A DNA stretch of 64,000 nucleotides from a virus (taxonomy: Duplodnaviria; Heunggongvirae; Uroviricota; Caudoviricetes; Demerecviridae), in the IMG/VR virus record IMGVR_UViG_2974579171_000001, positions 1 to 64,000 of that record. The stretch is one strand, 5' to 3'. Both the position numbers and the translations under genes were made by a program. Shown here in pieces: positions 1-64,000 of this stretch. How positions within the stretch are numbered: position 1 is the first letter of the stretch; the number at the start of each line of letters is the position of its first letter. A model generated the notes under the pieces. It saw only the letters and a program-made list of their open reading frames with translations, did not search any database and had not been told where the DNA came from.

Positions 1-1124
1 CCAGCCACGTTATGTTTCTGGCAGATGGATTTGAAAGACGAGCTAACAACCATCTGTTCTTTCCAGTCATACATATCAATGGTTTTAGAGTCTGGAAGTC
101 GGGTTTGGTTAATATAGTCCAGTAAAGCTACTGTAACTTTATCGCCATATCTAGCAACTAGTTTATTTAGTTCTACGTCAACTGTTGTAATAGACAGCTC
201 AGGGTCATAAACAATAATCATAGGAGTATGTAGCTCATACCCTTCTATTAGCTTACTCTCCATATCGTAGAAATCACTCATCTTAGCCATTGTGTACTGT
301 TTAACGAAGTTATCAAAAAGCTCTTCACCCCCATTAAACATTCTAGCTCTAGTTCTGGCTAATCTCAATAGGGCTGCACCTTCTAGAGTATTATTACGCA
401 TTGCTAATGCTGATACACCAGCTAACATGGCTAGATTACGTCTAAATACTTCATGTTCTTTCATCTCAATTGAGAAGTATGGAGCAATATCTCCATTCAA
501 ATATTGCTGAACCTGTATGTTTGAACAGATAATGGATTTACCAGTACCACGCCAACCACCAAGCAGTAACGTTTCTGTGCGAGCTAAACCAATTTGAGCG
601 TCGAACTCATTACAAATACCAAGAGCGATTAAGTTCAGTTTGGTATCTTCTTCTCTCTGGAAAATACGCATGTTATCTGCGTTGAATACTTTTCCAGTAT
701 TCGTTACTTTCTCTTCTAATTTTAAGTGAAGGGAGGCAACTCGGTTGAGAATTTCTCCCTGATCCAGCATTGTTAAATCTTGAAGCACGTCTGTTTCTAG
801 AAGCTTCAGGAATAAATCCTGTGTATATTCGGCCTCTAGGACTTCAAGTGCCTGTTCCATGCTCACTTCTGGAATTTGAGTGTTAGCTAAGACGACTAGA
901 GCTTGAGAAAGGCGGGCGTTCCTATTAGCTTCAAGCATAAGTGCGTCAATGGACGGCATTGTGTTATATTTTTTATAATAATTCTGGACGGCTTGGTAAA
1001 TTGAGGAGAAAGCGTCATTAAAATGATCTTTATGCAGTTTTGAGAATGTTTCCAATGCTATTTGCTTCTGTTCGGAAGCTAGAAGCATCTTCAACACTAC
1101 AGCTTGCACGTTAAACAAGGTCAT
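1..1124 (-). CDS. DnaB-like replicative DNA helicase, N-terminal part (gene continues beyond window start)
   Basis: Minus-strand frame is open from the ATG at 1124 (AAGGAGA Shine-Dalgarno upstream) to the window edge. Translation MTLFNVQAVVLKML... contains a RecA/DnaB-type P-loop (LLLGGWRGTGKS). Absent from the ORF track because it is truncated. Confidence 0.65.
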   Translation of the reverse strand, partial: MTLFNVQAVVLKMLLASEQKQIALETFSKLHKDHFNDAFSSIYQAVQNYYKKYNTMPSIDALMLEANRNARLSQALVVLANTQIPEVSMEQALEVLEAEYTQDLFLKLLETDVLQDLTMLDQGEILNRVASLHLKLEEKVTNTGKVFNADNMRIFQREEDTKLNLIALGICNEFDAQIGLARTETLLLGGWRGTGKSIICSNIQVQQYLNGDIAPYFSIEMKEHEVFRRNLAMLAGVSALAMRNNTLEGAALLRLARTRARMFNGGEELFDNFVKQYTMAKMSDFYDMESKLIEGYELHTPMIIVYDPELSITTVDVELNKLVARYGDKVTVALLDYINQTRLPDSKTIDMYDWKEQMVVSSSFKSICQKHNVA

Positions 1125-1155
1125 TCTCCTTTGCACGCTTTCGTGCCTTCTAAAT

Positions 1156-1190
1156 GCAAAAAGGGGAAGGAGCATAGCCCCCTCCCCTTA
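1156..1190 (-). terminator. rho-independent terminator (minus strand) after D5-like gene
   Basis: On the minus strand, AAGGGGAGGGGGCTATGCTCCTTCCCCTT forms a stem-loop and is followed by TTTTGC. Confidence 0.45.
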
Positions 1191-1206
1191 GGTTTAATTT
1201 ACCAGA

Positions 1207-1974
1207 TTATTCAGCAGCCGCAGCTTTTGCATCCAGTTTAGCACGCTTAGCGGCACCATCATAGTCCTTAGCAACCAGACCACGACGAGACAGCATAGAT
1301 TTAACACCGCGCTCAGACTTACCAGTTTTCTCAGCGATCTCAGCAACAGTCATGTTAACCAGATCCAGACCTTCTAACAGATCTTCACGAGTTTTAGCAC
1401 TTGAAGTTTCCTGTACCGGCATAGCAGCAATACGACCTTCACGAAGCAGGCTCAGAGCTTTACCGCGGATCTGCTTAATATTGCGACCGAAGTGAGCAGC
1501 GATAGCTTCGATAGTAGCACCAGCAACAACCTGATTAACAAAATCAGTTTCTTCATCCGGAGTGAAGGAACGAACAGCAGCAGCTTTTTCGGTTGGCTTA
1601 ACAGAAGCGGTCATTTCCAGGCTCAGAATCTTACCCTGTACCTGCTTAGCACCGAACTGACCACCAGCTACAGCAGCAGCGATTTCAGCATAGGTATACT
1701 GACCAGCATGAGCGTTCAGGAAATCAACCAGTTCAGCTTCCTGCTCAGGAGTCCACGGAGATTTCTGTACTTCATTAGCTTTCTGTACTTCAAAACCTTC
1801 TTTACGCAGTTTAGAGCCAACAGAGCGAGCGGTAACATCTTTGCCAGTTTCAGCGGCCAGTTCAGCAGCGATAGCAGCTACTTGTTCTTGAGAGATTACA
1901 GCAACACCCAGAGCAGTGGCTTTTGCTTTCAGAGACTCGGTTACACCTTCTACGTTCCAGTTCAGTTTAGACAT
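1207..1974 (-). CDS. DNA-binding protein with internally repeated ~45-aa domain (T5 D5-like)
   Basis: 255-aa ORF. A repeated motif (...SVGSKLRKEGFEV / ...GVKSMLSRRGLVAKDY) also occurs in the ORF at 4692-5102. Position next to the ligase matches T5 D5; this is recalled from memory, not verified. Confidence 0.4.
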   Translation of the reverse strand: MSKLNWNVEGVTESLKAKATALGVAVISQEQVAAIAAELAAETGKDVTARSVGSKLRKEGFEVQKANEVQKSPWTPEQEAELVDFLNAHAGQYTYAEIAAAVAGGQFGAKQVQGKILSLEMTASVKPTEKAAAVRSFTPDEETDFVNQVVAGATIEAIAAHFGRNIKQIRGKALSLLREGRIAAMPVQETSSAKTREDLLEGLDLVNMTVAEIAEKTGKSERGVKSMLSRRGLVAKDYDGAAKRAKLDAKAAAAE

Positions 1975-2740
1975 TATTATTTTTCTCCAATAGTTCTTTA
2001 ATCGACAGGATTTCTATCCCATTCGTTTCGGCTTTCTTATAAGATGAGGAAGAACGTTTTGATTCATCCTCACAGATTAGGTATTTGACGTCTTTGGTAA
2101 CGGATTTCTTAACCGTATATCCTAGACCTTCTAAATAGTTTGTTGCATCCGTTCTATTTGCAAAATCTTGCAAAGATCCGGTAATACATACCGTGATTCC
2201 ATTTGGCTGGGCAACTAATTCATCCGTAATGATAATATTAGCTTTAGCACCCGTTGAGAATTTCCACGGTAGTTCGATAACATCCTTGCCTTGTGGGGAA
2301 TTTAGCCAGGCTTTGTAGTTTTCTCCAGCCTTGCCGTCAGCCTTCACATCGTGGAAGCTAGTGCAATTTTGGGATAATTTCTTTGCTGCAACCTCTCCAA
2401 TTAGAGGGATTCCTAAAGACCCGAGAACTGAACCAAAGTCAATGTCTCCGCGAACTTTAGTATTTAATTCGCTAATTAACTTAGCGGCAACCTTGCTACC
2501 CACGGCTCTAACCAAATCTTCTTCGGTTAGGTAAAATAGTTCTGAAATCTTCGTCAGCTCCAGCTTCTCAATAGTTTTTGGACCAAAGCCCTTTAACTTC
2601 ATTTTTGTACAGAAGTTCTCAATTAACTTACTTGATTGCGCTGGACAGTTAGACTTATTCCGACAGAATAATTGTCCGTTGACAAGATCTAGCTTAGAAC
2701 CACAAGAGGGACATTGTGTTGGAATTTCGATTTTCATCAA
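1967..2740 (-). CDS. lig: NAD-dependent DNA ligase, C-terminal segment (Zn-finger, HhH, BRCT)
   Basis: 257 aa. Cys4 motif CPSCGSKL...CRN..CPAQ, helix-hairpin-helix region (GFGPKTIEKL), and a C-terminal BRCT-like tail (ITGSL...LICEDE). Confidence 0.8.
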   Translation of the reverse strand: MMKIEIPTQCPSCGSKLDLVNGQLFCRNKSNCPAQSSKLIENFCTKMKLKGFGPKTIEKLELTKISELFYLTEEDLVRAVGSKVAAKLISELNTKVRGDIDFGSVLGSLGIPLIGEVAAKKLSQNCTSFHDVKADGKAGENYKAWLNSPQGKDVIELPWKFSTGAKANIIITDELVAQPNGITVCITGSLQDFANRTDATNYLEGLGYTVKKSVTKDVKYLICEDESKRSSSSYKKAETNGIEILSIKELLEKNNNV

Positions 2741-2767
2741 ATTTCTTCCTTATCAATTTATATAAAT

Positions 2768-2796
2768 ATTATAGCAAGTATTTAAGCATTTAGCAA
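2768..2796 (-). promoter_or_regulatory. T5-type early promoter inside the ligase split (drives C-terminal ligase segment)
   Basis: Minus strand TTGCTA, 17-bp spacer, TATAAT (plus strand reads attata..17..tagcaa), then cATAAATTga. Confidence 0.5.
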
Positions 2797-2939
2797 CTAC
2801 AATTTTAACTAACTTTGCTTACCCTCGCCATAACTTTCTATCCCTCAACTGAATGATAATAGTATATACCTAAGCGGCGAAAATGTCAATAACCACTTTA
2901 TAATTCCGATATGGTAGATGGGTAGCAAAGGGTTATGTA

Positions 2940-3911
2940 TTAATCGTATACTCGCTCTACTATGCACGGGATTACACCACCAGCGCGAATTACTCGAATC
3001 TGACAACCGATCTCTAGATCGAGAGAGTTAATATAATCAACGTTATTAAGAGTCGCTTTAACAATTGTAGCATCATCAATAATTACCGGTTCGAAATAAC
3101 CAACTGGAGTTACTTTACCAGAAGCCCCTACCTGCCATTCAACTTTAGTAAGAGTTGTAATCTCGCCTTCTTCATCCTCTTTAATAGCGAACGCCCCGCG
3201 AGGGAATTTATTAGTCCAGCCTTCTCGGAAGAATTTGTTGTTGTCATTAATACGAACAACTTTACCATCCGTCGGAATCCATTCAAAGAAGGAACGCACA
3301 TTAACAACTGTTAAGAAGTCTTCATTCTCTAGCCAAAGCATATCTTTTAAATATGATTCTGTAATGCCTACAGAATCAGCAGAACACTGGATACCATATG
3401 CAACGAAGATTAAACCACCTTCCCCGATACGTTGTACGAAATCATCGCTATCTTTGAGGTTAATAGCACCAGAGGCAAAGTTACGTTTATTTTCTACTTC
3501 TTTTGTAATTAGAACTTCACCAGTGATTTGAGTAGGTACTTTTTGGGAAATCTTTTTAGGGATGTTCAGCAATCTTACGTTGCTTGTGACATCATTCCCT
3601 AGAATACCATTACCACGAGTTAGTGCTTGAACAAATTCTCCATTAATATATAACAGAGAAATCGCACAACCATCTAACTTATCAGTTTCTACCTGACCTA
3701 ACGGGTTAAATGGGGGTTTATCTCCACGATTATAATAAACTTTCTGTAAAGAATACATACGATACAGATGTGGAATATCGCCCTTAGGCCCGATCTCTTC
3801 TTCTAACGGAAATCTTTTAATCAGACGATCATATTCTTCGTCAGAGATTAAAGACATTCCCTGGTAATACGCTTCTTGGCAACGTTTAATAAAGTCTTTT
3901 ACATTAGTCAT
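2940..3911 (-). CDS. lig: NAD-dependent DNA ligase, N-terminal segment (adenylation domain with KxDG, OB fold)
   Basis: 323 aa. Adenylation motif TDKLDGCAIS (KxDG) and LigA-type Ia/adenylation/OB architecture. Separated from the C-terminal segment by a 199-bp spacer. Confidence 0.85.
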   Translation of the reverse strand: MTNVKDFIKRCQEAYYQGMSLISDEEYDRLIKRFPLEEEIGPKGDIPHLYRMYSLQKVYYNRGDKPPFNPLGQVETDKLDGCAISLLYINGEFVQALTRGNGILGNDVTSNVRLLNIPKKISQKVPTQITGEVLITKEVENKRNFASGAINLKDSDDFVQRIGEGGLIFVAYGIQCSADSVGITESYLKDMLWLENEDFLTVVNVRSFFEWIPTDGKVVRINDNNKFFREGWTNKFPRGAFAIKEDEEGEITTLTKVEWQVGASGKVTPVGYFEPVIIDDATIVKATLNNVDYINSLDLEIGCQIRVIRAGGVIPCIVERVYD

Positions 3912-3942
3912 TTATTTGTATCTCTCATTAATTTATATAAAT

Positions 3943-3972
3943 ATTATATAACAAAACTGAGTTGAAAGCAAA
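3943..3972 (-). promoter_or_regulatory. T5-type early promoter for ligase N-terminal segment
   Basis: Plus strand reads attaatttatataaatattatata...agcaaa, the reverse complement of TTTGCT, ~17 bp, TATAAT, cATAAATTAAT. Confidence 0.5.
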
Positions 3973-3998
3973 TACATTTATAAAGAAAAAGCCAAGAA

Positions 3999-4307
3999 CT
4001 AGGCATTCTTGGCTTTGAGTTCTTCAGCTCGTTTCTGTACTTCATGTAAAACCTCAGATTCGCTAAGAATCTGTGTAAATGCATAGAAAAGCTGTGATGT
4101 TGTTTCTAGGGTGTAAGGAAAAGAGAAGCCAGATTTCGTTGGAAACCATTCATCATTAATATCAAGAAGCCAGTAACGAATACCCATGTATAGATTCCCA
4201 CGAAATTCAGATACTGTTAATCTTACTTGTTCTCCCTCCTTCTCCCAAAGTATGATGGACTGGTCATCAACGTGTCCTTCATAGTTTTGATTTACCTGTT
4301 CGCTCAT
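3999..4307 (-). CDS. PC4/YdbC-like ssDNA-binding protein
   Basis: 102 aa. Motif VRLTVSEFRGNLYMGIRYWLLD...PTKSGFSFP resembles the PC4 fold signature. Confidence 0.4.
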   Translation of the reverse strand: MSEQVNQNYEGHVDDQSIILWEKEGEQVRLTVSEFRGNLYMGIRYWLLDINDEWFPTKSGFSFPYTLETTSQLFYAFTQILSESEVLHEVQKRAEELKAKNA

Positions 4308-4357
4308 TTACATATCCCAAATACACAAAAAGCCCCATATAGGGGCTAATTGGTTTC

Positions 4358-4654
4358 TTATCGGCCTACTGGAGAAGCACGATCTAACTCTGATTGGAGG
4401 CTAGTCACACGACGGACTTTATCGACAGGAATAAAACGGAAGCTATCATTAGTACGAGAGAAGACAAGGATCTCATCATCTTTCGCTTTACGAATACGTT
4501 CACGTTTAATACGCTCAGCCAGATATTTATCTTGGGCTGGATCAAATTCCATCGTACCCTGAAGGTACGTGGTTCCTTTCTGACGAAGTTTTTCGTAATG
4601 AAGATAAAACTCACCAAATTTTTCACATTGTGCAATAATTTCAGCTTTGGTCAT
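4358..4654 (-). CDS. hypothetical protein
   Basis: 98-aa ORF, co-oriented in the operon. Confidence 0.45.
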   Translation of the reverse strand: MTKAEIIAQCEKFGEFYLHYEKLRQKGTTYLQGTMEFDPAQDKYLAERIKRERIRKAKDDEILVFSRTNDSFRFIPVDKVRRVTSLQSELDRASPVGR

Positions 4655-4691
4655 AACTGTAGTTCCTTTTGTTGGTGGATTTATCTAAAAA

Positions 4692-5102
4692 TTACTTAGT
4701 GATAGCTCGGATTGCTTCTGCCAGATGAGCAGCCGCTTTACCGGTCAGTTTGTCGATAATTGCATCATCCAGAAAATCTGGTGCTAGGCCAGCATCAGAG
4801 AATGCTGAATGAAGGTCGGCATGAGCTTGGGCTTTGGAAGTACGAGAACCGCCAGAAGCTTTTTCTCCAGTAGATGCGCTAGATTTAGAAGCAGAGCCAG
4901 CAGCTTTCTTGATATACAAACCTGCTTTAGTCAGCTTCATACGAAAACCGTTCGGAGTTACACCATTTTCCTGGGCAATTTCGCTAACAATTTCCATGCT
5001 AACACCCGGACGTTCATCCTCTGGGAATTGCTCCATACGAGCAACGTATTCGGAAGACATTTTTTCGAACAGTTCATCAGTCCACTGAGTTGGAGTAGTC
5101 AT
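4692..5102 (-). CDS. hypothetical protein sharing the D5-like repeat motif
   Basis: 136 aa. VTPNGFRMKLTKAGLY resembles repeat units of the 1207-1974 protein. Own T5-type promoter at 5125-5160. Confidence 0.5.
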   Translation of the reverse strand: MTTPTQWTDELFEKMSSEYVARMEQFPEDERPGVSMEIVSEIAQENGVTPNGFRMKLTKAGLYIKKAAGSASKSSASTGEKASGGSRTSKAQAHADLHSAFSDAGLAPDFLDDAIIDKLTGKAAAHLAEAIRAITK

Positions 5103-5208
5103 ATTTTATATTTCCTTAATTAAGAATTAAACAGAATAGTTCTTTCAAACTATGAGAATATTATATCAAGAATTATAGGGTTAAGCAACTGAAATTTTTC
5201 GGTAATTG

Positions 5209-5463
5209 CTACACATCTAGTTCAACAATCTCCCAATCGTCGGCCAGAGCCTCGTCTAGGGTAAGGTTTACTTGACGGATAAGTGGAGATTCCATACCGT
5301 TCTCCCACACATGTTCGGTCACTGTACCCTGCTCTACGTTAAATTCTAAAACCACTGTAAAGTATTTATTATTTTCCCAACTATCCCGCTGTAGATATTT
5401 TACTTCCCCATCTTTAAGCAAATCTGTTAGCTTACTCACGGCGTTTTCCTTTTTCTTTATCAA
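5209..5463 (-). CDS. hypothetical protein
   Basis: 84-aa ORF. Confidence 0.4.
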   Translation of the reverse strand: MIKKKENAVSKLTDLLKDGEVKYLQRDSWENNKYFTVVLEFNVEQGTVTEHVWENGMESPLIRQVNLTLDEALADDWEIVELDV

Positions 5464-6136
5464 GTTTCAGGGCAGCCTTAACAGCTTCGTTAATCAACGT
5501 AATAATTTCTTCACGAGTCCACTTATATCCTAGAGATTTTACATCAACCCCTAGCTTTTCCAGATGTTTAACGGAAGCCAGCTCGTAATTCATATAATGG
5601 ACGTTCTGTTGTTTGCCTTCTGATAGAAGCCATACACGGTAGCAACCAACAGGATTATCCATTGCTTTTTTGATTTCACCGATACACTGGTATCCAGGAA
5701 CCCAAACAAGTTCACCAACTGCAAATTCTTCTGCTACAGCATCATCAGGAATAATCGGAGGATTCAATGGATCTACAATATCATTCAAACGAAGCAGAGC
5801 ACCGTATCGTTCCAGAACAGATTTAACCATTGCTACAGAGCGATAATTACGATCGGCAATTTCTTCGAAAGAATCACCAGATAAATACTGCTCAATAACG
5901 TTAGCTAACTCAATGCCTTCAATGAGTGTGCCACGTTTCTTTTTCTTCATTTCGGCAACTTGAATCTGGCGGTCTTGCCATTCTTCAATCATCCTTTCCA
6001 TAGTTGGATTGGATGATACGCCTAGCATTTCACATGCTGCTTTCTTAGTACCACCGTTCTCCAGGTGCTCTATGACCTTTTTAAAGACTTCATCCGGGAT
6101 TTCATGGATATGTTTCTTTCTGCGAGAACCAGCCAT
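5432..6136 (-). CDS. helix-turn-helix protein transcribed from PN25
   Basis: 234 aa. N-terminal HTH-like segment (GGTKKAACEMLGVSSNPTMERMI). The PN25 promoter lies immediately upstream. Confidence 0.55.
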   Translation of the reverse strand: MAGSRRKKHIHEIPDEVFKKVIEHLENGGTKKAACEMLGVSSNPTMERMIEEWQDRQIQVAEMKKKKRGTLIEGIELANVIEQYLSGDSFEEIADRNYRSVAMVKSVLERYGALLRLNDIVDPLNPPIIPDDAVAEEFAVGELVWVPGYQCIGEIKKAMDNPVGCYRVWLLSEGKQQNVHYMNYELASVKHLEKLGVDVKSLGYKWTREEIITLINEAVKAALKLDKEKGKRRE

Positions 6137-6167
6137 ATTTAAACTCCTCTCTCAAATTTATGAATCT

Positions 6168-6197
6168 ATTATACAGAAAAATTTTCCTGAAAGCAAA
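6168..6197 (-). promoter_or_regulatory. T5 early promoter PN25 (minus strand)
   Basis: Reverse complement of 6141-6200 reads tcgtaaaaatttatttgctttcaggaaaatttttctgtataatagattcataaatttgagagaggag. This matches the PN25 sequence as I recall it. Confidence 0.7.
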
Positions 6198-6421
6198 TAA
6201 ATTTTTACGATTCCTTGAGCAAAGAAGCAAGTTCAGCATAGACTTTATCTAACTCAAAGCCAATGCGAAGAGACACGTTTGTTTTCCGTTGTTTAAGTAA
6301 CCACTCGGATATGTTAGGGATGCCAGCTAGTCTATGCGGTACCACCCTACATAGCTTTTCCGAAGTGTCGTAAACAGGAATTTTACGTTCTTTTACTGGG
6401 AACTTCCTTGTTTCCCATTTT

Positions 6422-6952
6422 TTATTCTTCACTGTCATATCTCTCCGAGGGATTAAATTCACCAAACAGTTCTTTAACTCCCATAAGGTATAGCTGATGG
6501 GCTTCTTCCGGGGTATCTCGTCTACCAAAAATATGCTGCTTTCCATCACAGTAAGCGTAGGCCATATACCTATTACCTCGTTTTACAACTCCAGTGAATC
6601 CGGTAGAATTAGTAGAACACTTCTTATTCTTTCCATTTTCGGAGTAGGTAGCCTTACGTAAATTATCCCACAAGTTGTTTAAGTTATCCCCGTCTTTGTG
6701 GTCGATAGTTTTATCCCCAGGATCTTCGCCTGTTTTTATAAACCAGATTATTCTATGGGCTAAGTAAGCTGTCCGCTCTCCCTTTATAGTAAACTCTAAC
6801 TGTCTCCCAGTTTTCATTTTGGAGCCCGCTACCCTTCCCTTCCTTGGGCCAGATAACCAAATTAAGTCCCCAGTACTTTCGTCATACTTAAGCTTTTTCA
6901 GGATAAATGCCATAGGAGGCATTGGTTTATGTATCTTCATTGGTTGCTCCAA
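6422..6952 (-). CDS. HNH homing endonuclease (HNH_3 + AP2-like)
   Basis: 176 aa. IDHKDGDNLNNLWDNLR HNH motif. Paralog of the ORF at 19111-19608. Overlaps the 3' end of the upstream 928-aa gene by 26 nt. Confidence 0.8.
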   Translation of the reverse strand: MEQPMKIHKPMPPMAFILKKLKYDESTGDLIWLSGPRKGRVAGSKMKTGRQLEFTIKGERTAYLAHRIIWFIKTGEDPGDKTIDHKDGDNLNNLWDNLRKATYSENGKNKKCSTNSTGFTGVVKRGNRYMAYAYCDGKQHIFGRRDTPEEAHQLYLMGVKELFGEFNPSERYDSEE

Positions 6953-9713
6953 GTTCGGACATTACTTCTTCTGCCATGGCCCTCTCTTCCTCTGTCATGA
7001 ATTTTAGGGGGATTGGCATACACTCGATTTTACAATAGGTTCTGTACCAGTCTACAATATTTTCAGTGTTCATATCCTTACCAATACCCATCATACCAAG
7101 ATACATTCTGGCATATTTTGGGTTAGCACTCTGACCTGTTTTAAGGAAGAAGTCTTTCTTCTTACCTTTCAGAGCTTCTATGAATGGTTTGATAGTGATA
7201 TTTGAACACTTCTTAATATCTTCCCAGAACATCTCGTGCATTTTATGGAAGAATGCCGCTCGATCATTCGGTTTATCCTTGATATACTGTTCAACATGCT
7301 CAACTGTTACATCTTTAATAGACTCAAGATGATAATAGCGAACAAGAAGTAGTTTAGCTTCATACGCATCTGCATGGCGTGGAGCACAATAATCAGGAGT
7401 TGAATACAAAATGGCTTTGATTCGCTCTTCCGTATACTCTTTTCCTGCACCTTCGATAGTTCCCCAGCTTTCACTGAAAATATCAATAGTTGCACCCTGA
7501 TCAAGCAAGTAATAACGTAAAGTACTAGTATAGTTCCTAGACTCCAGCTCTCTACGACGTGCGTATAATTGCTGTGCTAACTCCAGCCAACCTTCATCAA
7601 TGTTGTATTGTTCAGAACCTGCGGAGAATCCACTCGTAGATTTATCAATAAAATAATAAATGTTCTGAGCGCCACGGTCGCGCCTGATTGCTTGGAAACG
7701 CATGTTTGGCGCTTGGTTGCTGGTTCTAGTAATAACGAATACGTTATCAAAGTAGTTGAAGTCAACGCCACTGGTTACGGATGGACTACATAATAAGCAA
7801 TCAATTTGTTGGTCAATTAGCTCATTAGTTGTGTAATCCAGAATACGTCGAATATCTACATCAGACGTAGAATTTGAGTGGATTTCCTTAACTAACGCAC
7901 CCGTATTACGACGCAACGCCATGCCCTTCTCATTCAGTTCATCCGGCCCACAGTCAGATACTAGGATAGATTTCTCACCCATCTCTAGAGAAGTCTGAAG
8001 TGCAACCCAAATACTGGATTCATCCGGGAACTCATAAGCATGAGCTTTTGACAGCATCTTACGGTGATGGTTGTAAAATGCAACCGGTTTATCAAAATCA
8101 ATTAGAGAACCGTAGGCTTCAATCGTCTCAGCACTAATATCACCATCAGATAAGATTACAGTTTTAGCTGTCATGAGGATGTCACGTAGAACTTGAATAC
8201 ATTCGCGACGTTGTTTAACAACGGGGGCGAATAATAGATCATTCATTACAGCGTCACATTCATCAATAAAAATGGTGTCTATTTGACCAATAAAACTCTT
8301 GAACTTATGCAAAGAGTGAATAGTTGTGGACATACGGTCAATAGCGCCACGCTTAAAATTAAGCATATCTACAGACTTATCATATTGTCCTGCACTAAAT
8401 TTCTTAGCATTTGAAGATACCAGCGCTCTAGTATTTGTAACTGCTAAAAAGTTGCCAGGAAGAACACCTGCGTCCAGCCATTTAGTTACTGCCGTAGTTT
8501 TACCAGTACCAAGACTTGCCTTAACAAATGTTATATGGCCTTTTGGGGGCACAATGTTAATCTTCAGGTATGGAACTTCTGGTGGAGAATCCACTTCTAA
8601 TTTCTTGAGTGGAACACCTTTCAGATTTAATGGAATCTCACGTTTAGAATTATTAACAAACGCTTTGAGAGCCTGCTTACGACCGTTATTAAAGTAATCT
8701 TGAATATTACGACTGTTATCTTTAGTTGCAATATATTCAGATAAAGCGGGTTTAATCTCACGTTCTAGCCATGCGAAATCAACACCATCCTCTAATGCTC
8801 TATGGTATAGTTTGGGGATAATACGCAAGTACACCCCATCCTCAGCTTCTTCCAATTCGCTGATGGTTTCTTCTACTTTATCAGAAGCAATCTTTTTGCC
8901 TTTAATTTGGTCAAGTAAAGAATAAAACTCCTCCTTAAACTCCCCTCTAGTTGTTTCATAGTCAACCAGATTATTAGGCAAATTTACCTTCGAACCTTTA
9001 ACATACACCAGACGTGGCTTACTCTCCGCTTTAAACGGATCAACAATACCATCGCTAAATAAAGGGTCGGCAAAATAGTGAAGCTGGACAGATGAATAAT
9101 AAGCTAAGTCGGCAATATCAAAACCGAATTTTTGCTTACTACTATCATTGATAGACGTAAATAAGAACTTTAACTGACCTTGAGTTACCTTGACGTTAGA
9201 TTCTAGCATTAAGTGCATTCGGATACCTGGTTTTAGGCCAGCCGAAGACGATGCATGAGCAATAAACCCTGCATCAAGAGGAAACATGTCCTCACTAATA
9301 CTATTCAACATCTTAATAATGTGGCGGGCCATACCTACAAGATTAAACTTGTCGTACCCACCGGTATCTAGGATACCATCCACGTCCATAGCAATAATAT
9401 TGCTAGGGTTGGATACATTAAAGTTACCTTTCTTACGTCGCACGTTATTTTTAGGTGCAAGACATCGACCTCGTACCGCAACGATATGAGGGTCAGACGT
9501 TAAACGTCTCATAAGTGGTAACATTTCGGCAAGGCTTTGCGGGTCATGCTCTTCTATTACATCAAATTTGAAGGGCATAGAAGCTGGTTTACCTTCTGGA
9601 TGCTCTTTAGAGAATCGCTTGGCAAAGGTATAATCTTCCGCTTTGATTTCTCGCCAAATACCTGTTGCTAAATCACGAGAAAATCCGGCGTGACCTTGAA
9701 GAATAGAAAACAC
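6927..9713 (-). CDS. putative replication origin-binding protein / SF2 helicase
   Basis: 928 aa. Walker A motif ASLGTGKTTAV in the central region. Large early replication protein preceded by a 600-bp noncoding region. Confidence 0.55.
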   Translation of the reverse strand: MFSILQGHAGFSRDLATGIWREIKAEDYTFAKRFSKEHPEGKPASMPFKFDVIEEHDPQSLAEMLPLMRRLTSDPHIVAVRGRCLAPKNNVRRKKGNFNVSNPSNIIAMDVDGILDTGGYDKFNLVGMARHIIKMLNSISEDMFPLDAGFIAHASSSAGLKPGIRMHLMLESNVKVTQGQLKFLFTSINDSSKQKFGFDIADLAYYSSVQLHYFADPLFSDGIVDPFKAESKPRLVYVKGSKVNLPNNLVDYETTRGEFKEEFYSLLDQIKGKKIASDKVEETISELEEAEDGVYLRIIPKLYHRALEDGVDFAWLEREIKPALSEYIATKDNSRNIQDYFNNGRKQALKAFVNNSKREIPLNLKGVPLKKLEVDSPPEVPYLKINIVPPKGHITFVKASLGTGKTTAVTKWLDAGVLPGNFLAVTNTRALVSSNAKKFSAGQYDKSVDMLNFKRGAIDRMSTTIHSLHKFKSFIGQIDTIFIDECDAVMNDLLFAPVVKQRRECIQVLRDILMTAKTVILSDGDISAETIEAYGSLIDFDKPVAFYNHHRKMLSKAHAYEFPDESSIWVALQTSLEMGEKSILVSDCGPDELNEKGMALRRNTGALVKEIHSNSTSDVDIRRILDYTTNELIDQQIDCLLCSPSVTSGVDFNYFDNVFVITRTSNQAPNMRFQAIRRDRGAQNIYYFIDKSTSGFSAGSEQYNIDEGWLELAQQLYARRRELESRNYTSTLRYYLLDQGATIDIFSESWGTIEGAGKEYTEERIKAILYSTPDYCAPRHADAYEAKLLLVRYYHLESIKDVTVEHVEQYIKDKPNDRAAFFHKMHEMFWEDIKKCSNITIKPFIEALKGKKKDFFLKTGQSANPKYARMYLGMMGIGKDMNTENIVDWYRTYCKIECMPIPLKFMTEEERAMAEEVMSELGATNEDT

Positions 9714-10331
9714 AACAATACTCCTGTGTTGGTTAATCGAAAATCTTTTCTTTAGGACTATTCAGAAAGAATAGAACAACTATTACTACTATTTACGTAA
9801 ACATCAATTATCATCAAACAATATGAATAAGTTATCATATCTCAGTGCTGTGCTCTCTTCGCTCATATACAGAATAGAACCTAGGTCATTGGCCGCTAAG
9901 CCGATTCTATTTGTCCTCACTATCCTATTGGTAGGTGACTACTGTACGTGCCGCCATTCGCTGCTCTTTTCGTTCGCACCCCCATATAAAGCTCTGCCTA
10001 TATAACGAGCTAAATATGCACGGTTTGGATTTACCTTTCCGAATTCAGGGTACACAGATCACTTAATTGAAGATTAACTAATGCAATATAAACACTAGTA
10101 ATAGTTAAAACAACCCTTAATGGGGCAGCCTAACTGTTCCGTATCGCGGATTGTAAACAAGAAAAATTAGCAAAATCAATTTTTACTAATGTCTCTCAAT
10201 TCAATATAAATATTATATCAAGATTTTGGGCATCCTGCAAGTAAAATTTTCCGGATGGTGCTATCATTGGTCTTGAGTACGTATAAAACCGAGCCAAAAT
10301 GACTCGGTAATCAGAGTTCAGCTAATAAAAA

Positions 10332-10724
10332 TCATTCATCATTTAGGCCTGGAACATAAATCCCAACACGATTTAATTGTTCTTTAGCTTCTGCGAGAAT
10401 ATCTGGAGTGTACTCCCAAATATCATCTTCCACCTGTAAAAGATGGGGCGAACAACCATCATCCGGCACACGACATATGGCCAAACCACGTGGATGGAAT
10501 ATAGAGAAGTTTAGGGCAACAATTAAACCCATAGCGGACAATTCATTCCAGTCCATCTCCCATTCCCCGGCATATCCAGATAGGAAAACGCCAATGCAGG
10601 GGTCATCTATTTGCTGCTCTGGAAAAGTGAAGGAGGCTTGTCTTACCCCCAACCAACGTTGTAGCAGCTTCTCCGCACGTTTCACCAAACTAGGATCAAT
10701 CTGACGCCAATATACTTGTTCCAT
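10332..10724 (-). CDS. hypothetical protein (paralog pair, member A)
   Basis: 130 aa. Shares ...PCIG...W.E.D.MGL..ALN...F.P...IPGL pattern with the next ORF. Confidence 0.5.
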   Translation of the reverse strand: MEQVYWRQIDPSLVKRAEKLLQRWLGVRQASFTFPEQQIDDPCIGVFLSGYAGEWEMDWNELSAMGLIVALNFSIFHPRGLAICRVPDDGCSPHLLQVEDDIWEYTPDILAEAKEQLNRVGIYVPGLNDE

Positions 10725-10733
10725 TCTGCCTCC

Positions 10734-11162
10734 TTAAGCAGTTAAACCTGGGATCATATACCCGAAACGGCAAAGTTTTTGGATACCCTCATTTACTTCT
10801 TCCGGTGAGTAAGACCAACCGTAACGTTCATTAACCTGAAAACCAGGAGATTCACTAGTTTTATAGTTAACAACGAGGCGATGCTTAGCAGGCATAAACA
10901 GCTTATAGTTTAACGCAAAAACTAAGCCCATTTCATCTAACTCTTTCCAGCCGACAATCTCTTCAAGACCATCCTCTACCTGAACAATTAAACCAATACA
11001 GGGAGCCTCATCAATATCGTCTTTAAAGGCAAAGGAGATTTCGTTATTCTCACACCATATTTTCAAAGAGTTAATAGCCTCATTATACAGGCTAGAGGGG
11101 AGAGTACGCCAAAAGTTAACTAAAATTGGGTTAGCTTCTTTAGAGAAGACATTATTGAACAT
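10734..11162 (-). CDS. hypothetical protein (paralog pair, member B)
   Basis: 142 aa. Tandem paralog of 10332-10724. Confidence 0.5.
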   Translation of the reverse strand: MFNNVFSKEANPILVNFWRTLPSSLYNEAINSLKIWCENNEISFAFKDDIDEAPCIGLIVQVEDGLEEIVGWKELDEMGLVFALNYKLFMPAKHRLVVNYKTSESPGFQVNERYGWSYSPEEVNEGIQKLCRFGYMIPGLTA

Positions 11163-11164
11163 AT

Positions 11165-11671
11165 TTACACCTTAAATTGTTGTAAGGATTTACACATTTC
11201 AAGATCTGGGCTAAATTCTAGCATATAGCTAACAGCCATTAAATCTTGAAGATTTATTCCAGTTCTACCGTTGACTATAACCGTTGGATACTGATACATC
11301 ATAGCACCCGCATCATCAAGTACACACCAATGTTTGAGCTTATGCTTTTCAACGAAGCGAAGAACAGAATTACCCCTAGATAATCCACCCCCAGTAAAAT
11401 CCGTTGTACCAAGAAAACGATCGATAAGACCTAATCCGGTCATAATCCGAACGTTCTCCATCTCATTTCTAACAGAGAACCAAGATGATACTCCAACAAT
11501 CATTATCGGAGAAGGACGAATAAAGTCCTGAAAAGCCTTGAGAAGCGGTTTGAAAACCCAGTCACTTCCAAAGAAAATCTTTTCATCATCAGGTGCATGA
11601 TGGTGGGAGATGCTCGAATTGAGCACTCCATCAATGTCCAGAAAAATAATTGGAGTATTACTTATTTCCAT
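11165..11671 (-). CDS. HAD-superfamily hydrolase/phosphatase-like protein
   Basis: 168 aa. N-terminal FLDIDGVL (HAD motif I, DxDG). Confidence 0.5.
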   Translation of the reverse strand: MEISNTPIIFLDIDGVLNSSISHHHAPDDEKIFFGSDWVFKPLLKAFQDFIRPSPIMIVGVSSWFSVRNEMENVRIMTGLGLIDRFLGTTDFTGGGLSRGNSVLRFVEKHKLKHWCVLDDAGAMMYQYPTVIVNGRTGINLQDLMAVSYMLEFSPDLEMCKSLQQFKV

Positions 11672-11867
11672 TTTTGTTCCTTTCTAAGAACGTATCATAC
11701 TCAACCGTATCAACATATATAACACCATAGTCATCGGATTTATAGTCCATTTCCCACAGCTCACAGCGATAGCACCAACTACCGTCCGCCCATACAAATA
11801 TATCATCAGGATGTGTATACACAGGTTTAACTATGGACATATCTGTTTCCCTTGCTTCTCGACACAT
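11658..11867 (-). CDS. hypothetical small protein
   Basis: 69-aa ORF overlapping its neighbours by a few codons. Confidence 0.3.
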   Translation of the reverse strand: MCREARETDMSIVKPVYTHPDDIFVWADGSWCYRCELWEMDYKSDDYGVIYVDTVEYDTFLERNKNGNK

Positions 11868-12663
11868 AAGGTCTACCCTCTAAATGAGCTTCTACACGAG
11901 CAATAAAATCAGGATCACTGAAAGCATCTACCGCACCTTTACTCCAGTAAGGGATACCACGTTCTTCTAGCTGGTACATCTCACTACGAGTCATACCTTG
12001 ATAGCCCGGTTCCGCTGCGAGGGCACTATCATAGTAGTTAACAACCATAAGTTTCGCAGCAGTCAAATTAAGAACAGGAAATAATTCCCAGTAGAAGTTA
12101 ATTACTTGGTTAGAGCAACCAACCACAATGATCATATCTTGACTGGTAATACCATCAAAAACGTTATACATTTCTGCGTATGCAGGAGCATGCTCTCCAA
12201 AGAAGATTACATTAGGTTTAACCCATTTATAATCATCTGGATCAATAGAATTGTATCCTACATCAATAATCCGTTTATTGCTACTATTGTAGCTATCAGC
12301 TACAACAACCTCTTTTAAATATCCGTGAATGTGCAGAATGTCACTATGTGAAACGCCAGCACGCTCAATAAGGTCATCAACGTTGGTAGTCAAGTTTACT
12401 ACTTGACCTGGATATTGTTTATACCATTCACCAATACGCAAATGCGCAAGATTGGGTTCAACAGTTTTTAGCTCTTCACGACGCTTGTTGTAAAACATAT
12501 GGGTTTTATGATAAAAATTACCACGAAAGGCATGAATATTACATACTTCTTCTAGATCATAATCATCCCACAATGCTTTACCACTAGCAGTATCGGTACG
12601 AAAAGCTCGTACACCACTTTCAACACTCAAACCTGCACCGCTAATAATAATTAATCTACGCAC
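11827..12663 (-). CDS. Sir2-family NAD-dependent deacetylase/NADase-like protein
   Basis: 278 aa. GAGLSVESGVRAFR matches the sirtuin GAGIS.ESGIPTFR NAD-binding motif. Confidence 0.7.
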   Translation of the reverse strand: MRRLIIISGAGLSVESGVRAFRTDTASGKALWDDYDLEEVCNIHAFRGNFYHKTHMFYNKRREELKTVEPNLAHLRIGEWYKQYPGQVVNLTTNVDDLIERAGVSHSDILHIHGYLKEVVVADSYNSSNKRIIDVGYNSIDPDDYKWVKPNVIFFGEHAPAYAEMYNVFDGITSQDMIIVVGCSNQVINFYWELFPVLNLTAAKLMVVNYYDSALAAEPGYQGMTRSEMYQLEERGIPYWSKGAVDAFSDPDFIARVEAHLEGRPYVSRSKGNRYVHS

Positions 12664-12759
12664 TATACGATTCCTCGCTTAAATCCTTCGATAATAATTC
12701 GGAGTAAAATTGCTTCCTCCGGGCGTACCTTTTCTTGCTTAATAAGCGTGTTTTCTAGA

Positions 12760-12963
12760 TTACTTTTTAGATTCTGATTCAAGAAGTCCATAAAGTTTCT
12801 CCTCTAGTTCCATAACACGATTTTCATAAGAGGCACGTAACTTTTCAATTGCCAGCGCACGCACTGTAACCTCATTAGAATTAATAGCTAATTGGGCCAG
12901 GTCTTCTGTTTCCATACGTCCGTTGTAAATTAAGCGATATTTAAGATGTTTTACGTTTTTCAT
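12760..12963 (-). CDS. hypothetical protein
   Basis: 67-aa ORF. Confidence 0.35.
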   Translation of the reverse strand: MKNVKHLKYRLIYNGRMETEDLAQLAINSNEVTVRALAIEKLRASYENRVMELEEKLYGLLESESKK

Positions 12964-12972
12964 TCTTGTTCC

Positions 12973-13254
12973 TTAGTTCTGTACTGTAAATTCATTCTTA
13001 TCACAGTGAGCATAATAATACCCATACATACAATAAATTTTCACAGCCTTAGTAGACCCCTTCGATTCTTCATAATCAATCCAGAGCCACTTGTCTTTAC
13101 CTACATAATGTACCCGAAACTTCTTAACTTTCTTATCATTCCATGTTGCGACAACACGACGATAATCAAATCCGCCCAACCAATCTAGAGCCTTACGTTC
13201 TTCACTAGGCTCTCCAAGATGGGAGACATCTACTTTAGGAAGCAATTCGCTCAT
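12973..13254 (-). CDS. hypothetical protein
   Basis: 93-aa ORF. T5-type promoter at 13270-13310. Confidence 0.45.
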   Translation of the reverse strand: MSELLPKVDVSHLGEPSEERKALDWLGGFDYRRVVATWNDKKVKKFRVHYVGKDKWLWIDYEESKGSTKAVKIYCMYGYYYAHCDKNEFTVQN

Positions 13255-13353
13255 AGCTTTCTCCTCTCAAATTTATAAATCTATTATATATAAATTTTTG
13301 GCTGAAAGCAAATAAAATAAAAGCCAGGTCGACTAGCAACCCGGCTGATTAGC

Positions 13354-15228
13354 TTATTTAGCTCGAATATCCTGATGTTTAACTCTGCCCATCACCTCGT
13401 GCTGTTTGCCAGGGTTAAATGGACGAGCACCCGGATTTCCAAGATACCCACAAACTCGACGAGTTACTTCAAGAGTTTCGGGGTCATGATTACCACAGAT
13501 AGGGCACTTAAACCCATCTTCGGATGCTATTGTTTCACCTAAGAATCCACATTTACCACAAGAATCCACTGGAGTATTAATACCGAAGTAATGAACCTTA
13601 CTAGCAGCATAATTAATAACCCATTCCAGTGCATCTGGGAATCGTTTCATATCTGGTAGTTCTACATAGGAAATGCACCCACCAGAAGCAATAGGAGTAA
13701 AGTTAGATTCATAATCAAATTTGACGTTAGGAGCAACTTTACGTTCCACATCAAGATGGTGAGAGTTAGTATAGTATCCTTTGGACAGAATATCTTCATG
13801 CTCCGGGAAATATTCACGGTCTAGACGACAAAAACGGTCACATAGGGATTCTGATGGTGTAGCATACAGGCTATAACCTAACTTAGTTTCTTCCTTCTTC
13901 TGATCGACTCTATCTCGCATGTACTGCAATACATGCTGAACAAACTTGATGCAGGTCTCGGACATTGTATCTACGTCTTTGCCAAACATGAACTGTAGCA
14001 TTTCATGGCAGCCAATATACCCCAGAGATACAGAAGCACGGTTATAGAAATGATCGAATACATACTCATCAGGCCCTAAGCGTAATCCAAAGGCTCCTGA
14101 CATATAGAGGATGGGTGCGGCTTTAGCTTGAATGTATTTTAAACGATCAACTCTCCATTCCAATGCTTTTAACGCTGTATCCACACGTAGCTCAAGCAAA
14201 TCAAAGAATAGGTCAATATTTCCTTCAGCTTCGATAGCAATTCTAGGCAAGTTTACAGAAACAACACCTAAGTTATTACGACCGGCAGTTTCACCATCTT
14301 CTGTAGCAGCTAGGAATGAACGGCAGCCCATAGAAACTTTGTAGTCTCCAGTAACTTCTACAACTTTGTCATAGCTGATATAATCTGGATACATACGTTC
14401 AGCAGTACATTTCATAGCTAACTTCTTGATATCATAATTAACATCTCCTGGTTTCATGTTAACACCATCACGAAGTACAAATACCAGTTTCGGGAAGATA
14501 GCTGTACGTTTATTGATACCTAAACCATCCATGCGTACTTTCAGTATTGCTTTCTGTACTAGACGTGCTTCCCAAGAAGTTCCTAGACCAAAACCAAAGG
14601 TAATAAATGGACTCTGACCATTAGAGTTGAACATGGTATTGATTTCATATTCTAAACCCTGACAAGCGTCATAGACTTCTTTTTCAGTCATCTCCGTAGC
14701 CATTACCGATGCTTTGGCTTCATCCTTAGTCCAACGTTTTGCAAACGCATGATTTTTGTCATAGGATTTACGAACATAAGGGGCTAATACTTCATCAAGG
14801 CGATCTACAGAAGTACCACCATACTGATGGGAGCTAACTTGAGTGATAATCTGAGCAGTAATAGCTGCCGCAGTAGTGATAGAGTTTGGAGTGCTAATTT
14901 CAGCATTACCAACCTTCATACCATTCTTCAACATATCTTCCAGAGCTACTAGACAACAGTTAGTCATGCCTAATGCAGCATAATCAGCATCATGGAAATG
15001 AATATCTCCAATCATATGAGCATTTCTAATCTGAATCGGCATTTCTTCTAGAATTAGATACTTACTCAATTCACCTGCAAGCATATCCCTTTGTGTAGGG
15101 AAACGTTCTGAGGGTTTATTAGCATTATTAAACAGCAGCTCTTCATCTGCTGACCCTTCGATAATCTCTTTGCAGTTTCTAATTAACGCCTGCATTTCTT
15201 TATACTTTAGTTCTTCATTGCGATTCAT
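13354..15228 (-). CDS. nrdD: anaerobic ribonucleoside-triphosphate reductase (class III)
   Basis: 624 aa. C-terminal glycyl-radical motif RVCGYLG and Zn ribbon CGKCG...CPICG. Confidence 0.9.
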   Translation of the reverse strand: MNRNEELKYKEMQALIRNCKEIIEGSADEELLFNNANKPSERFPTQRDMLAGELSKYLILEEMPIQIRNAHMIGDIHFHDADYAALGMTNCCLVALEDMLKNGMKVGNAEISTPNSITTAAAITAQIITQVSSHQYGGTSVDRLDEVLAPYVRKSYDKNHAFAKRWTKDEAKASVMATEMTEKEVYDACQGLEYEINTMFNSNGQSPFITFGFGLGTSWEARLVQKAILKVRMDGLGINKRTAIFPKLVFVLRDGVNMKPGDVNYDIKKLAMKCTAERMYPDYISYDKVVEVTGDYKVSMGCRSFLAATEDGETAGRNNLGVVSVNLPRIAIEAEGNIDLFFDLLELRVDTALKALEWRVDRLKYIQAKAAPILYMSGAFGLRLGPDEYVFDHFYNRASVSLGYIGCHEMLQFMFGKDVDTMSETCIKFVQHVLQYMRDRVDQKKEETKLGYSLYATPSESLCDRFCRLDREYFPEHEDILSKGYYTNSHHLDVERKVAPNVKFDYESNFTPIASGGCISYVELPDMKRFPDALEWVINYAASKVHYFGINTPVDSCGKCGFLGETIASEDGFKCPICGNHDPETLEVTRRVCGYLGNPGARPFNPGKQHEVMGRVKHQDIRAK

Positions 15229-15478
15229 TATACTCTCCTTCTCTAACTAAGACTACTATTATAACTCATTCGAGGGCGGATGTCAACAATATTTTACTAT
15301 AAAGTTCTGTAACATGATCTGAGTCAAAAAATTTTATTTGCCAATCTCTATTAAAAATTGTATAATCACGCACTCGTGCACGCGATATAAAATGATTATC
15401 TAGTATCACACATCTCACGTTAAAAGCAAGCAAATTTTTTATTTAAATGCAATATCATAGGCTTATTTAAAATTGTAG

Positions 15479-15507
15479 TTGCTTTTTACTGTATATATTG
15501 GTATAAT
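15479..15507 (+). promoter_or_regulatory. T5-type early promoter (phoH operon)
   Basis: TTGCTT, 17-bp spacer, TATAAT, then atatttgtaagttga. A second promoter with TTGCCA, 17 bp, TATAAT lies at 15342-15370. Confidence 0.55.
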
Positions 15508-15580
15508 ATATTTGTAAGTTGATAAACAAGATCTTTTTGTTGATCCTCTGTTAGCGAAGTACACTATAGGAGTGTTATTT

Positions 15581-16333
15581 ATGGGAAAAGCACGTCAAAA
15601 AAGAGAGAACCGCAATGGTTCAAGAAAGCGTGGCAACAAATATGAGAACAACGTAATTCAGGCTGATTTTTCTAATGATTACGCTAACCCAGTTGCTAAA
15701 TCCCTAGTAGGTAAAAACCGCGAGCAAAAATCATATATCAATATGATCAAGAACAACACAGTGACTGTGGGTATCGGTGAGCCAGGTACTGGTAAAACCT
15801 TTATTCCGTCCGTTCTTGCAGCTCAGGAACTCGTAGACATTCACTCAGATATTGAGCAAGTGATTCTCGTACGTCCTAATGAACCTCTAGGTAAGTCTCT
15901 TGGTATGCTTCCTGGTGATCTAGCAGAAAAGCTAGAGCCTTGGTTGGAGCCAATAGCTGATGGTATGAAATGGGCCATCGGCGATCATGCGTATAAAGGA
16001 TATGTCGAACGTCAGAAAATTAAATTTTTGGCTGTCGAACATGCTCGTGGCAGAACTTTCAACAACTCCTATGTAATTGTCGATGAAGCTCAGAATATTT
16101 CCGTTGAGGCAATGATTTGTCTCCTAACTCGTGTAGGACAAGACTGCCGTTTAATTATCTGCGGAGATATAGCTCAGAAAGACATTAAAGGTGACTCAGG
16201 TCTAGCACTCCTTATGGAAGTCTATGAAAAATACGAAAATGCCCCATTCTCAATGATCGAATTGATTGATAACGTTCGTTCTGTTGAGTCTAAAGCATTC
16301 TATGATATTTTTAAAGACATGGGGAAGGTGTAA
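15581..16333 (+). CDS. phoH: PhoH-like ATPase
   Basis: P-loop GEPGTGKT and PhoH architecture. ATG at 15581 with a Shine-Dalgarno site. Confidence 0.85.
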   Translation: MGKARQKRENRNGSRKRGNKYENNVIQADFSNDYANPVAKSLVGKNREQKSYINMIKNNTVTVGIGEPGTGKTFIPSVLAAQELVDIHSDIEQVILVRPNEPLGKSLGMLPGDLAEKLEPWLEPIADGMKWAIGDHAYKGYVERQKIKFLAVEHARGRTFNNSYVIVDEAQNISVEAMICLLTRVGQDCRLIICGDIAQKDIKGDSGLALLMEVYEKYENAPFSMIELIDNVRSVESKAFYDIFKDMGKV

Positions 16334-16334
16334 T

Positions 16335-16556
16335 ATGGGAAACGTCGTTCATCTGAGCCGTAAAACTAAAATACATCGTACTTCACTGAGTGCTGCTAAT
16401 ATTATTACACGTAAGGAAGGGGAAGAAAGTCCTAAGACAACCCTAGCGTGGAAAATTGTAACCTCAAATCCAAATAAACCATTCAATTATAACGAGCTGA
16501 GCACCTCCATAGATATTCTATTAAAAGAAGTAGCTAGAGCTAAAGTAATTGAATAA
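16335..16556 (+). CDS. hypothetical protein
   Basis: ATG 16335 follows GGAAGG. 73 aa. Followed by a terminator. Confidence 0.4.
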   Translation: MGNVVHLSRKTKIHRTSLSAANIITRKEGEESPKTTLAWKIVTSNPNKPFNYNELSTSIDILLKEVARAKVIE

Positions 16557-16583
16557 GCTAAAAAGCTAGACTGGTAATATACA

Positions 16584-16616
16584 GGGCCTGGGTATGAAAA
16601 TACTCGGGCCTTTTCT
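16584..16616 (+). terminator. rho-independent terminator
   Basis: GGCCTGGGTA...TACTCGGGCC stem (with G-U pairs) followed by TTTTCT. Confidence 0.45.
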
Positions 16617-16698
16617 ATCAGAAAATTTTATTTGCCTAATGACCGATAATAAAGTAGAATATTCCTTAAATCCTGATAACTATAAAAAGGAAAGCCAA

Positions 16699-19029
16699 AT
16701 GAGCCATCGCATTGAAAAAGTAATTAAACGTGACGGTACTGTAGAAGACTTTGCTCCTGAAAAACTCAATGGTTGGGCGGAGTATGGTTGCAAAACAGTT
16801 GATGTAAGTTGGTCAGCCATTACTATGGCTGCTCAAAAAACTCTGCCTAAAGGGGTTGTAGATTCCGACACTCTGATGGATGCATTAATTAAAGCTGCTG
16901 AAAGTCTTATTAAAGATAATCCAGCATATGATGTGCCAGCAAAGGAATTACGTCTTGCGCAAATGCGTAAACGCCTTTATGATTCTTTCGAACCACCTTC
17001 TCTACGCTTCTTCCATGACCATATGGTTAGCGTAGGTGCATGGGAAGACATGAGTGCATGGATTACCGATGAGCAATTTGAAGCTCTGAATCAGGTTATC
17101 GACCATGATCGTGACCGTCTTTTTACTAGTGGTGGGCTGAAACAGTTCTTTGATAAGTATTCCCGTCGTAACATAGCCACTGGTGAAATTTATGAAACCC
17201 CGCAGTTTGCCTACATGGGTATGGCAATGGCGATGTTATCTCAACCTAACTGGACAATTCTAGATGCAATCGACCTCTACAACGCAATGTCACTCCACAA
17301 AATCAACGTTCCTACGCCGCCACTGGTTGGTCTGCGCTCTAGTGACCGTGGATTTGCTAGTTGCTGCCTCGTGGATTCCACTGACACGCTGGATTCAATC
17401 GACACCGCCGAGCACATCGTCTTCAAAATGGTCGCAGCCAGAGCGGGAATCGGGTATCATCTTGAAAGCCGATCAATTGCTGATCCGGTGCGAAATGGGG
17501 CATTCCCGCATTCCGGAAAACTGCCATATTATCGACACATTGACCGCTCAGTAAAGGCCAATACTCAGCAAACTCGTGGTGGTTCTGCTACAGTGTCTTA
17601 TCCATACTTCGACCCTGAAATCATTCAATTGATGCAGGTTAAGCAACAACGTGCTACAGATGAGAATAAAATCGATAAGATGGATTATTCTCTGAGCTTT
17701 AACAATCTTTTGTTAAAACGTTATCTTAAAAACGAAGATATTACGCTAATGTCATACTTCTATGCTCCAGAAGTTCATGAAGCGTTTTATAGTGATGACG
17801 AGGCTAAATTTGAAGAAATCTACGTGGCAGCGGAGAAACGTGTGGCATCTCTTACAAAGATCGACCACGAAGGAAAAACAGTTCCTGCAGCTCCTAAAGT
17901 CTCTGCAAAAGAAATCCTAGATACTTGGCTACGTATTCGAATGGAAACAGGACGTATGTACGCTCATCACATCGGGGAATCTAACCGTCACGGTAACTTC
18001 CTTGATCCGATCCGTATGACAAACCTTTGTGTTGAAATTACTCAGCCTACACGCCCGTTCCATCATATTACAGAGCTATATAAGACAAAAGAGCAGCTTG
18101 ATCAAATGAAGCCGGAGGATATTGGTGAAGTATCTCTGTGTAACTTAGGTGGTGTTGTACTTGGACGCATGGAATCTCTAGCTGAGTGGGAAAAAACTTG
18201 CTACATCCTTCTGAAATTCGTTGATACAATTATTGAAATTCAGGATTATCCGTTCCCAACTATGGAATATACGGCTAAGAAACGTCGTAATGTTGGTATT
18301 GGCCTGATGAACGCAGCGGGTGCAATGGCAGCAGAAGGTCTGGCTTATGAAGGTATTGAAGCCCGTAACTGGATTCACCGTGAGGCTGAAAAACTGTCTT
18401 ACTTCCTGCATAAAGCCTCTGTACGCCTAGCTAAAGAACAGGGTGCATGTGAGTGGTTTGATCGTACTAAACCATCTAAAGGAATTTTGGTAATCGACAC
18501 GTACAAGAAAACTGTTGATGAACTGGTATCCGTAGGTCTAGAAATGGATTGGGAGTCTCTACGTGCAGATATTCTGAAATATGGTATGCGTAACTCTGTT
18601 CTGACTGCTCAAATGCCAGGAGAAAGTTCTTCTGTTCTGTTAGGTGTTACTAACTCTATCGAACCACCTCGTAAGATTGTATCTATCAAGGGTAGTGCAG
18701 TAAATAAAGTAATTGCAATTGCTCCAGGTGCAACCGATTGGGAAACATTAATGAGCTATAAACTGGCTTATGATGTAGATCGTATCGAGTGGATCAAGTG
18801 GGTAGCAACTATGCAGAAATTCTTCAGTCAGTCTATCAGTACGAATATGTACTATGACTACACCAAGTTTGAGAATGAAATCATTCCTGGCCCAGTAGTA
18901 GTTCGTGATTTCATGACTGCTGTTAAGTATGGGTGGAAAACTTGGTATTATGCTAACTTCAATACCGCAAATGGTGGAGGTGCTGGAGAAGAAGCAGCCG
19001 GTTGTGCATCCGGTGGTTGTACTATTTAA
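16699..19029 (+). CDS. nrdA: ribonucleoside-diphosphate reductase alpha subunit
   Basis: Starts MSHRIEKVIKRDG (ATP-cone). Class Ia NrdA core (CNLGGV, C-terminal CxxC...GGC). Confidence 0.9.
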   Translation: MSHRIEKVIKRDGTVEDFAPEKLNGWAEYGCKTVDVSWSAITMAAQKTLPKGVVDSDTLMDALIKAAESLIKDNPAYDVPAKELRLAQMRKRLYDSFEPPSLRFFHDHMVSVGAWEDMSAWITDEQFEALNQVIDHDRDRLFTSGGLKQFFDKYSRRNIATGEIYETPQFAYMGMAMAMLSQPNWTILDAIDLYNAMSLHKINVPTPPLVGLRSSDRGFASCCLVDSTDTLDSIDTAEHIVFKMVAARAGIGYHLESRSIADPVRNGAFPHSGKLPYYRHIDRSVKANTQQTRGGSATVSYPYFDPEIIQLMQVKQQRATDENKIDKMDYSLSFNNLLLKRYLKNEDITLMSYFYAPEVHEAFYSDDEAKFEEIYVAAEKRVASLTKIDHEGKTVPAAPKVSAKEILDTWLRIRMETGRMYAHHIGESNRHGNFLDPIRMTNLCVEITQPTRPFHHITELYKTKEQLDQMKPEDIGEVSLCNLGGVVLGRMESLAEWEKTCYILLKFVDTIIEIQDYPFPTMEYTAKKRRNVGIGLMNAAGAMAAEGLAYEGIEARNWIHREAEKLSYFLHKASVRLAKEQGACEWFDRTKPSKGILVIDTYKKTVDELVSVGLEMDWESLRADILKYGMRNSVLTAQMPGESSSVLLGVTNSIEPPRKIVSIKGSAVNKVIAIAPGATDWETLMSYKLAYDVDRIEWIKWVATMQKFFSQSISTNMYYDYTKFENEIIPGPVVVRDFMTAVKYGWKTWYYANFNTANGGGAGEEAAGCASGGCTI

Positions 19030-19037
19030 TAAAAACA

Positions 19038-19066
19038 AGGAGATCTTCGGGTCTCCTTTTTCTTTG
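19038..19066 (+). terminator. rho-independent terminator after nrdA
   Basis: AAGGAGATC-TTCG-GGTCTCCTT stem followed by TTTTCTTTG. Confidence 0.55.
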
Positions 19067-19075
19067 AAATTTTAC

Positions 19076-19104
19076 TTGCTAATCGCTACCAGATTTGTTA
19101 TAAT
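19076..19104 (+). promoter_or_regulatory. T5-type promoter driving HNH gene (near-leaderless)
   Basis: TTGCTA, 17 bp, TATAAT, with the ATG only 6 nt downstream of the -10 element. Confidence 0.5.
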
Positions 19105-19110
19105 ATCTAT

Positions 19111-19608
19111 ATGAAATTAACACAGAGTAGATTAAAAGAGCTAATCTCCTATAACCCTGAAACTGGCGAATTTACCTGGCTCCCAAGAAAAACTTTAGCA
19201 AAGCATTTATGGAACGCTAAAGCAGGAACCTACGATAAATTAGGGTATCTTCGTATAAAAGTTGAGGGAGTTCAATATTTAGCTCATCGCCTAGCCTTCT
19301 TGTATATGACTGGAGAAATACCAGAAGGAAAAATTGACCATAAAGATACTAATCCGTCCAATTGTGCCTGGGATAATCTCCGTGAAGCCACGAGTTCTCA
19401 AAATTCTATGAACTCGTGTGCAAGAGCGGATAACCAGTTTGGAATGAAAAATATTCGTGTAAAAGGCACTTCATTTCAGGTTAGGATAGGCAAAGACGGC
19501 AAATCTTATACAAAAACTTTTAAAACCCTAGAAGAAGCTATAGAATGGAGAGACACCAAACTACTAGAACTTCATGGGGACTTTGCAAACAACGGAGAAG
19601 CTAAATGA
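19111..19608 (+). CDS. HNH homing endonuclease inserted between nrdA and nrdB
   Basis: 165 aa. IDHKDTNPSNCAWDNLR motif. Paralog of 6422-6952. ATGA overlap with nrdB. Confidence 0.85.
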   Translation: MKLTQSRLKELISYNPETGEFTWLPRKTLAKHLWNAKAGTYDKLGYLRIKVEGVQYLAHRLAFLYMTGEIPEGKIDHKDTNPSNCAWDNLREATSSQNSMNSCARADNQFGMKNIRVKGTSFQVRIGKDGKSYTKTFKTLEEAIEWRDTKLLELHGDFANNGEAK

Positions 19609-20750
19609 CTACTTTACTTAACTTAGAATGGGATCATACTAACGCTGATCTTTTCCTCGGTGATTCTTTGGGTATTGCAGATTATGTTCGTGTGGCACAC
19701 CCCGAACTAGAGCGATTAGCTCTGTTGCAGCGTTCCCAGTTCTGGACTGAAACTGAAATTAGTCTTGAAGCTGATAAAAAGCAGTGGGGTAATCTCCCAC
19801 GTGAAATTCAGGAAATTACACTCCTGAACTTAGCATGGCAGACTCAGACAGATTCCTTTATCAGTCGTGCTCCTGAAGCAGCTATTATGCCGCTTGTAAG
19901 TCGTCCAGAATTGGAAGGTATGCTCAAACAGTGGAGCTACTTCGAAGATCTGCATAGCCGTGCTTATAGTAATATTATTCGTAATGTGCTGACTGATCCA
20001 GCAGAATTTATTGATTCTGTAACCAAAAACCAGGAAGCATTCGCACGCATCGCTGATTCTGTTGAGCTATTTGATGAGCTATATCAGTTAGGTCAGTATT
20101 TCCTAGCAGTACGTGATCATCGTGGCGATAATACTTACCCAGAAACCGAGTTTCCTGAAGTTAAACGTGAAACTCAGGCTAAGCTATTAGACGCTTACTT
20201 TGCAATCTACGGTCTGGAAGCAATGCAGTTTTACGCATCCTTTGCATGTACCTTTGCATTAGCAGAGAACGATATTCTGCAAGGTATTGCTAAAAACCTA
20301 CAACTAATCGCTAAAGATGAAGCTCTACACACTCAGATGTCTAAAACAATCATCCAGATTATGTTCCAGCAGTTTGACAAAGATCTAGTGGATGAAGCAT
20401 TGGCTAAAGCGCCAGCACAGCTCCTGAAAACTTTGAAAACTGAAATTGAATGGGGTCATTTCATTTTCAAAGGTCGTAGTCTGATTGGCTTGAATGCAGA
20501 ACTTCTAGAAGAATATCTGTACTTTGTGGGGCGTAATGCATTTATGCACATCGGTGTAGAATGGCCTAGTCACTTACCAGTAATCACTAAAAACCCTATT
20601 CCGTGGATCATGAACTGGTTGGATACTACTTCTCTACAGCCTGCTCCTCAAGAAATCCAGATTGGTGCAGCTTACCGTGTAGGTCAGGTAACTGAGACCT
20701 CTACTGATACTCTGAAAGATCTGGGCAATGAATTTGGAGATTTCTTATGA
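19605..20750 (+). CDS. nrdB: ribonucleoside-diphosphate reductase beta subunit
   Basis: 381 aa. Di-iron ligand motifs (EALH, FYASFACTFALAE). Confidence 0.9.
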   Translation: MTTLLNLEWDHTNADLFLGDSLGIADYVRVAHPELERLALLQRSQFWTETEISLEADKKQWGNLPREIQEITLLNLAWQTQTDSFISRAPEAAIMPLVSRPELEGMLKQWSYFEDLHSRAYSNIIRNVLTDPAEFIDSVTKNQEAFARIADSVELFDELYQLGQYFLAVRDHRGDNTYPETEFPEVKRETQAKLLDAYFAIYGLEAMQFYASFACTFALAENDILQGIAKNLQLIAKDEALHTQMSKTIIQIMFQQFDKDLVDEALAKAPAQLLKTLKTEIEWGHFIFKGRSLIGLNAELLEEYLYFVGRNAFMHIGVEWPSHLPVITKNPIPWIMNWLDTTSLQPAPQEIQIGAAYRVGQVTETSTDTLKDLGNEFGDFL

Positions 20751-21280
20751 TAACGGCATTATATGCAGTTGGGCCGAATGGGGAGTTCGGCCTCCGCGGT
20801 AAACTCCCGTGGGGTTCCTTCAAAGAAGAACTAGATGCTTTCTACTCTCAACTGGACGTGTTGAACCCAGATAACATCATCATTGGTGCGGGTACTTATT
20901 TAGCACTTCCAGAAGTTGTTCGGCAACGTATGATTGGAGAATCTGACCTCTTTATTCGTGCGGATCGTCCTCTGCCTGATGATACTAAACACGGTATCTA
21001 TACCCCAATTTCAAAGATTGGGGATACATTACCTACGTTCTTAAAAGATCAGCAGACAGTGGTTTTAGGTGGCGCAACATTACTGTACGAAATGTACATT
21101 CACGGACATATTGAAAGTGCTTTTGTATCTACAATCTTCAGTAATCAAAAACTAGAGGCAGATGTACATCTGGATAATACGATTCTAGATTACAACTATG
21201 AATCTACTCGTTTAGTTTACGCAACTGGCGCAAACAGTGATAACAGCCTGCGATTTGTACAGGAATTGGTTACTTATTAA
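20747..21280 (+). CDS. frd: dihydrofolate reductase
   Basis: 177 aa. [14 protein letters not shown] matches the DHFR N-terminal motif. Confidence 0.8.
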
Positions 21281-22134
21281 TGGATCAGTATATCGAAGTT
21301 GGAAAACGTATCCTATCAGAAGGTCAGTGGGTAACAAATCCTAGAACAGGGGTTCGTTGCCTCACTATTATTGACGCAGATTTTACTTTTAACGTAGGTG
21401 CAGGTGAATTCCCCCTTATTACTACTCGTAAGGCGTTTGCAAAACAAGCAATAATGGAAATGATTGGGTATCTACGTGGATATGATTCAGCAGCACAATT
21501 CCGCGCTATTGGTGTTAACACATGGAATGCTAATGCAAATGAAAACTTAGCTTGGCTAGACAATCCATACCGTAAAGGTGAGGATGATATGGGACGAGTC
21601 TATGGTGTTCAAGGACGTCAGTGGACTAATTCCGATGGTCTTATGTTTGACCAACTAGCCAAGATTTATCATAATCTGAAAGAGGGCATTGATGATCGTG
21701 GGGAAATTTTAACCTTCTGGAATCCGGGGGAGTTCTCAAAGGGTTGCTTACGTCCATGTATGCACACTCATCAGTTCTCTATTTTGGGAGATACATTATA
21801 CCTGAACTCTTTCCAGAGATCTAATGATTTCCTGTTAGGACAAGTATTTAACATGGTTCAGTGCTATACACTTCTAGCATTAATGGCACAGATTACAGGC
21901 CTTAAACCAGGAATTGCACGTCAGAAGATTATCAATCTTCATATCTATGAGGATCAATATAATGTTTTAATGGAGCATAAGCAATTCGATCGTGAACCTT
22001 TTGCACCTCCTACTCTAGAAATCAATCCAAATATCCGAACTCTAGAGGATGTATTGACCTGGGTAAGCAAGGATGATTTTACTGTTCGTGGTTACGAACA
22101 CCACCCTGCTATTGCATATCCATTCACTGTGTAA
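21280..22134 (+). CDS. thyA: thymidylate synthase
   Basis: 284 aa. Active-site PCMHTHQF and ...QRSNDFLLG... motifs. Confidence 0.9.
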
Positions 22135-22140
22135 TTTAAA

Positions 22141-22170
22141 TAGCCCTTCGGGGCTATTATATTTAAATTT
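22141..22170 (+). terminator. rho-independent terminator after thyA
   Basis: ATAGCCC-TTCG-GGGCTAT stem followed by TATATTTAAATTT. Confidence 0.55.
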
Positions 22171-22173
22171 CAT

Positions 22174-22202
22174 TTGCTTATTTAGTGAGATTTAAATATA
22201 AT
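22174..22202 (+). promoter_or_regulatory. T5-type early promoter
   Basis: TTGCTT, 17 bp, TATAAT, then atattttataaattgg. Confidence 0.55.
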
Positions 22203-22227
22203 ATATTTTATAAATTGGAGGTATATA

Positions 22228-22509
22228 ATGATTTCAGCCAAAGAAGCCCAAGAACTTGCAGGATTAACAGAAGTACCCGCATTTCTAAAATTTATAGAAG
22301 AAAAGATTGTAGAAGCTGCTAAGTCTGGAAATACAGAAGTAATTATTAGAGATAATCCTTACGCTAGGTGGCTATATAACCCTAGAGAAATGCCAGGAGC
22401 GGCTAAATCGGTACTAAAAACCTTATCGGATAAGGGGTATCATCTCTCACAATACTACCGAGAAGCCGCCTTTGTAGACATGGGTCTTAAAATTAGTTGG
22501 GAGGTATAA
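22228..22509 (+). CDS. hypothetical protein
   Basis: 93-aa ORF. TAATG overlap with rnh. Confidence 0.5.
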   Translation: MISAKEAQELAGLTEVPAFLKFIEEKIVEAAKSGNTEVIIRDNPYARWLYNPREMPGAAKSVLKTLSDKGYHLSQYYREAAFVDMGLKISWEV

Positions 22510-22985
22510 TGTCGGTTTTCCACATTTACACAGATGGTGCTTGTAAGTCTAATCCAGGTCCAGGTGCTTGGGGTTTTATTGTCTATGATGATAACGACGA
22601 TCGTTTAGGTTCTAAATCTGGTTATAATCCTAAAACTACAAATAATGAGATGGAACTCACAGCTATTGTAGAAGCTCTACGTTGGTCTGTTAAAAAAGAT
22701 AATAGACCAATTGCTATCTATACTGACTCTGCTTATTGCAAAAATGGTATGGAAAGTTGGATGTTTTCTTGGCAAAGGAAAGGCTGGAAGAAAGCAGATG
22801 GTGAAGTTCCTCTTAATCTAGAACTTTGGCAGGAAGCATTTAAATTAACACAGCAGTATATCAACTTTCATAATACTAACCCTACCTTTATTAAGGTTAA
22901 AGGACATTCTGGTATTAGTGGTAATGAAGCTGTAGATGCCTTATGTAACACAGTTATTACTGAAGCTGAAATGGCTGAGATGTGA
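22509..22985 (+). CDS. rnh: ribonuclease H
   Basis: MSVFHIYTDGAC... with the RNase HI DEDD motifs (YTDGA, ELTA, YTDS, H..SGISGNEAVD). ATG 22509 follows GGGAGG. Confidence 0.8.
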   Translation: MSVFHIYTDGACKSNPGPGAWGFIVYDDNDDRLGSKSGYNPKTTNNEMELTAIVEALRWSVKKDNRPIAIYTDSAYCKNGMESWMFSWQRKGWKKADGEVPLNLELWQEAFKLTQQYINFHNTNPTFIKVKGHSGISGNEAVDALCNTVITEAEMAEM

Positions 22986-23062
22986 TAAATAAATTAAAAA
23001 ATTCTCTTGCTTAAAGCCCTCTAATTTAGTATAATATTCGTATTGAAAGTGAGGAGGGCTTT

Positions 23063-23347
23063 ATGCGGATTTATAACTCAAATTCATTAGGATTTAAACC
23101 ATTGAGAAAACGTGCACAATCACCTCGTCAAATAAGAAAGGCTAATATTGGTGAGCCAGAAACACGTCTTCCACCCCCTCCAGAACAACGTTTAGTTTAT
23201 CTGGATGAAGAATTAGCTGAACGCGAAAGAAAAGCCCAAGAAGAGATTGAGCGTAAGAAAATGTGTACTGCTCCAGCCTACTCCAAAGGGGCTTATCAGT
23301 ATATCTATACAGCCGAAGAGGCTAAAGATGCGGGGCGTAAAAAATGA
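23063..23347 (+). CDS. hypothetical protein
   Basis: 94-aa ORF downstream of promoter 23008-23037. Confidence 0.45.
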   Translation: MRIYNSNSLGFKPLRKRAQSPRQIRKANIGEPETRLPPPPEQRLVYLDEELAERERKAQEEIERKKMCTAPAYSKGAYQYIYTAEEAKDAGRKK

Positions 23348-23793
23348 AGATTACTGAATTTAAAGGTGCTTATAGTTTCTTATCTAACTTTTATTTATCA
23401 CCAATTACTTTCGAATACCTAAATGAGATATGGCATGCTGATACTGTAGAACATGCTTTTCAGGCTATGAAATCCGACCAAAAAGATGATGTAGCTCATG
23501 TACTGCGCTCCCTAAATGCAGGAGTTGCCAAACGTAGAGGACGTAAATTAACTCTGCGCTCTGACTGGGATAAGGTAAAAGATGATGTAATGCTAGAGCT
23601 TTTACGGTTAAAGTTTGCAATCCCTGATTTGAGAGACAAACTGTTAGCAACAAAAAATGCAACTTTGATCGAAGGAAATACCTGGGGAGATACATATTGG
23701 GGTGTTTGCCGAGGCATCGGGGATAATACTTTAGGAGTTCTTTTGATGCAGGTAAGGTCTGAAATTAAAAGAAGCTTACAGTTAATAAATTAA
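23344..23793 (+). CDS. NADAR / YbiA-family (DUF1768) protein
   Basis: 149 aa. FLSNFY...EHAFQAMK...GNTWGDTYWG are the hallmark NADAR motifs. Confidence 0.65.
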   Translation: MKITEFKGAYSFLSNFYLSPITFEYLNEIWHADTVEHAFQAMKSDQKDDVAHVLRSLNAGVAKRRGRKLTLRSDWDKVKDDVMLELLRLKFAIPDLRDKLLATKNATLIEGNTWGDTYWGVCRGIGDNTLGVLLMQVRSEIKRSLQLIN

Positions 23794-23801
23794 AAATTCA
23801 T

Positions 23802-23830
23802 TTGCTAAACGCTTCAAATTCTCGTATAAT
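23802..23830 (+). promoter_or_regulatory. T5-type early promoter
   Basis: TTGCTA, 17 bp, TATAAT, then atacttcataaattga. Confidence 0.55.
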
Positions 23831-23868
23831 ATACTTCATAAATTGATAAACAAAAAGGAAAACAAATA

Positions 23869-24384
23869 ATGGCTAAGCAGAAAAACGCAAAAACTCAAGC
23901 AGCTCCGGCAGTTAAAACTTTCCCGCAGACCGAGGCTAATCGCAAAGCTCGTCTGGAACGTCACCTGCGTAAGCATCCTACCGATGCTCAGGCTGCGCAA
24001 GCACTGAATAATCCGGCTCCGATTCGTCAAAAGCCTAAAGCTAAAAATGCCACCCGTAAATCCTACAAAATGGTTATGTATGTAGAAAATTACGGCCACA
24101 AATCTGTCCCGGTTTCCCTGAGCTTTAACGCTGGGGCTGAATTGTTCTCTCGTAATGGTATGTCTATGAAGGATTATGAGAAGGCAGTTAACCAGAAGCG
24201 TAAACCAACAGCAGATGTATTGCGTGATACTCGTGGACAGTTTGGTTCTGTTAAGCCAAATATCTTTGGCGTAGAGTATAGTAAAGATAATGTTCGTGCT
24301 CTGTGTTACGGTGTAGGCATTAAGTTCACGGGTGATTCTGCTCGTAAATCTGCTAAACCAGCTCGCAAGCGTAAAGCGAAGTAA
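23869..24384 (+). CDS. basic (K/R-rich) hypothetical protein
   Basis: 171 aa, lysine-rich N- and C-termini. Followed by the GGGGCGAAAGCCCC hairpin. Confidence 0.5.
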   Translation: MAKQKNAKTQAAPAVKTFPQTEANRKARLERHLRKHPTDAQAAQALNNPAPIRQKPKAKNATRKSYKMVMYVENYGHKSVPVSLSFNAGAELFSRNGMSMKDYEKAVNQKRKPTADVLRDTRGQFGSVKPNIFGVEYSKDNVRALCYGVGIKFTGDSARKSAKPARKRKAK

Positions 24385-24447
24385 TAGATAAATAGGGGCG
24401 AAAGCCCCTACAATCGACTAATTCTCTAACTAATCAAGGATATTTTT

Positions 24448-24663
24448 ATGTTCTCTAAGAAACCACGTTCTGTTACTGAAATCGTTGCTTCCTTTACCAC
24501 TATCACTGATGAGCTTCAAGCTCGTATTGAGGCTGATCAAAAAATCGCAGCTGATATTCAGAAACAGCAGGAAGAACTCGCTTTAAAGTTGGCTGAAACC
24601 AACAAGAGTGAAAAATCTGCCCAAACTATTATGGAAAATATCCTTAAACTGCTGGGCAAGTGA
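24448..24663 (+). CDS. hypothetical coiled-coil protein
   Basis: 71-aa ORF with a Shine-Dalgarno site. Followed by a second GGGGGCGAAAGCCCC hairpin. Confidence 0.4.
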   Translation: MFSKKPRSVTEIVASFTTITDELQARIEADQKIAADIQKQQEELALKLAETNKSEKSAQTIMENILKLLGK

Positions 24664-24704
24664 TTTAAATCAGGGGGCGAAAGCCCCTCTTATTTGGAGA
24701 AACT

Positions 24705-24941
24705 ATGCGTAATTTTGTAGCAAAGAATGATTTTAACCGTGCTAGCACCCATAAGTCAGCTAGGGATTATACACGACTTTCTAGTCATGAGGTAATGGAT
24801 ACCTGTTATGAAGAGCTGGAAGGTAGCTGGAATGAATGGCCCGACTTCTCTATGGAAGAGAACTGGGATGTCAGTGAGGATATGCTTCCTGGTTTTAAAG
24901 ACCCCAAGAAGTGGGAGTCTATTAAAGAGACAGCTCTTTAA
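24705..24941 (+). CDS. hypothetical acidic protein
   Basis: 78-aa ORF. Confidence 0.4.
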   Translation: MRNFVAKNDFNRASTHKSARDYTRLSSHEVMDTCYEELEGSWNEWPDFSMEENWDVSEDMLPGFKDPKKWESIKETAL

Positions 24942-24968
24942 TAGTTTTCTACACAATAAGGATAAGTT

Positions 24969-25670
24969 ATGAAAGTAAAACCATTTGGTATGCTAGATAT
25001 TGAATCTCTAGGAACTCCAGGAGATTGTGGTACTACTCATATCGCAATGCCTTCTTTCGCTTTTGTGGCTATGCATGGGATTGATAAAGACCCTGATCTA
25101 GTATTTGTTACTTTGGATGTACAAGATCAGCTTAATTCTGGTGCTAAAGTTACAGCATCTACTCTAGCATTCTGGATGGATCAGGCTAAACATAGCCCAT
25201 CTGCTATCCACATTAAGGAAGCTATGAACGAGCGTAATCCAAAACTGATTGCCTTCCAAAATGGTAAGCATCATTGCACTAATAAACTTGGCTCTAACTA
25301 TGCTGCCTTCTCTATGGCTCAAAATATTATGGAGTTGGCTCTAGGAGAAGATGCTTTGTACTATGGCAATGGCCCAGAGTTTGATATGACTATCTACTCC
25401 GCAAATACGTTCCATGCGGGGACTCACGAAGAGGTAGTTCCGTGGAAATTCTGGAATTTGGGCAATGTTCGATCTCTTCGTAATCTCTGGATGCAAGCTG
25501 GTTATAGTTACAAAGATCTAGAGGCTGAAGGTATTAGCTGGGCAATAGCTAAAATGGAGAAGATGGACACTATTCGTTATGGGATCTATCCGGCTAAGCA
25601 CGACCCAGCATTTGATGCCTTAGTTGAGAGCTATTGTGTTGCAGCTATGATCGAAAAAATGAAAATTTGA
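24969..25670 (+). CDS. DEDDh-type 3'-5' exonuclease-like protein
   Basis: 233 aa. LDIESLG (exo motif I, DxE) and C-terminal AKHDPAFDAL (HxAxxD). Confidence 0.55.
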   Translation: MKVKPFGMLDIESLGTPGDCGTTHIAMPSFAFVAMHGIDKDPDLVFVTLDVQDQLNSGAKVTASTLAFWMDQAKHSPSAIHIKEAMNERNPKLIAFQNGKHHCTNKLGSNYAAFSMAQNIMELALGEDALYYGNGPEFDMTIYSANTFHAGTHEEVVPWKFWNLGNVRSLRNLWMQAGYSYKDLEAEGISWAIAKMEKMDTIRYGIYPAKHDPAFDALVESYCVAAMIEKMKI

Positions 25671-25671
25671 T

Positions 25672-25700
25672 TTGCTTCCGGCTCCAAAATTCTGTATAAT
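25672..25700 (+). promoter_or_regulatory. T5-type early promoter
   Basis: TTGCTT, 17 bp, TATAAT, then atattcataaatttga. Confidence 0.55.
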
Positions 25701-25740
25701 ATATTCATAAATTTGAGAAAACAATAAAAGGAAAACAAAT

Positions 25741-25923
25741 ATGCCAGTATCTAAAAATGTTCGTAAAAATGGTAAGAAAGCTACTCGTAATCTGGGTATC
25801 CGTCGTATGGCTGAACGTCAATCAGGTGTCCAGAAAATCTTTGATCTGCTAAATCGTGCTAATCCTAAAATTGATAACAGTAACGATACTGTTCTACGCA
25901 CTCTGCTGGCAATTGGTCTGTAA
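25741..25923 (+). CDS. small basic hypothetical protein
   Basis: 60-aa ORF. Confidence 0.4.
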   Translation: MPVSKNVRKNGKKATRNLGIRRMAERQSGVQKIFDLLNRANPKIDNSNDTVLRTLLAIGL

Positions 25924-25976
25924 TAGACCAACTTTAAACAAATTCAAATCTCAAACTTCATATAAGGAAGCAAATA

Positions 25977-26615
25977 ATGACTACTCGTATTTCTAAAACT
26001 CGCGCTCTGGCAACTATCAAATCTCTGGAAGCTAAAATCCGTAAAGCTACTGAACAGCAGCTTCTGATCGCTGTTGGTGAAGGTAAGGATAAAAACCAGG
26101 TTGTAGTTGGCGCTGCAATCGAAGTAGATGACCTGTCTACTCGTATTAAGACTGATTTCCAATCTCTGCTGGATATGATGTCTCAGCGCGATCGTATCAA
26201 ATCTGCTCTAATTAAGAGCAATGCAGAAACAATCGTTGAGATCGGTTCTCGTAAAATGACTGTTGCGGAAGCAATTGAAGCTAAGCGTTCTATGGAGCTT
26301 AAAGCTCAACTGCTGGCTAACATGCGTAAGCAGTTCCATGCCGCTACGGTTAAGTTTAATACGCAGAAAGCACAGTTTGATGCTAAATATGAGCGTTTGC
26401 AGGATAGCATGGCTACCCGCGATAAGAAAACTTCCGAAGATGAAGTTAAAATGCAGCTCAACCTGCTGGAACTCAAGAATACTCCATTCTTGATTGATCC
26501 GCTGGAACTGGAGAAGCTGATTAAGCAGCATGACGAGGAATACCAGGACTTTGCAACAAATGTTGACTTTGTTCTGTCCGAGTCTAACGCTTCTACCTTC
26601 ATTGAAGTAGAGTAA
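25977..26615 (+). CDS. hypothetical coiled-coil protein
   Basis: 212-aa ORF. Confidence 0.5.
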   Translation: MTTRISKTRALATIKSLEAKIRKATEQQLLIAVGEGKDKNQVVVGAAIEVDDLSTRIKTDFQSLLDMMSQRDRIKSALIKSNAETIVEIGSRKMTVAEAIEAKRSMELKAQLLANMRKQFHAATVKFNTQKAQFDAKYERLQDSMATRDKKTSEDEVKMQLNLLELKNTPFLIDPLELEKLIKQHDEEYQDFATNVDFVLSESNASTFIEVE

Positions 26616-26998
26616 TAATTTAAAAGCTAGTAAATCGGTAGACGAAAGCCCAAGCATCTTACCTCGCAGCAGCGGTTGAAATACGAGGTTAAATAAGACC
26701 GCTGACCATACTATAAAGTATAATCTATTGGAGATTATGTTTATTACACCAGCCTTTTAAGCTGACATGTAAGAACAAAGCGTCGTTGATATTACCGACA
26801 CAACTTCAAAGATCAACATTTAAGTATGAAAGCTGAAAAGTTTAAAGAACTCAAACTTCTAAACTTCCAAAGCTAAAAGATGCAAAGTATTCGTTGATGA
26901 TTCAAACCCTAGATCAAAGGTACATGGCTCATAAGATATGGCCTGTGGCGCCTCTAGGCTGTTTATCGGTTTACTAGTTTCACAATTTAAAAATGTAT

Positions 26999-27027
26999 TT
27001 GCTAATCTACTAAATTATATGTATAAT
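26999..27027 (+). promoter_or_regulatory. T5-type early promoter
   Basis: TTGCTA, 17 bp, TATAAT, then atatttttaaattgatga. Confidence 0.55.
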
Positions 27028-27057
27028 ATATTTTTAAATTGATGAAACGAGGCTATT

Positions 27058-27375
27058 ATGACTTTTCATATTTTGATTGATGATGTGCGTAATCTTCACG
27101 GAATGGACATTATCATTCGAACCCCAGAAGCCGCTGTAGAGTTTCTGAATAAAACTGATACCACCGGCCATTTCGTTTATATGGATAATGACTTGGCTGT
27201 AGATGGTATGGAAGGTTATCAAATTCTTCGTTTACTCTTAGAATTTGGGCAGAGACCAAAGAAAGTGGTACTAGTAACCTCGAACCCAGTAGCTAAGCAA
27301 AATATGCGTAATGATTTGCTTGACTTAGGGTATAAAGAAAATCCCAATCGTGTTGAATATGATTGGCAGGAGTAA
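27058..27375 (+). CDS. CheY-like receiver-domain protein (orphan)
   Basis: 105 aa. N-terminal acidic pair ILIDDV, central YMDNDLAVDGMEG (phospho-acceptor Asp context), VLVTSN (conserved T/S) and a following K. Confidence 0.5.
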   Translation: MTFHILIDDVRNLHGMDIIIRTPEAAVEFLNKTDTTGHFVYMDNDLAVDGMEGYQILRLLLEFGQRPKKVVLVTSNPVAKQNMRNDLLDLGYKENPNRVEYDWQE

Positions 27376-27380
27376 AAAGA

Positions 27381-27830
27381 ATGAAGGCAGCTTTGCTTTT
27401 AGTAGCTGCCCTTACCTTCAGCTTTAGTAGTCAGGCATCGCACGATGCAAAAGAAATAGATTGCATTGCTAAAAATATCTATTTCGAAAGTCGTGGTGAG
27501 GGCATAAAGGGAATGACGGCGATTGCACATGTTACTAAAAACCGTGTAAACTCCGGTAAATTCCCAGATTCCTACTGTAAAGTAGTATATCAGTCTAACC
27601 AGTTCTCTTGGGTATCTAAGAGACCAAAAGTTGATAAAACTGATGAGGCTTGGCAAACCGCTAAGAATTTAGCTAGAGTGATATACTACGTTGATTTACC
27701 ACAAGATCCTACACATGGAGCACTATACTTCCATAGTGGTAAAGATAAACCTTACTGGACAAAGAAATTTAAGAAAACAACTAAGATTAAGGGACATACA
27801 TTCTATAAACCTGTTGTCACTAAAACTTAA
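27381..27830 (+). CDS. secreted SleB-family cell-wall hydrolase
   Basis: Signal peptide MKAALLLVAALTFSFSSQA, then IYFESRGEG...AIAHVTKNR (Hydrolase_2/SleB motif). ATG 27381 follows AGGAG. Confidence 0.6.
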   Translation: MKAALLLVAALTFSFSSQASHDAKEIDCIAKNIYFESRGEGIKGMTAIAHVTKNRVNSGKFPDSYCKVVYQSNQFSWVSKRPKVDKTDEAWQTAKNLARVIYYVDLPQDPTHGALYFHSGKDKPYWTKKFKKTTKIKGHTFYKPVVTKT

Positions 27831-27838
27831 AAATTTAC

Positions 27839-27867
27839 TTGCTTAACTACTTAAATTTCTGTATAAT
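27839..27867 (+). promoter_or_regulatory. T5-type early promoter
   Basis: TTGCTT, 17 bp, TATAAT, then actttcataaattaatga. Confidence 0.55.
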
Positions 27868-27898
27868 ACTTTCATAAATTAATGAGAGGAAGCGAAAT

Positions 27899-28069
27899 AT
27901 GAAATCAGTTGTAATTATTGGTGTTAACACTCGCGGTATTCGTACTACGAAAACTGTTAAAACTTCTAACGTTGCTGAAATCACTACGAACCCTAAAAAG
28001 TTTGATTTCGCCAAAGTCTCAGCAGTTATGACAGAACAATCTTTTAACCAAGCATTGGGGATGAAATAA
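27899..28069 (+). CDS. small hypothetical protein (56 aa)
   Basis: ATG 27899 follows GAGAGGAAG. TAATG overlap with the next ORF. Below the ORF-track size cutoff. Confidence 0.3.
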   Translation: MKSVVIIGVNTRGIRTTKTVKTSNVAEITTNPKKFDFAKVSAVMTEQSFNQALGMK

Positions 28070-28503
28070 TGGGTGAAAATATCCTAATGACCCTTCGTGG
28101 ACTGCTTAGTCTAGCACGTACTCACGGTGATAAAGAGCGGGCACTTAATCTTCAGACCATGATTGGCGACCTGCAACGTATTGATAAAGACATTGTTACT
28201 CGAACCGAGTTTGTAGCCTATCTGAAAGCTCAGATTAAGGCTCTAGAAAATGCAAAACAGCGCGCTATTAAAGTTGGTACGAAAATTCCTACTGATGTAG
28301 ACTATGAGCAACTGCTTTATTCCATGCTGCAAGAGTATCAGCCAAGTCAACTGACTGAAACTGAAATTCGTGAGTATTTTGCAGAACTGGTTAAGTTAAA
28401 CCCAGATATTACCAAAGCTCTATTAATGAAAACTATTAAGGCAGAATTTCCTGGACGTTATGATGGTAAAACAACTGCTTTGATTGCTAGTGAATTTTTC
28501 TAA
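28069..28503 (+). CDS. hypothetical protein
   Basis: 144-aa ORF. Confidence 0.5.
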   Translation: MGENILMTLRGLLSLARTHGDKERALNLQTMIGDLQRIDKDIVTRTEFVAYLKAQIKALENAKQRAIKVGTKIPTDVDYEQLLYSMLQEYQPSQLTETEIREYFAELVKLNPDITKALLMKTIKAEFPGRYDGKTTALIASEFF

Positions 28504-28511
28504 AAATTCAT

Positions 28512-28540
28512 TTGCTAAATGCTTATAAATTCTGTATAAT
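28512..28540 (+). promoter_or_regulatory. T5-type early promoter at the start of the tRNA region
   Basis: TTGCTA, 17 bp, TATAAT, then atattcataaatta. Confidence 0.55.
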
Positions 28541-28763
28541 ATATTCATAAATTAGGGAACAGCGAGCCGATTACGCTGAGTGCAGAATCCCAACCGGAGC
28601 GCATTGAATAGAGTCGGTGGGTTAGTTGTAAAACTAGTACACAGGGGGCGGCAATCCCGGTTAGTGGCTAGAACGTGTAAAATGAGGCGTCTGAAACCTC
28701 TCCCCTAAACTCTTCTCTAATTTATAAATAGTGGGGTGTGGAAATCACTTATGTAGTAACACT

Positions 28764-28835
28764 GCCGTCCTAGTATAATTGGTATTATCAAGCCGTAACT
28801 GGTGGAAGATGTAGGTTCGAATCCTACGGTCGGTA
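28764..28835 (+). tRNA. tRNA-like element (degenerate; no clear anticodon stem)
   Basis: T-arm GTAGG-TTCGAAT-CCTAC and a 6/7-bp acceptor pairing (gccgtcc / ggtcggt). D and anticodon arms are non-canonical. Confidence 0.3.
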
Positions 28836-29337
28836 AGAACTGGATAACTGGTGCTTTTAACGTAAAAGCTTCCGAGGTTAGTTGCGCACTGCCTAAACCA
28901 CGCGGTAGTTGGTTCCAGACTAACCAACCAGTCTGCTGAATAGTTTTATTACGATTTAACTATGTCCAGGCTAAAGAAGAACTTTAGAAGGTATTCTAGG
29001 ATAGTGAAGTTCTTTCTCCATATCGGAGTAGTTTTTCAAGCTATCCACAAAGTGGGAAATGCTGACATGAGAGATGTCACTAATGGTGCACAATAGCACA
29101 GGTAATTCGCGATAACTCCTGTTGAGTAGCAGCAAAAGGTGGGAAGTCATGACCCCAAGCCTAACCGAGTCCTCAATATACCGCAGGACATAACCACCAA
29201 GTCACCCTGACTTAAACTGGAAAATAATAGACGTTACCGTATTTTGTCTTGAAATACTTAATGAGTGAGACTTATGACTCTCCCGGTATCGTCTGTATTT
29301 TTAAGAGTTTTTACGAGAGTTCTTAAAAATACTTAAA

Positions 29338-29409
29338 CGGGGTGTAGTCTAAGGGAGAGGCAGGAGTCTTCTAAATTCCTTTATGCAGGTTCGAATCCTG
29401 TCACCTCGG
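29338..29409 (+). tRNA. tRNA-Arg (anticodon TCT)
   Basis: Acceptor cggggtg/cacctcg, anticodon arm ggagt-cttctaa-attcc, T-arm gcagg-ttcgaat-cctgt, encoded CCA. Confidence 0.7.
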
Positions 29410-29446
29410 CCAATTTTATTAACTGTAACTAAAACAAAGGAAATAT

Positions 29447-30394
29447 ATGTTTAATACTAAAAATATGAAAGAACTGACTTCTGAGCAGAAAGTAATTCGT
29501 ACTATTAAACGTTGGGGTATTGGTGCTGTAGTTGGTTTAGCGGGTTTAATCCTAGCTTTTAATTCATATACTATTGTTTCTGATGGTACGGTTAAAACCC
29601 AAACATTCCTGGGTAAAGTAGACCCTAATCCAGTATTGCCTGGTTTCCATCTTGTAAACCCGTTTGCATCTTTCGATACTTTTAGTACAAAAGATATTGC
29701 TGTAAAATTAGATAAACTTCAGGTTCCTAGTCAGGACAAGTTTAAATCCACTGTTGACCTGACTGTTATGTTGCAGTTTGATGGTTCTAAGGCACCGATT
29801 AACCGTATTAACGCAGGTACTCAGGATCAGGCACTAGACAAATATGTAACTGAAAAATTACTGTCTACTATTCGTGAGTTTGGTAAGTCTGTACCTAAAG
29901 CACAAGATTTATTTGATGCTAAAATTCAGGCTCAATTGCAAACTGCAATTCAACAGGAAGTTGAAGAGTATGCACGCCCATATGGTTACACAGTTAAGCA
30001 GGTATTCCTTCAGGATATTACTCTGCCACCAGTAATTATGGAACAGGTACAGAATACCAAAGTTCGTGAAGAGCAAGTTAATGCTGCGAAAGCTGAACTG
30101 GCTCGCGTTGAACAAGAAGCTCAGCAGAAAGTTAAACAAGCAGAAGCAGACCGTGAAGCTCGCAACAACCAAGCTATTGCTAATGAACGTGACGCAGATG
30201 CTAAACTATACGCAGCTAAAAAAGAAGCTGAAGCTAACGCCGCATTGCAACGTACCATTACTCCTGAGATGATTCGCTGGAAGCAACTGGAAGTTGAAAT
30301 GATTCGTGCTCAGAAGTATCAAGGTGGTGTTCCTCAGACTGTGGTAGGTACTGGCTACGATGGTCAAATGATCATGGATATGCGTAACAAGTAA
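29447..30394 (+). CDS. SPFH/band-7 (HflK/C-stomatin-like) membrane protein
   Basis: 315 aa. N-terminal transmembrane segment (GIGAVVGLAGLILAF), band-7 core, and a C-terminal coiled coil rich in AEA/QQK repeats. Confidence 0.65.
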   Translation: MFNTKNMKELTSEQKVIRTIKRWGIGAVVGLAGLILAFNSYTIVSDGTVKTQTFLGKVDPNPVLPGFHLVNPFASFDTFSTKDIAVKLDKLQVPSQDKFKSTVDLTVMLQFDGSKAPINRINAGTQDQALDKYVTEKLLSTIREFGKSVPKAQDLFDAKIQAQLQTAIQQEVEEYARPYGYTVKQVFLQDITLPPVIMEQVQNTKVREEQVNAAKAELARVEQEAQQKVKQAEADREARNNQAIANERDADAKLYAAKKEAEANAALQRTITPEMIRWKQLEVEMIRAQKYQGGVPQTVVGTGYDGQMIMDMRNK

Positions 30395-30416
30395 TAGTTA
30401 CACGTAATCTTCGAAC

Positions 30417-30453
30417 CAAGCCCGCGTTTCCTCCGAGAGCGCGGGCTTTTCTG
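30417..30453 (+). terminator. rho-independent terminator
   Basis: AAGCCCGCG...CGCGGGCTT stem followed by TTCTG. Confidence 0.6.
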
Positions 30454-30471
30454 TATTTAAGATAAAAGAAA

Positions 30472-30506
30472 AGCCCCTAAGTCTTTCGACTAGGGGCTTT
30501 ATTGTT
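30472..30506. terminator. bidirectional terminator between convergent transcription units
   Basis: AGCCCCTA...TAGGGGCT stem flanked by A-run and T-run on both sides. Confidence 0.55.
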
Positions 30507-30513
30507 TGGTTCT

Positions 30514-30708
30514 TTAGAACCATATACTCTTGTTACAGCAACCACCCATACGGGAGACCAATCTTGACTGAAAATCTACTCTAGGGGGCAGGATAAGAGT
30601 AGGCTTAAAGGCAAACGGATTGAACGCCGGTATTTGCGTAAACATTGCTGGAGAGCAACAACGTGCTACAGGCATTGGGCAGCACGAAATAGATTTTCTG
30701 CAACACAT
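30514..30708 (-). CDS. Cys-rich small protein (64 aa)
   Basis: Perfect AAGGAGG Shine-Dalgarno 5 nt upstream of the ATG (minus strand). 10 Cys in 64 residues. Confidence 0.4.
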   Translation of the reverse strand: MCCRKSISCCPMPVARCCSPAMFTQIPAFNPFAFKPTLILPPRVDFQSRLVSRMGGCCNKSIWF

Positions 30709-30717
30709 AATTCCTCC

Positions 30718-31134
30718 TTAGGAGTTATTACCTCCATTTTGAGCTTTTGCAACCTGGCTTTGGCAGAAGCTATTAAACTTACCCATAAGTGATACAAGCT
30801 GCTTCCCATCCTCTGTCTTTGCGAAGTCTTCGAAAAGGGCTAGTACTGCCTGTCCTTCCGCAGAAACCTGCGGTTGTTGGGTTTGTTGCTGAACTTGCTG
30901 CTGCGGCATCTGTTGCTGCATTTGTTGAGACATTTGCGACTGCCCGCTCATTTGCTGCATCATTTGCATAGGACTTACACTTCCAGGGTTTTGCTGGAGT
31001 TGTTGCTGCATCTGTTGTGCTTCTGCTAAACGCTGTTGCAACTGTTGTAAGTAGGGGTTATCCAGACCCGGAACGGGCTGCTGGGAGCCCATACTTTGAT
31101 TAAGTCCGTTATTTACAAAACCATATTTACTCAT
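30718..31134 (-). CDS. Gln-rich low-complexity protein
   Basis: 138 aa, about 35 percent Q (MQQQLQQ..., QMQQQMPQQQVQQQTQQPQ). Confidence 0.55.
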   Translation of the reverse strand: MSKYGFVNNGLNQSMGSQQPVPGLDNPYLQQLQQRLAEAQQMQQQLQQNPGSVSPMQMMQQMSGQSQMSQQMQQQMPQQQVQQQTQQPQVSAEGQAVLALFEDFAKTEDGKQLVSLMGKFNSFCQSQVAKAQNGGNNS

Positions 31135-31155
31135 AATGGGCTCCTCCCCTTAATA

Positions 31156-32142
31156 TTAAGCCGGCAGTTTAGCCTGCAGACCAGCCAGAGTCTGAGTGAT
31201 AGCACCAAGACTTAAAGCGATTTGATTAATTACCTGACCGTTAGCACCGCTACCCGCAGCGATTGCTTCACGTAGACGACACGCGTCTAACTCATCCTGA
31301 ATACGCGCAGTAGTTACACCAGCGATCGCAGTCTGAAGTTCACAGCAACATTCAGCGATCTGACGTTCCAGAGAGTTCTGGTTAGCACACATCTGAGCCT
31401 GAACAGCGGCAAACTGGTTATTAGTTTGTAAAGTCTGCTGGAAAGCGATCTGTGCAGAATCAAACTTATCTTGTGCACGAGCTATCTGGTTAGCTGCGAA
31501 AGATTGATCAATCTGGCGAGAAAGATCGAACTGACCCTGAATAACGTTTCGAGTTTCCTGGCAGATCTGATTAGACAGATTAGCACCTGTACCATAGATC
31601 GTAGTTAGTACAGACTGAGTATCACGGCTCTGGTTTTGGGATGTCTGGCTAAAACCATTGTTAACTGCGCTTAAAACAGCTCCAGTACCCTGGTTAGCTT
31701 CTGTACGAGTAGTGTTAATAGCTGCTAGAATACTAGCGGTATCTTGGTTCTGAAGTACTGCATCAACTGCGGTACCTTCACCAACTACACCACGTCCACC
31801 GAATCAGCCGAAACCACCGAATCCGCCTGTTAGTAGAGCACCAATTAGGATAGCTCCAAATAGTCCCATACCTTCACCGCCGAAAGCACCTGCGTTTGCT
31901 GGGTAACCACCCATTAGGCCAGGGAAGCCATTAGTGAATACGTTTACTGGTTCTTGCATTTTATGTTTTCCATATTTATGACAATGTTCATCATCATCTT
32001 CTTCATCATCATCGTGTTCACGATGTTTTTCTTCGTAGGCTCTGACCTTCTCCCACTTTTTCTTATCTGATTCCTCGTGACGGTGCAGTTCTGCTGCAAC
32101 GCTAGCGACGGTCTCAGGACTCTTAGCTACTTCTTCTGTCAT
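31156..32142 (-). CDS. 329-codon reading frame interrupted by one in-frame TGA (codon 113; plus-strand 31804-31806)
   Basis: ATG 32142 lies 8 nt after AGGAGG. N-terminal acidic/His-rich region then Gly-rich hydrophobic segment ...GGFGGFG, then TGA, then FGGRGVVGEG... The frame is fully open through a long Q/N/T/S-rich region to the stop at 31156. The first downstream ATG is at 31392. Confidence 0.5.
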
Positions 32143-32348
32143 TTTTGACACCTCCTAGTATATAGAAAATGTGTGTCTCTTTGATCACTCATCCATAACA
32201 TATACTTTACACTACCCCAGCGAAAATGTCAAGGGGTCTTTAAAAATTGCCCCTGAATTTTTAGTGGGGTCACAAATTTTGGTCCTCACCACTTATCTGC
32301 TATCCTTAAGTGCCCTATGATTTTCCTCTAAAAAGTTAAAAAATTTGA

Positions 32349-32377
32349 TTGCTTGAATGCTAAATTCTCTGTATAAT
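32349..32377 (+). promoter_or_regulatory. T5-type early promoter
   Basis: TTGCTT, 17 bp, TATAAT, then atatctataaatttga. Confidence 0.55.
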
Positions 32378-32407
32378 ATATCTATAAATTTGAAAGAGGA
32401 ACCAAAT

Positions 32408-32926
32408 ATGAATGTTGATGAGCTAACACAGCACCTCTTATCTAGAGGATTTGATACAGATAAATATCATTGCTGGTTAAGTCCGGAAGGATGGCTAACA
32501 GTCCCGTTGTATGACTTCTCTGGGATGTTGAGGGGCTATCAAACTTATAATCCTTCTGCTCCAAAAGGTCATGGTAAGTGCCCCTTTGAAGCTAAATACT
32601 TTACTTATTCTACTACCCAGTGTGTATGGGGACTAGAAACTCTCAATGGAAATGAAAAAGTAGTATTGATTGCTGAATCTGTATTTAAGGCAGTTGCGTT
32701 ACATAACGCTGGTTATCCAGCCCTGGCAATGTTGGGTTCTTCTCCAGGAAAGGCGTTATTAAAGCAACTAAAATTATTACCTTTTAAATTGGTAGCTGTC
32801 GGGGATAATGATCCTGCGGGTGAAAAATTTGCTAGAAAATTAAACGGCTTTGTTTCTCCCGTAGATGTGGATGAGATGTCTACCGAAAACTTGAAAAATT
32901 TTCTTGCTATGAAGCTAAATTTCTAA
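32408..32926 (+). CDS. small stand-alone TOPRIM-domain protein
   Basis: 172 aa. VVLIAESVFKAV (conserved Glu) ... VAVGDNDPAGEKFA (DxD) is the TOPRIM signature. Confidence 0.5.
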   Translation: MNVDELTQHLLSRGFDTDKYHCWLSPEGWLTVPLYDFSGMLRGYQTYNPSAPKGHGKCPFEAKYFTYSTTQCVWGLETLNGNEKVVLIAESVFKAVALHNAGYPALAMLGSSPGKALLKQLKLLPFKLVAVGDNDPAGEKFARKLNGFVSPVDVDEMSTENLKNFLAMKLNF

Positions 32927-32932
32927 TATAAT
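32904..32932 (+). promoter_or_regulatory. T5-type promoter embedded in the 3' end of the TOPRIM gene, feeding tRNA-Ser/tRNA-Met
   Basis: TTGCTA, 17 bp, TATAAT, then atatcttataaattcgg. Confidence 0.5.
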
Positions 32933-32947
32933 ATATCTTATAAATTC

Positions 32948-33033
32948 GGAAGAATAGCATAATGGTATTGCAGCAGATTGCTAATCTGTCGGTTTGAAAT
33001 ATAGCCTTGTGGGTTCGATTCCCACTTCTTCCG
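32948..33033 (+). tRNA. tRNA-Ser (anticodon GCT), type II
   Basis: Acceptor ggaagaa/ttcttcc, anticodon arm gcaga-ttgctaa-tctgt, long variable arm, T-arm gtggg-ttcgatt-cccac, encoded CCA. Confidence 0.8.
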
Positions 33034-33042
33034 CCAGATTTT

Positions 33043-33117
33043 GGTTCTCAAGCTCATATGGTATGAGCACCCAGCTCATAACTGGAAGGTACGTAGGTTC
33101 GAATCCTCGGGGAGCCA
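33043..33117 (+). tRNA. tRNA-Met or tRNA-Ile2 (anticodon CAT)
   Basis: Acceptor ggttctc/gggagcc (with G-U pairs), D-stem gctc/gagc, anticodon loop ctcataa, T-loop ttcgaat, encoded CCA. Confidence 0.6.
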
Positions 33118-33139
33118 CCAAATTAAATAAGGACAACTA

Positions 33140-33328
33140 ATGGAATTATTCATAGTTTCTATTAAATTTGCACAAGATAGAGAACGTTCGGACGAGTTTA
33201 AACAAGGATACAGACTAGTAAAGGCTACATCCGAACTCCATGCTATGGACAAAGTAGTAGACTATATGTATAATGTAGAAGATGTTTACTACGTCAATGC
33301 TTTAGAAGCCTCAAAAGTAATTGACTAA
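33140..33328 (+). CDS. hypothetical protein
   Basis: 62-aa ORF. Confidence 0.4.
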   Translation: MELFIVSIKFAQDRERSDEFKQGYRLVKATSELHAMDKVVDYMYNVEDVYYVNALEASKVID

Positions 33329-33337
33329 GGAGACTAT

Positions 33338-33523
33338 ATGTCCAAGTTTCAAGAACTCAAGCAAGAGCTAGAAGAATGTGCCTGCCCTGAATGTGAGGGA
33401 ATTGGTGAAATTTCTGATGCAGAAGCAGGAGATACTTTTTGCAATATCTGGGTTTGCCCAAATTGCAATGGTACAGGTATTAATCCTAACTGTGGTATTT
33501 CTCTAGATATTGAAAGAGGATAA
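33338..33523 (+). CDS. small Cys-rich (zinc-ribbon-like) protein
   Basis: 61 aa. CACPECEG...CPNCNGTG. Confidence 0.4.
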   Translation: MSKFQELKQELEECACPECEGIGEISDAEAGDTFCNIWVCPNCNGTGINPNCGISLDIERG

Positions 33524-33624
33524 TACCTGTGAAACTAAAAGATTATTATATTGGTTGGTTTGTGGGACTAGTAGTAGGATTTTCACTGGGATATAATATG
33601 TATCAACTAATAAACTGATTACAT

Positions 33625-33698
33625 GGGGGTGTAATCGAATTGGCATAGGTACTGGACTTAAAATTCAGGTTTTGTGGGTTCGAATCCCACCACCCCTA
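33625..33698 (+). tRNA. tRNA with anticodon TAA (Leu?), atypical D-arm
   Basis: Acceptor gggggtg/cacccct, anticodon arm ctgga-cttaaaa-ttcag, T-arm gtggg-ttcgaat-cccac, encoded CCA. Short variable loop is unusual for Leu. Confidence 0.5.
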
Positions 33699-33716
33699 CC
33701 AAATTAAGGAAATAAG

Positions 33717-33884
33717 ATGTATAGACATCCACCTCCGCCAACACGTCGTTCTAGAGAAGTTATTCTCATGGAGTTGACTAAAAACTTCAAGGCAACTCTT
33801 GAAGATAGAGATCTAGGCACGGATGAAGACATTGATTTTATTTGTAGACTATTAAAGATGAAATTGGAGAAACAACATGGCTAA
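33717..33884 (+). CDS. small hypothetical protein (55 aa)
   Basis: MYRHPPPPTRR... Below the ORF-track cutoff. Overlaps the next ORF start. Confidence 0.25.
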   Translation: MYRHPPPPTRRSREVILMELTKNFKATLEDRDLGTDEDIDFICRLLKMKLEKQHG

Positions 33885-34083
33885 TCCTGAAATTACTGCA
33901 CAACGTTTTATGCTTAAAGGCATGATTGCTGAGGCAGGTATAACTCAAGAGGTTGCAGATTTTCATAAGCAATTTCTTGACATTATAACTCTAGCTAAAG
34001 AGACTGGAGAAAAAGAACATGGAGCGGCAATTATGGCTATATCTCTTATTAGCCTAGACTTGGCTGAAGAATCTGGAGTTTAG
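33877..34083 (+). CDS. hypothetical protein
   Basis: 68-aa ORF. Confidence 0.4.
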   Translation: MANPEITAQRFMLKGMIAEAGITQEVADFHKQFLDIITLAKETGEKEHGAAIMAISLISLDLAEESGV

Positions 34084-34173
34084 CTCCTCCAAACAGAATT
34101 TTTAAAAATGTACTTGCCTTTTGCTTTAAATTTCTGATATAATAGTTATATAAATTGATGAAGGAGTTAATGA

Positions 34174-34449
34174 ATGCAAAATCGTGTTATAGCAGCTGGT
34201 ATTGAAAGTGCAATCTGTAAATCCTGGGAAGGCTGGGAAGGTGAGATTGAATGGCTTTATTTCTATGATGTAGAACTTCTGCCGGAAATTAAAGCTAAAT
34301 GTGTTGAAGCTGGCATGGCTCCGGATGCAAAAGCTGATATTGATATTTCAATGTCTGAACTTAAAGGTCGTGTAATTACTGTTAGTAATGAGGGTGAAGA
34401 AGTTTTCGAACTTCCATTCTCCTTAACTGTCACTCCTAAGTTCGACTAA
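34174..34449 (+). CDS. hypothetical acidic protein
   Basis: 91 aa. Promoter at 34115-34143 upstream. Confidence 0.45.
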   Translation: MQNRVIAAGIESAICKSWEGWEGEIEWLYFYDVELLPEIKAKCVEAGMAPDAKADIDISMSELKGRVITVSNEGEEVFELPFSLTVTPKFD

Positions 34450-34485
34450 CCAATACAGCACTGAGCAAGTTCTTTAAAATTTGAC

Positions 34486-34514
34486 TTGCTCAGTGCCTTA
34501 AAACTTGGTATAAT
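34486..34514 (+). promoter_or_regulatory. T5-type promoter embedded in a 12-bp perfect inverted repeat
   Basis: GCACTGAGCAAG (34458-34469) and CTTGCTCAGTGC (34485-34496) flank the -35 element. TTGCTC, 17 bp, TATAAT. Confidence 0.45.
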
Positions 34515-34580
34515 AGTTTCCTAATTTGGAAACATATTTAAAAGTGTTTAAATTAGAATTTTTTGAATACTTCTAAATAT

Positions 34581-34665
34581 GGGGAAATATTCTGTAAGTG
34601 GTAGCAGAGCTGACTGTAAATCAGTTGTCATTGCGACTCGGGTGGTTCGACTCCATCTTTCCCCA
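34581..34665 (+). tRNA. tRNA-Tyr (anticodon GTA), type II
   Basis: Acceptor ggggaaa/tttcccc, anticodon arm gctga-ctgtaaa-tcagt, 15-nt variable arm, T-arm ggtgg-ttcgact-ccatc, encoded CCA. Confidence 0.8.
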
Positions 34666-34674
34666 CCAATTTAA

Positions 34675-34748
34675 GTCCTGTTAGACAAACTGGTAAAGTC
34701 ACTACCCTTTCAAGGTAGGATTTGCGGGTTCGACCCCCGCACAGGACG
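34675..34748 (+). tRNA. tRNA-Glu (anticodon TTC)
   Basis: Acceptor gtcctgt/acaggac, anticodon arm ctacc-ctttcaa-ggtag, T-arm gcggg-ttcgacc-cccgc, encoded CCA. Confidence 0.8.
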
Positions 34749-34757
34749 CCAATTCCT

Positions 34758-34833
34758 GCATTCCTAGAGTGTTACTGGACAGCATGTCGGTCTCCAAAAC
34801 CGTACGGTCTAGGTTCGAGTCCTAGTAGGTTTG
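34758..34833 (+). tRNA. tRNA-like element with CCA anticodon-like loop (Trp?) and poorly paired acceptor stem
   Basis: Perfect T-arm ctagg-ttcgagt-cctag and loop ctccaaa. The acceptor stem pairs only about 4 of 7. Confidence 0.3.
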
Positions 34834-34842
34834 CCAAAATTT

Positions 34843-34914
34843 GCACCTTTAGCTGAGATGGATTAGCGCTTGCCTGAAGAGCTTGAGAGGTTCGTTCGAT
34901 ACGAACAGGGTGCA
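34843..34914 (+). tRNA. tRNA-Phe (anticodon GAA)
   Basis: Acceptor gcacctt/agggtgc, D-stem gctg/tagc, anticodon loop ctgaaga (stem has two U-U pairs), T-arm gttcg-ttcgata-cgaac, encoded CCA. Confidence 0.55.
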
Positions 34915-34934
34915 CCAAATTGAAGGAGCTGCTG

Positions 34935-35207
34935 ATGCATCCTGAAAACTTCTTTATTTACTGCGCGGATAAGTCGCTGAAACGTAGAATTAACAAAGTC
35001 TATCATTATCGTGCTAGTCAACAGCCCTATGTATACGCTTTTGACGGTGATCACATTCCACTAGAACAATTATCTTGTGATTACATGATATTGAAGAACT
35101 TTGACGAGACGAAGATCTCAAGCGTTCATAATCGACAGAATCCATTAACGTGGAAATATAAGAAGAAAAAGAAAGGCATCAAATTCTTAAAAAATGTAGT
35201 TGCTTAG
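34935..35207 (+). CDS. hypothetical protein
   Basis: ATG 34935 follows AAGGAG. 90 aa. Confidence 0.4.
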   Translation: MHPENFFIYCADKSLKRRINKVYHYRASQQPYVYAFDGDHIPLEQLSCDYMILKNFDETKISSVHNRQNPLTWKYKKKKKGIKFLKNVVA

Positions 35208-35228
35208 TTTCCAAAAGTTCTGTATAAT
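35200..35228 (+). promoter_or_regulatory. T5-type promoter feeding tRNA-Cys cluster
   Basis: TTGCTT, 17 bp, TATAAT, then aattacataaattgaa. Confidence 0.5.
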
Positions 35229-35276
35229 AATTACATAAATTGAACTGGAGAAGCAACATGACAGAACAAGATAAAT

Positions 35277-35349
35277 CGACCGTTGGCTGAATGGCTTAGG
35301 CGAAGGATTGCAAATCCTTTTTATGTGAGTTCAAATCTCATGCGGTCGT
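35277..35349 (+). tRNA. tRNA-Cys (anticodon GCA)
   Basis: Acceptor cgaccgt/gcggtcg, anticodon arm aagga-ttgcaaa-tcctt, T-arm gtgag-ttcaaat-ctcat, encoded CCA. Confidence 0.75.
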
Positions 35350-35354
35350 CCAAT

Positions 35355-35494
35355 TTGCTGAAAGAATTGTTAAATCAATTCAGGCACGCGTAGGAACACT
35401 GTCTCCGTAATTGAAAGATGAGGCACGGTTTGGAGAGGTATGCCGCTACACGCTACGGTGCTAACTCCGTCTAGGTGAAAATCCTAGTCAGCAA
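35355..35494 (+). ncRNA. 140-nt tRNA-like structured RNA (acceptor-like terminal stem plus T-arm-like hairpin)
   Basis: Terminal 7-bp pairing ttgctga/tcagcaa. Internal perfect hairpin gaattg-ttaaat-caattc. T-arm-like ctagg-tgaaaat-cctag next to the 3' end. No ORF. Confidence 0.3.
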
Positions 35495-35504
35495 TATAAA
35501 TTTA

Positions 35505-35584
35505 GGGTCGTTAGCCAAGCGGTTTGGCGGTGGACTGTTAATCCATGTCGAAAGACAACGTAGGTTCGAATCCTACACGGCCCG
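35505..35584 (+). tRNA. tRNA-Asn (anticodon GTT) with extended variable arm
   Basis: Acceptor gggtcgt/acggccc, D-stem gcca/tggc, anticodon arm gtgga-ctgttaa-tccat, 13-nt variable arm with gtc-gaaa-gac hairpin, T-arm gtagg-ttcgaat-cctac, encoded CCA. Confidence 0.65.
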
Positions 35585-35689
35585 CCAAATTCTGTGTAGA
35601 GTTAAGTAAACCGGTAGCCAACCAGCTATCATTGCTGACATCGAATTCAGCCACAGATACCATTTTCATTAATAACTGAGGAAACAAGC

Positions 35690-35875
35690 ATGTCCAAGAA
35701 TGTAATTGCACAGCTAGAAGTTCATCGTGATAGCACTATCAACAATATTGAAGTTGAGAAGAAATACATCGAAGAACTTAAACATGATATACTAGTAAGT
35801 CTTAATCGTCTTAATGTACGAAAAGAGTTTCTTAAGGAACTTAATGCAGCTATTGAAAAACTCAAAGCTGAGTAA
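35690..35875 (+). CDS. hypothetical coiled-coil protein
   Basis: 61-aa ORF with a Shine-Dalgarno site. Confidence 0.45.
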   Translation: MSKNVIAQLEVHRDSTINNIEVEKKYIEELKHDILVSLNRLNVRKEFLKELNAAIEKLKAE

Positions 35876-35884
35876 ATGAATTAT

Positions 35885-35958
35885 GCGACCGGGGCTGGCT
35901 TGGTAATGGTACTCCCCTGTCACGGGAGGGAATGTGGGTTCAAATCCCATCGGTCGCG
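35885..35958 (+). tRNA. tRNA-Asp (anticodon GTC)
   Basis: Acceptor gcgaccg/cggtcgc, anticodon arm ctccc-ctgtcac-gggag, T-arm gtggg-ttcaaat-cccat, encoded CCA. Confidence 0.8.
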
Positions 35959-35978
35959 CCAAATAAGGTAGGTTAGCT

Positions 35979-36137
35979 ATGGAACGTAGGGAGTTTACTC
36001 CAGAAGAGATAGAGCAGATAAAAGAATCTGCTATGAAAAATGCTAGAATATCTCTGTCACTGGAAGGTATCATTATAAGTGATGTAAACTTTGAAAAAAT
36101 CAAAGCCATAGCTGATGAACTGGAAAAAGTAATTTAA
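35979..36137 (+). CDS. small hypothetical protein (52 aa)
   Basis: MERREFTPEEIEQIKE... Below the ORF-track cutoff. Shine-Dalgarno GGTAGG. Confidence 0.3.
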   Translation: MERREFTPEEIEQIKESAMKNARISLSLEGIIISDVNFEKIKAIADELEKVI

Positions 36138-36138
36138 T

Positions 36139-36211
36139 ACATCCATAGCTCAATGGTTAGAGCTACCGCCTCTTAAGCGGAGGGTTCTAGGTTCAAGTCC
36201 TAGTGGGTGTA
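36139..36211 (+). tRNA. tRNA-Lys (anticodon CTT)
   Basis: Acceptor acatcca/tgggtgt, D-stem gctc/gagc, anticodon loop ctcttaa, T-arm ctagg-ttcaagt-cctag, encoded CCA. Confidence 0.7.
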
Positions 36212-36240
36212 CCAAACTAAACTAGCACGAGAAATATGCT

Positions 36241-36588
36241 ATGATTAATGCTAAAGAAGAATTGTTACTTGCCCTAAAGAATACTAATTCTGAAGTTAAG
36301 TGTATTAAGATAGAATTCGGTTATTATGGGAACAAAGAAGTTTGGGTATTGCCCGTAGGTTATACAGAAAAAGATATTGAAGATTTTCTAAATAATCTAG
36401 ACTTTAAATATGATTCTGGTTATGGTGGGCAATTGCTTTATGGTAATGTATGGTTTACTGACGGAACTTGGTTAGAACGTGGTGAATATGACGGTTCTGA
36501 GTGGTGGGAATATAAGGCTACACCAGAGATCCCAGAAGAATGCCGAACAATTAATGGTGAAGTAGATCGTACTTTACTGTTAAATTAA
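36241..36588 (+). CDS. hypothetical protein
   Basis: 115-aa ORF. Confidence 0.5.
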   Translation: MINAKEELLLALKNTNSEVKCIKIEFGYYGNKEVWVLPVGYTEKDIEDFLNNLDFKYDSGYGGQLLYGNVWFTDGTWLERGEYDGSEWWEYKATPEIPEECRTINGEVDRTLLLN

Positions 36589-36596
36589 CAAAATTT

Positions 36597-36697
36597 CAGT
36601 GCAGAACACGGGGCTAGCAATTCGGAAGTGCTGACTCATGATAAGCTGCCTATGTACTTGCGAAGCGGTCGTGTCCAAGACTCGGACTCTTGCACTG
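36597..36697 (+). ncRNA. structured RNA element A (about 100 nt, closed by 7-bp stem cagtgca/tgcactg)
   Basis: Long-range inverted repeat. Internal hairpin gtcc-aagactc-ggac. No ORF. Confidence 0.3.
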
Positions 36698-36710
36698 AAA
36701 ATAATCAAAC

Positions 36711-36830
36711 ATTCTAGCGTGGTTGATGGGGAAACCAGCTTGGCGAGGGCAGAAGCTCGTTCGATTCGAGTGAAAGAATGGTTCTCGTAAGTCCGCACAA
36801 GTGATAACAGGTTCGAGTCCTGTCTAGAAT
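36711..36830 (+). ncRNA. structured tRNA-like RNA element B (about 120 nt; closing stem attctag/ctagaat; canonical T-arm)
   Basis: T-arm acagg-ttcgagt-cctgt adjacent to the 3' acceptor-like strand. Internal ctcg-ttcgatt-cgag hairpin. Confidence 0.3.
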
Positions 36831-36853
36831 GACACTATAAAGTTTACTTATTA

Positions 36854-36953
36854 TGTAGGTTCCGATAGATCGGCGGGTCTATTCTGGCATTTAAGAGAGG
36901 TCTCGCAAACTTCTTTGTCAGCCGTGGGGTTGGTAGCCTCCAGGTGGCCTACA
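36854..36953 (+). ncRNA. structured RNA element C (about 100 nt, closed by tgtagg/cctaca)
   Basis: Long-range inverted repeat with internal palindromic segments. No ORF. Confidence 0.25.
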
Positions 36954-36980
36954 CAATAAGTAAATTTATTAAAAATTCAT

Positions 36981-37009
36981 TTGCTATTCTGCTTAATTCT
37001 CTGTATAAT
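36981..37009 (+). promoter_or_regulatory. T5-type early promoter
   Basis: TTGCTA, 17 bp, TATAAT, then atatcttataaagtga. Confidence 0.55.
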
Positions 37010-37041
37010 ATATCTTATAAAGTGAAGAGAAGGAAAGCTAA

Positions 37042-37239
37042 ATGAAGAAAGTTTTATTACTATCTGTATTCCTACTTACTGGTTGTTTTAAATTTGACTC
37101 AACCATTAATAAAGAGTATGAATTTGCTAAAAATTTCTGTGGCGGAGAGAGTAATATAAAGAATTTCTACATATATAGTACGATTCCTAGTACCGTTTAT
37201 TGTGTAGATGGACGAATTATTAATATTCCTCCACAATAA
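37042..37239 (+). CDS. small lipoprotein (65 aa)
   Basis: Signal peptide plus lipobox MKKVLLLSVFLLTGC. Confidence 0.5.
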   Translation: MKKVLLLSVFLLTGCFKFDSTINKEYEFAKNFCGGESNIKNFYIYSTIPSTVYCVDGRIINIPPQ

Positions 37240-37248
37240 AAGAATTAA

Positions 37249-37321
37249 CAGTGCGTAGCGCAGTTGGTAGCGTGGGAGCCTTGGATGCTTCGGGTCGCAG
37301 GTTCGAGTCCTGCCGCACTGA
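37249..37321 (+). tRNA. tRNA-Pro (anticodon TGG)
   Basis: Acceptor cagtgcg/cgcactg, D-stem gcgc/gcgt, anticodon arm ggagc-cttggat-gcttc, T-arm gcagg-ttcgagt-cctgc, encoded CCA. Confidence 0.85.
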
Positions 37322-37331
37322 CCAAACAATT

Positions 37332-37402
37332 GCGGGTGGGAGGCATAGAGTTCTTCTTAGTCTCATAAGCTAAGTAAGTCCAGGGCAGTACTGGAACCCG
37401 CT
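37332..37402 (+). tRNA. pseudo-tRNA (acceptor stem present, T-loop degenerate)
   Basis: 6-bp acceptor pairing gcgggt/acccgc plus ACCA. The T-arm is replaced by ccag-ggcagta-ctgg. Anticodon arm cttag...ctaag has a 9-nt loop. Confidence 0.25.
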
Positions 37403-37415
37403 ACCAAGTTATTTT

Positions 37416-37491
37416 GGGTTGCTAGCTCAATAGGTTTAGTAGCATCCGACTTTTAATCGGAAGGTTCTGGGTTCGAGTCCCAGGCGACCCA
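37416..37491 (+). tRNA. tRNA-Lys (anticodon TTT)
   Basis: Acceptor gggttgc/gcgaccc, anticodon arm tccga-cttttaa-tcgga, T-arm ctggg-ttcgagt-cccag, encoded CCA. Confidence 0.8.
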
Positions 37492-37512
37492 CCAATTTCA
37501 AGAAAAATGCAG

Positions 37513-37541
37513 TTGCTTGATGCTTAATTTCTTGTTATAAT
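37513..37541 (+). promoter_or_regulatory. T5-type promoter followed by a 9-bp leader hairpin and a structured RNA
   Basis: TTGCTT, 17 bp, TATAAT. Hairpin TGATGAGGA-gaaat-CCTCATCA at 37554-37575. Confidence 0.5.
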
Positions 37542-37589
37542 ATTTATATAAATTGATGAGGAGAAATCCTCATCATAGTTCACTAAGGT

Positions 37590-37756
37590 ATTAGCTCGAC
37601 CTAGGACTGGCTGCCAAAAAGCACGATCCCTACGATTCGGGAGAAGTTCTAGATTAGTCCACTAGATTCAGCGGCAACTGAATAGTGTATTGGGTTTGCG
37701 AGATGACGCAGTTCCTTCCGCTCGAAGCGAAGGTGCTGTAGTTACGCCGAGCTAAT
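37590..37756 (+). ncRNA. structured RNA (about 165 nt) closed by 9-bp long-range stem attagctcg/cgagctaat
   Basis: No ORF. Internal imperfect hairpin ccttccgc-tcgaa-gcgaagg. Lies between a promoter and tRNA-Ala. Confidence 0.3.
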
Positions 37757-37779
37757 AGCCTTAGTAAACTAAAGAGTTT

Positions 37780-37852
37780 GGGCGGTTAGTTTATCTGGGG
37801 AAAATACCTGACTTGCACTCAGGAGTGAGGAGTTCGACTCTCCTACTGTCCA
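37780..37852 (+). tRNA. tRNA-Ala (anticodon TGC)
   Basis: Acceptor gggcggt/actgtcc, anticodon arm cctga-cttgcac-tcagg, T-arm aggag-ttcgact-ctcct, encoded CCA. Confidence 0.75.
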
Positions 37853-37873
37853 CCAAATTAAAGGGTATGTAGT

Positions 37874-38374
37874 ATGAAGGTAGCTAAAAATGGGAGAAAA
37901 GATAACTTAAATGAGTTAGAAATATTCCTCCACAATAACAAACTAGACGTAACCGCTAGTAATTACATGCAAATAGCTCTATGGTATAATGGGTATATAG
38001 TTAGAAAGGCCAATCCTAGTAAGGATAAGAAGTCAAATACATACCAAAAGAGACTAGAGCATAGCTATCAAAGATCCCTAAGAGTAGTACAGCTTTACTG
38101 TTATATCAATAATATAAATAATAAGCTGGGATATATTTATATAATATCTAATCCAGCTTTTCCAGGCTGGTTTAAAGTAGGAGCAGCCAAAGATGCTGAG
38201 ACTAGATTAAATACCTATCAAACATACTCCCCTTTTCGGGACTATGTATTAGAGTATTATAAACTAGTAGATAATTATGAACTCAAAGAAAAAGAAATCC
38301 TAAGTTCTTTTTCATCTAGAAATAATGAGTGGGTTCATGCTCCACTTGAAGAAATAATTGCTTGCGTGGCGTAA
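37874..38374 (+). CDS. T5orf172-domain (GIY-YIG-like) protein; 3' end overlaps tRNA-Leu
   Basis: 166 aa. GYIYIISNPAFPGWFKVGAAKDAETRLNTYQ matches the T5orf172/MUG113 motif. The stop at 38372-38374 lies 15 nt inside the tRNA. Confidence 0.6.
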   Translation: MKVAKNGRKDNLNELEIFLHNNKLDVTASNYMQIALWYNGYIVRKANPSKDKKSNTYQKRLEHSYQRSLRVVQLYCYINNINNKLGYIYIISNPAFPGWFKVGAAKDAETRLNTYQTYSPFRDYVLEYYKLVDNYELKEKEILSSFSSRNNEWVHAPLEEIIACVA

Positions 38375-38439
38375 TTGGTAGACGCGCGATCCTTAGGAGT
38401 TCGTGTTAATTCGTGTGGGTTCGAGTCCCTCCGCAAGCA
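38360..38439 (+). tRNA. tRNA-Leu (anticodon TAG), type II
   Basis: Acceptor gcttgcg/cgcaagc, D-stem gcgt/acgc, anticodon loop cttagga (G37), 11-nt variable arm, T-loop ttcgagt, encoded CCA. Confidence 0.7.
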
Positions 38440-38554
38440 CCAAATTTGATGGTCAGAGTAAATTAAACCTACTATCTCGGTTGAGCTGTTTTAATGGGTT
38501 CGAATCCCAGCGAGGCGTAACTGCCTGGTGTGATAGAGGCATCATCTTATTATT

Positions 38555-38642
38555 GGAAGAGCAAATCGAATTGGCGACGAAAACCGCTTGGAAAGTGGCT
38601 GACTGGTAAAACGGCTTGAGAGTTCAAATCTCTCCTCTTCCG
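38555..38642 (+). tRNA. tRNA-Ser (anticodon GGA), type II
   Basis: Acceptor ggaagag/ctcttcc, anticodon loop ttggaaa, long variable arm, T-arm gagag-ttcaaat-ctctc, encoded CCA. D-arm atypical. Confidence 0.6.
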
Positions 38643-38664
38643 CCAAACATTTGAGGTAATAATA

Positions 38665-39012
38665 ATGCTAGCAAAAGATAAAGCTCTAGAGTTTTTAGCA
38701 TCTTTAGATGAAGATAAGATTATAGATGCTGCTGAAAAAGCTGGAATGCCTGATTTAACATATCTGGAACGTGCTATTATTGCTCGTGATAAACTACAGA
38801 AAGAATTTGCTATTGCTCAGGAGGAGTTTTATACTCGCTATAACGCTCTTACTAAGCAAATTGAAAATGAGTGTTCTCATACTTGGGGAGTAACAGAAAA
38901 CCTAGGTAATGATCACGATGGCTGGTCTAAAGTAAAAATTACCTACTACCATCGTAGGACTTGTAAAATTTGTGGAAAAGTAGAAAACTTCACTAGTACG
39001 AGTGACTATTAG
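38665..39012 (+). CDS. hypothetical protein with C-terminal zinc-ribbon-like Cys pairs
   Basis: 115 aa. ...CSHTW...HRRTCKICGK. Confidence 0.5.
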   Translation: MLAKDKALEFLASLDEDKIIDAAEKAGMPDLTYLERAIIARDKLQKEFAIAQEEFYTRYNALTKQIENECSHTWGVTENLGNDHDGWSKVKITYYHRRTCKICGKVENFTSTSDY

Positions 39013-39025
39013 TACAATAAATACT

Positions 39026-39112
39026 AGAAGATAGGACGTAGTGGTACGTAACTGGTCTTGAAAACCAGCCCGCTGTAGCGATACGGTGATGGTTCGACTC
39101 CATTATCTTCTG
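39026..39112 (+). tRNA. tRNA-Ser (anticodon TGA), type II
   Basis: Acceptor agaagat/atcttct, anticodon arm ctggt-cttgaaa-accag, variable arm with cgc-tgta-gcg hairpin, T-arm gatgg-ttcgact-ccatt, encoded CCA. Confidence 0.8.
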
Positions 39113-39131
39113 CCAACTTATAGGATAATAT

Positions 39132-39314
39132 ATGTCTTTAACAAAAACTGTGAAGGTTACACTAACTGATGGCACAGAGTTTAGTGCACAAATAACCTTA
39201 CTAGAGGACGGTTATTGGGAAGTATATCTTCCACATGTTAATTCTACTGGTAGAGGATGGACGCAACAACAGGCTATTGTTGATGCTTTAAATGAGGCTT
39301 CTGCTGGTTTATAA
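39132..39314 (+). CDS. hypothetical protein
   Basis: 60-aa ORF with a Shine-Dalgarno site. Confidence 0.4.
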   Translation: MSLTKTVKVTLTDGTEFSAQITLLEDGYWEVYLPHVNSTGRGWTQQQAIVDALNEASAGL

Positions 39315-39321
39315 AAGTTCT

Positions 39322-39452
39322 TGAAGTATGCCGGAATCGGTAGACGGGGCTGCCTAAAAGGTTTATAGGGAACATCCACTCCCTGCAACATACCTCATAA
39401 AGCGGCTGAGATAAATGGTCTATCTCGTGAAGGTTCAAGTCCTTCTACTTCT
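39322..39452 (+). ncRNA. 131-nt tRNA-like structured RNA (acceptor-like ends, canonical T-arm, extra internal hairpins)
   Basis: Ends tgaagta/tacttct pair 6 of 7. T-arm gaagg-ttcaagt-ccttc. Internal hairpins aggga-acatccac-tccct and gagata-aatggtc-tatctc. D-like arm with GG. Confidence 0.3.
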
Positions 39453-39568
39453 TGATACATCTATGGCTCAAAGTGTAACGGTGCTATTTGATGCTCTTGG
39501 TAAGACTTCCCCGACATGCGTTCGGGAGTAAGCTGCTAAGACTAGAGTAGAAGAGTTTCGGAGAGCCG

Positions 39569-39686
39569 CCACAATTGAAAATTCGTACTCGTCTTGAGCT
39601 GCGTGCAATAGGAGATAACTTGATTAGTATTCTAGAACATGCTAATTGAGGAAGGTTTCGCTAACCCTGCGAGTTTTCAATTGTGG
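39569..39686 (+). ncRNA. structured RNA closed by a perfect 13-bp long-range stem (ccacaattgaaaa / ttttcaattgtgg); 3' arm overlaps tRNA-His 5' end
   Basis: 13-bp perfect inverted repeat enclosing about 90 nt. No ORF. Confidence 0.3.
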
Positions 39687-39756
39687 CTATATCATAATTG
39701 GTTAATGATCCTGATTGTGAATCAGGCCTATGTGGATTCGAATTCCACTAGCCACC
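39683..39756 (+). tRNA. tRNA-His (anticodon GTG)
   Basis: Acceptor gtggcta/tagccac, D-stem tcat/atga, anticodon arm cctga-ttgtgaa-tcagg, T-arm gtgga-ttcgaat-tccac, encoded CCA. Confidence 0.85.
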
Positions 39757-39784
39757 CCAAATTAACTTAAATAGGAAATAAAAT

Positions 39785-39982
39785 ATGGCTGATTTCTGCA
39801 AACAATGCTCCATTGATATGTGGGGCAGAGATACTGGTGATCTTTCTGGTTTGATTACAGAAGCTGAGGTCAAAGAAGGTTATGGTGCAGTTGTGATTTG
39901 CGAAGGATGCGGAGTTATTCGAGTAGATCATGAAGGCAAACGTTTAGAAGAACAGGAAAACTTAGGAGAAACAAATGAGTAA
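39785..39982 (+). CDS. small Cys-rich protein
   Basis: 65 aa. CKQC...CEGCG. Confidence 0.4.
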   Translation: MADFCKQCSIDMWGRDTGDLSGLITEAEVKEGYGAVVICEGCGVIRVDHEGKRLEEQENLGETNE

Positions 39983-40211
39983 TGCTTTAATTAGTGAAAT
40001 TATGTTAACACGTCTTGCAGAACTGCAAACTCTTCGAGATGAGTCTCAGAATAACTTAGCTTACCATAAACAAATGGTAGATACTCTTACTACTCGTATT
40101 GATACTTACGAGCGTGATATTGCAGCATTACAAGCTCTTTTCTCCGTATCAGCACCAGATACGTTAGAACAGCCGGCTGTATCTCAGCCAGTAGAAACAG
40201 CATCTAGTTAA
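39975..40211 (+). CDS. hypothetical coiled-coil protein
   Basis: 78-aa ORF. Confidence 0.4.
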   Translation: MSNALISEIMLTRLAELQTLRDESQNNLAYHKQMVDTLTTRIDTYERDIAALQALFSVSAPDTLEQPAVSQPVETASS

Positions 40212-40220
40212 TAGCATTCT

Positions 40221-40293
40221 TGGGATGTAGATCAATTGGCAGATCGTCGGCCTCTGACTCCGAAGGTTCCACGTTCGATCCGTGGCATCCCAG
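40221..40293 (+). tRNA. tRNA-Gln (anticodon CTG)
   Basis: Acceptor tgggatg/catccca, D-stem gatc/gatc, anticodon loop ctctgac, T-arm ccacg-ttcgatc-cgtgg, encoded CCA. Confidence 0.7.
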
Positions 40294-40302
40294 CCAAACA
40301 AT

Positions 40303-40375
40303 TGGAGAGTAGTGTAACGGTTAGCACAACGGCCTTTGACTCCGTTAATGGTAGGTTCGATTCCTCCTTCTCCAG
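40303..40375 (+). tRNA. tRNA-Gln (anticodon TTG)
   Basis: Acceptor tggagag/ttctcca, D-stem gtgt/gcac, anticodon loop ctttgac, T-loop ttcgatt, encoded CCA. Confidence 0.7.
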
Positions 40376-40386
40376 CCAAGTAATAA

Positions 40387-40459
40387 GCGGTTAAGCACAC
40401 GGGTTGTGTCGCAGGCCTTCCAAGCCTCGCTGAGTAGGGTTCGATTCCCTCTAGCCGCT
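40387..40459 (+). tRNA. tRNA-Gly (anticodon TCC)
   Basis: Acceptor gcggtta/tagccgc, D-stem caca/tgtg, anticodon arm aggc-cttccaa-gcct, T-loop ttcgatt, encoded CCA. Confidence 0.7.
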
Positions 40460-40478
40460 CCAACTTTAAGGAAACATT

Positions 40479-40700
40479 ATGCACGTTTTTGAGTTTCGTA
40501 ATAAAAGTACCGATAAACGAGTTATTGTTATTGGAGAAACATACCGAGCATACGAACAAACTGACGGCTCTGTTATCCTGAATGATGAGAAAGGGGGTTT
40601 TAGCTTTTATCCCAAAGAAACTTACGAAGAATTTCGTACAAAGTTTCTTCTACCAGACTGGCTAGAAGTAGCACAGCAACGAGAACCCGAAGATGGCTGA
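40479..40700 (+). CDS. hypothetical protein
   Basis: 73-aa ORF. Confidence 0.45.
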   Translation: MHVFEFRNKSTDKRVIVIGETYRAYEQTDGSVILNDEKGGFSFYPKETYEEFRTKFLLPDWLEVAQQREPEDG

Positions 40701-40857
40701 CAACCTAAAAGTCAAGATCGATAAACAAAAGAAACGTGTAGAAGTAGAGATTGGTGAAGAACGTGTAGCCTTCACCTTTGAATTTCTACAACAAATGGCA
40801 ATGACAGTTATGACTGATAAGTCTCCTGTTATTGAAAAAGAAATCCCGTTGAAATAA
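40693..40857 (+). CDS. small hypothetical protein (54 aa)
   Basis: MADNLKVKIDKQ... ATGGCTGA overlap with the upstream ORF. Below the ORF-track cutoff. Confidence 0.3.
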   Translation: MADNLKVKIDKQKKRVEVEIGEERVAFTFEFLQQMAMTVMTDKSPVIEKEIPLK

Positions 40858-40865
40858 CGGGTTCT

Positions 40866-40949
40866 GCTGGGTTGGCAGAATGGTTGAATGCACCTGATTT
40901 GTAATCAGGAGGAATAATCCCACTGCAGGTTCGAATCCTGTGCCCAGCA
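40866..40949 (+). tRNA. tRNA with anticodon TGT (Thr) and extended variable arm
   Basis: Acceptor gctgggt/gcccagc, anticodon arm cctga-tttgtaa-tcagg, about 15-nt variable arm with gga-ataa-tcc hairpin, T-arm gcagg-ttcgaat-cctgt, encoded CCA. Confidence 0.55.
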
Positions 40950-40966
40950 CCAATTTAAGGACTAGT

Positions 40967-41134
40967 ATGTTTAAACTCCTAGTAGTTATCTGGTATAGCC
41001 AATCAAACAGAGCTAATACCTCTCACGTTATAGACTTTAATACTAAAAATGAAGCTGAAAAAGCATACGCTAATTTAATAGAACGTAATAAAGAATCTCG
41101 TAGTATAGTTTATGAAGTGACTAAACTTTATTAA
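40967..41134 (+). CDS. hypothetical protein
   Basis: ATG 40967 follows AAGGAC, avoiding overlap with the tRNA. 55 aa. Confidence 0.4.
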   Translation: MFKLLVVIWYSQSNRANTSHVIDFNTKNEAEKAYANLIERNKESRSIVYEVTKLY

Positions 41135-41142
41135 AAATTCAT

Positions 41143-41171
41143 TTGCTTTCTCTCTTATTTCTTGTTATAAT
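41143..41171 (+). promoter_or_regulatory. T5-type early promoter
   Basis: TTGCTT, 17 bp, TATAAT, then atttatataaattaatga. Confidence 0.55.
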
Positions 41172-41201
41172 ATTTATATAAATTAATGAGAGGGAAACCA
41201 A

Positions 41202-41495
41202 ATGAAACGTTATCTTTCTGTTGTATTCCAAACTGGTGGTCAACGCTATACCTATGAATTTCCTAGCTCTTGGAAGATCAAAGAAGGTGATCAAGTAGTA
41301 GTGTTAACACCGCGTGAGGGTTTCAAGGTAGTAACGGTTAAGCAAGTATTTCCAAAAGATCATGAACCAGCTAAAGGCATTCGCTATAAGATGATTCATG
41401 GTGTAGTTCGTCAAGTACCACGAGCGGAAGTCGAAATCAAAGTAGATAAAGATGGTAAACTTAAATATACCTCTTGCTTAGATGAGTTGCTATAA
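41202..41495 (+). CDS. hypothetical protein
   Basis: 97-aa ORF. Confidence 0.5.
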   Translation: MKRYLSVVFQTGGQRYTYEFPSSWKIKEGDQVVVLTPREGFKVVTVKQVFPKDHEPAKGIRYKMIHGVVRQVPRAEVEIKVDKDGKLKYTSCLDELL

Positions 41496-41701
41496 TGAGA
41501 ATTACTTTTACAGAAAAGATCATGAGTAATGGTGTTATGATCATTACTGCATGGGATGGCAATCAGTGGTGTAGTGTTTCAGGTATTAAGCCTGAAAAAC
41601 AAACACTAGAAAATATCTCAAAGATTAAGCGAAGAATGGCAGAACGTGCACGACTTCCAGGTGCGCCTAGAAATGGTAAACGTTCTGCTGTAAAATGTTA
41701 A
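41495..41701 (+). CDS. hypothetical protein
   Basis: 68-aa ORF. Confidence 0.45.
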   Translation: MRITFTEKIMSNGVMIITAWDGNQWCSVSGIKPEKQTLENISKIKRRMAERARLPGAPRNGKRSAVKC

Positions 41702-41702
41702 T

Positions 41703-41777
41703 GCTTCGGTAGCTTAGCGATCTAAAGCACTCGGCTGATAACCGAGAGATCGGGGGGTTTAAATCCCTCCCGGAGTA
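41703..41777 (+). tRNA. tRNA-Ile (anticodon GAT)
   Basis: Acceptor gcttcgg/ccggagt, D-stem gctt/aagc, anticodon arm ctcgg-ctgataa-ccgag, T-arm ggggg-tttaaat-ccctc, encoded CCA. Confidence 0.8.
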
Positions 41778-41876
41778 CCAAATTTAGGAATTAAGACTAT
41801 GCGTCCAGGAAAGTTTAAAAAAGCTAATTGGTCTAAAGAGTATAAAGAATACTTACTTAGTCTAGTAAAACATAAC

Positions 41877-41949
41877 AGTTAGTTGGCAGAGTGGTTATGC
41901 ACCTCCTTCATACGGAGCGACTACAGTGGTTCAAATCCACTACTAACTA
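41877..41949 (+). tRNA. tRNA-Met (or Ile2) (anticodon CAT), second copy
   Basis: Acceptor agttagt/actaact, anticodon arm ctcc-ttcatac-ggag, T-arm agtgg-ttcaaat-ccact, encoded CCA. Confidence 0.75.
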
Positions 41950-41975
41950 CCAAATTCTAACATCGGGGAGATCTA

Positions 41976-42344
41976 ATGAAAGCATATCAAAATCTTAAAT
42001 CTGGCGTAATTAACCTTGTTCATGAAAATCAGATTATTCAGCTATACTCCGACAATGGTGAACTTAAACAGAAAGTTCTAGTTGAAGATCTAGAAGGTAT
42101 CACACCACAATTCGATCCCGAAGCCTTCCGTGAAGTCAAAGTGGAAGTCGCTCCTCAAATCGAAGGTGGTCAGCACCTAAATGTCAATGTGTTAAGCCGT
42201 GATCAGCTTTTGGATGCACAGAAACATCCTGAAAAATATCCTCAATTGACTATCCGTGTCTCTGGCTATGCTGTTCGATTTAACGCACTGACTCGTGAAC
42301 AACAGAACGACGTTATTAGTCGTACATTTACTCAGGCGATGTAA
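41976..42344 (+). CDS. stand-alone glycyl-radical domain protein (GrcA/YfiD-like)
   Basis: 122 aa. C-terminal [25 protein letters not shown] matches the PFL/GrcA glycyl-radical motif (RVSGY). Confidence 0.7.
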
Positions 42345-42425
42345 TGGGGTTTGGATACGATTTCTCCCAGCTACGCAAGGTAGTCGAGCAAACTTCATTT
42401 ATCTCCCAAGTTTTAGGAGAAATGT

Positions 42426-42731
42426 GTGGATCGAGCATTAAGACGCCATCACCGGCAACGTGTGAAGAACAACCGCAAGAAGTATTGGACAGTCTTTCCA
42501 CATGAAGAAAGCCCTAAGCGGTTAGGTATTATCACTACTACTCCTTGCATCTGTTCTTGTTGGATGTGTGGGAACCTTCGCAAGTACTATAAGAATAGTA
42601 AAGCAGGCATGAAAATCTCGGAGATCAGGAAAATGGAAGCGATGATTGCGGACATCACCTATACTGGTGGTATTTCAAATGATGAATTTGATGGCTTCGT
42701 AGCGTTCGAAGATGAACGCCCCGATCTGTAA
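42426..42731 (+). CDS. hypothetical protein with basic N-terminus
   Basis: GTG start with AGGAGA Shine-Dalgarno. 101 aa. Confidence 0.4.
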   Translation: MDRALRRHHRQRVKNNRKKYWTVFPHEESPKRLGIITTTPCICSCWMCGNLRKYYKNSKAGMKISEIRKMEAMIADITYTGGISNDEFDGFVAFEDERPDL

Positions 42732-42741
42732 TTAATAACAA

Positions 42742-42778
42742 ACCCCAGCTATTGAATAAGTAGTCTGGGGTTTTTCTG
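42742..42778 (+). terminator. rho-independent terminator
   Basis: ACCCCAG...CTGGGGT stem followed by TTTTCTG. Confidence 0.6.
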
Positions 42779-42852
42779 TATAAAGGTACATAATATATGT
42801 ATAATAAAATTCATCCACATTAGGTTAGTTTAAAAGACTTAATGGAGGTAAT

Positions 42853-43200
42853 ATGAGCCGTACTTATCGTAGACAATCTGGTGATCAGTGGTGGAAGTCT
42901 AAAGAACAATTCTCTCAAGAATATTCTTTCCTCAAAGAAAATGGCTACTGGATTCGTGTTATTTGTGCCAAATCCTGGGACGACATCAAAAAAGACATGA
43001 AGGAAGCAACCATTCGTAATGAGAAAAAGGATGGTTATAACTGGAATTCTATCAGTAAGAATGTTAAGTGGCATTCTAATAAAATGGTTCGTCAAGGGAA
43101 TCGTCAAGAACTCCACCGCGTGATGAAAGACCCAGAAAATTATGATTATAATCGCGATCATGACATGCGTAAACGTGGGTTATGGTGGTGCTATGACTAA
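42853..43200 (+). CDS. hypothetical Trp-rich protein
   Basis: 115 aa. TATAAT upstream and GGAGGT Shine-Dalgarno. Preferred over the antisense ORF at 42820-43161. Confidence 0.5.
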   Translation: MSRTYRRQSGDQWWKSKEQFSQEYSFLKENGYWIRVICAKSWDDIKKDMKEATIRNEKKDGYNWNSISKNVKWHSNKMVRQGNRQELHRVMKDPENYDYNRDHDMRKRGLWWCYD

Positions 43201-43217
43201 ATTCTGAAATAATTCAT

Positions 43218-43246
43218 TTGCTAAACCTCTCTTTTCTTGCTATAAT
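43218..43246 (+). promoter_or_regulatory. T5-type early promoter
   Basis: TTGCTA, 17 bp, TATAAT, then atgtttataaattgatga. Confidence 0.55.
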
Positions 43247-43276
43247 ATGTTTATAAATTGATGAGAGAGGCTTGAA

Positions 43277-43558
43277 ATGAAAACTCGTCTAGACTGTACT
43301 GTTCATGTTCTTGAACATGATGTTGCTGGAACCTGTATGTCTTACCACGAAGCAGGTCGTTTAATTAAAGAACGTGTGGCGGACGTGTGCGGATTGAAGA
43401 TTACTGCTGAGGAAGCTGATGATCTTTTAGGCCAAGCACTGGAGAAAACCGAAATGTTTCTCTGCGATTCTTGTTCTTGGTGGTGTGAAGCCCACGAACG
43501 TTCTTTCAACGATTATGATGTATGTCGTGACTGTAGCGGGGAGAATGAAGATGAATAA
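43277..43558 (+). CDS. hypothetical Cys-rich protein
   Basis: 93-aa ORF. Confidence 0.5.
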   Translation: MKTRLDCTVHVLEHDVAGTCMSYHEAGRLIKERVADVCGLKITAEEADDLLGQALEKTEMFLCDSCSWWCEAHERSFNDYDVCRDCSGENEDE

Positions 43559-43850
43559 GTTTATTATTGCACTGATGATCCCCGCAGTTAGTTTCGGTTC
43601 TCTGGCATCTACCAAAGTTTCTATGAAAAATGGTAATGTTAAAGTCCAACAGAACGGCATTATTACCGAGTATGGTAAAGTTCGTGATGTTAAAGAACGT
43701 AATGGTAAAGTAGAAATCTATACTAACAAAAACTTCTCTACTCCAGCCGTTACTATTAGCAAACGCGGTGAAATAACCACTCAACGTACTAATAGCTCCA
43801 GTTCTTTTACTTGTCGTTATGATTGTGACTTTGAAGGTGAAGATGAATAA
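43545..43850 (+). CDS. secreted hypothetical protein
   Basis: Signal peptide MKMNKFIIALMIPAVSFGSLAS. Start overlaps the upstream stop. Confidence 0.45.
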   Translation: MKMNKFIIALMIPAVSFGSLASTKVSMKNGNVKVQQNGIITEYGKVRDVKERNGKVEIYTNKNFSTPAVTISKRGEITTQRTNSSSSFTCRYDCDFEGEDE

Positions 43851-44235
43851 TTTAGATCCTAGAATTAAACTTGCTATTACAGAAATCCAAGAGCAAATTG
43901 ATGAGGACTTCACTGTTTGGTCAAGGTCTGGTAATGGAGAATATTGCCAGCTTTATAGCATGAAAACGGGTATCTCAATTGAGCTTAATATCAACTCTGA
44001 AGGTAGAGTAGAAGCCCAACCCATGTTCAGTGTTCCAGGCTTCTCTGGATTTGTTGCGGGTATAAAATTATGCCTACCAAATAACCATCTTCATCGAGTT
44101 ATTTGTCAACTAGAGACTATTAAGCATTTCCTACCAGAAGGTAACATTAATGACTACTACCACGAAGTTGTAGCAGCTCATATGATGAAAGAAAGTAAAC
44201 GTAGGAGAGAAGAACGTGAAAAGACTAAATATTAA
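43843..44235 (+). CDS. hypothetical protein
   Basis: ATG 43843 overlaps the upstream stop. 130 aa. Confidence 0.45.
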   Translation: MNNLDPRIKLAITEIQEQIDEDFTVWSRSGNGEYCQLYSMKTGISIELNINSEGRVEAQPMFSVPGFSGFVAGIKLCLPNNHLHRVICQLETIKHFLPEGNINDYYHEVVAAHMMKESKRRREEREKTKY

Positions 44236-44512
44236 TAGCACAGTGCAGATTCCAGCAACTAAGGATATTTTAACATTCCTGCGTAGTGAGAGTACCCAAT
44301 TTTGGCATGACTATATTCAAGAAAATAAAAATAATCCAGACATAGTTGCCTTTGCCAAGAAACGTATTGGTGAATATAAAGACCCAGAGATTAAAGATGG
44401 GATGATTACCATGCAGTTATGGGTAGCTATGAAAACCTTTGGACCCACTATGAGTCTAGGATTTACTCCACTGTTTACTAATATCCTAATTAATGAAAAG
44501 GATCTGAAATGA
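44216..44512 (+). CDS. hypothetical protein
   Basis: GTG 44216 follows AGGAGAG. 98 aa. Confidence 0.4.
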   Translation: MKRLNINSTVQIPATKDILTFLRSESTQFWHDYIQENKNNPDIVAFAKKRIGEYKDPEIKDGMITMQLWVAMKTFGPTMSLGFTPLFTNILINEKDLK

Positions 44513-44793
44513 TTATCTCTCCATTTGCTCTTTGGTTCGTCATTGGATTTGTGGTTGCTATTTACAGCTTGGCTGATGATCTGTATATTTCTAAGAATAA
44601 AGATGTAATATTATACGTTATACATAAAACTCGACCGTTAGATCTGCCACCTCTTGATGATAAGACATTACTCAGATGTGCTAGATCTGTGATATTTATT
44701 GTGGATATTCTTCTAGGCCCAACATCTGTGTTTTTCTTTTATAGAAAAACTCGTAATATGAAAAAATTTAAAGCTGAAATGCAGAATACCTAA
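44509..44793 (+). CDS. hypothetical membrane protein
   Basis: 94 aa with an N-terminal transmembrane segment. Confidence 0.45.
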   Translation: MIISPFALWFVIGFVVAIYSLADDLYISKNKDVILYVIHKTRPLDLPPLDDKTLLRCARSVIFIVDILLGPTSVFFFYRKTRNMKKFKAEMQNT

Positions 44794-44848
44794 AGAACTC
44801 GCGTAGGACCGAGTTGCGTCACCTGCAACTGTTACGGATAAGGGAGTC

Positions 44849-45247
44849 GTGCCCCTTAGTGCGGTAAGTGGTGAGTTGGTCGCTGACTTAACTGGAGATT
44901 ATATGACTATAGTACTAATTCTTGTTACCACCTGGTTTTTAATCGGCGCTGTGTATGCAGTAGCTATACTTAGACACTTAGATGAATATTCTGCTGAATG
45001 GTTCATTAAACACCTTCGTATAGACAACAAGGAGCACGAGTTTGAAAACGAAAAACAAAGAAAAGCAGTTGAAGAAATGACAGGCGAAGAATGTTTATTC
45101 TACATGCGTGCAATAGGATTCTTAGGATTATTTGGTGCTGGCCCACTAGGTTTTACCATAGCCCCCTATAAAGAAACAGTAGACGATATTAAGTTATGGA
45201 GAAATGCAGGGGTACTACGCAAAGCTAGAGAAACCAATACTACATAA
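44849..45247 (+). CDS. hypothetical membrane protein (start uncertain: GTG 44849 or ATG 44906)
   Basis: Transmembrane segment TIVLILVTTWFLIGAVYAVAIL. Followed by a terminator. Confidence 0.4.
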   Translation: MPLSAVSGELVADLTGDYMTIVLILVTTWFLIGAVYAVAILRHLDEYSAEWFIKHLRIDNKEHEFENEKQRKAVEEMTGEECLFYMRAIGFLGLFGAGPLGFTIAPYKETVDDIKLWRNAGVLRKARETNTT

Positions 45248-45290
45248 GATTGATACTAAATCAACTTACTAGCAAAAGCAAATAATGACA

Positions 45291-45328
45291 AAGCCCAGCC
45301 TGCACTTTTGCGACTGGGCTATTTTTAT
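45291..45328 (+). terminator. rho-independent terminator
   Basis: AGCCCAGCC...GACTGGGCT stem followed by ATTTTTAT. Confidence 0.5.
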
Positions 45329-45341
45329 AATAAAATTTTAG

Positions 45342-45370
45342 TTGCTTAGATGCCCAAACTTTTGTATAAT
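45342..45370 (+). promoter_or_regulatory. T5-type early promoter
   Basis: TTGCTT, 17 bp, TATAAT, then atgtttatagattga. Confidence 0.55.
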
Positions 45371-45401
45371 ATGTTTATAGATTGAGGCAAGAGGATTAAA
45401 T

Positions 45402-46100
45402 ATGAGGATTATTTCTAAGTTCGCCGATGTGTATGATTTGCAGAACAGTTTGTTCGACCCAGATCGTGTGTGGGAACGTAAAACTGAGGAGTTGCTGGTT
45501 AAAGTAACCGATGATGCAGAAAAGAACATTGTGCATACTCGCCAGGTATTTCGTGATGGTTCACTATCTTTCCGTGGTGATTTCGAATACTTCGTAAATC
45601 CACTGTTTGTTGCAGGTGAAGTTTACTGGTTACACGAGCTGTACTGCTGGCATCCAGCATTTAGCTTCAAAACGTTTAATCTCGACACTATGTTCGATAA
45701 AATGGAAGAGATGGGATTGCATGCTCGCTCTTACTTAATGGATAAGAGTCGTGGAGATGTTCGTGAAACAATGCGTGATCTGCTAGCTGAAGCAAAACCT
45801 AAAGCAGAACGTATCTTATCCGAACTGCGCGTACCGATTGCATATGTGAAAGGTATTAAAAAGAACGATAACGATGATGTTCGTAACTTCGTAATTCAGA
45901 CTAACATTCGTTTCCATCAGTCAGGTATTCCGTGGCAGGAAATTGAAAGTAACTTATACCGTTTACACCAAGTTCTCGAACAGTATATCTTCGGTGTACT
46001 AGGAACTGGTGAGCCTGATATGATTAAAGTATCAGATAAAGACAGGTTAGCAGCGCATGGATTTGATACAAAAACTTCTTTCAGGAATATGGCACGGTAA
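45402..46100 (+). CDS. hypothetical protein
   Basis: 232-aa ORF. Confidence 0.55.
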   Translation: MRIISKFADVYDLQNSLFDPDRVWERKTEELLVKVTDDAEKNIVHTRQVFRDGSLSFRGDFEYFVNPLFVAGEVYWLHELYCWHPAFSFKTFNLDTMFDKMEEMGLHARSYLMDKSRGDVRETMRDLLAEAKPKAERILSELRVPIAYVKGIKKNDNDDVRNFVIQTNIRFHQSGIPWQEIESNLYRLHQVLEQYIFGVLGTGEPDMIKVSDKDRLAAHGFDTKTSFRNMAR

Positions 46101-46506
46101 GTGGTATATCCTGGGAGCAGGTCTAGCGATAGGCATCGGGTTCGGTGCTTATCACTTAGTAGATAAAGTGGAGACTTTAGCAGGAGATCTTGCGGTAGCT
46201 ACTAAAAAGATTTCTTCTCTAGAGACTTCCCTTAATAAGGTGAAAGCTGAAAGTGAACTTCGTGAGACTAGAATGAATCAGTATTTCACAATGAATAATA
46301 TTTCGCAAGCAGACTTAGATAAGAAAATTGGTCAGCTTGATAAAGCACTTAACCGACAAGATATTATAGCCGCAAAGCCTGGATTGGTAACATTAATTGC
46401 TAAAAAGCAGAGTAAGGAGTTCGAGGAAAGATTAGCATGTTTAACTGGAAACTTGGAATACTGCTCGCAGCCGCAATCACAATCACAGGCTGTGCACAAG
46501 AAATAG
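46057..46506 (+). CDS. i-spanin-like protein (N-terminal TM plus coiled coil)
   Basis: 149 aa. Transmembrane segment WYILGAGLAIGIGFGAYHLV followed by a coiled-coil periplasmic domain with Cys near the C-terminus. Confidence 0.45.
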   Translation: MDLIQKLLSGIWHGKWYILGAGLAIGIGFGAYHLVDKVETLAGDLAVATKKISSLETSLNKVKAESELRETRMNQYFTMNNISQADLDKKIGQLDKALNRQDIIAAKPGLVTLIAKKQSKEFEERLACLTGNLEYCSQPQSQSQAVHKK

Positions 46507-46790
46507 AGTCAGAACCCTCACATGAGTTACCAACAGCTCATGTAGATTGGCCTAAAGGACTTCAACCTTGTAGCTTTGACTTTAAGTTTGAAAAGAAATT
46601 AGCTACAAATGGAGAAGATGGCGTAGTAGTTGTTGTACCATATAAAGATTGGAATATGTTGGCAAAATGCCGTGAGGCAGAATATTCATATATTTCACGA
46701 CTGACAAGTATGGTTTGCTTCTATCGTCAAGATTTGCAAGAAAAACGTTGTTTAGTATATTATCCACCAATTAACAATAGGAAAGATTAA
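46437..46790 (+). CDS. o-spanin-like outer-membrane lipoprotein; start embedded in the previous gene
   Basis: 117 aa. Lipobox AAAITITGC. Four further Cys. Overlapping architecture typical of Rz/Rz1. Confidence 0.45.
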   Translation: MFNWKLGILLAAAITITGCAQEIESEPSHELPTAHVDWPKGLQPCSFDFKFEKKLATNGEDGVVVVVPYKDWNMLAKCREAEYSYISRLTSMVCFYRQDLQEKRCLVYYPPINNRKD

Positions 46791-47542
46791 TGTCAGTATT
46801 AGTCGGTTTACATGGTGAAGCTGGTTCGGGAAAAGATACCGTTGCAAAATTAATTATCGATTGGTGTAATGACACGTATCCAACGTGTTTTTCTCGTCGT
46901 TATAGTTTTGCTAAGCCAGTTTATGAACTTGCATCCGTAATCCTCGGTGTAACTCCAGAGTTTCTAGGAGAGCGCAGAGGAAAAGAGATTGACCAATGGT
47001 TTACGGTCACACAATCTCAATTGGAGCGAGCCAGAGATGTATGGTTTAAGTACGGTATCGATAAGTTTGAAGACTTCTCGTACGTTTGGCCTATTTTTGA
47101 GGAAAAATACCTTAATCCTCAACAACTTATCTCAGAGAATAAAGAAGACGGACTTTATAGTTTATTTATTTCTCCGAGAAAAATGTTACAGCTCGTAGGG
47201 ACAGAGCTAGGAAGGCAGCTGGTGCATGAACGCATTTGGCTCATAATTCTGGAGCAATCCATCGCTAAAGACGACCCAGACGTCGCCGTAATAACAGATG
47301 TTAGATTCCCCAACGAAGGAGAGTTACTCAGAGAAACAAACCATTTAGATATGGATTCTTTGATAGTAAATGTAGCACCCGCTGAGCAGAAGTTCACTAT
47401 TAAATCAGATCATCCATCTGAAAGTGGTATTCCTGCAAAGTATATTACTCATGAATTAGTTAATAAATTTGATGGTATCAATAACCTTAAACTAGAAGTT
47501 TATAACTTCTGTGACTTAGAGCTAGAACCACTAGTTGGATAA
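46790..47542 (+). CDS. deoxynucleoside monophosphate kinase
   Basis: 250 aa. P-loop GLHGEAGSGKDT. Confidence 0.65.
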   Translation: MSVLVGLHGEAGSGKDTVAKLIIDWCNDTYPTCFSRRYSFAKPVYELASVILGVTPEFLGERRGKEIDQWFTVTQSQLERARDVWFKYGIDKFEDFSYVWPIFEEKYLNPQQLISENKEDGLYSLFISPRKMLQLVGTELGRQLVHERIWLIILEQSIAKDDPDVAVITDVRFPNEGELLRETNHLDMDSLIVNVAPAEQKFTIKSDHPSESGIPAKYITHELVNKFDGINNLKLEVYNFCDLELEPLVG

Positions 47543-47554
47543 TCAAGGATCGCT

Positions 47555-48154
47555 ATGACTAATAAAAAAGAAGAAAAGACTAACCTGTTTCACTCCATTC
47601 GCCAATCTAATGAATATACCTTTTTCTTTGATGAAGAATTAGGCCCGCCGGATGAATACCGTGATTTATCAATGGTACTTATGCAGGCACATGAGGACGA
47701 CGAAATTAATCTGATGATTAATGGCCCGGGTGGTTATGTTGATACTGCTGCACAGTTATCTAACTTAATTGCTAATTGCCGTGGAACAGTTATAGGACAT
47801 CTGGTTGGTCCTAGTGCTTCTGCTTACTGCACAATTTTCCTATCCTGCCATGGGTGGGTAGTACATCCACATGCTACGCTAATGGGACACACGTTCTCTG
47901 GCGGATTCTGTGAGAAGGGTCAAGAAATCAAGAAAGCCTATGAATCTTACAACAAGTTCGTAGAAGATATGATGCTAGATGTCTACTATCCGTTCTTCTC
48001 AATAGACGAAATCGACGAGATGGTAAAAGACAACAAAAATATCTATCTAGATAGCAAAGAAATCCATAAGCGTATTGAAATCTTGGCAAAATATCGATCT
48101 GAGCAATATAATAAAGCCCAGTTACCTCAATCAGAGGAGCATAACGAAGAGTAA
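47555..48154 (+). CDS. ClpP-like (S14) serine protease homolog
   Basis: 199 aa. MINGPGG (compare ClpP INSPGG), GPSASAYC (Ser), and His in HGWVVHPH. Confidence 0.55.
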   Translation: MTNKKEEKTNLFHSIRQSNEYTFFFDEELGPPDEYRDLSMVLMQAHEDDEINLMINGPGGYVDTAAQLSNLIANCRGTVIGHLVGPSASAYCTIFLSCHGWVVHPHATLMGHTFSGGFCEKGQEIKKAYESYNKFVEDMMLDVYYPFFSIDEIDEMVKDNKNIYLDSKEIHKRIEILAKYRSEQYNKAQLPQSEEHNEE

Positions 48155-48162
48155 GTAATTTT

Positions 48163-48196
48163 AAGCCAGGGTTTAACGACCCTGGCTTTTCTTTTA
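48163..48196 (+). terminator. rho-independent terminator
   Basis: AAGCCAGGGT...ACCCTGGCTT stem followed by TTCTTTTAT. Confidence 0.6.
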
Positions 48197-48310
48197 TCTA
48201 AAATTCTTCTTGACAACGACAAAATTTTATGCTCCAGAAGTGATCTTTAAAAACACATTGTAATTTTCCTCCAAAATTAGTATAATGGTACTGGTTAGAG
48301 GAGGTTACAA

Positions 48311-48967
48311 TTGGAAAAGTTCTTACAATTATTAACGGTACTGCTCCAAGAAGCGAAAGATCCAGCATCGCTTCTTAAACGTCTGCTAACTATCTTAGTT
48401 GCTGTCATTATTTTCTTATTTGTTAGTAATACTAGCGAGGTGATGTCATTCTTAAAGACTTTCTCCACGTCTGCGGTTCTACAGGATGTTCAAACTCAAA
48501 GGATAAGTAATTTTCCTAACGTAGCTAGAGAAAAGAGCATGGTGCTTTTTTCCCAAACGGGTGCGGATGCTGTTTTTGTAGTCAAGTATAAACCCGATGC
48601 CATTAATGATTATTCTAACATTATTGCATGGGAAAGCAATGCGCAATTAGATAGGGCTGACTTGGCCGATAAAGCGGTAAATAAGACGTCTGAGCTATAT
48701 AGACGTCACTTGGAAGGCTTTAACTACGCATCGGATTTAAGTGTAAAAGTAAATAAATATATGGGGTTAAATATACCTGCGTTTAAGAACGTTACTTTTA
48801 ATTACATATACACTTGTCCGTATTTCAATCTAAACAATATCTATGCTGGATATATTGGTATTGCTTGGAAAGATAATCCTGTAGATGCAGCCGATTCTGA
48901 GAAATTTAACGAGTATTTAACAAAGCTCTGTTCTCCACAACAGAGATCTTTAGGTAGATCAATATGA
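48311..48967 (+). CDS. hol: holin (218 aa, TTG start)
   Basis: TTG follows GAGGAGG. Single N-terminal transmembrane segment LLTILVAVIIFLFV. Immediately upstream of and overlapping the endolysin gene. Confidence 0.55.
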   Translation: MEKFLQLLTVLLQEAKDPASLLKRLLTILVAVIIFLFVSNTSEVMSFLKTFSTSAVLQDVQTQRISNFPNVAREKSMVLFSQTGADAVFVVKYKPDAINDYSNIIAWESNAQLDRADLADKAVNKTSELYRRHLEGFNYASDLSVKVNKYMGLNIPAFKNVTFNYIYTCPYFNLNNIYAGYIGIAWKDNPVDAADSEKFNEYLTKLCSPQQRSLGRSI

Positions 48968-49377
48968 GTTTTAAATTTGGTAAAAATAGCGAAAAACAAT
49001 TAGCTACCGTTAAGCCAGAGCTACAAAAAGTAGCTCGTAGAGCTTTAGAATTATCTCCATATGATTTCACGATCGTACAGGGTATTCGTACAGTAGCACA
49101 AAGTGCCCAGAATATTGCTAATGGTACTTCATTTTTAAAAGATCCTAGTAAAAGCAAGCATATTACTGGGGATGCCCTTGATTTTGCTCCATACATTAAT
49201 GGCAAAATTGATTGGAATGATTTAGAAGCATTTTGGGCAGTTAAAAAGGCTTTTGAACAAGCTGGTAAAGAACTAGGCATTAAACTTCGTTTTGGTGCTG
49301 ATTGGAATGCTTCGGGAGATTATCACGATGAAATAAAACGTGGTACCTATGATGGCGGTCATGTCGAACTAGTTTAA
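48964..49377 (+). CDS. lys: endolysin, L-alanyl-D-glutamate peptidase (peptidase M15)
   Basis: 137 aa. H..D...H zinc-binding pattern (SKHITGDALDF ... DGGHVEL). ATGA overlap with the holin gene. Confidence 0.8.
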   Translation: MSFKFGKNSEKQLATVKPELQKVARRALELSPYDFTIVQGIRTVAQSAQNIANGTSFLKDPSKSKHITGDALDFAPYINGKIDWNDLEAFWAVKKAFEQAGKELGIKLRFGADWNASGDYHDEIKRGTYDGGHVELV

Positions 49378-49387
49378 TTAATAACTT

Positions 49388-49412
49388 AGGCGGGAATATT
49401 CCCGCCTTTTTA
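49388..49412 (+). terminator. rho-independent terminator after lysis cassette
   Basis: GGCGGGAATATTCCCGCC stem followed by TTTTTA. Confidence 0.65.
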
Positions 49413-49455
49413 GGCAAAGGGGGGCTTTAATAATTTTTGAAGATAGGAGAAAGCC

Positions 49456-49872
49456 ATGTTTGCAGAACTATTCACTATGATGCTGCTAGGTATCTGGAAA
49501 ATAAGTCTAGTAGTATTCGTTTTAATGATAGTCTTTACTATCCTTGCATTAACTACCCGAAATAGCTTATTAATAAAGGTTATTCACGGACTAGAGTATA
49601 TAATTATGGGTTCATTCGGCGTTTGTAAATGCAATTGCCATAGAGATACGAAATATTGTTGGTTATGGATGGAACTAGAGAATCCTATATCCATAGCTTT
49701 GGCTGTTTCATTCGGCATGATTCTTATGGCCCTTACTCTAGCATTAATACCTTTGATGTTAGCTGGGGGAGTTACAGCGTATTTCACCCTTTTCTCCCCG
49801 ATACTTATGTACTCAATTTATCCAATAACTATGTATCTAGTTAGGAAAAGATTTATACATGCAGTAGATTAA
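49456..49872 (+). CDS. multi-pass membrane protein
   Basis: 138 aa with 3-4 predicted transmembrane segments. CxCxC motif (CKCNCH). Confidence 0.5.
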   Translation: MFAELFTMMLLGIWKISLVVFVLMIVFTILALTTRNSLLIKVIHGLEYIIMGSFGVCKCNCHRDTKYCWLWMELENPISIALAVSFGMILMALTLALIPLMLAGGVTAYFTLFSPILMYSIYPITMYLVRKRFIHAVD

Positions 49873-49885
49873 GATAAAAAAGTAG

Positions 49886-49914
49886 TTGACTTTTAGCCCT
49901 AGTTATTATATAAT
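49886..49914 (+). promoter_or_regulatory. T5-type early promoter
   Basis: TTGACT, 17 bp, TATAAT, then atatacataaattagt. Confidence 0.55.
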
Positions 49915-49949
49915 ATATACATAAATTAGTTAAGAGAGGTATATATATT

Positions 49950-50381
49950 ATGTCTGATCGTTTCTATACTCAAATGGCGGAACATTTTCGTATACCACAT
50001 TACGAGCTAAACATTGCACTCCGTGATCATGACTCTCCTGAGTACAAAAAGCTCGAAAAGAAAGCGGAAAAATCTATTGATACAAAGGTAGGTGCATCTA
50101 TGTCTAAGGGCAAAAAGTTAACTCGTCTTGATCTTAATAAAATTTTAACTGAACTTTTGGGTACTGATATTGAAGGTGCTAAATTACCGCTTCTTGTACT
50201 AGAGACTATGATTAAAAAGGTCAAAAATAAAGAGTATAAAAAGGTAGAAGTCCCGGAAGGCAGATTAAAGGCTCCTTATCAGGAAGCATTAACCGAGTGT
50301 TTAGGTGTAAATCTTGATCTAAGCACCGCAACCGTAAAAACCATGAGAAACTTCTTAGAGGCCATTAATAACTATGAGTAA
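49950..50381 (+). CDS. hypothetical protein
   Basis: 143-aa ORF. Confidence 0.5.
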   Translation: MSDRFYTQMAEHFRIPHYELNIALRDHDSPEYKKLEKKAEKSIDTKVGASMSKGKKLTRLDLNKILTELLGTDIEGAKLPLLVLETMIKKVKNKEYKKVEVPEGRLKAPYQEALTECLGVNLDLSTATVKTMRNFLEAINNYE

Positions 50382-50664
50382 ATTAGTATATCTATTAAAA
50401 GGTTCCACTTGCAACCCTTGCAAACTTTTCGAGCCAGTATTTGATAAAGTAGTCAGTGACTATAATTTGGAAATCCATAAAGAGACTGATAATACAGAAT
50501 TAATGCAGAAATTTGGTGTGCGCCAAGTTCCTGTAGTAGTTCTGGCGGATCGTTTACCTAATGGTCGAGTAGAAGCTAATCATATTCTGATTGGACGTCA
50601 GCTTCGTAAAGAAACTATGCACGAAGCTATTAAAAATTTCCTGGATGATAATCCGGAGGACTAA
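50374..50664 (+). CDS. thioredoxin/glutaredoxin-like protein (CxxC)
   Basis: 96 aa. Active site STCNPCK near the N-terminus. Thioredoxin-fold size. Confidence 0.6.
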   Translation: MSKLVYLLKGSTCNPCKLFEPVFDKVVSDYNLEIHKETDNTELMQKFGVRQVPVVVLADRLPNGRVEANHILIGRQLRKETMHEAIKNFLDDNPED

Positions 50665-50669
50665 TAAAC

Positions 50670-50704
50670 AAAGCCTGATCTTAGCTGATCAGGCTTTTAT
50701 TTTA
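50670..50704 (+). terminator. rho-independent terminator
   Basis: AAGCCTGATC...GATCAGGCTT stem followed by TTATTTT. Confidence 0.65.
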
Positions 50705-50705
50705 C

Positions 50706-50734
50706 TTGCTTTTTGCTAAAAATTTTGGTATAAT
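50706..50734 (+). promoter_or_regulatory. T5-type early promoter
   Basis: TTGCTT, 17 bp, TATAAT, then agttatataaattgat. Confidence 0.55.
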
Positions 50735-50761
50735 AGTTATATAAATTGATTGGAGGATTAA

Positions 50762-51007
50762 ATGTTAGCGGAACAAGCAAAACGTTTAGCCAGGATAAAT
50801 AGAGCTGCACTCCTTAATAGCAGGAAGAAACCCTATAAGTATGTTAAAAAGAGAATAGTTTCTTCTGTGGGGATTGGGGGTTCTTTTGTGCAGTTTAATC
50901 GTGATGAAATTAGTTATGAAGCTATAAAAGCCCTCTATAAAGAGGGTTATACTCTCCAACTATCTAATGATTATGGCACAACTATTTTAACCGTTATTTG
51001 GGAATAA
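50762..51007 (+). CDS. hypothetical protein
   Basis: 81-aa ORF. Confidence 0.5.
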   Translation: MLAEQAKRLARINRAALLNSRKKPYKYVKKRIVSSVGIGGSFVQFNRDEISYEAIKALYKEGYTLQLSNDYGTTILTVIWE

Positions 51008-51009
51008 TT

Positions 51010-51873
51010 ATGAAAAAAGAATTCAATGTACATAAAACTCTAGTAGTGCCGGATGACGCCAACTTGTTTTTCGTCGGTGATATTCATGGATGCAATGATT
51101 TGCTAGAAGATGCGTTGAAATTGGCTGGGTATAATAGCAAAAAAGATTGCGTAGTATGTGTTGGTGACTTAATTGATCGAGGCACGCAAAATCTACAAGT
51201 TTTAGCCAAATTCCTGTATAATCCACGTTTTATCAGTGTCCGTGGTAATCATGACCAATTTATGATTGCAGGAGATTGGGCTAATTGGATGTATAATGGT
51301 GGTATGTGGGCCATGAATGAATTGGATGCAGACACCATTAAAAGTATTGCCGAAGATATGGCTGAAAAAATGCCAGTATTCCTAACTGTTAGACATCGTG
51401 GTAAGAAATTTGGTGTTGTTCATGGTGGTGTACCTTTTACGTACAAAGAATGTGGTAATGAAGTAGAAACCCCAGTATGGGATAATCTTATTGCGCAAGT
51501 AGAAGCAGCTAAGGAAGACCCACATGACCATCCGGGATACCATATTGAACCATATTTATGGGATCGAGATGTAATCCAAGAAATAGGCTTCTACTTGTCC
51601 AAAAATGGTGAGGAACACCCATATTTCCAGCGTTATGCAGGATTTAAAGAAAAATACATGGTAGAAGTGCCAGAAGTTAAAGGTGTAGATTTCGTGTTTC
51701 ACGGACATACTGGAGTTCCTTACCCACTTCTTTATAAGAACCGTGTTTATCTTGATACTGGCGGTGTTTTCAACGGGCAGTTGACGGTTGCGCAAGTTAA
51801 CGATGAAACTGGCAAAATCACCACATTTACCACTGATAAAAATAATAGCTGCGGTGTACAGAGGATTCTTTAA
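51010..51873 (+). CDS. Ser/Thr protein phosphatase (PPP-family metallophosphatase)
   Basis: GDIHGC, GDLIDRG and GNHD motifs. Confidence 0.8.
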   Translation: MKKEFNVHKTLVVPDDANLFFVGDIHGCNDLLEDALKLAGYNSKKDCVVCVGDLIDRGTQNLQVLAKFLYNPRFISVRGNHDQFMIAGDWANWMYNGGMWAMNELDADTIKSIAEDMAEKMPVFLTVRHRGKKFGVVHGGVPFTYKECGNEVETPVWDNLIAQVEAAKEDPHDHPGYHIEPYLWDRDVIQEIGFYLSKNGEEHPYFQRYAGFKEKYMVEVPEVKGVDFVFHGHTGVPYPLLYKNRVYLDTGGVFNGQLTVAQVNDETGKITTFTTDKNNSCGVQRIL

Positions 51874-52394
51874 TGAAAGTTAGCTTTTGGAGTGATCTCC
51901 ACTTGGGACATGCAAATATTACTAAATTCAGACCAATCTTCTCTACTATGGAAGAGCATGACGAATTTATTATGGATACTATTACATCCGTGAAGGATAA
52001 GCGTACATTATTCTATATTTTAGGAGACGCATTTGTATCTAGAAATGGTTTGGAGAAGTTCGAAAAACTCTTTGGCAATGTTAGAACTACGTTAGTTTTG
52101 GGAAACCACGACTTAGAACGAGAAGGATTATCTTTCAAAGACTTAATAGGGGTTGTAGATAACGTACAATCACTAGTTAAGTATAAAAACTTCTGGCTTT
52201 CCCATGCCCCAATACACCATGGGGAGCTGAGAGGTAAGAAGAACTTACATGGGCATACTCACTTTGAGCTAATGGGAGATCCTCGTTATATTAACGTTTG
52301 TGTCGAGTATGCAAAATCACCAGTACGCCTGGAAGACATCATGAGTGGTAAGTACACTTCGCATGATAAAACTAGCTGGATGTTAAATGTCTAA
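51873..52394 (+). CDS. calcineurin-like metallophosphoesterase
   Basis: 173 aa. GDAFVSRNG, GNHD and HGHTH motifs. Confidence 0.65.
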   Translation: MKVSFWSDLHLGHANITKFRPIFSTMEEHDEFIMDTITSVKDKRTLFYILGDAFVSRNGLEKFEKLFGNVRTTLVLGNHDLEREGLSFKDLIGVVDNVQSLVKYKNFWLSHAPIHHGELRGKKNLHGHTHFELMGDPRYINVCVEYAKSPVRLEDIMSGKYTSHDKTSWMLNV

Positions 52395-52509
52395 GTATAT
52401 AGCTGAGGCTATTATTAAACGAATCATACAAGCGATAGCAATACTTATACTCATTTGTATTGCTATTGGCACGGGATTAGGCATTTTAATTAAAAGTTTT
52501 ATTTGCTAA
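52387..52509 (+). CDS. small hydrophobic peptide (40 aa)
   Basis: MSKYIAEAIIKRIIQAIAILILICIAIGTGLGILIKSFIC. Below the ORF-track cutoff. Overlaps the promoter region. Confidence 0.25.
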   Translation: MSKYIAEAIIKRIIQAIAILILICIAIGTGLGILIKSFIC

Positions 52510-52531
52510 AATGCTTAAGTTTCTGTATAAT
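52503..52531 (+). promoter_or_regulatory. T5-type early promoter
   Basis: TTGCTA, 17 bp, TATAAT, then tactttataaattgatga. Confidence 0.55.
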
Positions 52532-52561
52532 TACTTTATAAATTGATGAGAAGGAATCAAA

Positions 52562-52990
52562 ATGAACAAAGTTGACAAAGCTCTAGTTTTCGCAGCAGCA
52601 GATAAGTTTGAACAAGTTAAGGCAACTTTCCGAACCTTGTTCCAGTCTTACGTTCAAGATAAGTCTAATCCTATCTCTGAACGTTTGATGGTTTGGGAAT
52701 GTTACGCAACTGATGCCCTATTAATGGCATATTACAGGGGTGAGGCAGACGAAGAGATCGAAGAACTCTTTACTGAAGAGGCTCCACGTTATCAGGCAGT
52801 TTATTTCCAAGACCTAGCTGAACGCATCATTCCTAATGATCTTTGGAATAAATACTACGGTGATCCTGAAGATGAAGGAATGACTCCAGAAGCCTGTATT
52901 GAGCTGATCTGCAAAGATCATCCTGAAATTGCAGAGAAATTTGAAAAAGTTTTTGCTTCTGAGTTCTCCGGCGTTGTTAACGATTGGTAA
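52562..52990 (+). CDS. acidic hypothetical protein
   Basis: 142-aa ORF. Confidence 0.5.
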   Translation: MNKVDKALVFAAADKFEQVKATFRTLFQSYVQDKSNPISERLMVWECYATDALLMAYYRGEADEEIEELFTEEAPRYQAVYFQDLAERIIPNDLWNKYYGDPEDEGMTPEACIELICKDHPEIAEKFEKVFASEFSGVVNDW

Positions 52991-53007
52991 GTAATTAAAA
53001 AATTCAG

Positions 53008-53036
53008 TTGCTTTAAGCCTTAAAATTCTGTATAAT
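53008..53036 (+). promoter_or_regulatory. T5-type early promoter
   Basis: TTGCTT, 17 bp, TATAAT, then aagttcataaattaatga. Confidence 0.55.
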
Positions 53037-53068
53037 AAGTTCATAAATTAATGAGAGAGGAAATTCTA

Positions 53069-53347
53069 ATGAAAAACATGACTAAAGACTTCGACGCCTC
53101 TAACCTTACCAAGACTGAAATGGCCAATGTATTAGCAATTCTCCTCGACATGCAGGGTTTTGAGGGTCAGCTCATGAAGATGTCTATTCCGGCGATGAAG
53201 AAGATGTATGATTCTCTTAACAAGAACGCTATGGCCTTTAACTTAGCAAAACAAGAGGCACGCTTTGCTAAGGAGCATCAAGCAGTGGCAGAACGCCGAG
53301 CAGCTAGCTTTGAGCGTGAAGTTAAGCAACTGAAAGGTAAGAAATAA
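53069..53347 (+). CDS. hypothetical protein
   Basis: ATG 53069 follows GAGAGG. The upstream in-frame ATG lies in the conserved promoter +1 region. Confidence 0.45.
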   Translation: MKNMTKDFDASNLTKTEMANVLAILLDMQGFEGQLMKMSIPAMKKMYDSLNKNAMAFNLAKQEARFAKEHQAVAERRAASFEREVKQLKGKK

Positions 53348-53369
53348 GGACTAAGGGAGTATATAATTA

Positions 53370-53651
53370 ATGTTAACTGAAATTCTCATTGGATTGCTAG
53401 TGCTTATGACACTAGTAGCTATAGGTGGGATTATTGGTATTGTAAGCATGCGAAAAAATATAGAGAGTATGCTTACTACTAATAGCGGACTTCACTGCCG
53501 CCTAATAGAACAAGAACAAGATATTGAACTAGCACAGAGACGCTCGGATATTCTAAAAGAAAAACTAAACAATATTGAAGCAATAGCTGGGAATACAAAA
53601 TTACCTAATAAAGTAATGCGTGCACAGATAATTACGGAGATTAAAAAATGA
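53370..53651 (+). CDS. hypothetical membrane-anchored coiled-coil protein
   Basis: 93 aa. Transmembrane segment ILIGLLVLMTLVAIGGIIGIV. Confidence 0.45.
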   Translation: MLTEILIGLLVLMTLVAIGGIIGIVSMRKNIESMLTTNSGLHCRLIEQEQDIELAQRRSDILKEKLNNIEAIAGNTKLPNKVMRAQIITEIKK

Positions 53652-53893
53652 TGATGTTTATTCTAGCGTTTTATCTAATTGTGGTTGGTGTACTGGTTAC
53701 TAAGTACCACACATGGACGCCAAAGAATGTAGCTAAGGTAGCATTGTTTATTATTCCAGTTCCACTTATTATCATTTCTATGTTACTGGTAATGTTAGTT
53801 GGTAAAGTAACAAAAACCGATATTAAACGTATTGCTGATGAATTGCAACAGTCTTGTGATATGGTAGAGGATATTCTTAAAGATGAAGCTTAA
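53648..53893 (+). CDS. hypothetical membrane protein
   Basis: 81 aa with two transmembrane segments. Confidence 0.45.
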   Translation: MMMFILAFYLIVVGVLVTKYHTWTPKNVAKVALFIIPVPLIIISMLLVMLVGKVTKTDIKRIADELQQSCDMVEDILKDEA

Positions 53894-54209
53894 TTTTAAT
53901 GAATTAAATACCTTACATGAGATACTACAGTTTGTGAATAATAATATTAGTATTCCAGATGATACACTAGAAGTTCTCAGGATAATTGAGAAAAAGGTAG
54001 GAATTGAAATTGAGGACTCTTGGAAACCACTTTCTGTATTAACACCACTTAATATGAAAGTGATAGTTAAAAATATTGATACTGGTGAAGAGTGTGAAAT
54101 GATTCGTAAAGAACTAGCTGATAGCTATTCACCAAAGTCTGTAGTAATGTACCATGATGATACTGCTAAAACTCTACAGACAGCTAATTACGTATGGCGT
54201 CTCCCATGA
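53883..54209 (+). CDS. hypothetical protein
   Basis: 108-aa ORF. Confidence 0.45.
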   Translation: MKLNFNELNTLHEILQFVNNNISIPDDTLEVLRIIEKKVGIEIEDSWKPLSVLTPLNMKVIVKNIDTGEECEMIRKELADSYSPKSVVMYHDDTAKTLQTANYVWRLP

Positions 54210-54308
54210 TTGATTTAGTACCAATTACTGCTGGGCTAATAGCACTATTAGTGCTTGCAGTTTTTATTATTGTGGAGCAGGCCAAAGTAATAAGGAGACT
54301 TAAAAACA

Positions 54309-54509
54309 ATGATAAAACGTCTTGTTTATCAGGCACCAAAGATTGTAACTGAGTATTTTGTATTACTGCCTCAGATTGTACTTCTAACAGCATTATTTAA
54401 TATACTTTTTCGACATCTAGGAATAACGGAAAATATCTTCTATACTTCTGAACTACTTCCTTTTATGTACGAAGGCATCATCGTGGCAATTAACGGAGTT
54501 CGTAAATGA
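54309..54509 (+). CDS. small membrane protein
   Basis: 66-aa ORF. A competing 48-aa hydrophobic ORF at 54206-54352 overlaps in another frame. Confidence 0.35.
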   Translation: MIKRLVYQAPKIVTEYFVLLPQIVLLTALFNILFRHLGITENIFYTSELLPFMYEGIIVAINGVRK

Positions 54510-54967
54510 CAGCACTACAACAACTACAGAATTACTGGTTTGATAACCAATTTAACGATCTCTTTATCCAGTTATTTGTCGAAACGAACGGACGCTTCAA
54601 CTACCGATTCTTTAATAAGTTTCACGAAACAAAATTCTCACATACAGAAATTAATGCAGCGATCCAAGACCTAGCTGGTTCTAAAGTAGTCCAATATCGT
54701 GAAGTAGACTTTACACCAGATTGTTTTGGGTTTGAATTGTTTAAGAAAGCATATAAATTTGGTAAGTTTGAGGATGCTCGTCAATGGGTTCATGATTTCT
54801 GGTATAACACCGATATTGTTCCTAGTCGTATACTGATTCTTAACTGGATTGCTAAACAACATCCGCCTAAAGCTCAATCGTCCTTCTTACCAACTGACAC
54901 AGGAAACCTCTACCATGACAGAAAAGAAAAATCCATTGCTGGAGCAGATGAAGGAATGGGAGAGTAA
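54506..54967 (+). CDS. hypothetical protein
   Basis: 153-aa ORF. Confidence 0.5.
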   Translation: MTALQQLQNYWFDNQFNDLFIQLFVETNGRFNYRFFNKFHETKFSHTEINAAIQDLAGSKVVQYREVDFTPDCFGFELFKKAYKFGKFEDARQWVHDFWYNTDIVPSRILILNWIAKQHPPKAQSSFLPTDTGNLYHDRKEKSIAGADEGMGE

Positions 54968-55286
54968 TATTGAATCTGGTCTAATAGACGGTGAAGATAT
55001 TATTAACTCTATGTTAGAAGTAACAGTAGATAATATTAATCCTATTTTGGCCGGAGAAACCTCAGATCTTATAGGACTTTCTAGTACTTTCGATTCTTTG
55101 GCTAAATTAGCGTTAGATGATGAAGAGATAACCAAAGAAGATCTCGCTACAGCTATGAATATGGCTATTAATGCTTACATCGGTAAACGTACTGATGAAC
55201 TTGGTAAACAGATCAATAAGCGTGATGCTACGCTAGGTCTTATGGAAACGGCCACTATGTTAAGAAGTGGTAAACAACTTCATTAA
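54948..55286 (+). CDS. hypothetical acidic protein (start uncertain)
   Basis: ATG 54948 follows TGGAG. The frame is open from 54849. Confidence 0.4.
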   Translation: MKEWESNIESGLIDGEDIINSMLEVTVDNINPILAGETSDLIGLSSTFDSLAKLALDDEEITKEDLATAMNMAINAYIGKRTDELGKQINKRDATLGLMETATMLRSGKQLH

Positions 55287-55291
55287 TTTTA

Positions 55292-55325
55292 GGAGGCCAG
55301 GACTTAATTGTTCTGGCCTTTTTGA
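55292..55325 (+). terminator. rho-independent terminator
   Basis: GGCCAGGA...TTCTGGCC stem followed by TTTTTG. Confidence 0.6.
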
Positions 55326-55345
55326 GTATATATAAGGAGACTATA

Positions 55346-55579
55346 GTGGAAATTGTATTACTTATTCTTGCAATAGCACTAGTATTTGCAATCAGCATAT
55401 CTATTAAAAGGACTCGTGATCTTAATAGAACTATAGATGATAACAGAAGACTACGGGGTGAAAAGGCTAGGCTTAACCTACAACATGAAGCTCTGAAGTT
55501 ATTTGTAGTTCAGGGCAGTAGAAACCATACTCCTGAAGACTTTATTAAACAGCTTAAAAAGCACTTAGGGCTCAAATAA
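55346..55579 (+). CDS. hypothetical membrane protein
   Basis: GTG 55346 follows AAGGAGA. N-terminal transmembrane segment. Confidence 0.4.
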   Translation: MEIVLLILAIALVFAISISIKRTRDLNRTIDDNRRLRGEKARLNLQHEALKLFVVQGSRNHTPEDFIKQLKKHLGLK

Positions 55580-55764
55580 TGGAAACTCTTTTTCTTTTAA
55601 TGCTCGTAGGTTCTCTGTTACTAATACTAGCACTTCTACTAATCTGCAACATTCTTAATAATAAGAATTTAGAGTTAAAGTGTGAGAACCAAATCCTTAA
55701 CCGTGAACTTAAACAATATAATCTAGCAGCCCATAAACTGTTAGACAAACTGGAGAATAAATAA
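55579..55764 (+). CDS. hypothetical membrane-anchored coiled-coil protein
   Basis: 61 aa. LLMLVGSLLLILALLLI transmembrane segment. Confidence 0.45.
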   Translation: METLFLLMLVGSLLLILALLLICNILNNKNLELKCENQILNRELKQYNLAAHKLLDKLENK

Positions 55765-56384
55765 TGACTTTTAATACGCAACAATCTATTCAAGTAGTAC
55801 CAGACCATGAACTGAACACATGGGATTATAGCTTTAAAGATTTAACTGCTACTATACAATTCAAATCTATGAAGCTAACATTTGCACACACTGACCTTAG
55901 AGCCTGTAAAGATCTTGAAGGTAAGCTCGAAGATGCTCGTAAGATTTTTGGCAAGGCTCGCATCCCGGCTGATAACCTGATTAATGCACTGATCGATGCA
56001 GGGTACAAACTCGTGAAGACCGAGGTGAACCGCCCTAGTACTCCAGTAACTATTAGAGATCCGTGGCAGTCAGGGACAATTTCAATGCTGAATAACTCCG
56101 ATAAAAGATTAATGTCGGATATGCACAATGTTCCTTGTGGGGGTGTAGTAAGTAGTACGCAGTCATATAAGTTTGCGGAAGATTACGGCCCTTCTGTACA
56201 GCTGAAACATACTCAAGAAGCTTTTGAATCTGATATGCGAAGCGCAGCACCTGCAGATGCTGGAGTTTCTAGGAGTTCTGTTTGTACTATTCATTTTAAT
56301 AATCCTGGTAAACATGGAAGTTTAGAGGATGCTATTATGGAGGCGTTGGGAGCTGCTATTAATGAAGATAAAAGAGGTAGTTAA
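55764..56384 (+). CDS. hypothetical protein
   Basis: 206-aa ORF. Confidence 0.55.
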   Translation: MTFNTQQSIQVVPDHELNTWDYSFKDLTATIQFKSMKLTFAHTDLRACKDLEGKLEDARKIFGKARIPADNLINALIDAGYKLVKTEVNRPSTPVTIRDPWQSGTISMLNNSDKRLMSDMHNVPCGGVVSSTQSYKFAEDYGPSVQLKHTQEAFESDMRSAAPADAGVSRSSVCTIHFNNPGKHGSLEDAIMEALGAAINEDKRGS

Positions 56385-57109
56385 TGAGTATTAAAAAGAA
56401 TTTAGCAGAGATTATTAAATTAGCTAGAGCTTGTAATGGGAAATGTGTTTCTCAGCTTAATGAGTTAGAGGCACATGCAGTAGCATTTTGTGCAGAGTTT
56501 TATCCTGCATATATTAATGCTAGTGGGCAACCCAAATATAATAAAGATGCAGAAGAAGTTACATTAGCACCTTCTTATATTAGTTTACGTCGTCTGATTC
56601 AAACTGTTGATCCTACTATTAAAGGATTTTCAGCAGATTCATTCCACGTCTTTGCAGATAAAGAACTCCCGTATTTTAAAGAAGGAAATGCAAAGTCATG
56701 TTTAGAATGTTATCCAAATATTCTGATGATTCCTCAAAAGCAATGTAAATACGATCATCTCCCTAGACTTACAAAGAAAATAGAACCACCTTACTCTTCT
56801 CTATCTGAGTTAAAGCTAGGAATCGTATCTATACTTGCGCAGGTTCATCTAAGTATAGTTGATGACTCAACAACATCTAACCCTATTCTAGATGCTGCTC
56901 ACTTTGAAATTTTACGTGATCCTGAACAAGCTAGAAAAGTTGCAAAGTCTGTTAAGTTTGATATATCAACAATTCTTGACACTAAACAAGAAATCAGACC
57001 TAGAGGAAGTGTAGATTATTCTGCGCTAAATTCCGAGTCATCTTATTTAGCAACATTCCTTTTCATGGCGTCAAAAGGGGTTATTCTGAAGGTTAATAAA
57101 GATGGATGA
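56384..57109 (+). CDS. hypothetical protein
   Basis: 241-aa ORF. Confidence 0.55.
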   Translation: MSIKKNLAEIIKLARACNGKCVSQLNELEAHAVAFCAEFYPAYINASGQPKYNKDAEEVTLAPSYISLRRLIQTVDPTIKGFSADSFHVFADKELPYFKEGNAKSCLECYPNILMIPQKQCKYDHLPRLTKKIEPPYSSLSELKLGIVSILAQVHLSIVDDSTTSNPILDAAHFEILRDPEQARKVAKSVKFDISTILDTKQEIRPRGSVDYSALNSESSYLATFLFMASKGVILKVNKDG

Positions 57110-57830
57110 TTTACGTACTGAAATTAATAAAAAGCTACGAGAGGAAGCCCGGAGGTTTCCTCTTAAAAACTTTTTGAAGTCAAATGGCTCTACTAATATA
57201 ACGAAGATTAGGCAACTTCACCCTGACTTCCAGCAAGAGGCCTTAAACCTTATCTTTATTAGGAAAGCTTTAAAAGTCCAGAAAGAAGAATATGGGTATG
57301 AAAAAGTTAATTATAAGACAGCCAATCAGTTAGTAGAGATATGGTGCTATAAGCATAAAGGATACTTTATGCAAACTGCTAGATCCCACCTAGATGGGCA
57401 CGGCTGTTTACAGTGTGCTAGAGAAAGCAACCTTAATACACCTGTCGAGAAGCCAGAAGTAGATGAAGATGTTCAATTTCCCACATATCTCTATATCTTC
57501 TCTAATAAAGATCAGTCTAGGAAAAAATTAAAGACAAAGATTGGAGTCTCTAGAGAGCCACATCAAAGGTTTAAGAATCTAGAGTATGATAAATTGCGTG
57601 TGCCGGGTTTCGAAGATATGGAAGTATTTGGTATCTACCAATATAAGAAAGGATCGAAAGAACTCGCTTACAGAATAGAACACCAAGCACATAAATTTTT
57701 CGAAAATAAATTTGCTAACCATTATAAATTCGATGGAGCAAAAGAGATATTCAACATTAAAGCTGTAGAGGCAGAAGAGTATCTATTAAGTCAAGGTTGT
57801 ATAAAAATTTACCCAACTCCAAACTCATGA
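57102..57830 (+). CDS. T5orf172/GIY-YIG-like domain protein with N-terminal Cys/His cluster
   Basis: 242 aa. TYLYIFSNKDQSRKKLKTKIGVSREPHQRF resembles the motif in 37874-38374. CYKHKGY...HLDGHGCLQC. Confidence 0.45.
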   Translation: MDDLRTEINKKLREEARRFPLKNFLKSNGSTNITKIRQLHPDFQQEALNLIFIRKALKVQKEEYGYEKVNYKTANQLVEIWCYKHKGYFMQTARSHLDGHGCLQCARESNLNTPVEKPEVDEDVQFPTYLYIFSNKDQSRKKLKTKIGVSREPHQRFKNLEYDKLRVPGFEDMEVFGIYQYKKGSKELAYRIEHQAHKFFENKFANHYKFDGAKEIFNIKAVEAEEYLLSQGCIKIYPTPNS

Positions 57831-57857
57831 CGAAAATTTAAAAATAACGAAATCTGC

Positions 57858-57887
57858 TTGACATTCGTGAGAATAATGTGTTATAAT
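57858..57887 (+). promoter_or_regulatory. consensus sigma70 promoter (TTGACA, 17-18 bp, TATAAT) firing into the noncoding repeat block
   Basis: ctgcTTGACAttcgtgagaataatgtgtTATAATaatc. No ORF of 60 aa or more for about 1.8 kb downstream. Confidence 0.5.
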
Positions 57888-58240
57888 AATCTCATAGATT
57901 AAAAACATCAACTTGTTTTTACCTCTAGGCCGTAGATTTACATCATTCCTCGTAGGAAAACACTTGATGACGGTTCTGCTCGCAGGTTCTCGTCAATTGT
58001 TCTTCCACACCGAGACTTAGGAGGATGTATCAAATCGCACGCGCCTAGAGGGGCTAACTCTCATGAAATGGGGGTATATTTACTTTTAAATAACTAAAAA
58101 ATATTTAAAGGCAATATCTGTGTTCAAGATGATACACCGGTTGCCGCTCATCTGCTAGGATGGCACAACACTTTCCTCTAGACTCCTAAGTTTTTAGGAA
58201 TAGTTGAATACTAACTCTAGGGTTTACACTAAACTTTAAA

Positions 58241-58976
58241 TCGGATTTGCACATGTTCTAGGGCAGTTTTTCATCTACTATAAATATCCTAGGCCGGTTT
58301 CCCTATACAGGGCGGTTATGGGGAGGGCGGTTATTTCTAGGAGACATTTTTTGAAAACACATTTCCAGAAATTACTGTCGGATTTGCACATTGTGTTTCT
58401 AGAAATTTATGGTCGGATTTGCACAATTGCATAAGTTTTCATGGACATATAATCTCCTGAAAATGGCAGCATTATTTCGGGCCGAAGGCCCATGATTGCC
58501 TGAGTTTTTAGAGCCACAGAAATTTTCACTTGTCAAGCTATTTTGCCCCATTTTGCTAATAAAATTTTACTTTATCTCGCCCCAAGCCCAATTAACCCAA
58601 ATTATCTCAACTATTCCCCAAAATCCCCGCAAATCGGGTGCCCCACACCAAACATGCGCCCCTCTAGCTTCTCCCCTAATTTTCTCTCACTCTCTCAACT
58701 TCTCCCCAAACCCACACAATCACACACCCTCTCATCGAAGTCACAAAAATCTTGTCGGTTTCGCACATCTTAATCCTAGAAAAACCGTGTCGGATTTGCA
58801 CATACTCCACAGGATTCGAACGCAGTTCGAGATTGCTGGAGTTTTTGGGAAAATTCATTGTCGGATTTGCACACTATAAAAATTTTTCGGGTCGGATTTG
58901 CACACTACCAAAAATTGTCGGATTTGCACATACACGCCCGCACGTAACACCCGTGGAGCAATGTCGGATTTGCACA
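58241..58976 (+). repeat. 9 direct copies of 14-mer GTCGGATTTGCACA (one variant GTCGGTTTCGCACA), irregular spacing
   Basis: Copies at 58241, 58377, 58412, 58754 (variant), 58789, 58860, 58891, 58917 and 58963, all in the same orientation. Confidence 0.8.
58560..58760 (+). repeat. strand-asymmetric C-rich/G-poor low-complexity tract (complement has G-runs)
   Basis: ccccaagcccaattaacccaaa...ttccccaaaatccccgcaaa...ctccccaaacccacacaatcacacaccctc. Confidence 0.6.
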
Positions 58977-58979
58977 AAA

Positions 58980-59001
58980 GCGCAGGGCAATTGCCCTGCG
59001 C
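58980..59001. repeat. 22-bp perfect palindrome GCGCAGGGCAATTGCCCTGCGC
   Basis: Exact reverse-complement symmetry. Confidence 0.85.
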
Positions 59002-59009
59002 TAAATACG

Positions 59010-59230
59010 AATGATAATAAGAATCATTCTCATTTAAAAAGCAGAATGAGAATGATAATAATTCGCATTTAGAAAGTGAAACGAGAATCAATCTCATTTA
59101 GAAAGTGAAACGATTCTCATTTAAAAAGTGGAATGAAAATTATTCAGGAAGTGAAACGATTCTCATTTAGATAGTGGAATGCAAATGATAATGATTCTCA
59201 TTTAAGAATGGAAGTGAGAAACACTGTTAT
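59010..59230 (+). repeat. degenerate tandem repeats (about 5 units of GATTCTCATTTAnAAAGTGnAAyG)
   Basis: Repeated tctcatttaaaaag / tctcatttagaaagtgaaacg / tctcatttagatagtggaatg units. Confidence 0.6.
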
Positions 59231-59345
59231 TTAAGTTATCCACAGACTTATCAACAGCACGATTTGACTTGACAAAATTCTAGCCGTTTTGAAGCGTTAT
59301 CAACAGACTTATCCACAGCTTATCCTACTGGATAAATATACAGTA
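59180..59345. repeat. left arm of large imperfect inverted repeat carrying DnaA boxes
   Basis: About 80 percent identical to the reverse complement of 62325-62460 (for example tatttaagttatccaca and acagacttatccacagcttatcctactg). Confidence 0.7.
59236..59317 (+). promoter_or_regulatory. DnaA-box cluster (2 TTATCCACA plus 2 TTATCAACA)
   Basis: TTATCCACA at 59236 and 59309. TTATCAACA at 59247 and 59297. Confidence 0.6.
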
Positions 59346-59711
59346 TTCCTACGCAGTGAATAATTCTAATATACCGCTAAAACGCCCTCAAACGCATTCT
59401 AACGCGTTTAATTTTGGTGGGGATACTAAAACAAGGGCAAAATTGGAGGAGGCTTGAAAATTAGTTAGCGCGCTAACGATCACACAAGGCGACACGTAAC
59501 ACCCGAACCATTAGCAGGCTAACCATCGCGGGCGCGGTTAAATGAGAATGATTATCATTTGAGAATTGGGGGCACTTCCGGATAGTTGCGCCCCGTGATT
59601 ATTATAGTAGTGGGCAATCGTTACGCTTTGCCCACTCCCGCCACTCATCTTGATGTCTAGACTTGCGACGGCATACTAAAAACCGTTTATACCAGTGATT
59701 AAACCATCGTT

Positions 59712-60062
59712 TCATTGCGCCACCTTTCGAAACGCTGTTTCAATACTATCAGCCGTGGATTGAATATATGCGCCTTTCATTATCAGGCGCTCAGTGCATA
59801 CCTTACGGAAAATATTAATAAAATCATCCTCATTTTCTGCGATTAATGCCTCGCCCATAACCTGAACGTCGCAAGATGCAAAGGTCAAAAATTGAAACGC
59901 TAGTTCACGGGCAACGACCGCATTGATTTTATAGTGTGCCTTGCCCTCGTAAATATTAATAACGCCCTTATATGCTGGCGAAAGCTGATTTAAATAGTTT
60001 GCTAACAATGCCGGGCGGCAATTAGCAACAAAACGGTTGCCCTCATAAATTATCATTTGCAT
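59712..60062 (-). CDS. hypothetical protein (GC-richer module)
   Basis: 116-aa ORF. Local GC content is noticeably higher than the rest of the window. Confidence 0.45.
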   Translation of the reverse strand: MQMIIYEGNRFVANCRPALLANYLNQLSPAYKGVINIYEGKAHYKINAVVARELAFQFLTFASCDVQVMGEALIAENEDDFINIFRKVCTERLIMKGAYIQSTADSIETAFRKVAQ

Positions 60063-60158
60063 AGCTCCCAGATAACGCCAACGATAATCATTAGCTGACT
60101 AATGATTATCAGAATAAAACCAATTGAAGGCAGGACGCCCCAAAAACGAAAAGCCGTT

Positions 60159-60302
60159 TTAATTTGCGCTATCATTTGACAACCTCCCGATCAGGTATCC
60201 CGATAACAACATAAAGATCCCCAGCGAAACGGGGTCATTCTTAAATAAGGCGGCGATAAAACCGCCAGCCATTGCAAGGAGAATAACAATAATGCTTCTC
60301 AT
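60159..60302 (-). CDS. small hydrophobic membrane peptide (47 aa)
   Basis: MRSIIVILLAMAGGFIAALF...GIFMLLSGYLIGRL. Below the ORF-track cutoff. Confidence 0.3.
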   Translation of the reverse strand: MRSIIVILLAMAGGFIAALFKNDPVSLGIFMLLSGYLIGRLSNDSAN

Positions 60303-60511
60303 AGTACCCCACGAAACGCAGCGTAAAAGGTGGCAAAGTGCCTGACCGTTTCAAGGATCACGTTGCCGCGCTTGTCGAATTTCTTTTCAGTAACACGAAA
60401 GGCATTTTTATTACGTGCTACATATTCGATTTTACAATCCGGACGCTCGAACGTGTTAGCATCCACCAGCTTAAAACCTTTCGAACGTGCAAGGGAAACG
60501 TTGCGGATCAT
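60299..60511 (-). CDS. hypothetical protein
   Basis: 70 aa. AAGGAGAATAAAA precedes the ATG (minus strand). Confidence 0.45.
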   Translation of the reverse strand: MIRNVSLARSKGFKLVDANTFERPDCKIEYVARNKNAFRVTEKKFDKRGNVILETVRHFATFYAAFRGVL

Positions 60512-60513
60512 TT

Positions 60514-60663
60514 TTATTCTCCTTTACCAGTCATGCAGCCCAGCAGATAAGAAAATACAGCGATACCCGCGCCGATAACAACCGCGTGAACGCCGAAAGC
60601 TATTGCAAACAAAGATAAAATAGCGCCCAAGATACCGGCTAAAAAAGCTCGAAAAATAACCAT
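60514..60663 (-). CDS. small hydrophobic membrane peptide (49 aa)
   Basis: MVIFRAFLAGILGAILSLFAIAFGVHAVVIGAGIAVFSYLLGCMTGKGE. Below the ORF-track cutoff. Its 3' end supplies the Shine-Dalgarno of the next gene. Confidence 0.3.
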   Translation of the reverse strand: MVIFRAFLAGILGAILSLFAIAFGVHAVVIGAGIAVFSYLLGCMTGKGE

Positions 60664-60712
60664 TTGTAATACTCCCCTAGTTAGTGGGGCGATACTTTCG
60701 CCCCGTTATTAA

Positions 60713-60976
60713 TTACATTAAAATAATTTTAGCGGCTTGCTTTTCGGTGCAATGTTCCGCTTTCAGGGTATCCAGCAAAAAGCCCGCGGTTTGCTGATCG
60801 ATTTGATCATTATCATAAAGCGCCTGTATGGTAGTGTAAGTTTTAGCAATGCCGTATTCTTGGACCATTTCCTGAATAATCCAGCGATTTGATACCCAGC
60901 CTTTTCCGGTGAAAAGAGCGTCAGAAGAAGAAAAAGCAACCATTTTAAGCCTCCAAAATTTTGGGAAAATTTTCAA
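60713..60976 (-). CDS. hypothetical protein
   Basis: 87-aa ORF (possibly starting at an internal Met). Confidence 0.4.
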   Translation of the reverse strand: MKIFPKFWRLKMVAFSSSDALFTGKGWVSNRWIIQEMVQEYGIAKTYTTIQALYDNDQIDQQTAGFLLDTLKAEHCTEKQAAKIILM

Positions 60977-61061
60977 CCGTCCTCGAACGGTGTAAAGGCA
61001 TTATAACAAAAAAGGCCACCATAAAAGGCGACCTTTACAAAACTTTACAATAGGCTAGTTA

Positions 61062-62054
61062 TTACTCGTTTTCGGTGTTATTGGTGAAAGTAGAAATATC
61101 GATACCTTTTACCATTTCATCGATCATCTCAGCAATGTTAAAGCTCTGCACCATTTCTAACATTGCCGCTTCCATAGCCGCCCCCGCTACCGCTTTCGCT
61201 TTCTGGTTACTCGGGGCGTACTGGTCAACCGCTACACTCAGCAGGTTAGCGATTACTACGCGACCAATCGGCGTATCGATATAACCTTTGATCATGAACG
61301 GTGCTTTTTTAGCCGCTACTTTCGTGATTTGAGTTAGTGCAATTTTACCCGCTTCCAGTTTTGCAGCGTTTACAACGGCAGACTTATTGGCGGCAACGAT
61401 ATTAGCGATCTTGGTCATGGCATTTTTTCCTTTGTTTTCAGTAGTTTGAGCGTGAACGCTTTTAGTGTTAGAATTTACAGCATGTTTTTCTATACTGTTA
61501 ATAATCTGATCCTCATCTTTCCAGAAAGTAAAACCGGCCTCCTGTATCAGATCATTATAAACATACGGGCATAGTTCCGACGGTAGCAAAAAATTACCGT
61601 TATCATCAAAGGCCATTATAGCTGCAAAACGATACCCGTCATAATCCGACCGATTCCAGCCAACTGATAAATAACGCCAAAATGAATCGAGAAAATTTTC
61701 TACGTCATAAAGATCATTATCATTAGCCTCATAGTTTTCTATTGAAAAAACTTCTAAGCTCGCCCCAGTATCATAGGCTTTTACTGTGTTGCCTTTTACG
61801 ATTATGAAATCAGTATCCGGCCCCCGACTAGTGAGCAATTGATAATCCTGATTATACAAAACAAGCGTTGCCCCTTGTTTATATAACGGTAGAAAACTAT
61901 TCATATTATAAGCGTCATATTCATCAAAAAAGTTTTGGTGAATAGTTTCAATATTGAAAACAAAATGCCGGATGCTGGTTGTTCTGCTACCATCCAGCAG
62001 GTTACGCAGCGCACCTTTTAAGACGGTTGCGTTATCTGGTTTATATAGCCTCAT
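61062..62054 (-). CDS. hypothetical protein (330 aa)
   Basis: Long ORF with an Ala/Lys-rich C-terminal third. No recognisable motif. Confidence 0.5.
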   Translation of the reverse strand: MRLYKPDNATVLKGALRNLLDGSRTTSIRHFVFNIETIHQNFFDEYDAYNMNSFLPLYKQGATLVLYNQDYQLLTSRGPDTDFIIVKGNTVKAYDTGASLEVFSIENYEANDNDLYDVENFLDSFWRYLSVGWNRSDYDGYRFAAIMAFDDNGNFLLPSELCPYVYNDLIQEAGFTFWKDEDQIINSIEKHAVNSNTKSVHAQTTENKGKNAMTKIANIVAANKSAVVNAAKLEAGKIALTQITKVAAKKAPFMIKGYIDTPIGRVVIANLLSVAVDQYAPSNQKAKAVAGAAMEAAMLEMVQSFNIAEMIDEMVKGIDISTFTNNTENE

Positions 62055-62324
62055 TTGTTGGCCCTCTCGTTAATCGGTGAGTAAATGATAAGGGTAATTT
62101 TCTAGCATAGGCAAAGATTATTTTACTTTTTTATTTTTCTTGCCTAACGCCTATTTTTATGATAACCGCGCAGCGGCGTAATAAAGAGCAAAACACGGCG
62201 AAGCCACCAGGGCGACGCGTTGGGTCTTTACTTTAATATTACCTTGTCGCGTTCAGCTCGTTAGAAAGCGTTTTAAGCCGCTTAAAATTGATTGCAGTTG
62301 TTAACACTACCTTTTTACCCTGTA

Positions 62325-62460
62325 AATTTATACAGTAGGATAACCTGTGGATAAGTCTGTGTAAAAGCCCTCATATCGCCGCCTATCGTGTCAAATTATT
62401 TTGTGCTGTGGATAACGTTGTGGATAACTTAAATGATAGTGGTTCTCACTTAGGCCGATA
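62325..62460. repeat. right arm of large imperfect inverted repeat carrying DnaA boxes
   Basis: Reverse complement reads catttaagttatccacaacgttatccacagcac...acagacttatccacaggttatcctactg, homologous to 59180-59345. Confidence 0.7.
62346..62427 (-). promoter_or_regulatory. DnaA-box cluster (3 TGTGGATAA on the plus strand)
   Basis: TGTGGATAA at 62346, 62407 and 62419. Confidence 0.6.
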
Positions 62461-62550
62461 GTTTCTTATCGTTATTATTATACTGGTGATGATTTCTTAT
62501 AGTTATTATTATATTGAGGATGATTTCTTATAGTTATTATTTCTCATTAA
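62458..62550 (+). repeat. three tandem about 31-bp iteron-like repeats (GATTTCTTATnGTTATTATTATA...)
   Basis: tgatgatttcttatcgttattattatactgg / tgatgatttcttatagttattattatattgagga / tgatttcttatagttattatt. Confidence 0.7.
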
Positions 62551-63231
62551 TTTATATGTATATTATATATCATGAAATAGTTAGTTGGCTAATGAGATTT
62601 TCCGTGATTAATAGTCTGCTAATAATTCAGGCCGTTACAATCCACCAGCATGATTATCATCCTAGCAATTATTAGTCTGCTATCCTTCCGATGCAGACTA
62701 ACAAATAAAAGTCAATTAATTTATTTTATAAATTAAGTCATTTGATCTTGATTTTTAAAAGTCAAGACCTTTTCCAACTATTTTTCAATTTTGCGTTTGT
62801 TAATGATTTGTTAAGTCGAAAATAGGCGGCCTAAAACGCCCCAGGACGCAATAAAGTTTTTGGCCATCCAATCATAAAGGGATAAGCCGTTTATCGCCGC
62901 CACGAGCTTTTTAGATTTTGTCAAGTAGGGCAAAGCAAATATAAATGAAAAAATTACTTGCTTATCTGCTTTGTTTTGTGGTATTCGCGCGCCCGTTTCT
63001 TTTAATTTTTAATGCGCCGCGCCCAGGTCGCCGCAAGGTGTCCGGTGGCGTTTGTCTTTACATTTCTTTACAAAAATAAGGTTGCGCCTTTTTCGTTGTT
63101 TGTTATTATTTATCTCGTAGGGCGGCAATGACGAACTACACGGCGGTAAACTTCCCGCCGCGCTCTTTAAAAATTGGGTATATCTTAAAGCCTATCGGCG
63201 GTAAACTTATTCATTATAAGGAATCGACGAT

Positions 63232-63435
63232 ATGAAACAAACGTTATTGATCACTGGTAAACCTAGCAAGGCACTGGATAGCGAAACTAAAAAATTATTG
63301 ACAGTAGCGCAAAGATCGGTAAAATACCGATTCAAGCAATACAAGAAAGGCCGCCAGCAAGGTTTAGAAATGATCTGGCGAAATATTATGATTGACCTGA
63401 AAGAAAATCATAAAAAACTGCAAAAAACTATTTGA
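63232..63435 (+). CDS. small basic hypothetical protein
   Basis: 67-aa ORF. Confidence 0.4.
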   Translation: MKQTLLITGKPSKALDSETKKLLTVAQRSVKYRFKQYKKGRQQGLEMIWRNIMIDLKENHKKLQKTI

Positions 63436-63664
63436 CAACCTAGCCGATAGGCTTTAAGATGTACCCAGTTCGATAAGAGCGATAACTTGATAAAATCTGA
63501 CGGTCGGTGCTTACCATAATGCATCCCGCCCCCTAACGGGATATAGCGGCCTTCGTGGAGTTCCTTAAATTGATTTTATAATGGCGAGCGGATTTTTTCT
63601 TATTACCTGATACTTTTTATCAGGTAATGCGAAACAATCCGAAAAATAACTTGGAGTATATACT

Positions 63665-63916
63665 ATGCAAAACGTTATTACCGCGCCTAAAATTGGTCAA
63701 TCTGTTTTCATCCCTTTCGTTACTAAAACGGATGAATTAACCGGAAAAGCCGAACGTATTAAAGGCGCGGCGCTCATGCCGTTCGATACAATCGACGCGG
63801 TATACGCTGAAAATGAGCGCAGTAACAACGGCAAGCCTATTTATAACGTTCGCGTTAAATCCGGCGACGTTGTAAAGGTTGTTCAACGCAACGAAAAATG
63901 GGAAGCTGTTTTATAA
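63665..63916 (+). CDS. hypothetical protein
   Basis: 83 aa. GGAG Shine-Dalgarno. Hairpin TATATGCCCC...GGGGCATATA downstream. Confidence 0.45.
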   Translation: MQNVITAPKIGQSVFIPFVTKTDELTGKAERIKGAALMPFDTIDAVYAENERSNNGKPIYNVRVKSGDVVKVVQRNEKWEAVL

Positions 63917-64000
63917 ATTAGTGTTAACTTTATATGCCCCAGTAGTTCGGGGCATATAACGATTAACATTAGTTAATCATTTAATCCCTTAAATTAAATT

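What the first reader, a model, noticed from the sequence alone, without database searches (positions are those of the whole stretch)
30514..32340. F2. Antisense, GC-richer three-gene insert of low-complexity proteins with a non-T5-type promoter, embedded in the plus-strand early/tRNA region
All neighbouring genes from 15.6 to 57.8 kb are plus-strand and driven by the stereotyped T5 early promoter. This block is minus-strand and convergent with them. It is bounded by a bidirectional terminator (30472-30506). It starts from a different promoter type (TGATCA...17 bp...TATATA upstream of 32142). It is visibly GC-richer. It encodes the TGA-interrupted gene, a 138-aa protein that is about 35 percent glutamine (30718-31134), and a 64-aa peptide with 10 Cys that has a perfect AAGGAGG RBS (30514-30708). 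Q/N-rich prion-like composition is unusual for phage early proteins.
Basis: seen in the sequence. Interest (0 to 1): 0.55.

Follow-up and report, generated by a model that had tools for sequence, protein, structure and literature searches.

The report
Dispensable antisense three-gene cassette of T5-like phages
This is the long-annotated but uncharacterised T5.077-T5.078-T5.079 operon of T5-like phages, a dispensable accessory cassette that also occurs in unrelated phage families, and in this phage its largest gene carries a private stop-codon mutation.

Summary
The window is Salmonella phage SE11 (Tequintavirus). The minus-strand block 30514-32142 is real. It is the orthologue of T5 genes T5.077/078/079, which T5, BF23 and phage 5 records already annotate with their own promoter (P12) and a bidirectional terminator (ter1).

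The in-frame TGA is a private GGA-to-TGA change; nine sequenced relatives read Gly or Ser there. GC is higher (46% against 39%), but for the largest gene this reflects amino-acid composition, because its GC3 is typical.

About half of T5-like records lack the block. The remnants they keep show deletion, not insertion. A published T5 knock-down screen scores all three genes 'Not Fit'.

The same A-B-C cassette also sits in a diverged T5-like contig, an N4-like contig and Pseudomonas phage KPP23. Protein A belongs to a family of thousands of uncharacterised phage proteins, marked by a glycine-rich hydrophobic segment, a long amphipathic helix and an invariant CCC motif. No database assigns a function.

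Best reading: a non-essential, probably membrane-directed accessory module. The mechanism is inferred only.

The parts
32204..32232 (-). Promoter P12: -35 TTGACA (32232-32227), 17-nt spacer, -10 TAAAGT (32209-32204), preceded by an A/T-rich stretch. The 75-nt P12 window of the T5 records maps to 32252-32178.
   Evidence: This is the only consensus hit in 30300-32500. It lies inside the P12 feature of the T5, BF23 and phage 5 records. Both hexamers are invariant in 10 T5-like phages.
32143..32197 (-). Inferred 55-nt 5' leader ending in the SD AGGAGG (32156-32151).
   Evidence: The transcription start is inferred from the position of the -10 box and from the span of the P12 annotation. It has not been mapped. 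The leader is almost invariant across 10 phages, whereas gene A has dS of 0.4-0.66.
31156..32142 (-). Gene A, the orthologue of T5.077 (phrog_8119), 328 codons including the in-frame TGA. Layout: acidic/His-rich N-terminal helix; conserved MQEPVNVFTNG motif; uncharged Gly-rich hydrophobic segment (GMGLFGAILIGALLTGGFGGFGGFGG); then about 200 aa of Q/N/A-rich amphipathic helix with an invariant CCC motif.
   Evidence: Translation. phrog_8119 match at E = 2.9e-204. dN/dS is 0.13-0.22. Kyte-Doolittle 19-residue maximum is 1.72 at residues 94-112. AF2 predicts helices at 127-169, 177-278 and 304-326. Hydrophobic periodicity of 3.6 residues has p of about 0.01.
31804..31806 (-). In-frame TGA splitting gene A in SE11 into the annotated fragments gp043 (31804-32142) and gp042 (31156-31392).
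   Evidence: Relatives carry GGA or GGT (Gly) at this codon, and T5 carries AGT (Ser). In SE11 a single G-to-T change gives TGA. Among the 60 records shown in the protein search, only SE11 and INF11 (its match lies in two pieces; cause not examined) have the match under two annotated genes; the other annotated records show one. No suppressor or Sec tRNA is among the 22 tRNAs of the window.
30718..31134 (-). Gene B, the orthologue of T5.078 (phrog_7894), 138 aa. It has a Gln/Met-rich centre and a conserved C-terminal segment EGQAVLALFEDFAKTEDGKQLVSLMGKFNSFCQS.
   Evidence: phrog_7894 match at E = 1.7e-79. dN/dS is 0.08-0.14 in most pairs and 0.29 for phage 5 against BF23. Composition. The C-terminal motif is conserved in KPP23, a diverged T5-like contig and an N4-like contig. 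The 'cAMP-dependent protein kinase' label in some records is not backed by any domain match.
30514..30708 (-). Gene C, the orthologue of T5.079, 64 aa. It starts MCC and has 8 Cys in four CC pairs and 8 Pro. Its SD AAGGAGG overlaps the stop codon of B.
   Evidence: The ORF is present in all nine other T5-like loci examined; sequences are at least about 89% identical in eight, and GSW6 has an altered C-terminus. A Cys-pair peptide with the same layout sits at the same position in KPP23, in a frame that record does not annotate, and in L038. Too few substitutions exist for a firm dN/dS.
30472..30506 (.). Bidirectional intrinsic terminator ter1, which closes the operon.
   Evidence: Free energy is -20.6 kcal/mol (z = -4.9) on the minus-strand RNA and -20.2 (z = -3.6) on the plus-strand RNA, each followed by a U-run. 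It is annotated in T5 and BF23. Two hairpin alleles differ by several stem positions and appear by eye to keep a stem; the second allele was not folded. The remnant in block-less phage bux no longer folds.
30543..32297 (.). The segment missing from block-less Epseptimaviruses (bux, Ace). It marks the natural deletion boundaries.
   Evidence: In bux and Ace, homology runs up to 30542 and resumes at 32298. An independent deletion in phage SESL joins about 32094 to about 30704 and is unique to that record.

Best explanation
The block is a self-contained accessory operon (P12 promoter, genes A, B and C, terminator ter1). It was ancestral to T5-like phages, has been exchanged as a unit with other virulent phage families, and is dispensable for growth on laboratory hosts.

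Inferred mechanism:
- Host sigma-70 RNA polymerase transcribes it from P12, probably early in infection.
- Protein A is held at or in the cytoplasmic membrane by its uncharged Gly-rich hydrophobic segment. It presents a roughly 200-residue amphipathic, cysteine-bearing helical domain that probably oligomerises.
- The Gln/Met-rich protein B and the tiny Cys/Pro-rich peptide C are its translationally linked partners.
- Together they probably modify the infected cell envelope for a conditional benefit, such as protection against a membrane-acting host defence, exclusion of competing phages, or control of envelope integrity. They do not provide a core replication, assembly or lysis function.

In SE11 itself, gene A is broken by a nonsense mutation, so the module is probably decaying, or the record carries a sequencing error.

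What is shown: operon anatomy, orthology, dispensability, repeated loss, purifying selection where the block is kept, and conservation of the cassette across families. What is inferred: membrane location, complex formation, timing and biological role.
For: - Anatomy and orthology with T5.077-079, P12 and ter1.
- Purifying selection on A and B (dN/dS 0.08-0.29), with near-invariant promoter and leader.
- Three independent losses: the SE11 nonsense codon, the SESL internal deletion and the bux/Ace deletion, which leaves an ORF C remnant and a dead ter1.
- About half of T5-like records lack the block.
- The T5 CRISPRi-ART screen scores T5.077, T5.078 and T5.079 as 'Not Fit' with unknown function. 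Its annotation labels the neighbouring gene T5.076 as anti-retron (PMC11879866, supplementary files 8 and 16).
- The same A+B(+C) cassette occurs in Pseudomonas phage KPP23, a diverged T5-like contig and an N4-like contig. In the N4-like and T5-like cases it is again antisense to its neighbours.
- Hydrophobic segment: Kyte-Doolittle 1.72 over 19 residues. Across the family there is an uncharged stretch of median 34 residues.
- Long helices with 3.6-residue amphipathic periodicity.
- SD overlap between B and C.
Against: - No experiment or database match assigns any function. Pfam, NCBIfam, PADLOC, PDB sequences and Foldseek all gave nothing.
- The AF2 model has only low to moderate confidence (pLDDT 49, then 63; pTM 0.26).
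- Membrane topology cannot be deduced. Both flanks of the hydrophobic segment lack positive charges, and the N-terminal tail of T5-type A is long and highly charged.
- B and C have no signal peptides, so contact with a periplasmic domain of A would be impossible if A is oriented N-in/C-out.
- 'Not Fit' in one laboratory host is also what a gene with no function at all would give.
- Expression timing has never been measured for this operon in the sources I could search.
Confidence: 0.45

Rival explanations
1. Lysis or membrane-fusion accessory. In this reading A acts like an i-spanin or a class I viral fusion protein. A Gly-rich, fusion-peptide-like segment and a long helical domain with cysteines would pull membranes together, with the Pro/Cys-rich peptide C playing an o-spanin-like role.
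For: - The segment GLFGAI...GG followed by long helices and a Cys cluster resembles the layout of a fusion peptide plus helix.
- A profile search of PDB sequences returned several influenza HA2 chains aligned from the fusion peptide through the long helix.
- In Firmicutes phages, distant A-like genes lie just downstream of holin and endolysin genes.
- C is Pro-rich and Cys-rich, as Rz1 is (the Rz1 comparison is from general knowledge).
Against: - The HA2 matches have E = 0.1-0.6, the same as unrelated ATP synthase P-loop hits, so they are noise.
- Papers on the T5-like phages Shivani and OSYSP report Rz/Rz1-type spanins in the lysis cassette.
- C has no signal peptide or lipobox, and A has no second membrane anchor.
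- Knock-down of T5.077-079 has no fitness cost.
- Strict heptad periodicity is weak.
Confidence: 0.1
2. Self-assembling low-complexity scaffold. In this reading the FG/Gly-rich segment of A, the Gln/Met-rich protein B and the Cys-rich peptide C form a condensate, an amyloid-like assembly or a disulfide/metal-linked assembly in the infected cell. It might concentrate or sequester host or phage factors. Membrane insertion would not be the main point.
For: - B is 49% Gln over residues 29-89, and A carries GGF repeats.
- The family has a median of 10 Cys and an invariant CCC.
- The N-terminal domain of some A orthologues is His-rich.
- Firmicutes and crAss-like cassettes place A-like genes among further low-complexity proteins: P/Q-rich, Q/N-rich and RG/Y-rich.
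- AF2 gives no compact fold.
Against: - This rests on composition alone. No assay has been done.
- The hydrophobic core reaches the usual transmembrane threshold.
- The Gln-rich linker of B varies in length and sequence, while its flanking helices are the conserved parts. That argues that the linker is not the functional core.
Confidence: 0.15
3. The TGA is programmed recoding (selenocysteine, or read-through helped by phage tRNAs), so that SE11 makes both a short and a full-length A.
For: - The reading frame stays open for 215 codons after the TGA.
- The phage encodes its own tRNA-Trp(CCA).
- UGA is the leakiest stop codon in enterobacteria (general knowledge).
Against: - All nine other loci examined have a sense codon at this position: GGA, GGT or AGT.
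- The 236-member cluster of closest relatives is represented by an uninterrupted 330-aa protein.
- No tRNA has a UCA anticodon.
- A recoding signal cannot have evolved around a private single-base change.
Confidence: 0.03
4. Recently acquired foreign island. The block would have been inserted into the SE11/Tequintavirus lineage from a GC-richer donor.
For: - GC is higher (46% against 39%), and GC3 is high in B and C.
- The block has its own promoter and terminator.
- Its presence varies among T5-like phages.
- The cassette also occurs in unrelated phage families, so it has moved horizontally at some time.
Against: - Block-less genomes keep a remnant of ORF C and a decayed ter1, which indicates deletion.
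- The block is present at the same site in both Tequintavirus and Epseptimavirus, with divergence like that of a resident gene (dS 0.4-0.66).
- The GC3 of A is typical of the genome.
Confidence: 0.1

Closest known systems
T5 genes T5.077, T5.078 and T5.079 (T5p075-077; 'ORF 326aa / 138aa / 64aa' of BF23 and phage 5) with promoter P12 and terminator ter1
   Same: These are direct orthologues. They share the order and orientation, the position between the band-7/SPFH gene and the Toprim gene, and the same promoter hexamers and terminator.
   Different: SE11 carries a private TGA in the first gene. Its record splits that gene into two 'hypothetical proteins' and does not annotate the 64-aa ORF.
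Phage 'morons' and lytic-conversion genes, such as T5 llp (comparison from general knowledge)
   Same: Like them, the block is an autonomous transcription unit with its own sigma-70 promoter and intrinsic terminator, set against the flow of neighbouring genes. It is dispensable, variably present and movable between phages.
   Different: No host-phenotype change has been shown. The cassette has three genes of unknown function rather than a single lipoprotein or toxin gene.
Two-component spanins (lambda Rz/Rz1)
   Same: Both pair a membrane-anchored protein carrying a long helical, cysteine-bearing domain with a very small Pro/Cys-rich partner encoded next to it.
   Different: C has no lipoprotein signal. 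The operon is outside the lysis cassette. Papers on T5-like phages report separate Rz/Rz1 genes. Knock-down has no fitness effect.
Class I viral fusion subunits (influenza HA2)
   Same: Both have a Gly-rich hydrophobic peptide (GLFGAI...) followed by long helices and a cysteine cluster.
   Different: The sequence match is at noise level (E of about 0.1). A has no C-terminal membrane anchor, and there is no evidence of fusion activity.
PHROG families phrog_8119, phrog_16490 and phrog_9288 (all 'unknown function')
   Same: A matches phrog_8119 over its full length. Its distant relatives match phrog_16490 and phrog_9288. All share the GGFGGFGG segment and the CCC(E) motif.
   Different: The T5/N4/KPP23 clade adds an acidic/His-rich N-terminal domain of 60-100 aa and pairs A with B and C. 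The Firmicutes and crAss-like clades pair it with other proteins.

Membership tests
T5.077-079 orthologous operon of Markadamsvirinae | Full-length sequence match of A and B to the T5 proteins or their PHROGs | tested here: met
   A matches phrog_8119 at E = 2.9e-204 and B matches phrog_7894 at E = 1.7e-79. The A region is 86.6% identical to T5 at the DNA level.
T5.077-079 orthologous operon of Markadamsvirinae | Same genomic position and orientation, with promoter P12 and terminator ter1 | tested here: met
   The block lies between the band-7 gene and the Toprim gene and is antisense to both. The hexamers and hairpin are conserved.
T5.077-079 orthologous operon of Markadamsvirinae | Intact reading frame of the first gene | tested here: not met
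   SE11 has TGA where relatives have GGA, GGT or AGT.
Accessory 'moron-like' transcription unit | Own promoter and own terminator, independent of flanking operons | tested here: met
   Promoter and terminator activity themselves come from annotations in the T5 and BF23 records and were not measured here.
Accessory 'moron-like' transcription unit | Dispensable and variably present among close relatives | tested here: met
   About 220 of 411 records carry it. Two independent deletions were found. The genes are 'Not Fit' in the T5 CRISPRi-ART screen.
Accessory 'moron-like' transcription unit | Confers a phenotype on the host or infected cell | not testable with these tools
   This requires genetics.
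Two-component spanin (Rz/Rz1) | o-spanin with a lipoprotein signal peptide and lipobox | tested here: not met
   C starts MCCRKSISCCP. It has no hydrophobic signal region and no lipobox.
Two-component spanin (Rz/Rz1) | i-spanin with an N-terminal transmembrane domain and a periplasmic coiled coil | tested here: inconclusive
   There is one hydrophobic segment, but it follows a charged tail of about 90 aa. Topology is unresolved and heptad periodicity is weak.
Two-component spanin (Rz/Rz1) | Located in the lysis cassette and needed for lysis | tested here: not met
   The annotated endolysin gene is about 3 kb away on the other strand. Papers on the T5-like phages Shivani and OSYSP report separate spanins. 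The genes are 'Not Fit'.
Class I fusion protein (HA2-like) | Significant sequence or fold similarity | tested here: not met
   The best HA2 hit has E = 0.099. Foldseek against the PDB gave 0 hits.
Selenoprotein or programmed UGA recoding | UGA conserved in orthologues, and a cognate tRNA or recoding signal | tested here: not met
   All nine other loci have a sense codon at this position. No UCA-anticodon tRNA is present.
Prion-like Q/N-rich protein | A long Q/N-rich low-complexity region | tested here: met
   B has 30 Gln among 61 residues (positions 29-89).
Prion-like Q/N-rich protein | Self-propagating aggregation | not testable with these tools
   This requires biochemical or cell-based assays.

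The most novel reading that the evidence does not exclude
The A-B-C cassette and the several-thousand-member GGFGGFGG/CCC protein family it belongs to could encode a previously unrecognised, widespread phage machine. In it, a Gly-rich membrane-active segment and a long cysteine-bearing helical rod would act on the infected cell's membrane. Possible roles are neutralising membrane-acting abortive-infection effectors or blocking genome entry by competing phages. B would serve as a Gln/Met-rich holder of the hydrophobic segment, and C as a Cys-pair cofactor.
Probability: 0.15. Interest if true: 0.7.

Novelty: new member of a known kind. Interest (0 to 1): 0.35.

Why it matters
For SE11 itself the finding is ordinary: a known, dispensable T5 operon carrying a private nonsense mutation.

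The wider value is a pointer. T5.077-079 are experimentally tractable representatives, in a model phage with knock-down data, of a very large and completely uncharacterised family of phage proteins. These proteins travel as a cassette between Demerecviridae, an N4-like (Schitoviridae-type) contig and Pseudomonas siphophages. They have distant relatives in crAss-like and Firmicutes gut phages.

Working out what the T5 cassette does would annotate thousands of 'dark matter' genes. It would also explain why the cassette is kept under purifying selection in some lineages and repeatedly lost in others.

Tried and rejected
- **Family libraries.** Pfam, NCBIfam and PADLOC scans of A, B, C and distant relatives gave only sub-threshold, composition-driven hits such as RIFIN, Granulin and SMC.
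- **PDB sequence profile search.** Only noise-level hits appeared: ATP synthase P-loop and influenza HA2, at E of about 0.1.
- **Structure prediction.** AF2 with 20 and then 109 sequences gave pLDDT 49 and 63, extended helices and no compact fold. Foldseek against the PDB gave 0 hits.
- **Literature.** Searches for T5p075-077 and T5.077-079 gave 0 papers. HIDEN-SEQ and a transposon study contain no T5-like data.
- **Spanin idea.** Rejected as a membership claim because papers on T5-like phages report Rz/Rz1 elsewhere and C lacks a lipobox.
- **Recoding or selenocysteine.** Rejected.
- **DNA pattern scan.** A viral-contig scan for the TGA context found no T5-like contigs. It did hit GGFGGFGG-coding genes of other phages by chance, which led to the wider family.
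- **Rfam.** The only hit, over the two terminators, was sub-threshold (anti-hemB, 28 bits against a gathering score of 49.5). I treat it as a chance resemblance of tandem hairpins.
- **Coiled coil.** Strict heptad periodicity is not significant in most segments, so I describe the domain as amphipathic helix, not as a proven coiled coil.
- **Topology.** The positive-inside rule could not settle it.
Full report
**Identity of the window.** The 2-kb region matches Salmonella phage SE11 (MK972715 / NC_048786, genus Tequintavirus) at 100% identity and identical coordinates. In total 411 phage records match at least part of it.

**The observation.** Three consecutive minus-strand ORFs are present:
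- A, 31156-32142, interrupted by TGA at 31804-31806;
- B, 30718-31134, 138 aa;
- C, 30514-30708, 64 aa.

Each ORF has a strong Shine-Dalgarno sequence, and the TAA of B lies inside the AAGGAGG of C. Among ORFs of at least 90 aa between 15.6 and 57.8 kb, these are the only credible minus-strand genes. The one other candidate, 35792-36109, overlaps annotated plus-strand genes and a tRNA.

The hairpin at 30472-30506 folds at -20.6 kcal/mol on the minus-strand RNA (z = -4.9) and -20.2 on the plus-strand RNA (z = -3.6), each followed by a U-run.

Block GC is 46.2%, against 39.2% for the window. The other genes average 39.1% with SD 3.0.

Three details in the finding needed correction:
- B is 27.5% Gln overall and 49% only within residues 29-89.
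- C has 8 Cys, not 10.
- The GC excess of the largest gene lies in codon positions 1 and 2. Its GC3 of 0.33 is at the 59th percentile of window genes. Only B and C have high GC3, 0.45 and 0.43.

**The block is already annotated in the type phage.** Records of T5 (AY734508, NC_005859), BF23 and phage 5 annotate the same three ORFs, as 'ORF 321-327 aa', 'ORF 138 aa' and 'ORF 64 aa' (T5p075-077, or T5.077-079). They also annotate a promoter P12 upstream and an 'efficient bidirectional rho-independent terminator' downstream. Another T5 record (AY587007) calls the promoter a 'putative early promoter' and labels B a 'cAMP-dependent protein kinase catalytic subunit'. No domain search supports that label.

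**The promoter.** The consensus scan finds one sigma-70-type site in 30300-32500: TTGACA, a 17-nt spacer and TAAAGT at 32232-32204 on the minus strand. Transferring the 75-nt P12 feature from the T5 record gives 32252-32178. That is what -55 to +20 would be around a start site about 7 nt after TAAAGT.

It would place the start site inside the Shine-Dalgarno sequence, and it fails the scan's criteria. Both hexamers, the A/T-rich upstream stretch and the whole 55-nt leader are almost invariant in ten T5-like phages, although gene A differs among them at dS of 0.4-0.66. The promoter is therefore a conventional host-type promoter, not a different class.

**The TGA.** In nine other T5-like loci this codon is GGA or GGT (Gly), or AGT (Ser) in T5. 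SE11 differs from its closest relatives by one G-to-T change. The 236-member cluster of closest relatives is represented by an uninterrupted 330-aa protein. In the tblastn listing of 60 records, SE11 is one of only two with two annotated genes under the match; the other, INF11, matches in two pieces. None of the 22 tRNAs in the window reads UGA. The TGA is a private nonsense mutation or a sequencing error, not a designed feature.

**Insertion or deletion.** About 220 records contain gene A, by blastn and by tblastn. About 190 further records match only the two ends of the 2-kb query, which lie about 250 bp apart in those records.

In two of these, the Epseptimaviruses bux and Ace, homology with the window runs from the band-7 gene through ter1 to position 30542. 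That includes the last 29 nt of ORF C. Homology resumes at 32298, upstream of P12. The ter1 remnant in bux has lost its stem (-5.7 kcal/mol, z about 0). A remnant of coding sequence plus a decayed terminator indicates deletion of a block that was once present.

Other Epseptimaviruses (Stitch, EscoHU1, GSW6) still carry the block at the same site. Phage SESL has a different internal deletion, joining about 32094 to about 30704, and this is unique to that record.

Together with the SE11 stop codon, this makes three independent inactivations. Where the genes are retained they are under purifying selection. Pairwise dN/dS is 0.13-0.22 for A and 0.08-0.14 for B in most pairs, with 0.29 in the least-diverged B pair. 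C has too few substitutions to judge, but its protein is at least about 89% identical in eight of the nine other T5-like loci; in GSW6 the C-terminus is altered.

**Dispensability from the literature.** The supplementary tables of the CRISPRi-ART study (PMC11879866, files 8 and 16) list T5.077, T5.078 and T5.079 as 'unknown function' (phrog_8119, phrog_7894, singleton) and as 'Not Fit' in the T5 knock-down screen. The same tables label the neighbouring T5.076, the Toprim protein annotated 'DNA primase' in SE11, as 'anti-defense; subverts retron-mediated defense'. Full-text searches for the T5 locus tags found no paper discussing these genes.

**The proteins.**

Protein A:
- It begins with an acidic segment that is His-rich in some orthologues and is predicted helical, then a conserved MQEPVNVFTNG motif.
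- Next comes an uncharged segment, GMGLFGAILIGALLTGGFGGFGGFGG, with a Kyte-Doolittle 19-residue maximum of 1.72.
- About 200 residues rich in Gln, Asn, Ala and Thr follow, carrying several Cys including a CCC triplet.
- AlphaFold2 predicts helices at 127-169, 177-278 and 304-326, with no compact fold. Mean pLDDT was 49 with 20 sequences and 63 with 109 sequences; pTM was 0.26.
- Hydrophobicity shows 3.6-residue periodicity (p about 0.01). Heptad periodicity is weak, so I call the domain amphipathic helix rather than proven coiled coil.

Protein B has helical ends and a Gln/Met-rich centre of variable length. Peptide C has four CC pairs and eight Pro.

Pfam, NCBIfam, PADLOC, a PDB sequence profile search and Foldseek gave nothing significant. 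The PDB search did return several influenza HA2 chains aligned from the fusion peptide into the long helix. Their E-values of 0.1-0.6 equal those of unrelated ATP synthase P-loop hits, so this is at most an analogy of layout.

**The cassette occurs beyond T5-like phages.**
- *Pseudomonas phage KPP23 (62.8 kb).* It encodes a 321-aa A homologue that is 60% identical over the C-terminal half. Next comes a 143-aa B homologue with the same C-terminal motif. A roughly 60-aa MCC...CC...CC peptide follows, in a frame that record does not annotate.
- *A diverged T5-like contig.* It carries A, B and an MCC peptide, followed by a terminator.
- *A 71-kb N4-like contig encoding a virion RNA polymerase.* It carries A and B plus a C-like remnant with no evident start codon. 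This unit is again antisense to the genes on both sides.

A profile search of 1.84 billion representative proteins found 681 relatives at E below 1e-3. A word-indexed profile search found at least 4,827 clusters at E below 1e-5, none with a Pfam domain or an informative name. Across 109 aligned members the CCC triplet is invariant and the GGFGG segment nearly so. The distant members match phrog_16490 and phrog_9288, both of unknown function.

These distant members sit in crAss-like contigs and in Firmicutes-type phages, just downstream of holin and endolysin genes in three of the four Firmicutes-type loci examined. They lie within a conserved set of other low-complexity proteins rather than with B and C.

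**Interpretation.** What is shown is an autonomous operon that is ancestral in Markadamsvirinae. It is conserved where kept, lost repeatedly, non-essential in the laboratory, and shared as a unit with unrelated virulent phages. This is the profile of an accessory, conditionally useful module.

What it does is inferred. The uncharged Gly-rich hydrophobic segment makes membrane association of A the simplest reading. Gene linkage and co-conservation make B and C its likely partners. The neighbourhood in T5 is accessory in character, given the tRNAs and the gene T5.076 that the CRISPRi-ART annotation calls anti-retron. That suggests a role in conflict with the host or with other phages, or in conditioning the envelope.

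Topology cannot be settled, because neither flank of the hydrophobic segment carries positive charges.

Rival readings are a lysis or fusion accessory, a self-assembling low-complexity scaffold, recoding of the TGA, and recent foreign insertion. Each is weighed in the rival-explanations section; the last two are contradicted by the comparative data.

**Verdict.** For SE11 the finding is a correct sighting of a known, uncharacterised T5 operon, with some mis-read details and an interpretation that is only partly right. The block's existence is not new. The cross-family conservation of the cassette and the size of the protein family are, as far as my searches show, undescribed. They make T5.077-079 a reasonable entry point for experiments.

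Noticed in passing
window 30418-30448 (motif GAGCGCG at about 30438-30444): T5 and BF23 records place one of the major single-strand interruptions of T5 DNA (the '32.6% nick', consensus Pu-pGCGC) between ter1 and the band-7 gene. In SE11 the matching GCGC motif sits inside the plus-strand terminator hairpin of the band-7 gene.
   Followed up: partly
window 32408-32926 (+): The gene annotated 'DNA primase' in SE11 has only a Toprim_2 match. It is the orthologue of T5.076, which the CRISPRi-ART supplementary annotation labels 'anti-defense; subverts retron-mediated defense' and scores 'Semi-Fit'. The SE11 product name is probably misleading.
   Followed up: partly
L024, L025, L035-L037 (the region corresponding to window 32300-33000): In all five Epseptimavirus loci fetched, nadR-like NMN adenylyltransferase and pnuC genes occupy the place where Tequintaviruses have the Toprim gene. 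This module swap is independent of whether the antisense block is present.
   Followed up: no
L026 5936-6118 (Pseudomonas phage KPP23, AB910392): The annotated ORF072 of KPP23 is in the wrong frame. The conserved product is a 60-aa peptide, MCCNQPVPQCC...GRCCKKFDCCS, homologous in layout to T5.079.
   Followed up: yes
L030 4734-8369; L010 9248-11547; L042 5976-8756; L044 6286-9013: In Firmicutes-type phages the A-like gene lies in a conserved cassette just after the tail or lysis genes. The set includes a P/Q-rich protein, a Q/N/M-rich protein of 72-81 aa, a Cys-bearing beta-rich protein of 131-155 aa (two of these were scanned against Pfam together with A-like proteins and gave no match), and an RG/Y-rich protein. 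In three of the four loci a small sigma70_r4/GerE-like or HTH-like gene lies upstream.
   Followed up: partly
window 32143-32260 (-): The P12 promoter and the 55-nt leader are far more conserved than synonymous sites of the downstream gene. This suggests a regulatory constraint on the 5' untranslated region, for example a binding site or an RNA structure.
   Followed up: no
window 30514-30708 (-): Synonymous divergence falls along the operon. For the same phage pairs, dS is 0.4-0.66 in A, 0.16-0.2 in B and 0-0.08 in C. This could reflect mosaic recombination or an additional nucleotide-level constraint near the terminator.
   Followed up: no
L029 4817-5092; L039 1098-1304: A small PF21825 gene (crAss001_48-related; shown as 'Sequestin' in the precomputed table) lies within 1-3 kb of the A-like gene, both in a crAss-like contig and in the N4-like contig. 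This could be coincidence or a shared accessory neighbourhood.
   Followed up: no

What the first reader, a model, noticed from the sequence alone, without database searches (positions are those of the whole stretch)
31156..32151. F1. 329-codon gene with a single in-frame TGA (candidate stop-codon readthrough or fresh pseudogene) on the opposite strand of the tRNA region
On the minus strand an ORF with an excellent RBS (AGGAGG, 8 nt, ATG at 32142) runs 112 codons and ends in ...GGFGGFG. A TGA follows at plus-strand 31804-31806. The same frame then stays open for 216 more codons (FGGRGVVGEG... through a Q/N/T/S-rich domain and a Cys-cluster CANQN...ECCCELQ) to the stop at 31156. I translated every codon between 31393 and 31803 and found no other stop. 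The first downstream in-frame ATG is 137 codons after the TGA, so an independent second gene is unlikely. The TGA sits inside a Gly-rich repeat (GGFGGFG-x-FGGRG), where Trp or Gly insertion would preserve the repeat. Possible explanations are programmed UGA readthrough, a regulatory truncation/extension pair, a very recent pseudogene, or a sequencing error. Nearby tRNA-like element 34758-34833 carries a CCA (Trp-type) anticodon loop with a non-canonical acceptor stem. Whether it decodes UGA is pure speculation.
Basis: seen in the sequence. Interest (0 to 1): 0.7.

Follow-up and report, generated by a model that had tools for sequence, protein, structure and literature searches.

The report
Strain-specific nonsense mutation in phage gene
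The in-frame TGA is real in this record, but it is a one-off Gly-to-stop change found only in Salmonella phage SE11/SE8, in a dispensable T5-family early gene that is intact in about 220 relatives, so it is an ordinary fresh truncation (or a record error) and not programmed stop-codon readthrough.

Summary
The window is Salmonella phage SE11 (MK972715). A 112-codon ORF (ATG 32142, AGGAGG 8 nt upstream) ends at TGA 31804-31806, and the same frame stays open for 215 more codons to TAA 31156-31158.

Both halves match one family colinearly: phrog_8119, T5 gene T5.077/T5p075, an uncharacterised early single-pass membrane protein. Every relative examined, from phage records, metagenomes and 24 protein clusters, has one 296-344 aa ORF. 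Close relatives read GGT GGA (Gly) where SE11 reads GGC TGA. Only SE11 and SE8 carry the TGA, and SE8 is identical to SE11 over all 64 kb.

There is no tRNA with a UCA anticodon. TGA ends at least 11 other long ORFs here. The phage tRNA-Trp is identical in phages whose gene is intact. The viable T5 st0 mutant has the whole gene deleted, and the gene is independently broken in three other lineages or records.

Verdict: a recent lineage-specific nonsense mutation, less likely a sequence error, in a non-essential gene. Programmed readthrough is not supported. At most there may be generic low-level UGA leakage. Interest is low.

The parts
32204..32232 (-). Sigma-70 type early promoter (TTGACA, 17 nt, TAAAGT), homolog of T5 promoter P12
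   Evidence: Promoter scan. The alignment with the annotated T5 P12 region and with MM-1 is nearly invariant. P12 is annotated in AY734508 and NC_005859.
32151..32156 (-). Shine-Dalgarno AGGAGG, 8 nt before the ATG at 32142
   Evidence: Read directly from the sequence. Invariant in T5 and MM-1.
31807..32142 (-). Codons 1-112 of the T5.077/T5p075 homolog: charged, acidic/His-rich N-terminal region plus the single hydrophobic segment (aa 91-112). Annotated in GenBank as QEI25586.1.
   Evidence: phrog_8119 positions 1-115, E 6e-61. Kyte-Doolittle maximum 1.72 at aa 93-112.
31795..31821 (-). Three tandem 9-nt units (TTCGGTGGN) encoding (FGG)3. The middle unit carries the SE11-private TG-to-CT change.
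   Evidence: Repeat spacing of 9 in the ancestral sequence. Alignments. One natural allele lacks a unit (P0002).
31804..31806 (-). In-frame TGA (codon 113), replacing GGA Gly. The adjacent codon 112 is GGC where relatives have GGT.
   Evidence: Only SE11 (two records) and SE8 hold this 39-mer among 50,697 phage records.
31156..31803 (-). Codons 114-328 plus TAA: untranslated remnant of the Q/N-rich, Cys-containing, predicted helical C-terminal domain. Its last 78 codons (31156-31392) are annotated as QEI25585.1, a gene-calling by-product.
   Evidence: phrog_8119 positions 117-332, E 5e-130. No in-frame start before 31392. dN/dS of 0.13 for this part in the family. Low-confidence all-helical AlphaFold model.
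30718..31134 (-). Next gene of the operon, homolog of T5.078/T5p076 (Q-rich, 138 aa, phrog_7894), with its own RBS
30514..30708 (-). Third gene of the operon, homolog of T5.079/T5p077 (64 aa, Cys-rich). Not annotated in SE11.
   Evidence: ORF list. Position matches T5.079 and MM-1 CDS0104.
30418..30448 (.). Bidirectional rho-independent terminator (12-bp stem) that closes the operon, homolog of T5 ter1
   Evidence: Terminator scan. T5 annotation.
34760..34836 (+). Phage tRNA-Trp (CCA) with two U-U mismatches in the acceptor stem. Not specific to SE11 and not a suppressor.
   Evidence: Identical sequence in fp01, SSP1, L6jm and metagenome contigs whose gene is intact.

Best explanation
The gene at 31156-32142 (minus strand) is the SE11 copy of T5 early gene T5.077 (T5p075, phrog_8119). 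The family encodes an uncharacterised protein of about 325 aa. It has a charged N-terminal region, one hydrophobic segment, a Gly-Phe repeat, and a Q/N-rich, Cys-containing helical C-terminal domain. It is transcribed from the P12-type promoter as the first gene of a three-gene operon that ends at a bidirectional terminator.

In the SE11/SE8 lineage, two adjacent base changes (GGT GGA to GGC TGA) turned Gly-113 into an opal stop directly after the hydrophobic segment.

**Shown**
- The stop is private to this lineage.
- The codon is a sense codon everywhere else.
- Nothing in the genome is equipped to decode UGA.
- The gene is dispensable in T5.

**Inferred**
- Ribosomes terminate at the TGA and release a 112-aa N-terminal fragment with a C-terminal membrane anchor.
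- The 215-codon C-terminal domain is lost, apart from the generic leakiness of UGA in enterobacteria (of the order of 0.1-1%, from established knowledge, not measured here).
- The 650 nt of untranslated mRNA may reduce expression of the two downstream genes through Rho-dependent polarity.
- The mutation is recent. The remnant has no frameshift, no second stop and no private missense change.
For: - **Identity of the window.** Its 31100-32220 stretch matches MK972715.1 at 100% and at the same coordinates.
- **One family.** Both halves map colinearly on phrog_8119.
- **Relatives are intact.** About 219 Tequintavirus and related records carry the gene. Every record fetched or listed has a single ORF except those named below. 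All 24 protein clusters are 296-344 aa, with Gly at the aligned column wherever the column exists.
- **DNA census.** Every homologous locus retrieved from phage records, IMG/VR and metagenome contigs reads GGT GGA. HASG4 carries the identical local haplotype apart from the two bases.
- **Privacy of the TGA.** The 39-mer with the TGA occurs only in SE11 (GenBank and RefSeq copies) and SE8. SE8 equals SE11 at 64,000 of 64,000 bases but is permuted differently.
- **Private changes.** Against 9 close relatives, SE11 has five synonymous changes plus the nonsense change, and no missense or indel.
- **Selection on the C-terminal part.** dN/dS is 0.13 between the T5 and fp01 groups. SE11 versus fp01 shows 7 synonymous and 0 nonsynonymous differences.
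- **No decoding machinery.** There are 22 ARAGORN tRNAs plus 2 Rfam-only tRNA-like elements, none with UCA. TGA ends at least 11 long ORFs, 7 of them as TGA-T. The tRNA-Trp is identical in phages with an intact gene.
- **No restart.** There is no start codon before 31392.
- **Dispensability.** The viable T5 st0 deletion mutant record AY692264 joins T5p066 to T5p079, removing T5p067-T5p078, which includes this gene.
- **The gene breaks elsewhere too.** T5 ATCC 11303-B5 (AY587007) has a 1-nt deletion two codons after this position. A metagenome lineage has an 18-to-17-nt repeat homogenisation at codons 119-124. INF11 has a frameshift near codon 38.
- **Assembly quality.** Of 85 long MM-1 ORFs compared with the window, only this gene and two doubtful cases show in-frame stops.
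Against: - No reads are available, so the two-base change could be an error in the deposited sequence.
- SE8 is not an independent lineage, because it is identical to SE11. Its contig end lies only 70 nt from the TGA. That could point to read heterogeneity or an assembly problem at this spot.
- The three private changes downstream of the TGA are all synonymous. Under neutrality that has a probability of roughly 0.24^3, about 0.014. This would also fit continued translation of the C-terminal part. The changes may simply predate the stop, and at least one is shared with another phage.
- Expression and termination were not measured.
Confidence: 0.67

Rival explanations
1. Sequencing or assembly error. 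The phage really has GGT GGA and an intact 328-aa gene, and the GGC TGA dinucleotide is an artefact carried into both deposited records.
For:
- It consists of two adjacent bases inside a 3 x 9-nt tandem repeat.
- The SE8 contig is broken 70 nt from the site. That is about a 0.2% coincidence for a 107.8-kb genome and suggests something unusual in the reads here.
- The downstream frame is pristine.
- Another record of the same gene (T5 AY587007) differs from two other T5 records by a 1-nt indel 6 nt away, which may itself be an error.
Against: - The two records start at different points, so they look like separate de novo assemblies that gave the same bases.
- In SE11 the site is 31.8 kb from a contig end.
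- A double substitution is not a typical consensus error at phage-level coverage.
- The rest of the window shows no excess of broken genes.
Confidence: 0.22
2. Functional recoding. The UGA is decoded often enough to give a short and a long isoform from one gene. Routes considered are near-cognate tRNA-Trp readthrough (possibly boosted by the phage tRNA-Trp), selenocysteine insertion, or a +9 hop of peptidyl-tRNA-Gly from GGC over TGA-TTC to the matching GGT of the next repeat unit.
For: - The remnant is intact and its private changes are all synonymous.
- UGA is the leakiest stop in enterobacteria (established knowledge).
- The repeat offers a synonymous landing codon 9 nt downstream. A natural allele lacking one repeat unit exists (P0002), so a hop product would resemble a tolerated protein.
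- The phage encodes its own tRNA-Trp.
Against: - The stop is not conserved in any relative.
- There is no UCA tRNA and no tRNA-Sec at the gathering score. The only weak tRNA-Sec match is the tRNA-Tyr, at 34.9 bits against 47.
- No Rfam element lies in or after the site.
- The base after the stop is U, which to my knowledge is a poor context for UGA readthrough in E. coli.
- TGA-T terminates 7 other long ORFs here.
- The tRNA-Trp is unchanged relative to phages without the stop.
- Downstream RNA was not folded or compared. It differs from close relatives only by synonymous changes, so an SE11-specific stimulator is unlikely, but this is inference, not a test.
Confidence: 0.04
3. Selected truncation. 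Loss of the C-terminal domain while keeping the N-terminal region and membrane anchor is advantageous on some hosts, so breaks accumulate just after the hydrophobic segment.
For: - Three independent ORF-breaking changes fall within codons 113-124: SE11/SE8 (nonsense), T5 AY587007 (-1), and the ERZ27291934/ERR2868471 lineage (-1).
- A rough scan statistic for three events within about 45 nt of 750 nt gives about 0.01.
- The promoter, RBS and N-terminal part are fully conserved in SE11.
Against: - A fourth break (INF11) lies near codon 38 and destroys the N-terminal part as well.
- The whole gene is deleted in viable T5 st0.
- The zone is full of short tandem repeats that favour mutation or sequencing error.
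- There are only 3-4 events among more than 220 genomes, and some may be errors.
- The C-terminal domain is under strong purifying selection in the family.
Confidence: 0.06
4. Two separate genes. The downstream frame is an independently initiated second gene, as the GenBank annotation implies (QEI25586.1 and QEI25585.1).
For: SE11 and SE8 are annotated with a 112-aa and a 78-aa CDS.
Against: - No ATG, GTG or TTG lies in frame between 31803 and 31392.
- The 78-aa ORF is merely the tail of the family profile.
- Relatives encode one continuous protein.
- The same 78-aa ORF is called elsewhere only where the gene is broken or interrupted by scaffold Ns.
Confidence: 0.01

Closest known systems
T5 gene T5.077 (YP_006905.1; T5p075/AAU09416.1 in AY734508), PHROG 8119, with its P12-to-ter1 operon
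   Same: - Same position between the Toprim/primase-like gene and the Band-7 lipoprotein gene.
- Same promoter, RBS, downstream genes and terminator.
- tblastn identity to T5's own copy is 80.8% for the intact fp01 ortholog used as query; SE11 is 97.0% identical to fp01.
- Both halves align end to end with the family profile.
   Different: SE11 has TGA at codon 113, where T5 has AGT (Ser) and all close relatives have GGA (Gly). The family has no known function, no Pfam, NCBIfam or PDB relative, and only a poor AlphaFold model.
T5 ATCC 11303-B5 record AY587007, ORF072/ORF073
   Same: The same gene is split in a deposited genome by a change two codons from the SE11 stop, inside the same Gly-Phe repeat. 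The remnant is otherwise intact.
   Different: The cause is a 1-nt deletion (frameshift), not a nonsense codon. Two other T5 records (AY543070/NC_005859 and AY734508) are intact, so this split may be a strain difference or a Sanger-era error.
Programmed UGA readthrough in phages (Q-beta coat to A1 extension)
   Same: A UGA followed by a long open in-frame extension, in a phage of enterobacteria, with near-cognate tRNA-Trp as the natural decoder (knowledge, not tested here).
   Different: In Q-beta the stop and its extension are conserved and the extended product is essential. Here the stop is private to one lineage, interrupts an ancestral single ORF, and sits in a gene that T5 can lose entirely.
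T5 st0 deletion (AY692264), the deletable tRNA region of T5
   Same: Loss of function of the same gene in a viable phage. The gene lies in the tRNA-rich early region known to tolerate deletions.
   Different: st0 removes about 8.5 kb including the whole operon. SE11 has a point truncation that leaves the promoter, the N-terminal part and the neighbouring genes in place.

Membership tests
T5.077/T5p075 family (phrog_8119) | Full-length colinear similarity to the family profile | tested here: met
   N-part matches profile positions 1-115 (E 6e-61). C-part matches positions 117-332 (E 5e-130). The intact fp01 ortholog matches 1-332 (E 3e-203).
T5.077/T5p075 family (phrog_8119) | Conserved synteny: P12 promoter, this gene, T5.078 and T5.079 homologs, bidirectional terminator, Band-7 gene on the opposite strand | tested here: met
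T5.077/T5p075 family (phrog_8119) | Single uninterrupted ORF of about 300-345 codons | tested here: not met
   SE11 has TGA at codon 113. All 24 protein clusters are 296-344 aa.
Programmed stop-codon readthrough | The stop codon is conserved at the same position in related genomes | tested here: not met
   GGA (AGT in T5) in every relative examined. The TGA-containing 39-mer occurs only in SE11/SE8.
Programmed stop-codon readthrough | Stimulatory context or downstream RNA element | tested here: inconclusive
   The 3' neighbour is U. No Rfam match lies in 30500-32300 apart from noise. TGA-T ends 7 other long ORFs. No dedicated fold comparison was made. The downstream sequence differs from relatives without the stop only by synonymous changes.
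Programmed stop-codon readthrough | Both the short and the extended protein are made | not testable with these tools
   Needs proteomics, a reporter assay or ribosome profiling.
Suppressor tRNA or reassigned UGA (genetic codes 4 and 25) | A tRNA with anticodon UCA, and UGA absent from gene ends | tested here: not met
   Of 24 tRNA-like elements, none has UCA. At least 11 long ORFs end in TGA.
Selenocysteine insertion | tRNA-Sec and a SECIS hairpin just after the UGA | tested here: not met
   No tRNA-Sec reaches the gathering score; the tRNA-Tyr scores 34.9 against 47. No RNA family match follows the TGA. Relatives have Gly here.
Translational bypassing (T4 gene 60 type) | Matched take-off and landing codons flanking a stop, plus a take-off hairpin and nascent-peptide signal, conserved among relatives | tested here: inconclusive
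   A synonymous Gly pair (GGC ... GGT, 9 nt apart) exists because of the tandem repeat. The arrangement is not conserved, and no hairpin or peptide signal was tested.
Recent pseudogene or nonsense allele of a non-essential gene | Intact orthologs with a sense codon, no downstream restart, and a gene dispensable in a relative | tested here: met
   The T5 st0 deletion removes the gene.
Recent pseudogene or nonsense allele of a non-essential gene | The mutation is present in the phage DNA and not only in the record | not testable with these tools
   No reads are accessible. No Logan or other contig carries the 112- or 115-aa product. SE8 is identical to SE11.

The most novel reading that the evidence does not exclude
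The stretch just after the membrane segment of T5.077-family genes (codons 113-124, full of short tandem repeats) may be a recurrent break point. Different tequintavirus lineages would shed the C-terminal domain there while keeping a tail-anchored N-terminal fragment. In SE11 the break could be partly reversible at the translational level: UGA leakage through the abundant phage tRNA-Trp, or a +9 hop between the repeat's Gly codons. Either would give a minor full-length isoform.
Probability: 0.07. Interest if true: 0.4.

Novelty: already known. Interest (0 to 1): 0.12.

Why it matters
This matters mainly as a negative result. A tempting recoding candidate in a T5-like phage turns out to be a private nonsense (or erroneous) codon in a gene that T5 can live without.

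It has three practical uses.
- The two SE11/SE8 CDS entries QEI25586.1 and QEI25585.1 (with QEI25826.1 in SE8) should be read as fragments of one T5.077-type gene.
- The T5 ATCC record's ORF072/ORF073 are the same gene, split.
- T5.077 is a conserved, selected but dispensable early membrane protein of unknown function. Natural truncation alleles (SE11, the ERZ27291934 lineage) could serve as ready-made mutants if anyone studies it.

Tried and rejected
- **Programmed readthrough, suppressor tRNA, Sec.** Rejected on lack of conservation of the stop, absence of a UCA tRNA, and normal use of TGA as a stop.
- **The MM-1 'tRNA-OTHER' homolog at 28764-28835.** Checked as a possible opal suppressor. 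Its anticodon arm is degenerate and contains no UCA.
- **Templated origin of the TG-to-CT change.** No direct or inverted copy longer than 7 nt contains the new bases within 1.4 kb, and the 14-mer occurs nowhere else in the window. Not supported.
- **Function of the protein.** Pfam, NCBIfam, PHROG annotation and a PDB profile search gave nothing. The AlphaFold2 model from a 24-sequence alignment had mean pLDDT 45.7, so no fold search was run. A profile search of 1.84 billion representatives gave only 5 strong clusters, plus weak hits to other proteins with a membrane segment and a Q/N-rich helical region, without Pfam domains.
- **Literature.** Nothing on SE11/SE8 sequencing or on T5.077/T5p075.
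- **Independent read evidence.** No contig in the large assembly collection encodes the truncated 112- or 115-aa product.
- **Two apparent extra split alleles (L036, L037).** These are scaffold gaps of Ns, not mutations.
- **IMG/VR pattern scan.** It returned only copies of GenBank genomes. Three genome-contig hits and two metagenome hits were unrelated Gly-rich sequences.
Full report
**Identity of the window and check of the observation**

The stretch 31100-32220 is 100% identical, at the same coordinates, to Salmonella phage SE11 (MK972715.1 / NC_048786.1). SE11 is a Tequintavirus (T5-like) isolated from Canadian sewage.

On the minus strand the sequence reads AGGAGG (32156-32151), an 8-nt spacer, then ATG (32142). 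After 112 sense codons ending ...LLTGGFGGFG comes TGA (31806-31804). A further 215 sense codons run to TAA (31158-31156). The first in-frame ATG/GTG/TTG after the TGA is the ATG at 31392.

GenBank annotates the locus as two CDS, QEI25586.1 (112 aa) and QEI25585.1 (the last 78 codons).

**What the gene is**

Both halves match one family colinearly. Residues 1-112 match phrog_8119 positions 1-115 (E 6e-61), and residues 114-328 match positions 117-332 (E 5e-130). The stop falls on profile position 116.

The ortholog in the T5 reference genome is T5.077 (YP_006905.1, 321 aa), called T5p075 in AY734508. It is an unnamed early gene behind promoter P12. It is followed by T5.078 and T5.079 and an 'efficient bidirectional rho-independent terminator'.

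SE11 has all of these elements:
- the TTGACA-17-TAAAGT promoter at 32232-32204, almost invariant against T5 and MM-1;
- the downstream genes at 30718-31134 and 30514-30708;
- a 12-bp-stem terminator at 30418-30448.

The protein has a charged, acidic/His-rich N-terminal region. It has one hydrophobic segment at aa 91-112 (Kyte-Doolittle 1.72), then a (FGG)n repeat. The C-terminal domain is 215 aa, with 46 Q+N and 6 Cys. AlphaFold models that domain as long helices, but with poor confidence (mean pLDDT 45.7).

Pfam, NCBIfam and a PDB profile search find nothing. A profile search of 1.84 billion representatives finds only five strong clusters. It also gives weak hits to other proteins built as a membrane segment plus a Q/N-rich helical region. 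The function is unknown.

**Comparison with relatives**

About 220 phage records carry the gene. In every one fetched (fp01, MM-1, HASG4, S124, Kenya-K41, BUCT632, slur09, T5_ev212, 8sent1748, T5) it is a single ORF of 321-330 codons. In the roughly 95 distinct records listed with their annotation, only SE11 had two CDS under the match. AY587007 and INF11, found later, are discussed below. All 24 protein clusters in the 5.8-billion-protein collection are 296-344 aa.

At the aligned column the residue is Gly wherever the column exists. At DNA level every homologous locus reads GGT GGA where SE11 reads GGC TGA. This holds for phage records, IMG/VR contigs and six metagenome contigs. HASG4 carries exactly the SE11 local haplotype apart from those two bases.

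The 39-mer around the TGA occurs in only three of 50,697 phage records: SE11 twice and SE8. SE8 (MK972716.1) comes from the same submission and has the same length. It is identical to the window at 64,000 of 64,000 positions but starts at window position 31877. It is the same genome, apparently assembled separately.

**Age of the change and selection**

Against nine close relatives the SE11 gene has six private codon changes. Five are synonymous (codons 88, 112, 198, 281, 289). The sixth is GGA to TGA at codon 113. Two of the synonymous changes are probably shared with unsampled phages.

The C-terminal part is under strong purifying selection in the family. dN/dS is 0.13 between T5 and the fp01 group. 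SE11 differs from fp01 there by 7 synonymous and 0 nonsynonymous changes. The remnant shows no decay. Either the stop is very recent or it is not real. The data cannot exclude continued translation, but nothing else supports it.

**Can UGA be decoded here?**

ARAGORN finds 22 tRNAs, all with ordinary anticodons. Rfam adds two tRNA-like elements:
- a CAU tRNA at 33043-33117;
- a degenerate element at 28764-28835, whose anticodon arm does not fold and contains no UCA.

No tRNA-Sec reaches threshold, and no RNA family matches in or after the gene. TGA terminates at least 11 other ORFs of 100 codons or more in the window, 7 of them as TGA-T, the same tetranucleotide as here.

The tRNA-Trp(CCA) at 34760-34836 does have two U-U mismatches in its acceptor stem. 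However, it is base-for-base identical in fp01, SSP1, L6jm and metagenome contigs whose gene is intact. It has not co-evolved with the stop.

From established knowledge, UGA is somewhat leaky in enterobacteria through tRNA-Trp, and a 3' U is not a favourable context. I did not measure this.

The tandem repeat does create a synonymous Gly codon 9 nt downstream (GGC TGA TTC GGT). A rare peptidyl-tRNA hop is therefore conceivable, and a natural allele lacking one repeat unit exists (P0002). This is a by-product of the repeat and not a conserved device.

**Dispensability and other broken alleles**

The record of the viable T5 st0 deletion mutant (AY692264) marks the recombination site that joins T5p066 to T5p079. 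T5p067-T5p078, including this gene and its operon, are therefore absent.

Three other lineages or records carry breaks in the same gene:
- **T5 ATCC 11303-B5 (AY587007).** It differs from AY543070 and AY734508 by a single-G deletion two codons after the SE11 position. This splits the gene into ORF072 and ORF073.
- **A metagenome contig (ERZ27291934 k119_33284) and an identical Logan contig (ERR2868471).** An 18-nt segment has been overwritten by a copy of the following 17 nt at codons 119-124, giving a -1 frameshift.
- **Salmonella phage INF11.** It has a frameshift near codon 38.

Two further 'split' contigs are only scaffold gaps.

Three of the four breaks lie within 36 nt just after the hydrophobic segment. 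A rough scan statistic gives about 0.01. That zone consists of short tandem repeats (3 x TTCGGTGGN and an imperfect 17/18-nt repeat). A mutational or sequencing hot spot is therefore at least as likely as selection. The SE11 change itself is not explained by any local template.

**Real mutation or record error?**

Points in favour of a real mutation:
- Two differently permuted assemblies agree.
- In SE11 the site is far from a contig end.
- The window is not error-ridden. Of 85 long MM-1 ORFs compared, only this gene, a divergent 102-aa ORF and one ambiguous-strand locus show in-frame stops.

Points in favour of an artefact or heterogeneity:
- The SE8 contig ends 70 nt from the TGA (about 0.2% by chance).
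- The change is a dinucleotide inside a repeat.
- The remnant is pristine.

No reads, and no independent contig encoding the truncated product, could be found. No paper describes how the phages were sequenced. I put the odds at roughly 2:1 to 3:1 for a real mutation.

**Mechanism proposed**

Host RNA polymerase transcribes the operon from the intact P12-type promoter (shown by homology). Ribosomes start at the strong RBS and terminate at UGA-113. They release a 112-aa protein consisting of the charged N-terminal region and a C-terminal hydrophobic anchor (inferred). The C-terminal domain is not made, apart from background leakage. The 650 nt of ribosome-free RNA may lower expression of the two downstream genes through Rho (inferred). 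Because T5 tolerates deletion of the whole operon, the phage remains viable.

**Verdict**

Its most interesting interpretation, programmed readthrough or a regulatory pair, is not supported. What is there is an ordinary, lineage-private nonsense codon, or a sequence error, in a conserved but dispensable T5.077-type early gene. Interest is low.

The only reading with some novelty is a recurrent break point after the membrane segment, possibly with a minor readthrough or hop isoform. It rests on three or four events and is confounded by repeat-driven mutation and by sequencing quality.

Noticed in passing
window 31876/31877 (= ends of record MK972716.1): Salmonella phage SE8 is identical to SE11 over all 64,000 bases and has the same length (107,763). 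Its record is permuted so that the contig ends fall inside this very gene, 70 nt upstream of the TGA. By chance that is about 0.2%. It may hint at read heterogeneity or an assembly-graph bubble at the TGA site.
   Followed up: partly
L039/L041 (AY587007.1 37986-38950) versus L013/L040 (AY734508, NC_005859): The T5 ATCC 11303-B5 genome record splits T5.077 into ORF072 (77 aa) and ORF073 (162 aa). The cause is a single-G deletion in the Gly-Phe repeat, 6 nt from the position of the SE11 stop, plus one Gly-to-Asp substitution. Two other T5 records are intact.
   Followed up: yes
L034 1313-2301 (ENA ERZ27291934 k119_33284) and L038 (Logan ERR2868471), 100% identical over 2310 bp: A natural lineage in which the 18 nt GTTGGTGAAGGTACCGCA (codons 119-124) are replaced by a second copy of the following 17 nt GTTGATGCAGTACTTCA. 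This gives a -1 frameshift and a 139-aa product.
   Followed up: yes
L042 (PV692321.1, Salmonella phage INF11) 301-1286: The same gene is annotated as two overlapping CDS (67 and 265 aa) because of a frameshift near codon 38, at the start of the acidic/His-rich region.
   Followed up: partly
L043 (AY692264.1, T5 st0) 9668-9847: The st0 deletion joins T5p066 to T5p079 at a 10-bp recombination site. It removes T5p067-T5p078, including the whole P12 operon and several tRNA genes.
   Followed up: partly
window 28764-28835 (+): A tRNA-like element (Rfam tRNA 35.5 bits, gathering score 29) that ARAGORN does not call. Its acceptor, D and T arms are good, but the anticodon arm does not pair. The homolog is annotated 'tRNA-OTHER' in phage MM-1. 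It has no UCA anticodon.
   Followed up: partly
window 33043-33117 (+): A tRNA with anticodon CAU (Rfam 38.2 bits) that ARAGORN missed. Its counterpart is annotated tRNA-Ile2 in T5 and tRNA-Met in MM-1. It overlaps the end of an annotated hypothetical CDS in MM-1.
   Followed up: no
window 34760-34836 (+): The phage tRNA-Trp has U2-U71 and U3-U70 mismatches in the acceptor stem. It is nevertheless 100% conserved in several relatives, with one substitution in MM-1.
   Followed up: partly
window 25961-26657: Strand ambiguity. SE11/SE8 annotate a plus-strand 'tail fibers protein' at 25977-26615. MM-1 annotates the opposite strand (CDS0113, 174 aa). In SE11 both minus-strand frames carry in-frame stops.
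   Followed up: no
window 60716-61015 (-): The homolog (72% identity) of MM-1 CDS0018 (102 aa, in the terminal-repeat pre-early region) contains one in-frame stop in SE11.
   Followed up: no
window 30718-31134 (-): The Q-rich 138-aa downstream gene (T5.078 homolog, phrog_7894) is annotated 'cAMP-dependent protein kinase catalytic subunit (kapc)' in AY587007 and in some newer phage records. Pfam gives no kinase or any other significant hit, so the name looks like a propagated mis-annotation.
   Followed up: partly
hit H163 (AB910392.1, Pseudomonas phage KPP23, 44594-45052): The C-terminal half of the protein (aa 173-325) has a 60% identical tblastn match in an unrelated Pseudomonas phage. The Cys-containing helical domain therefore circulates as a module outside the T5 group.
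   Followed up: no
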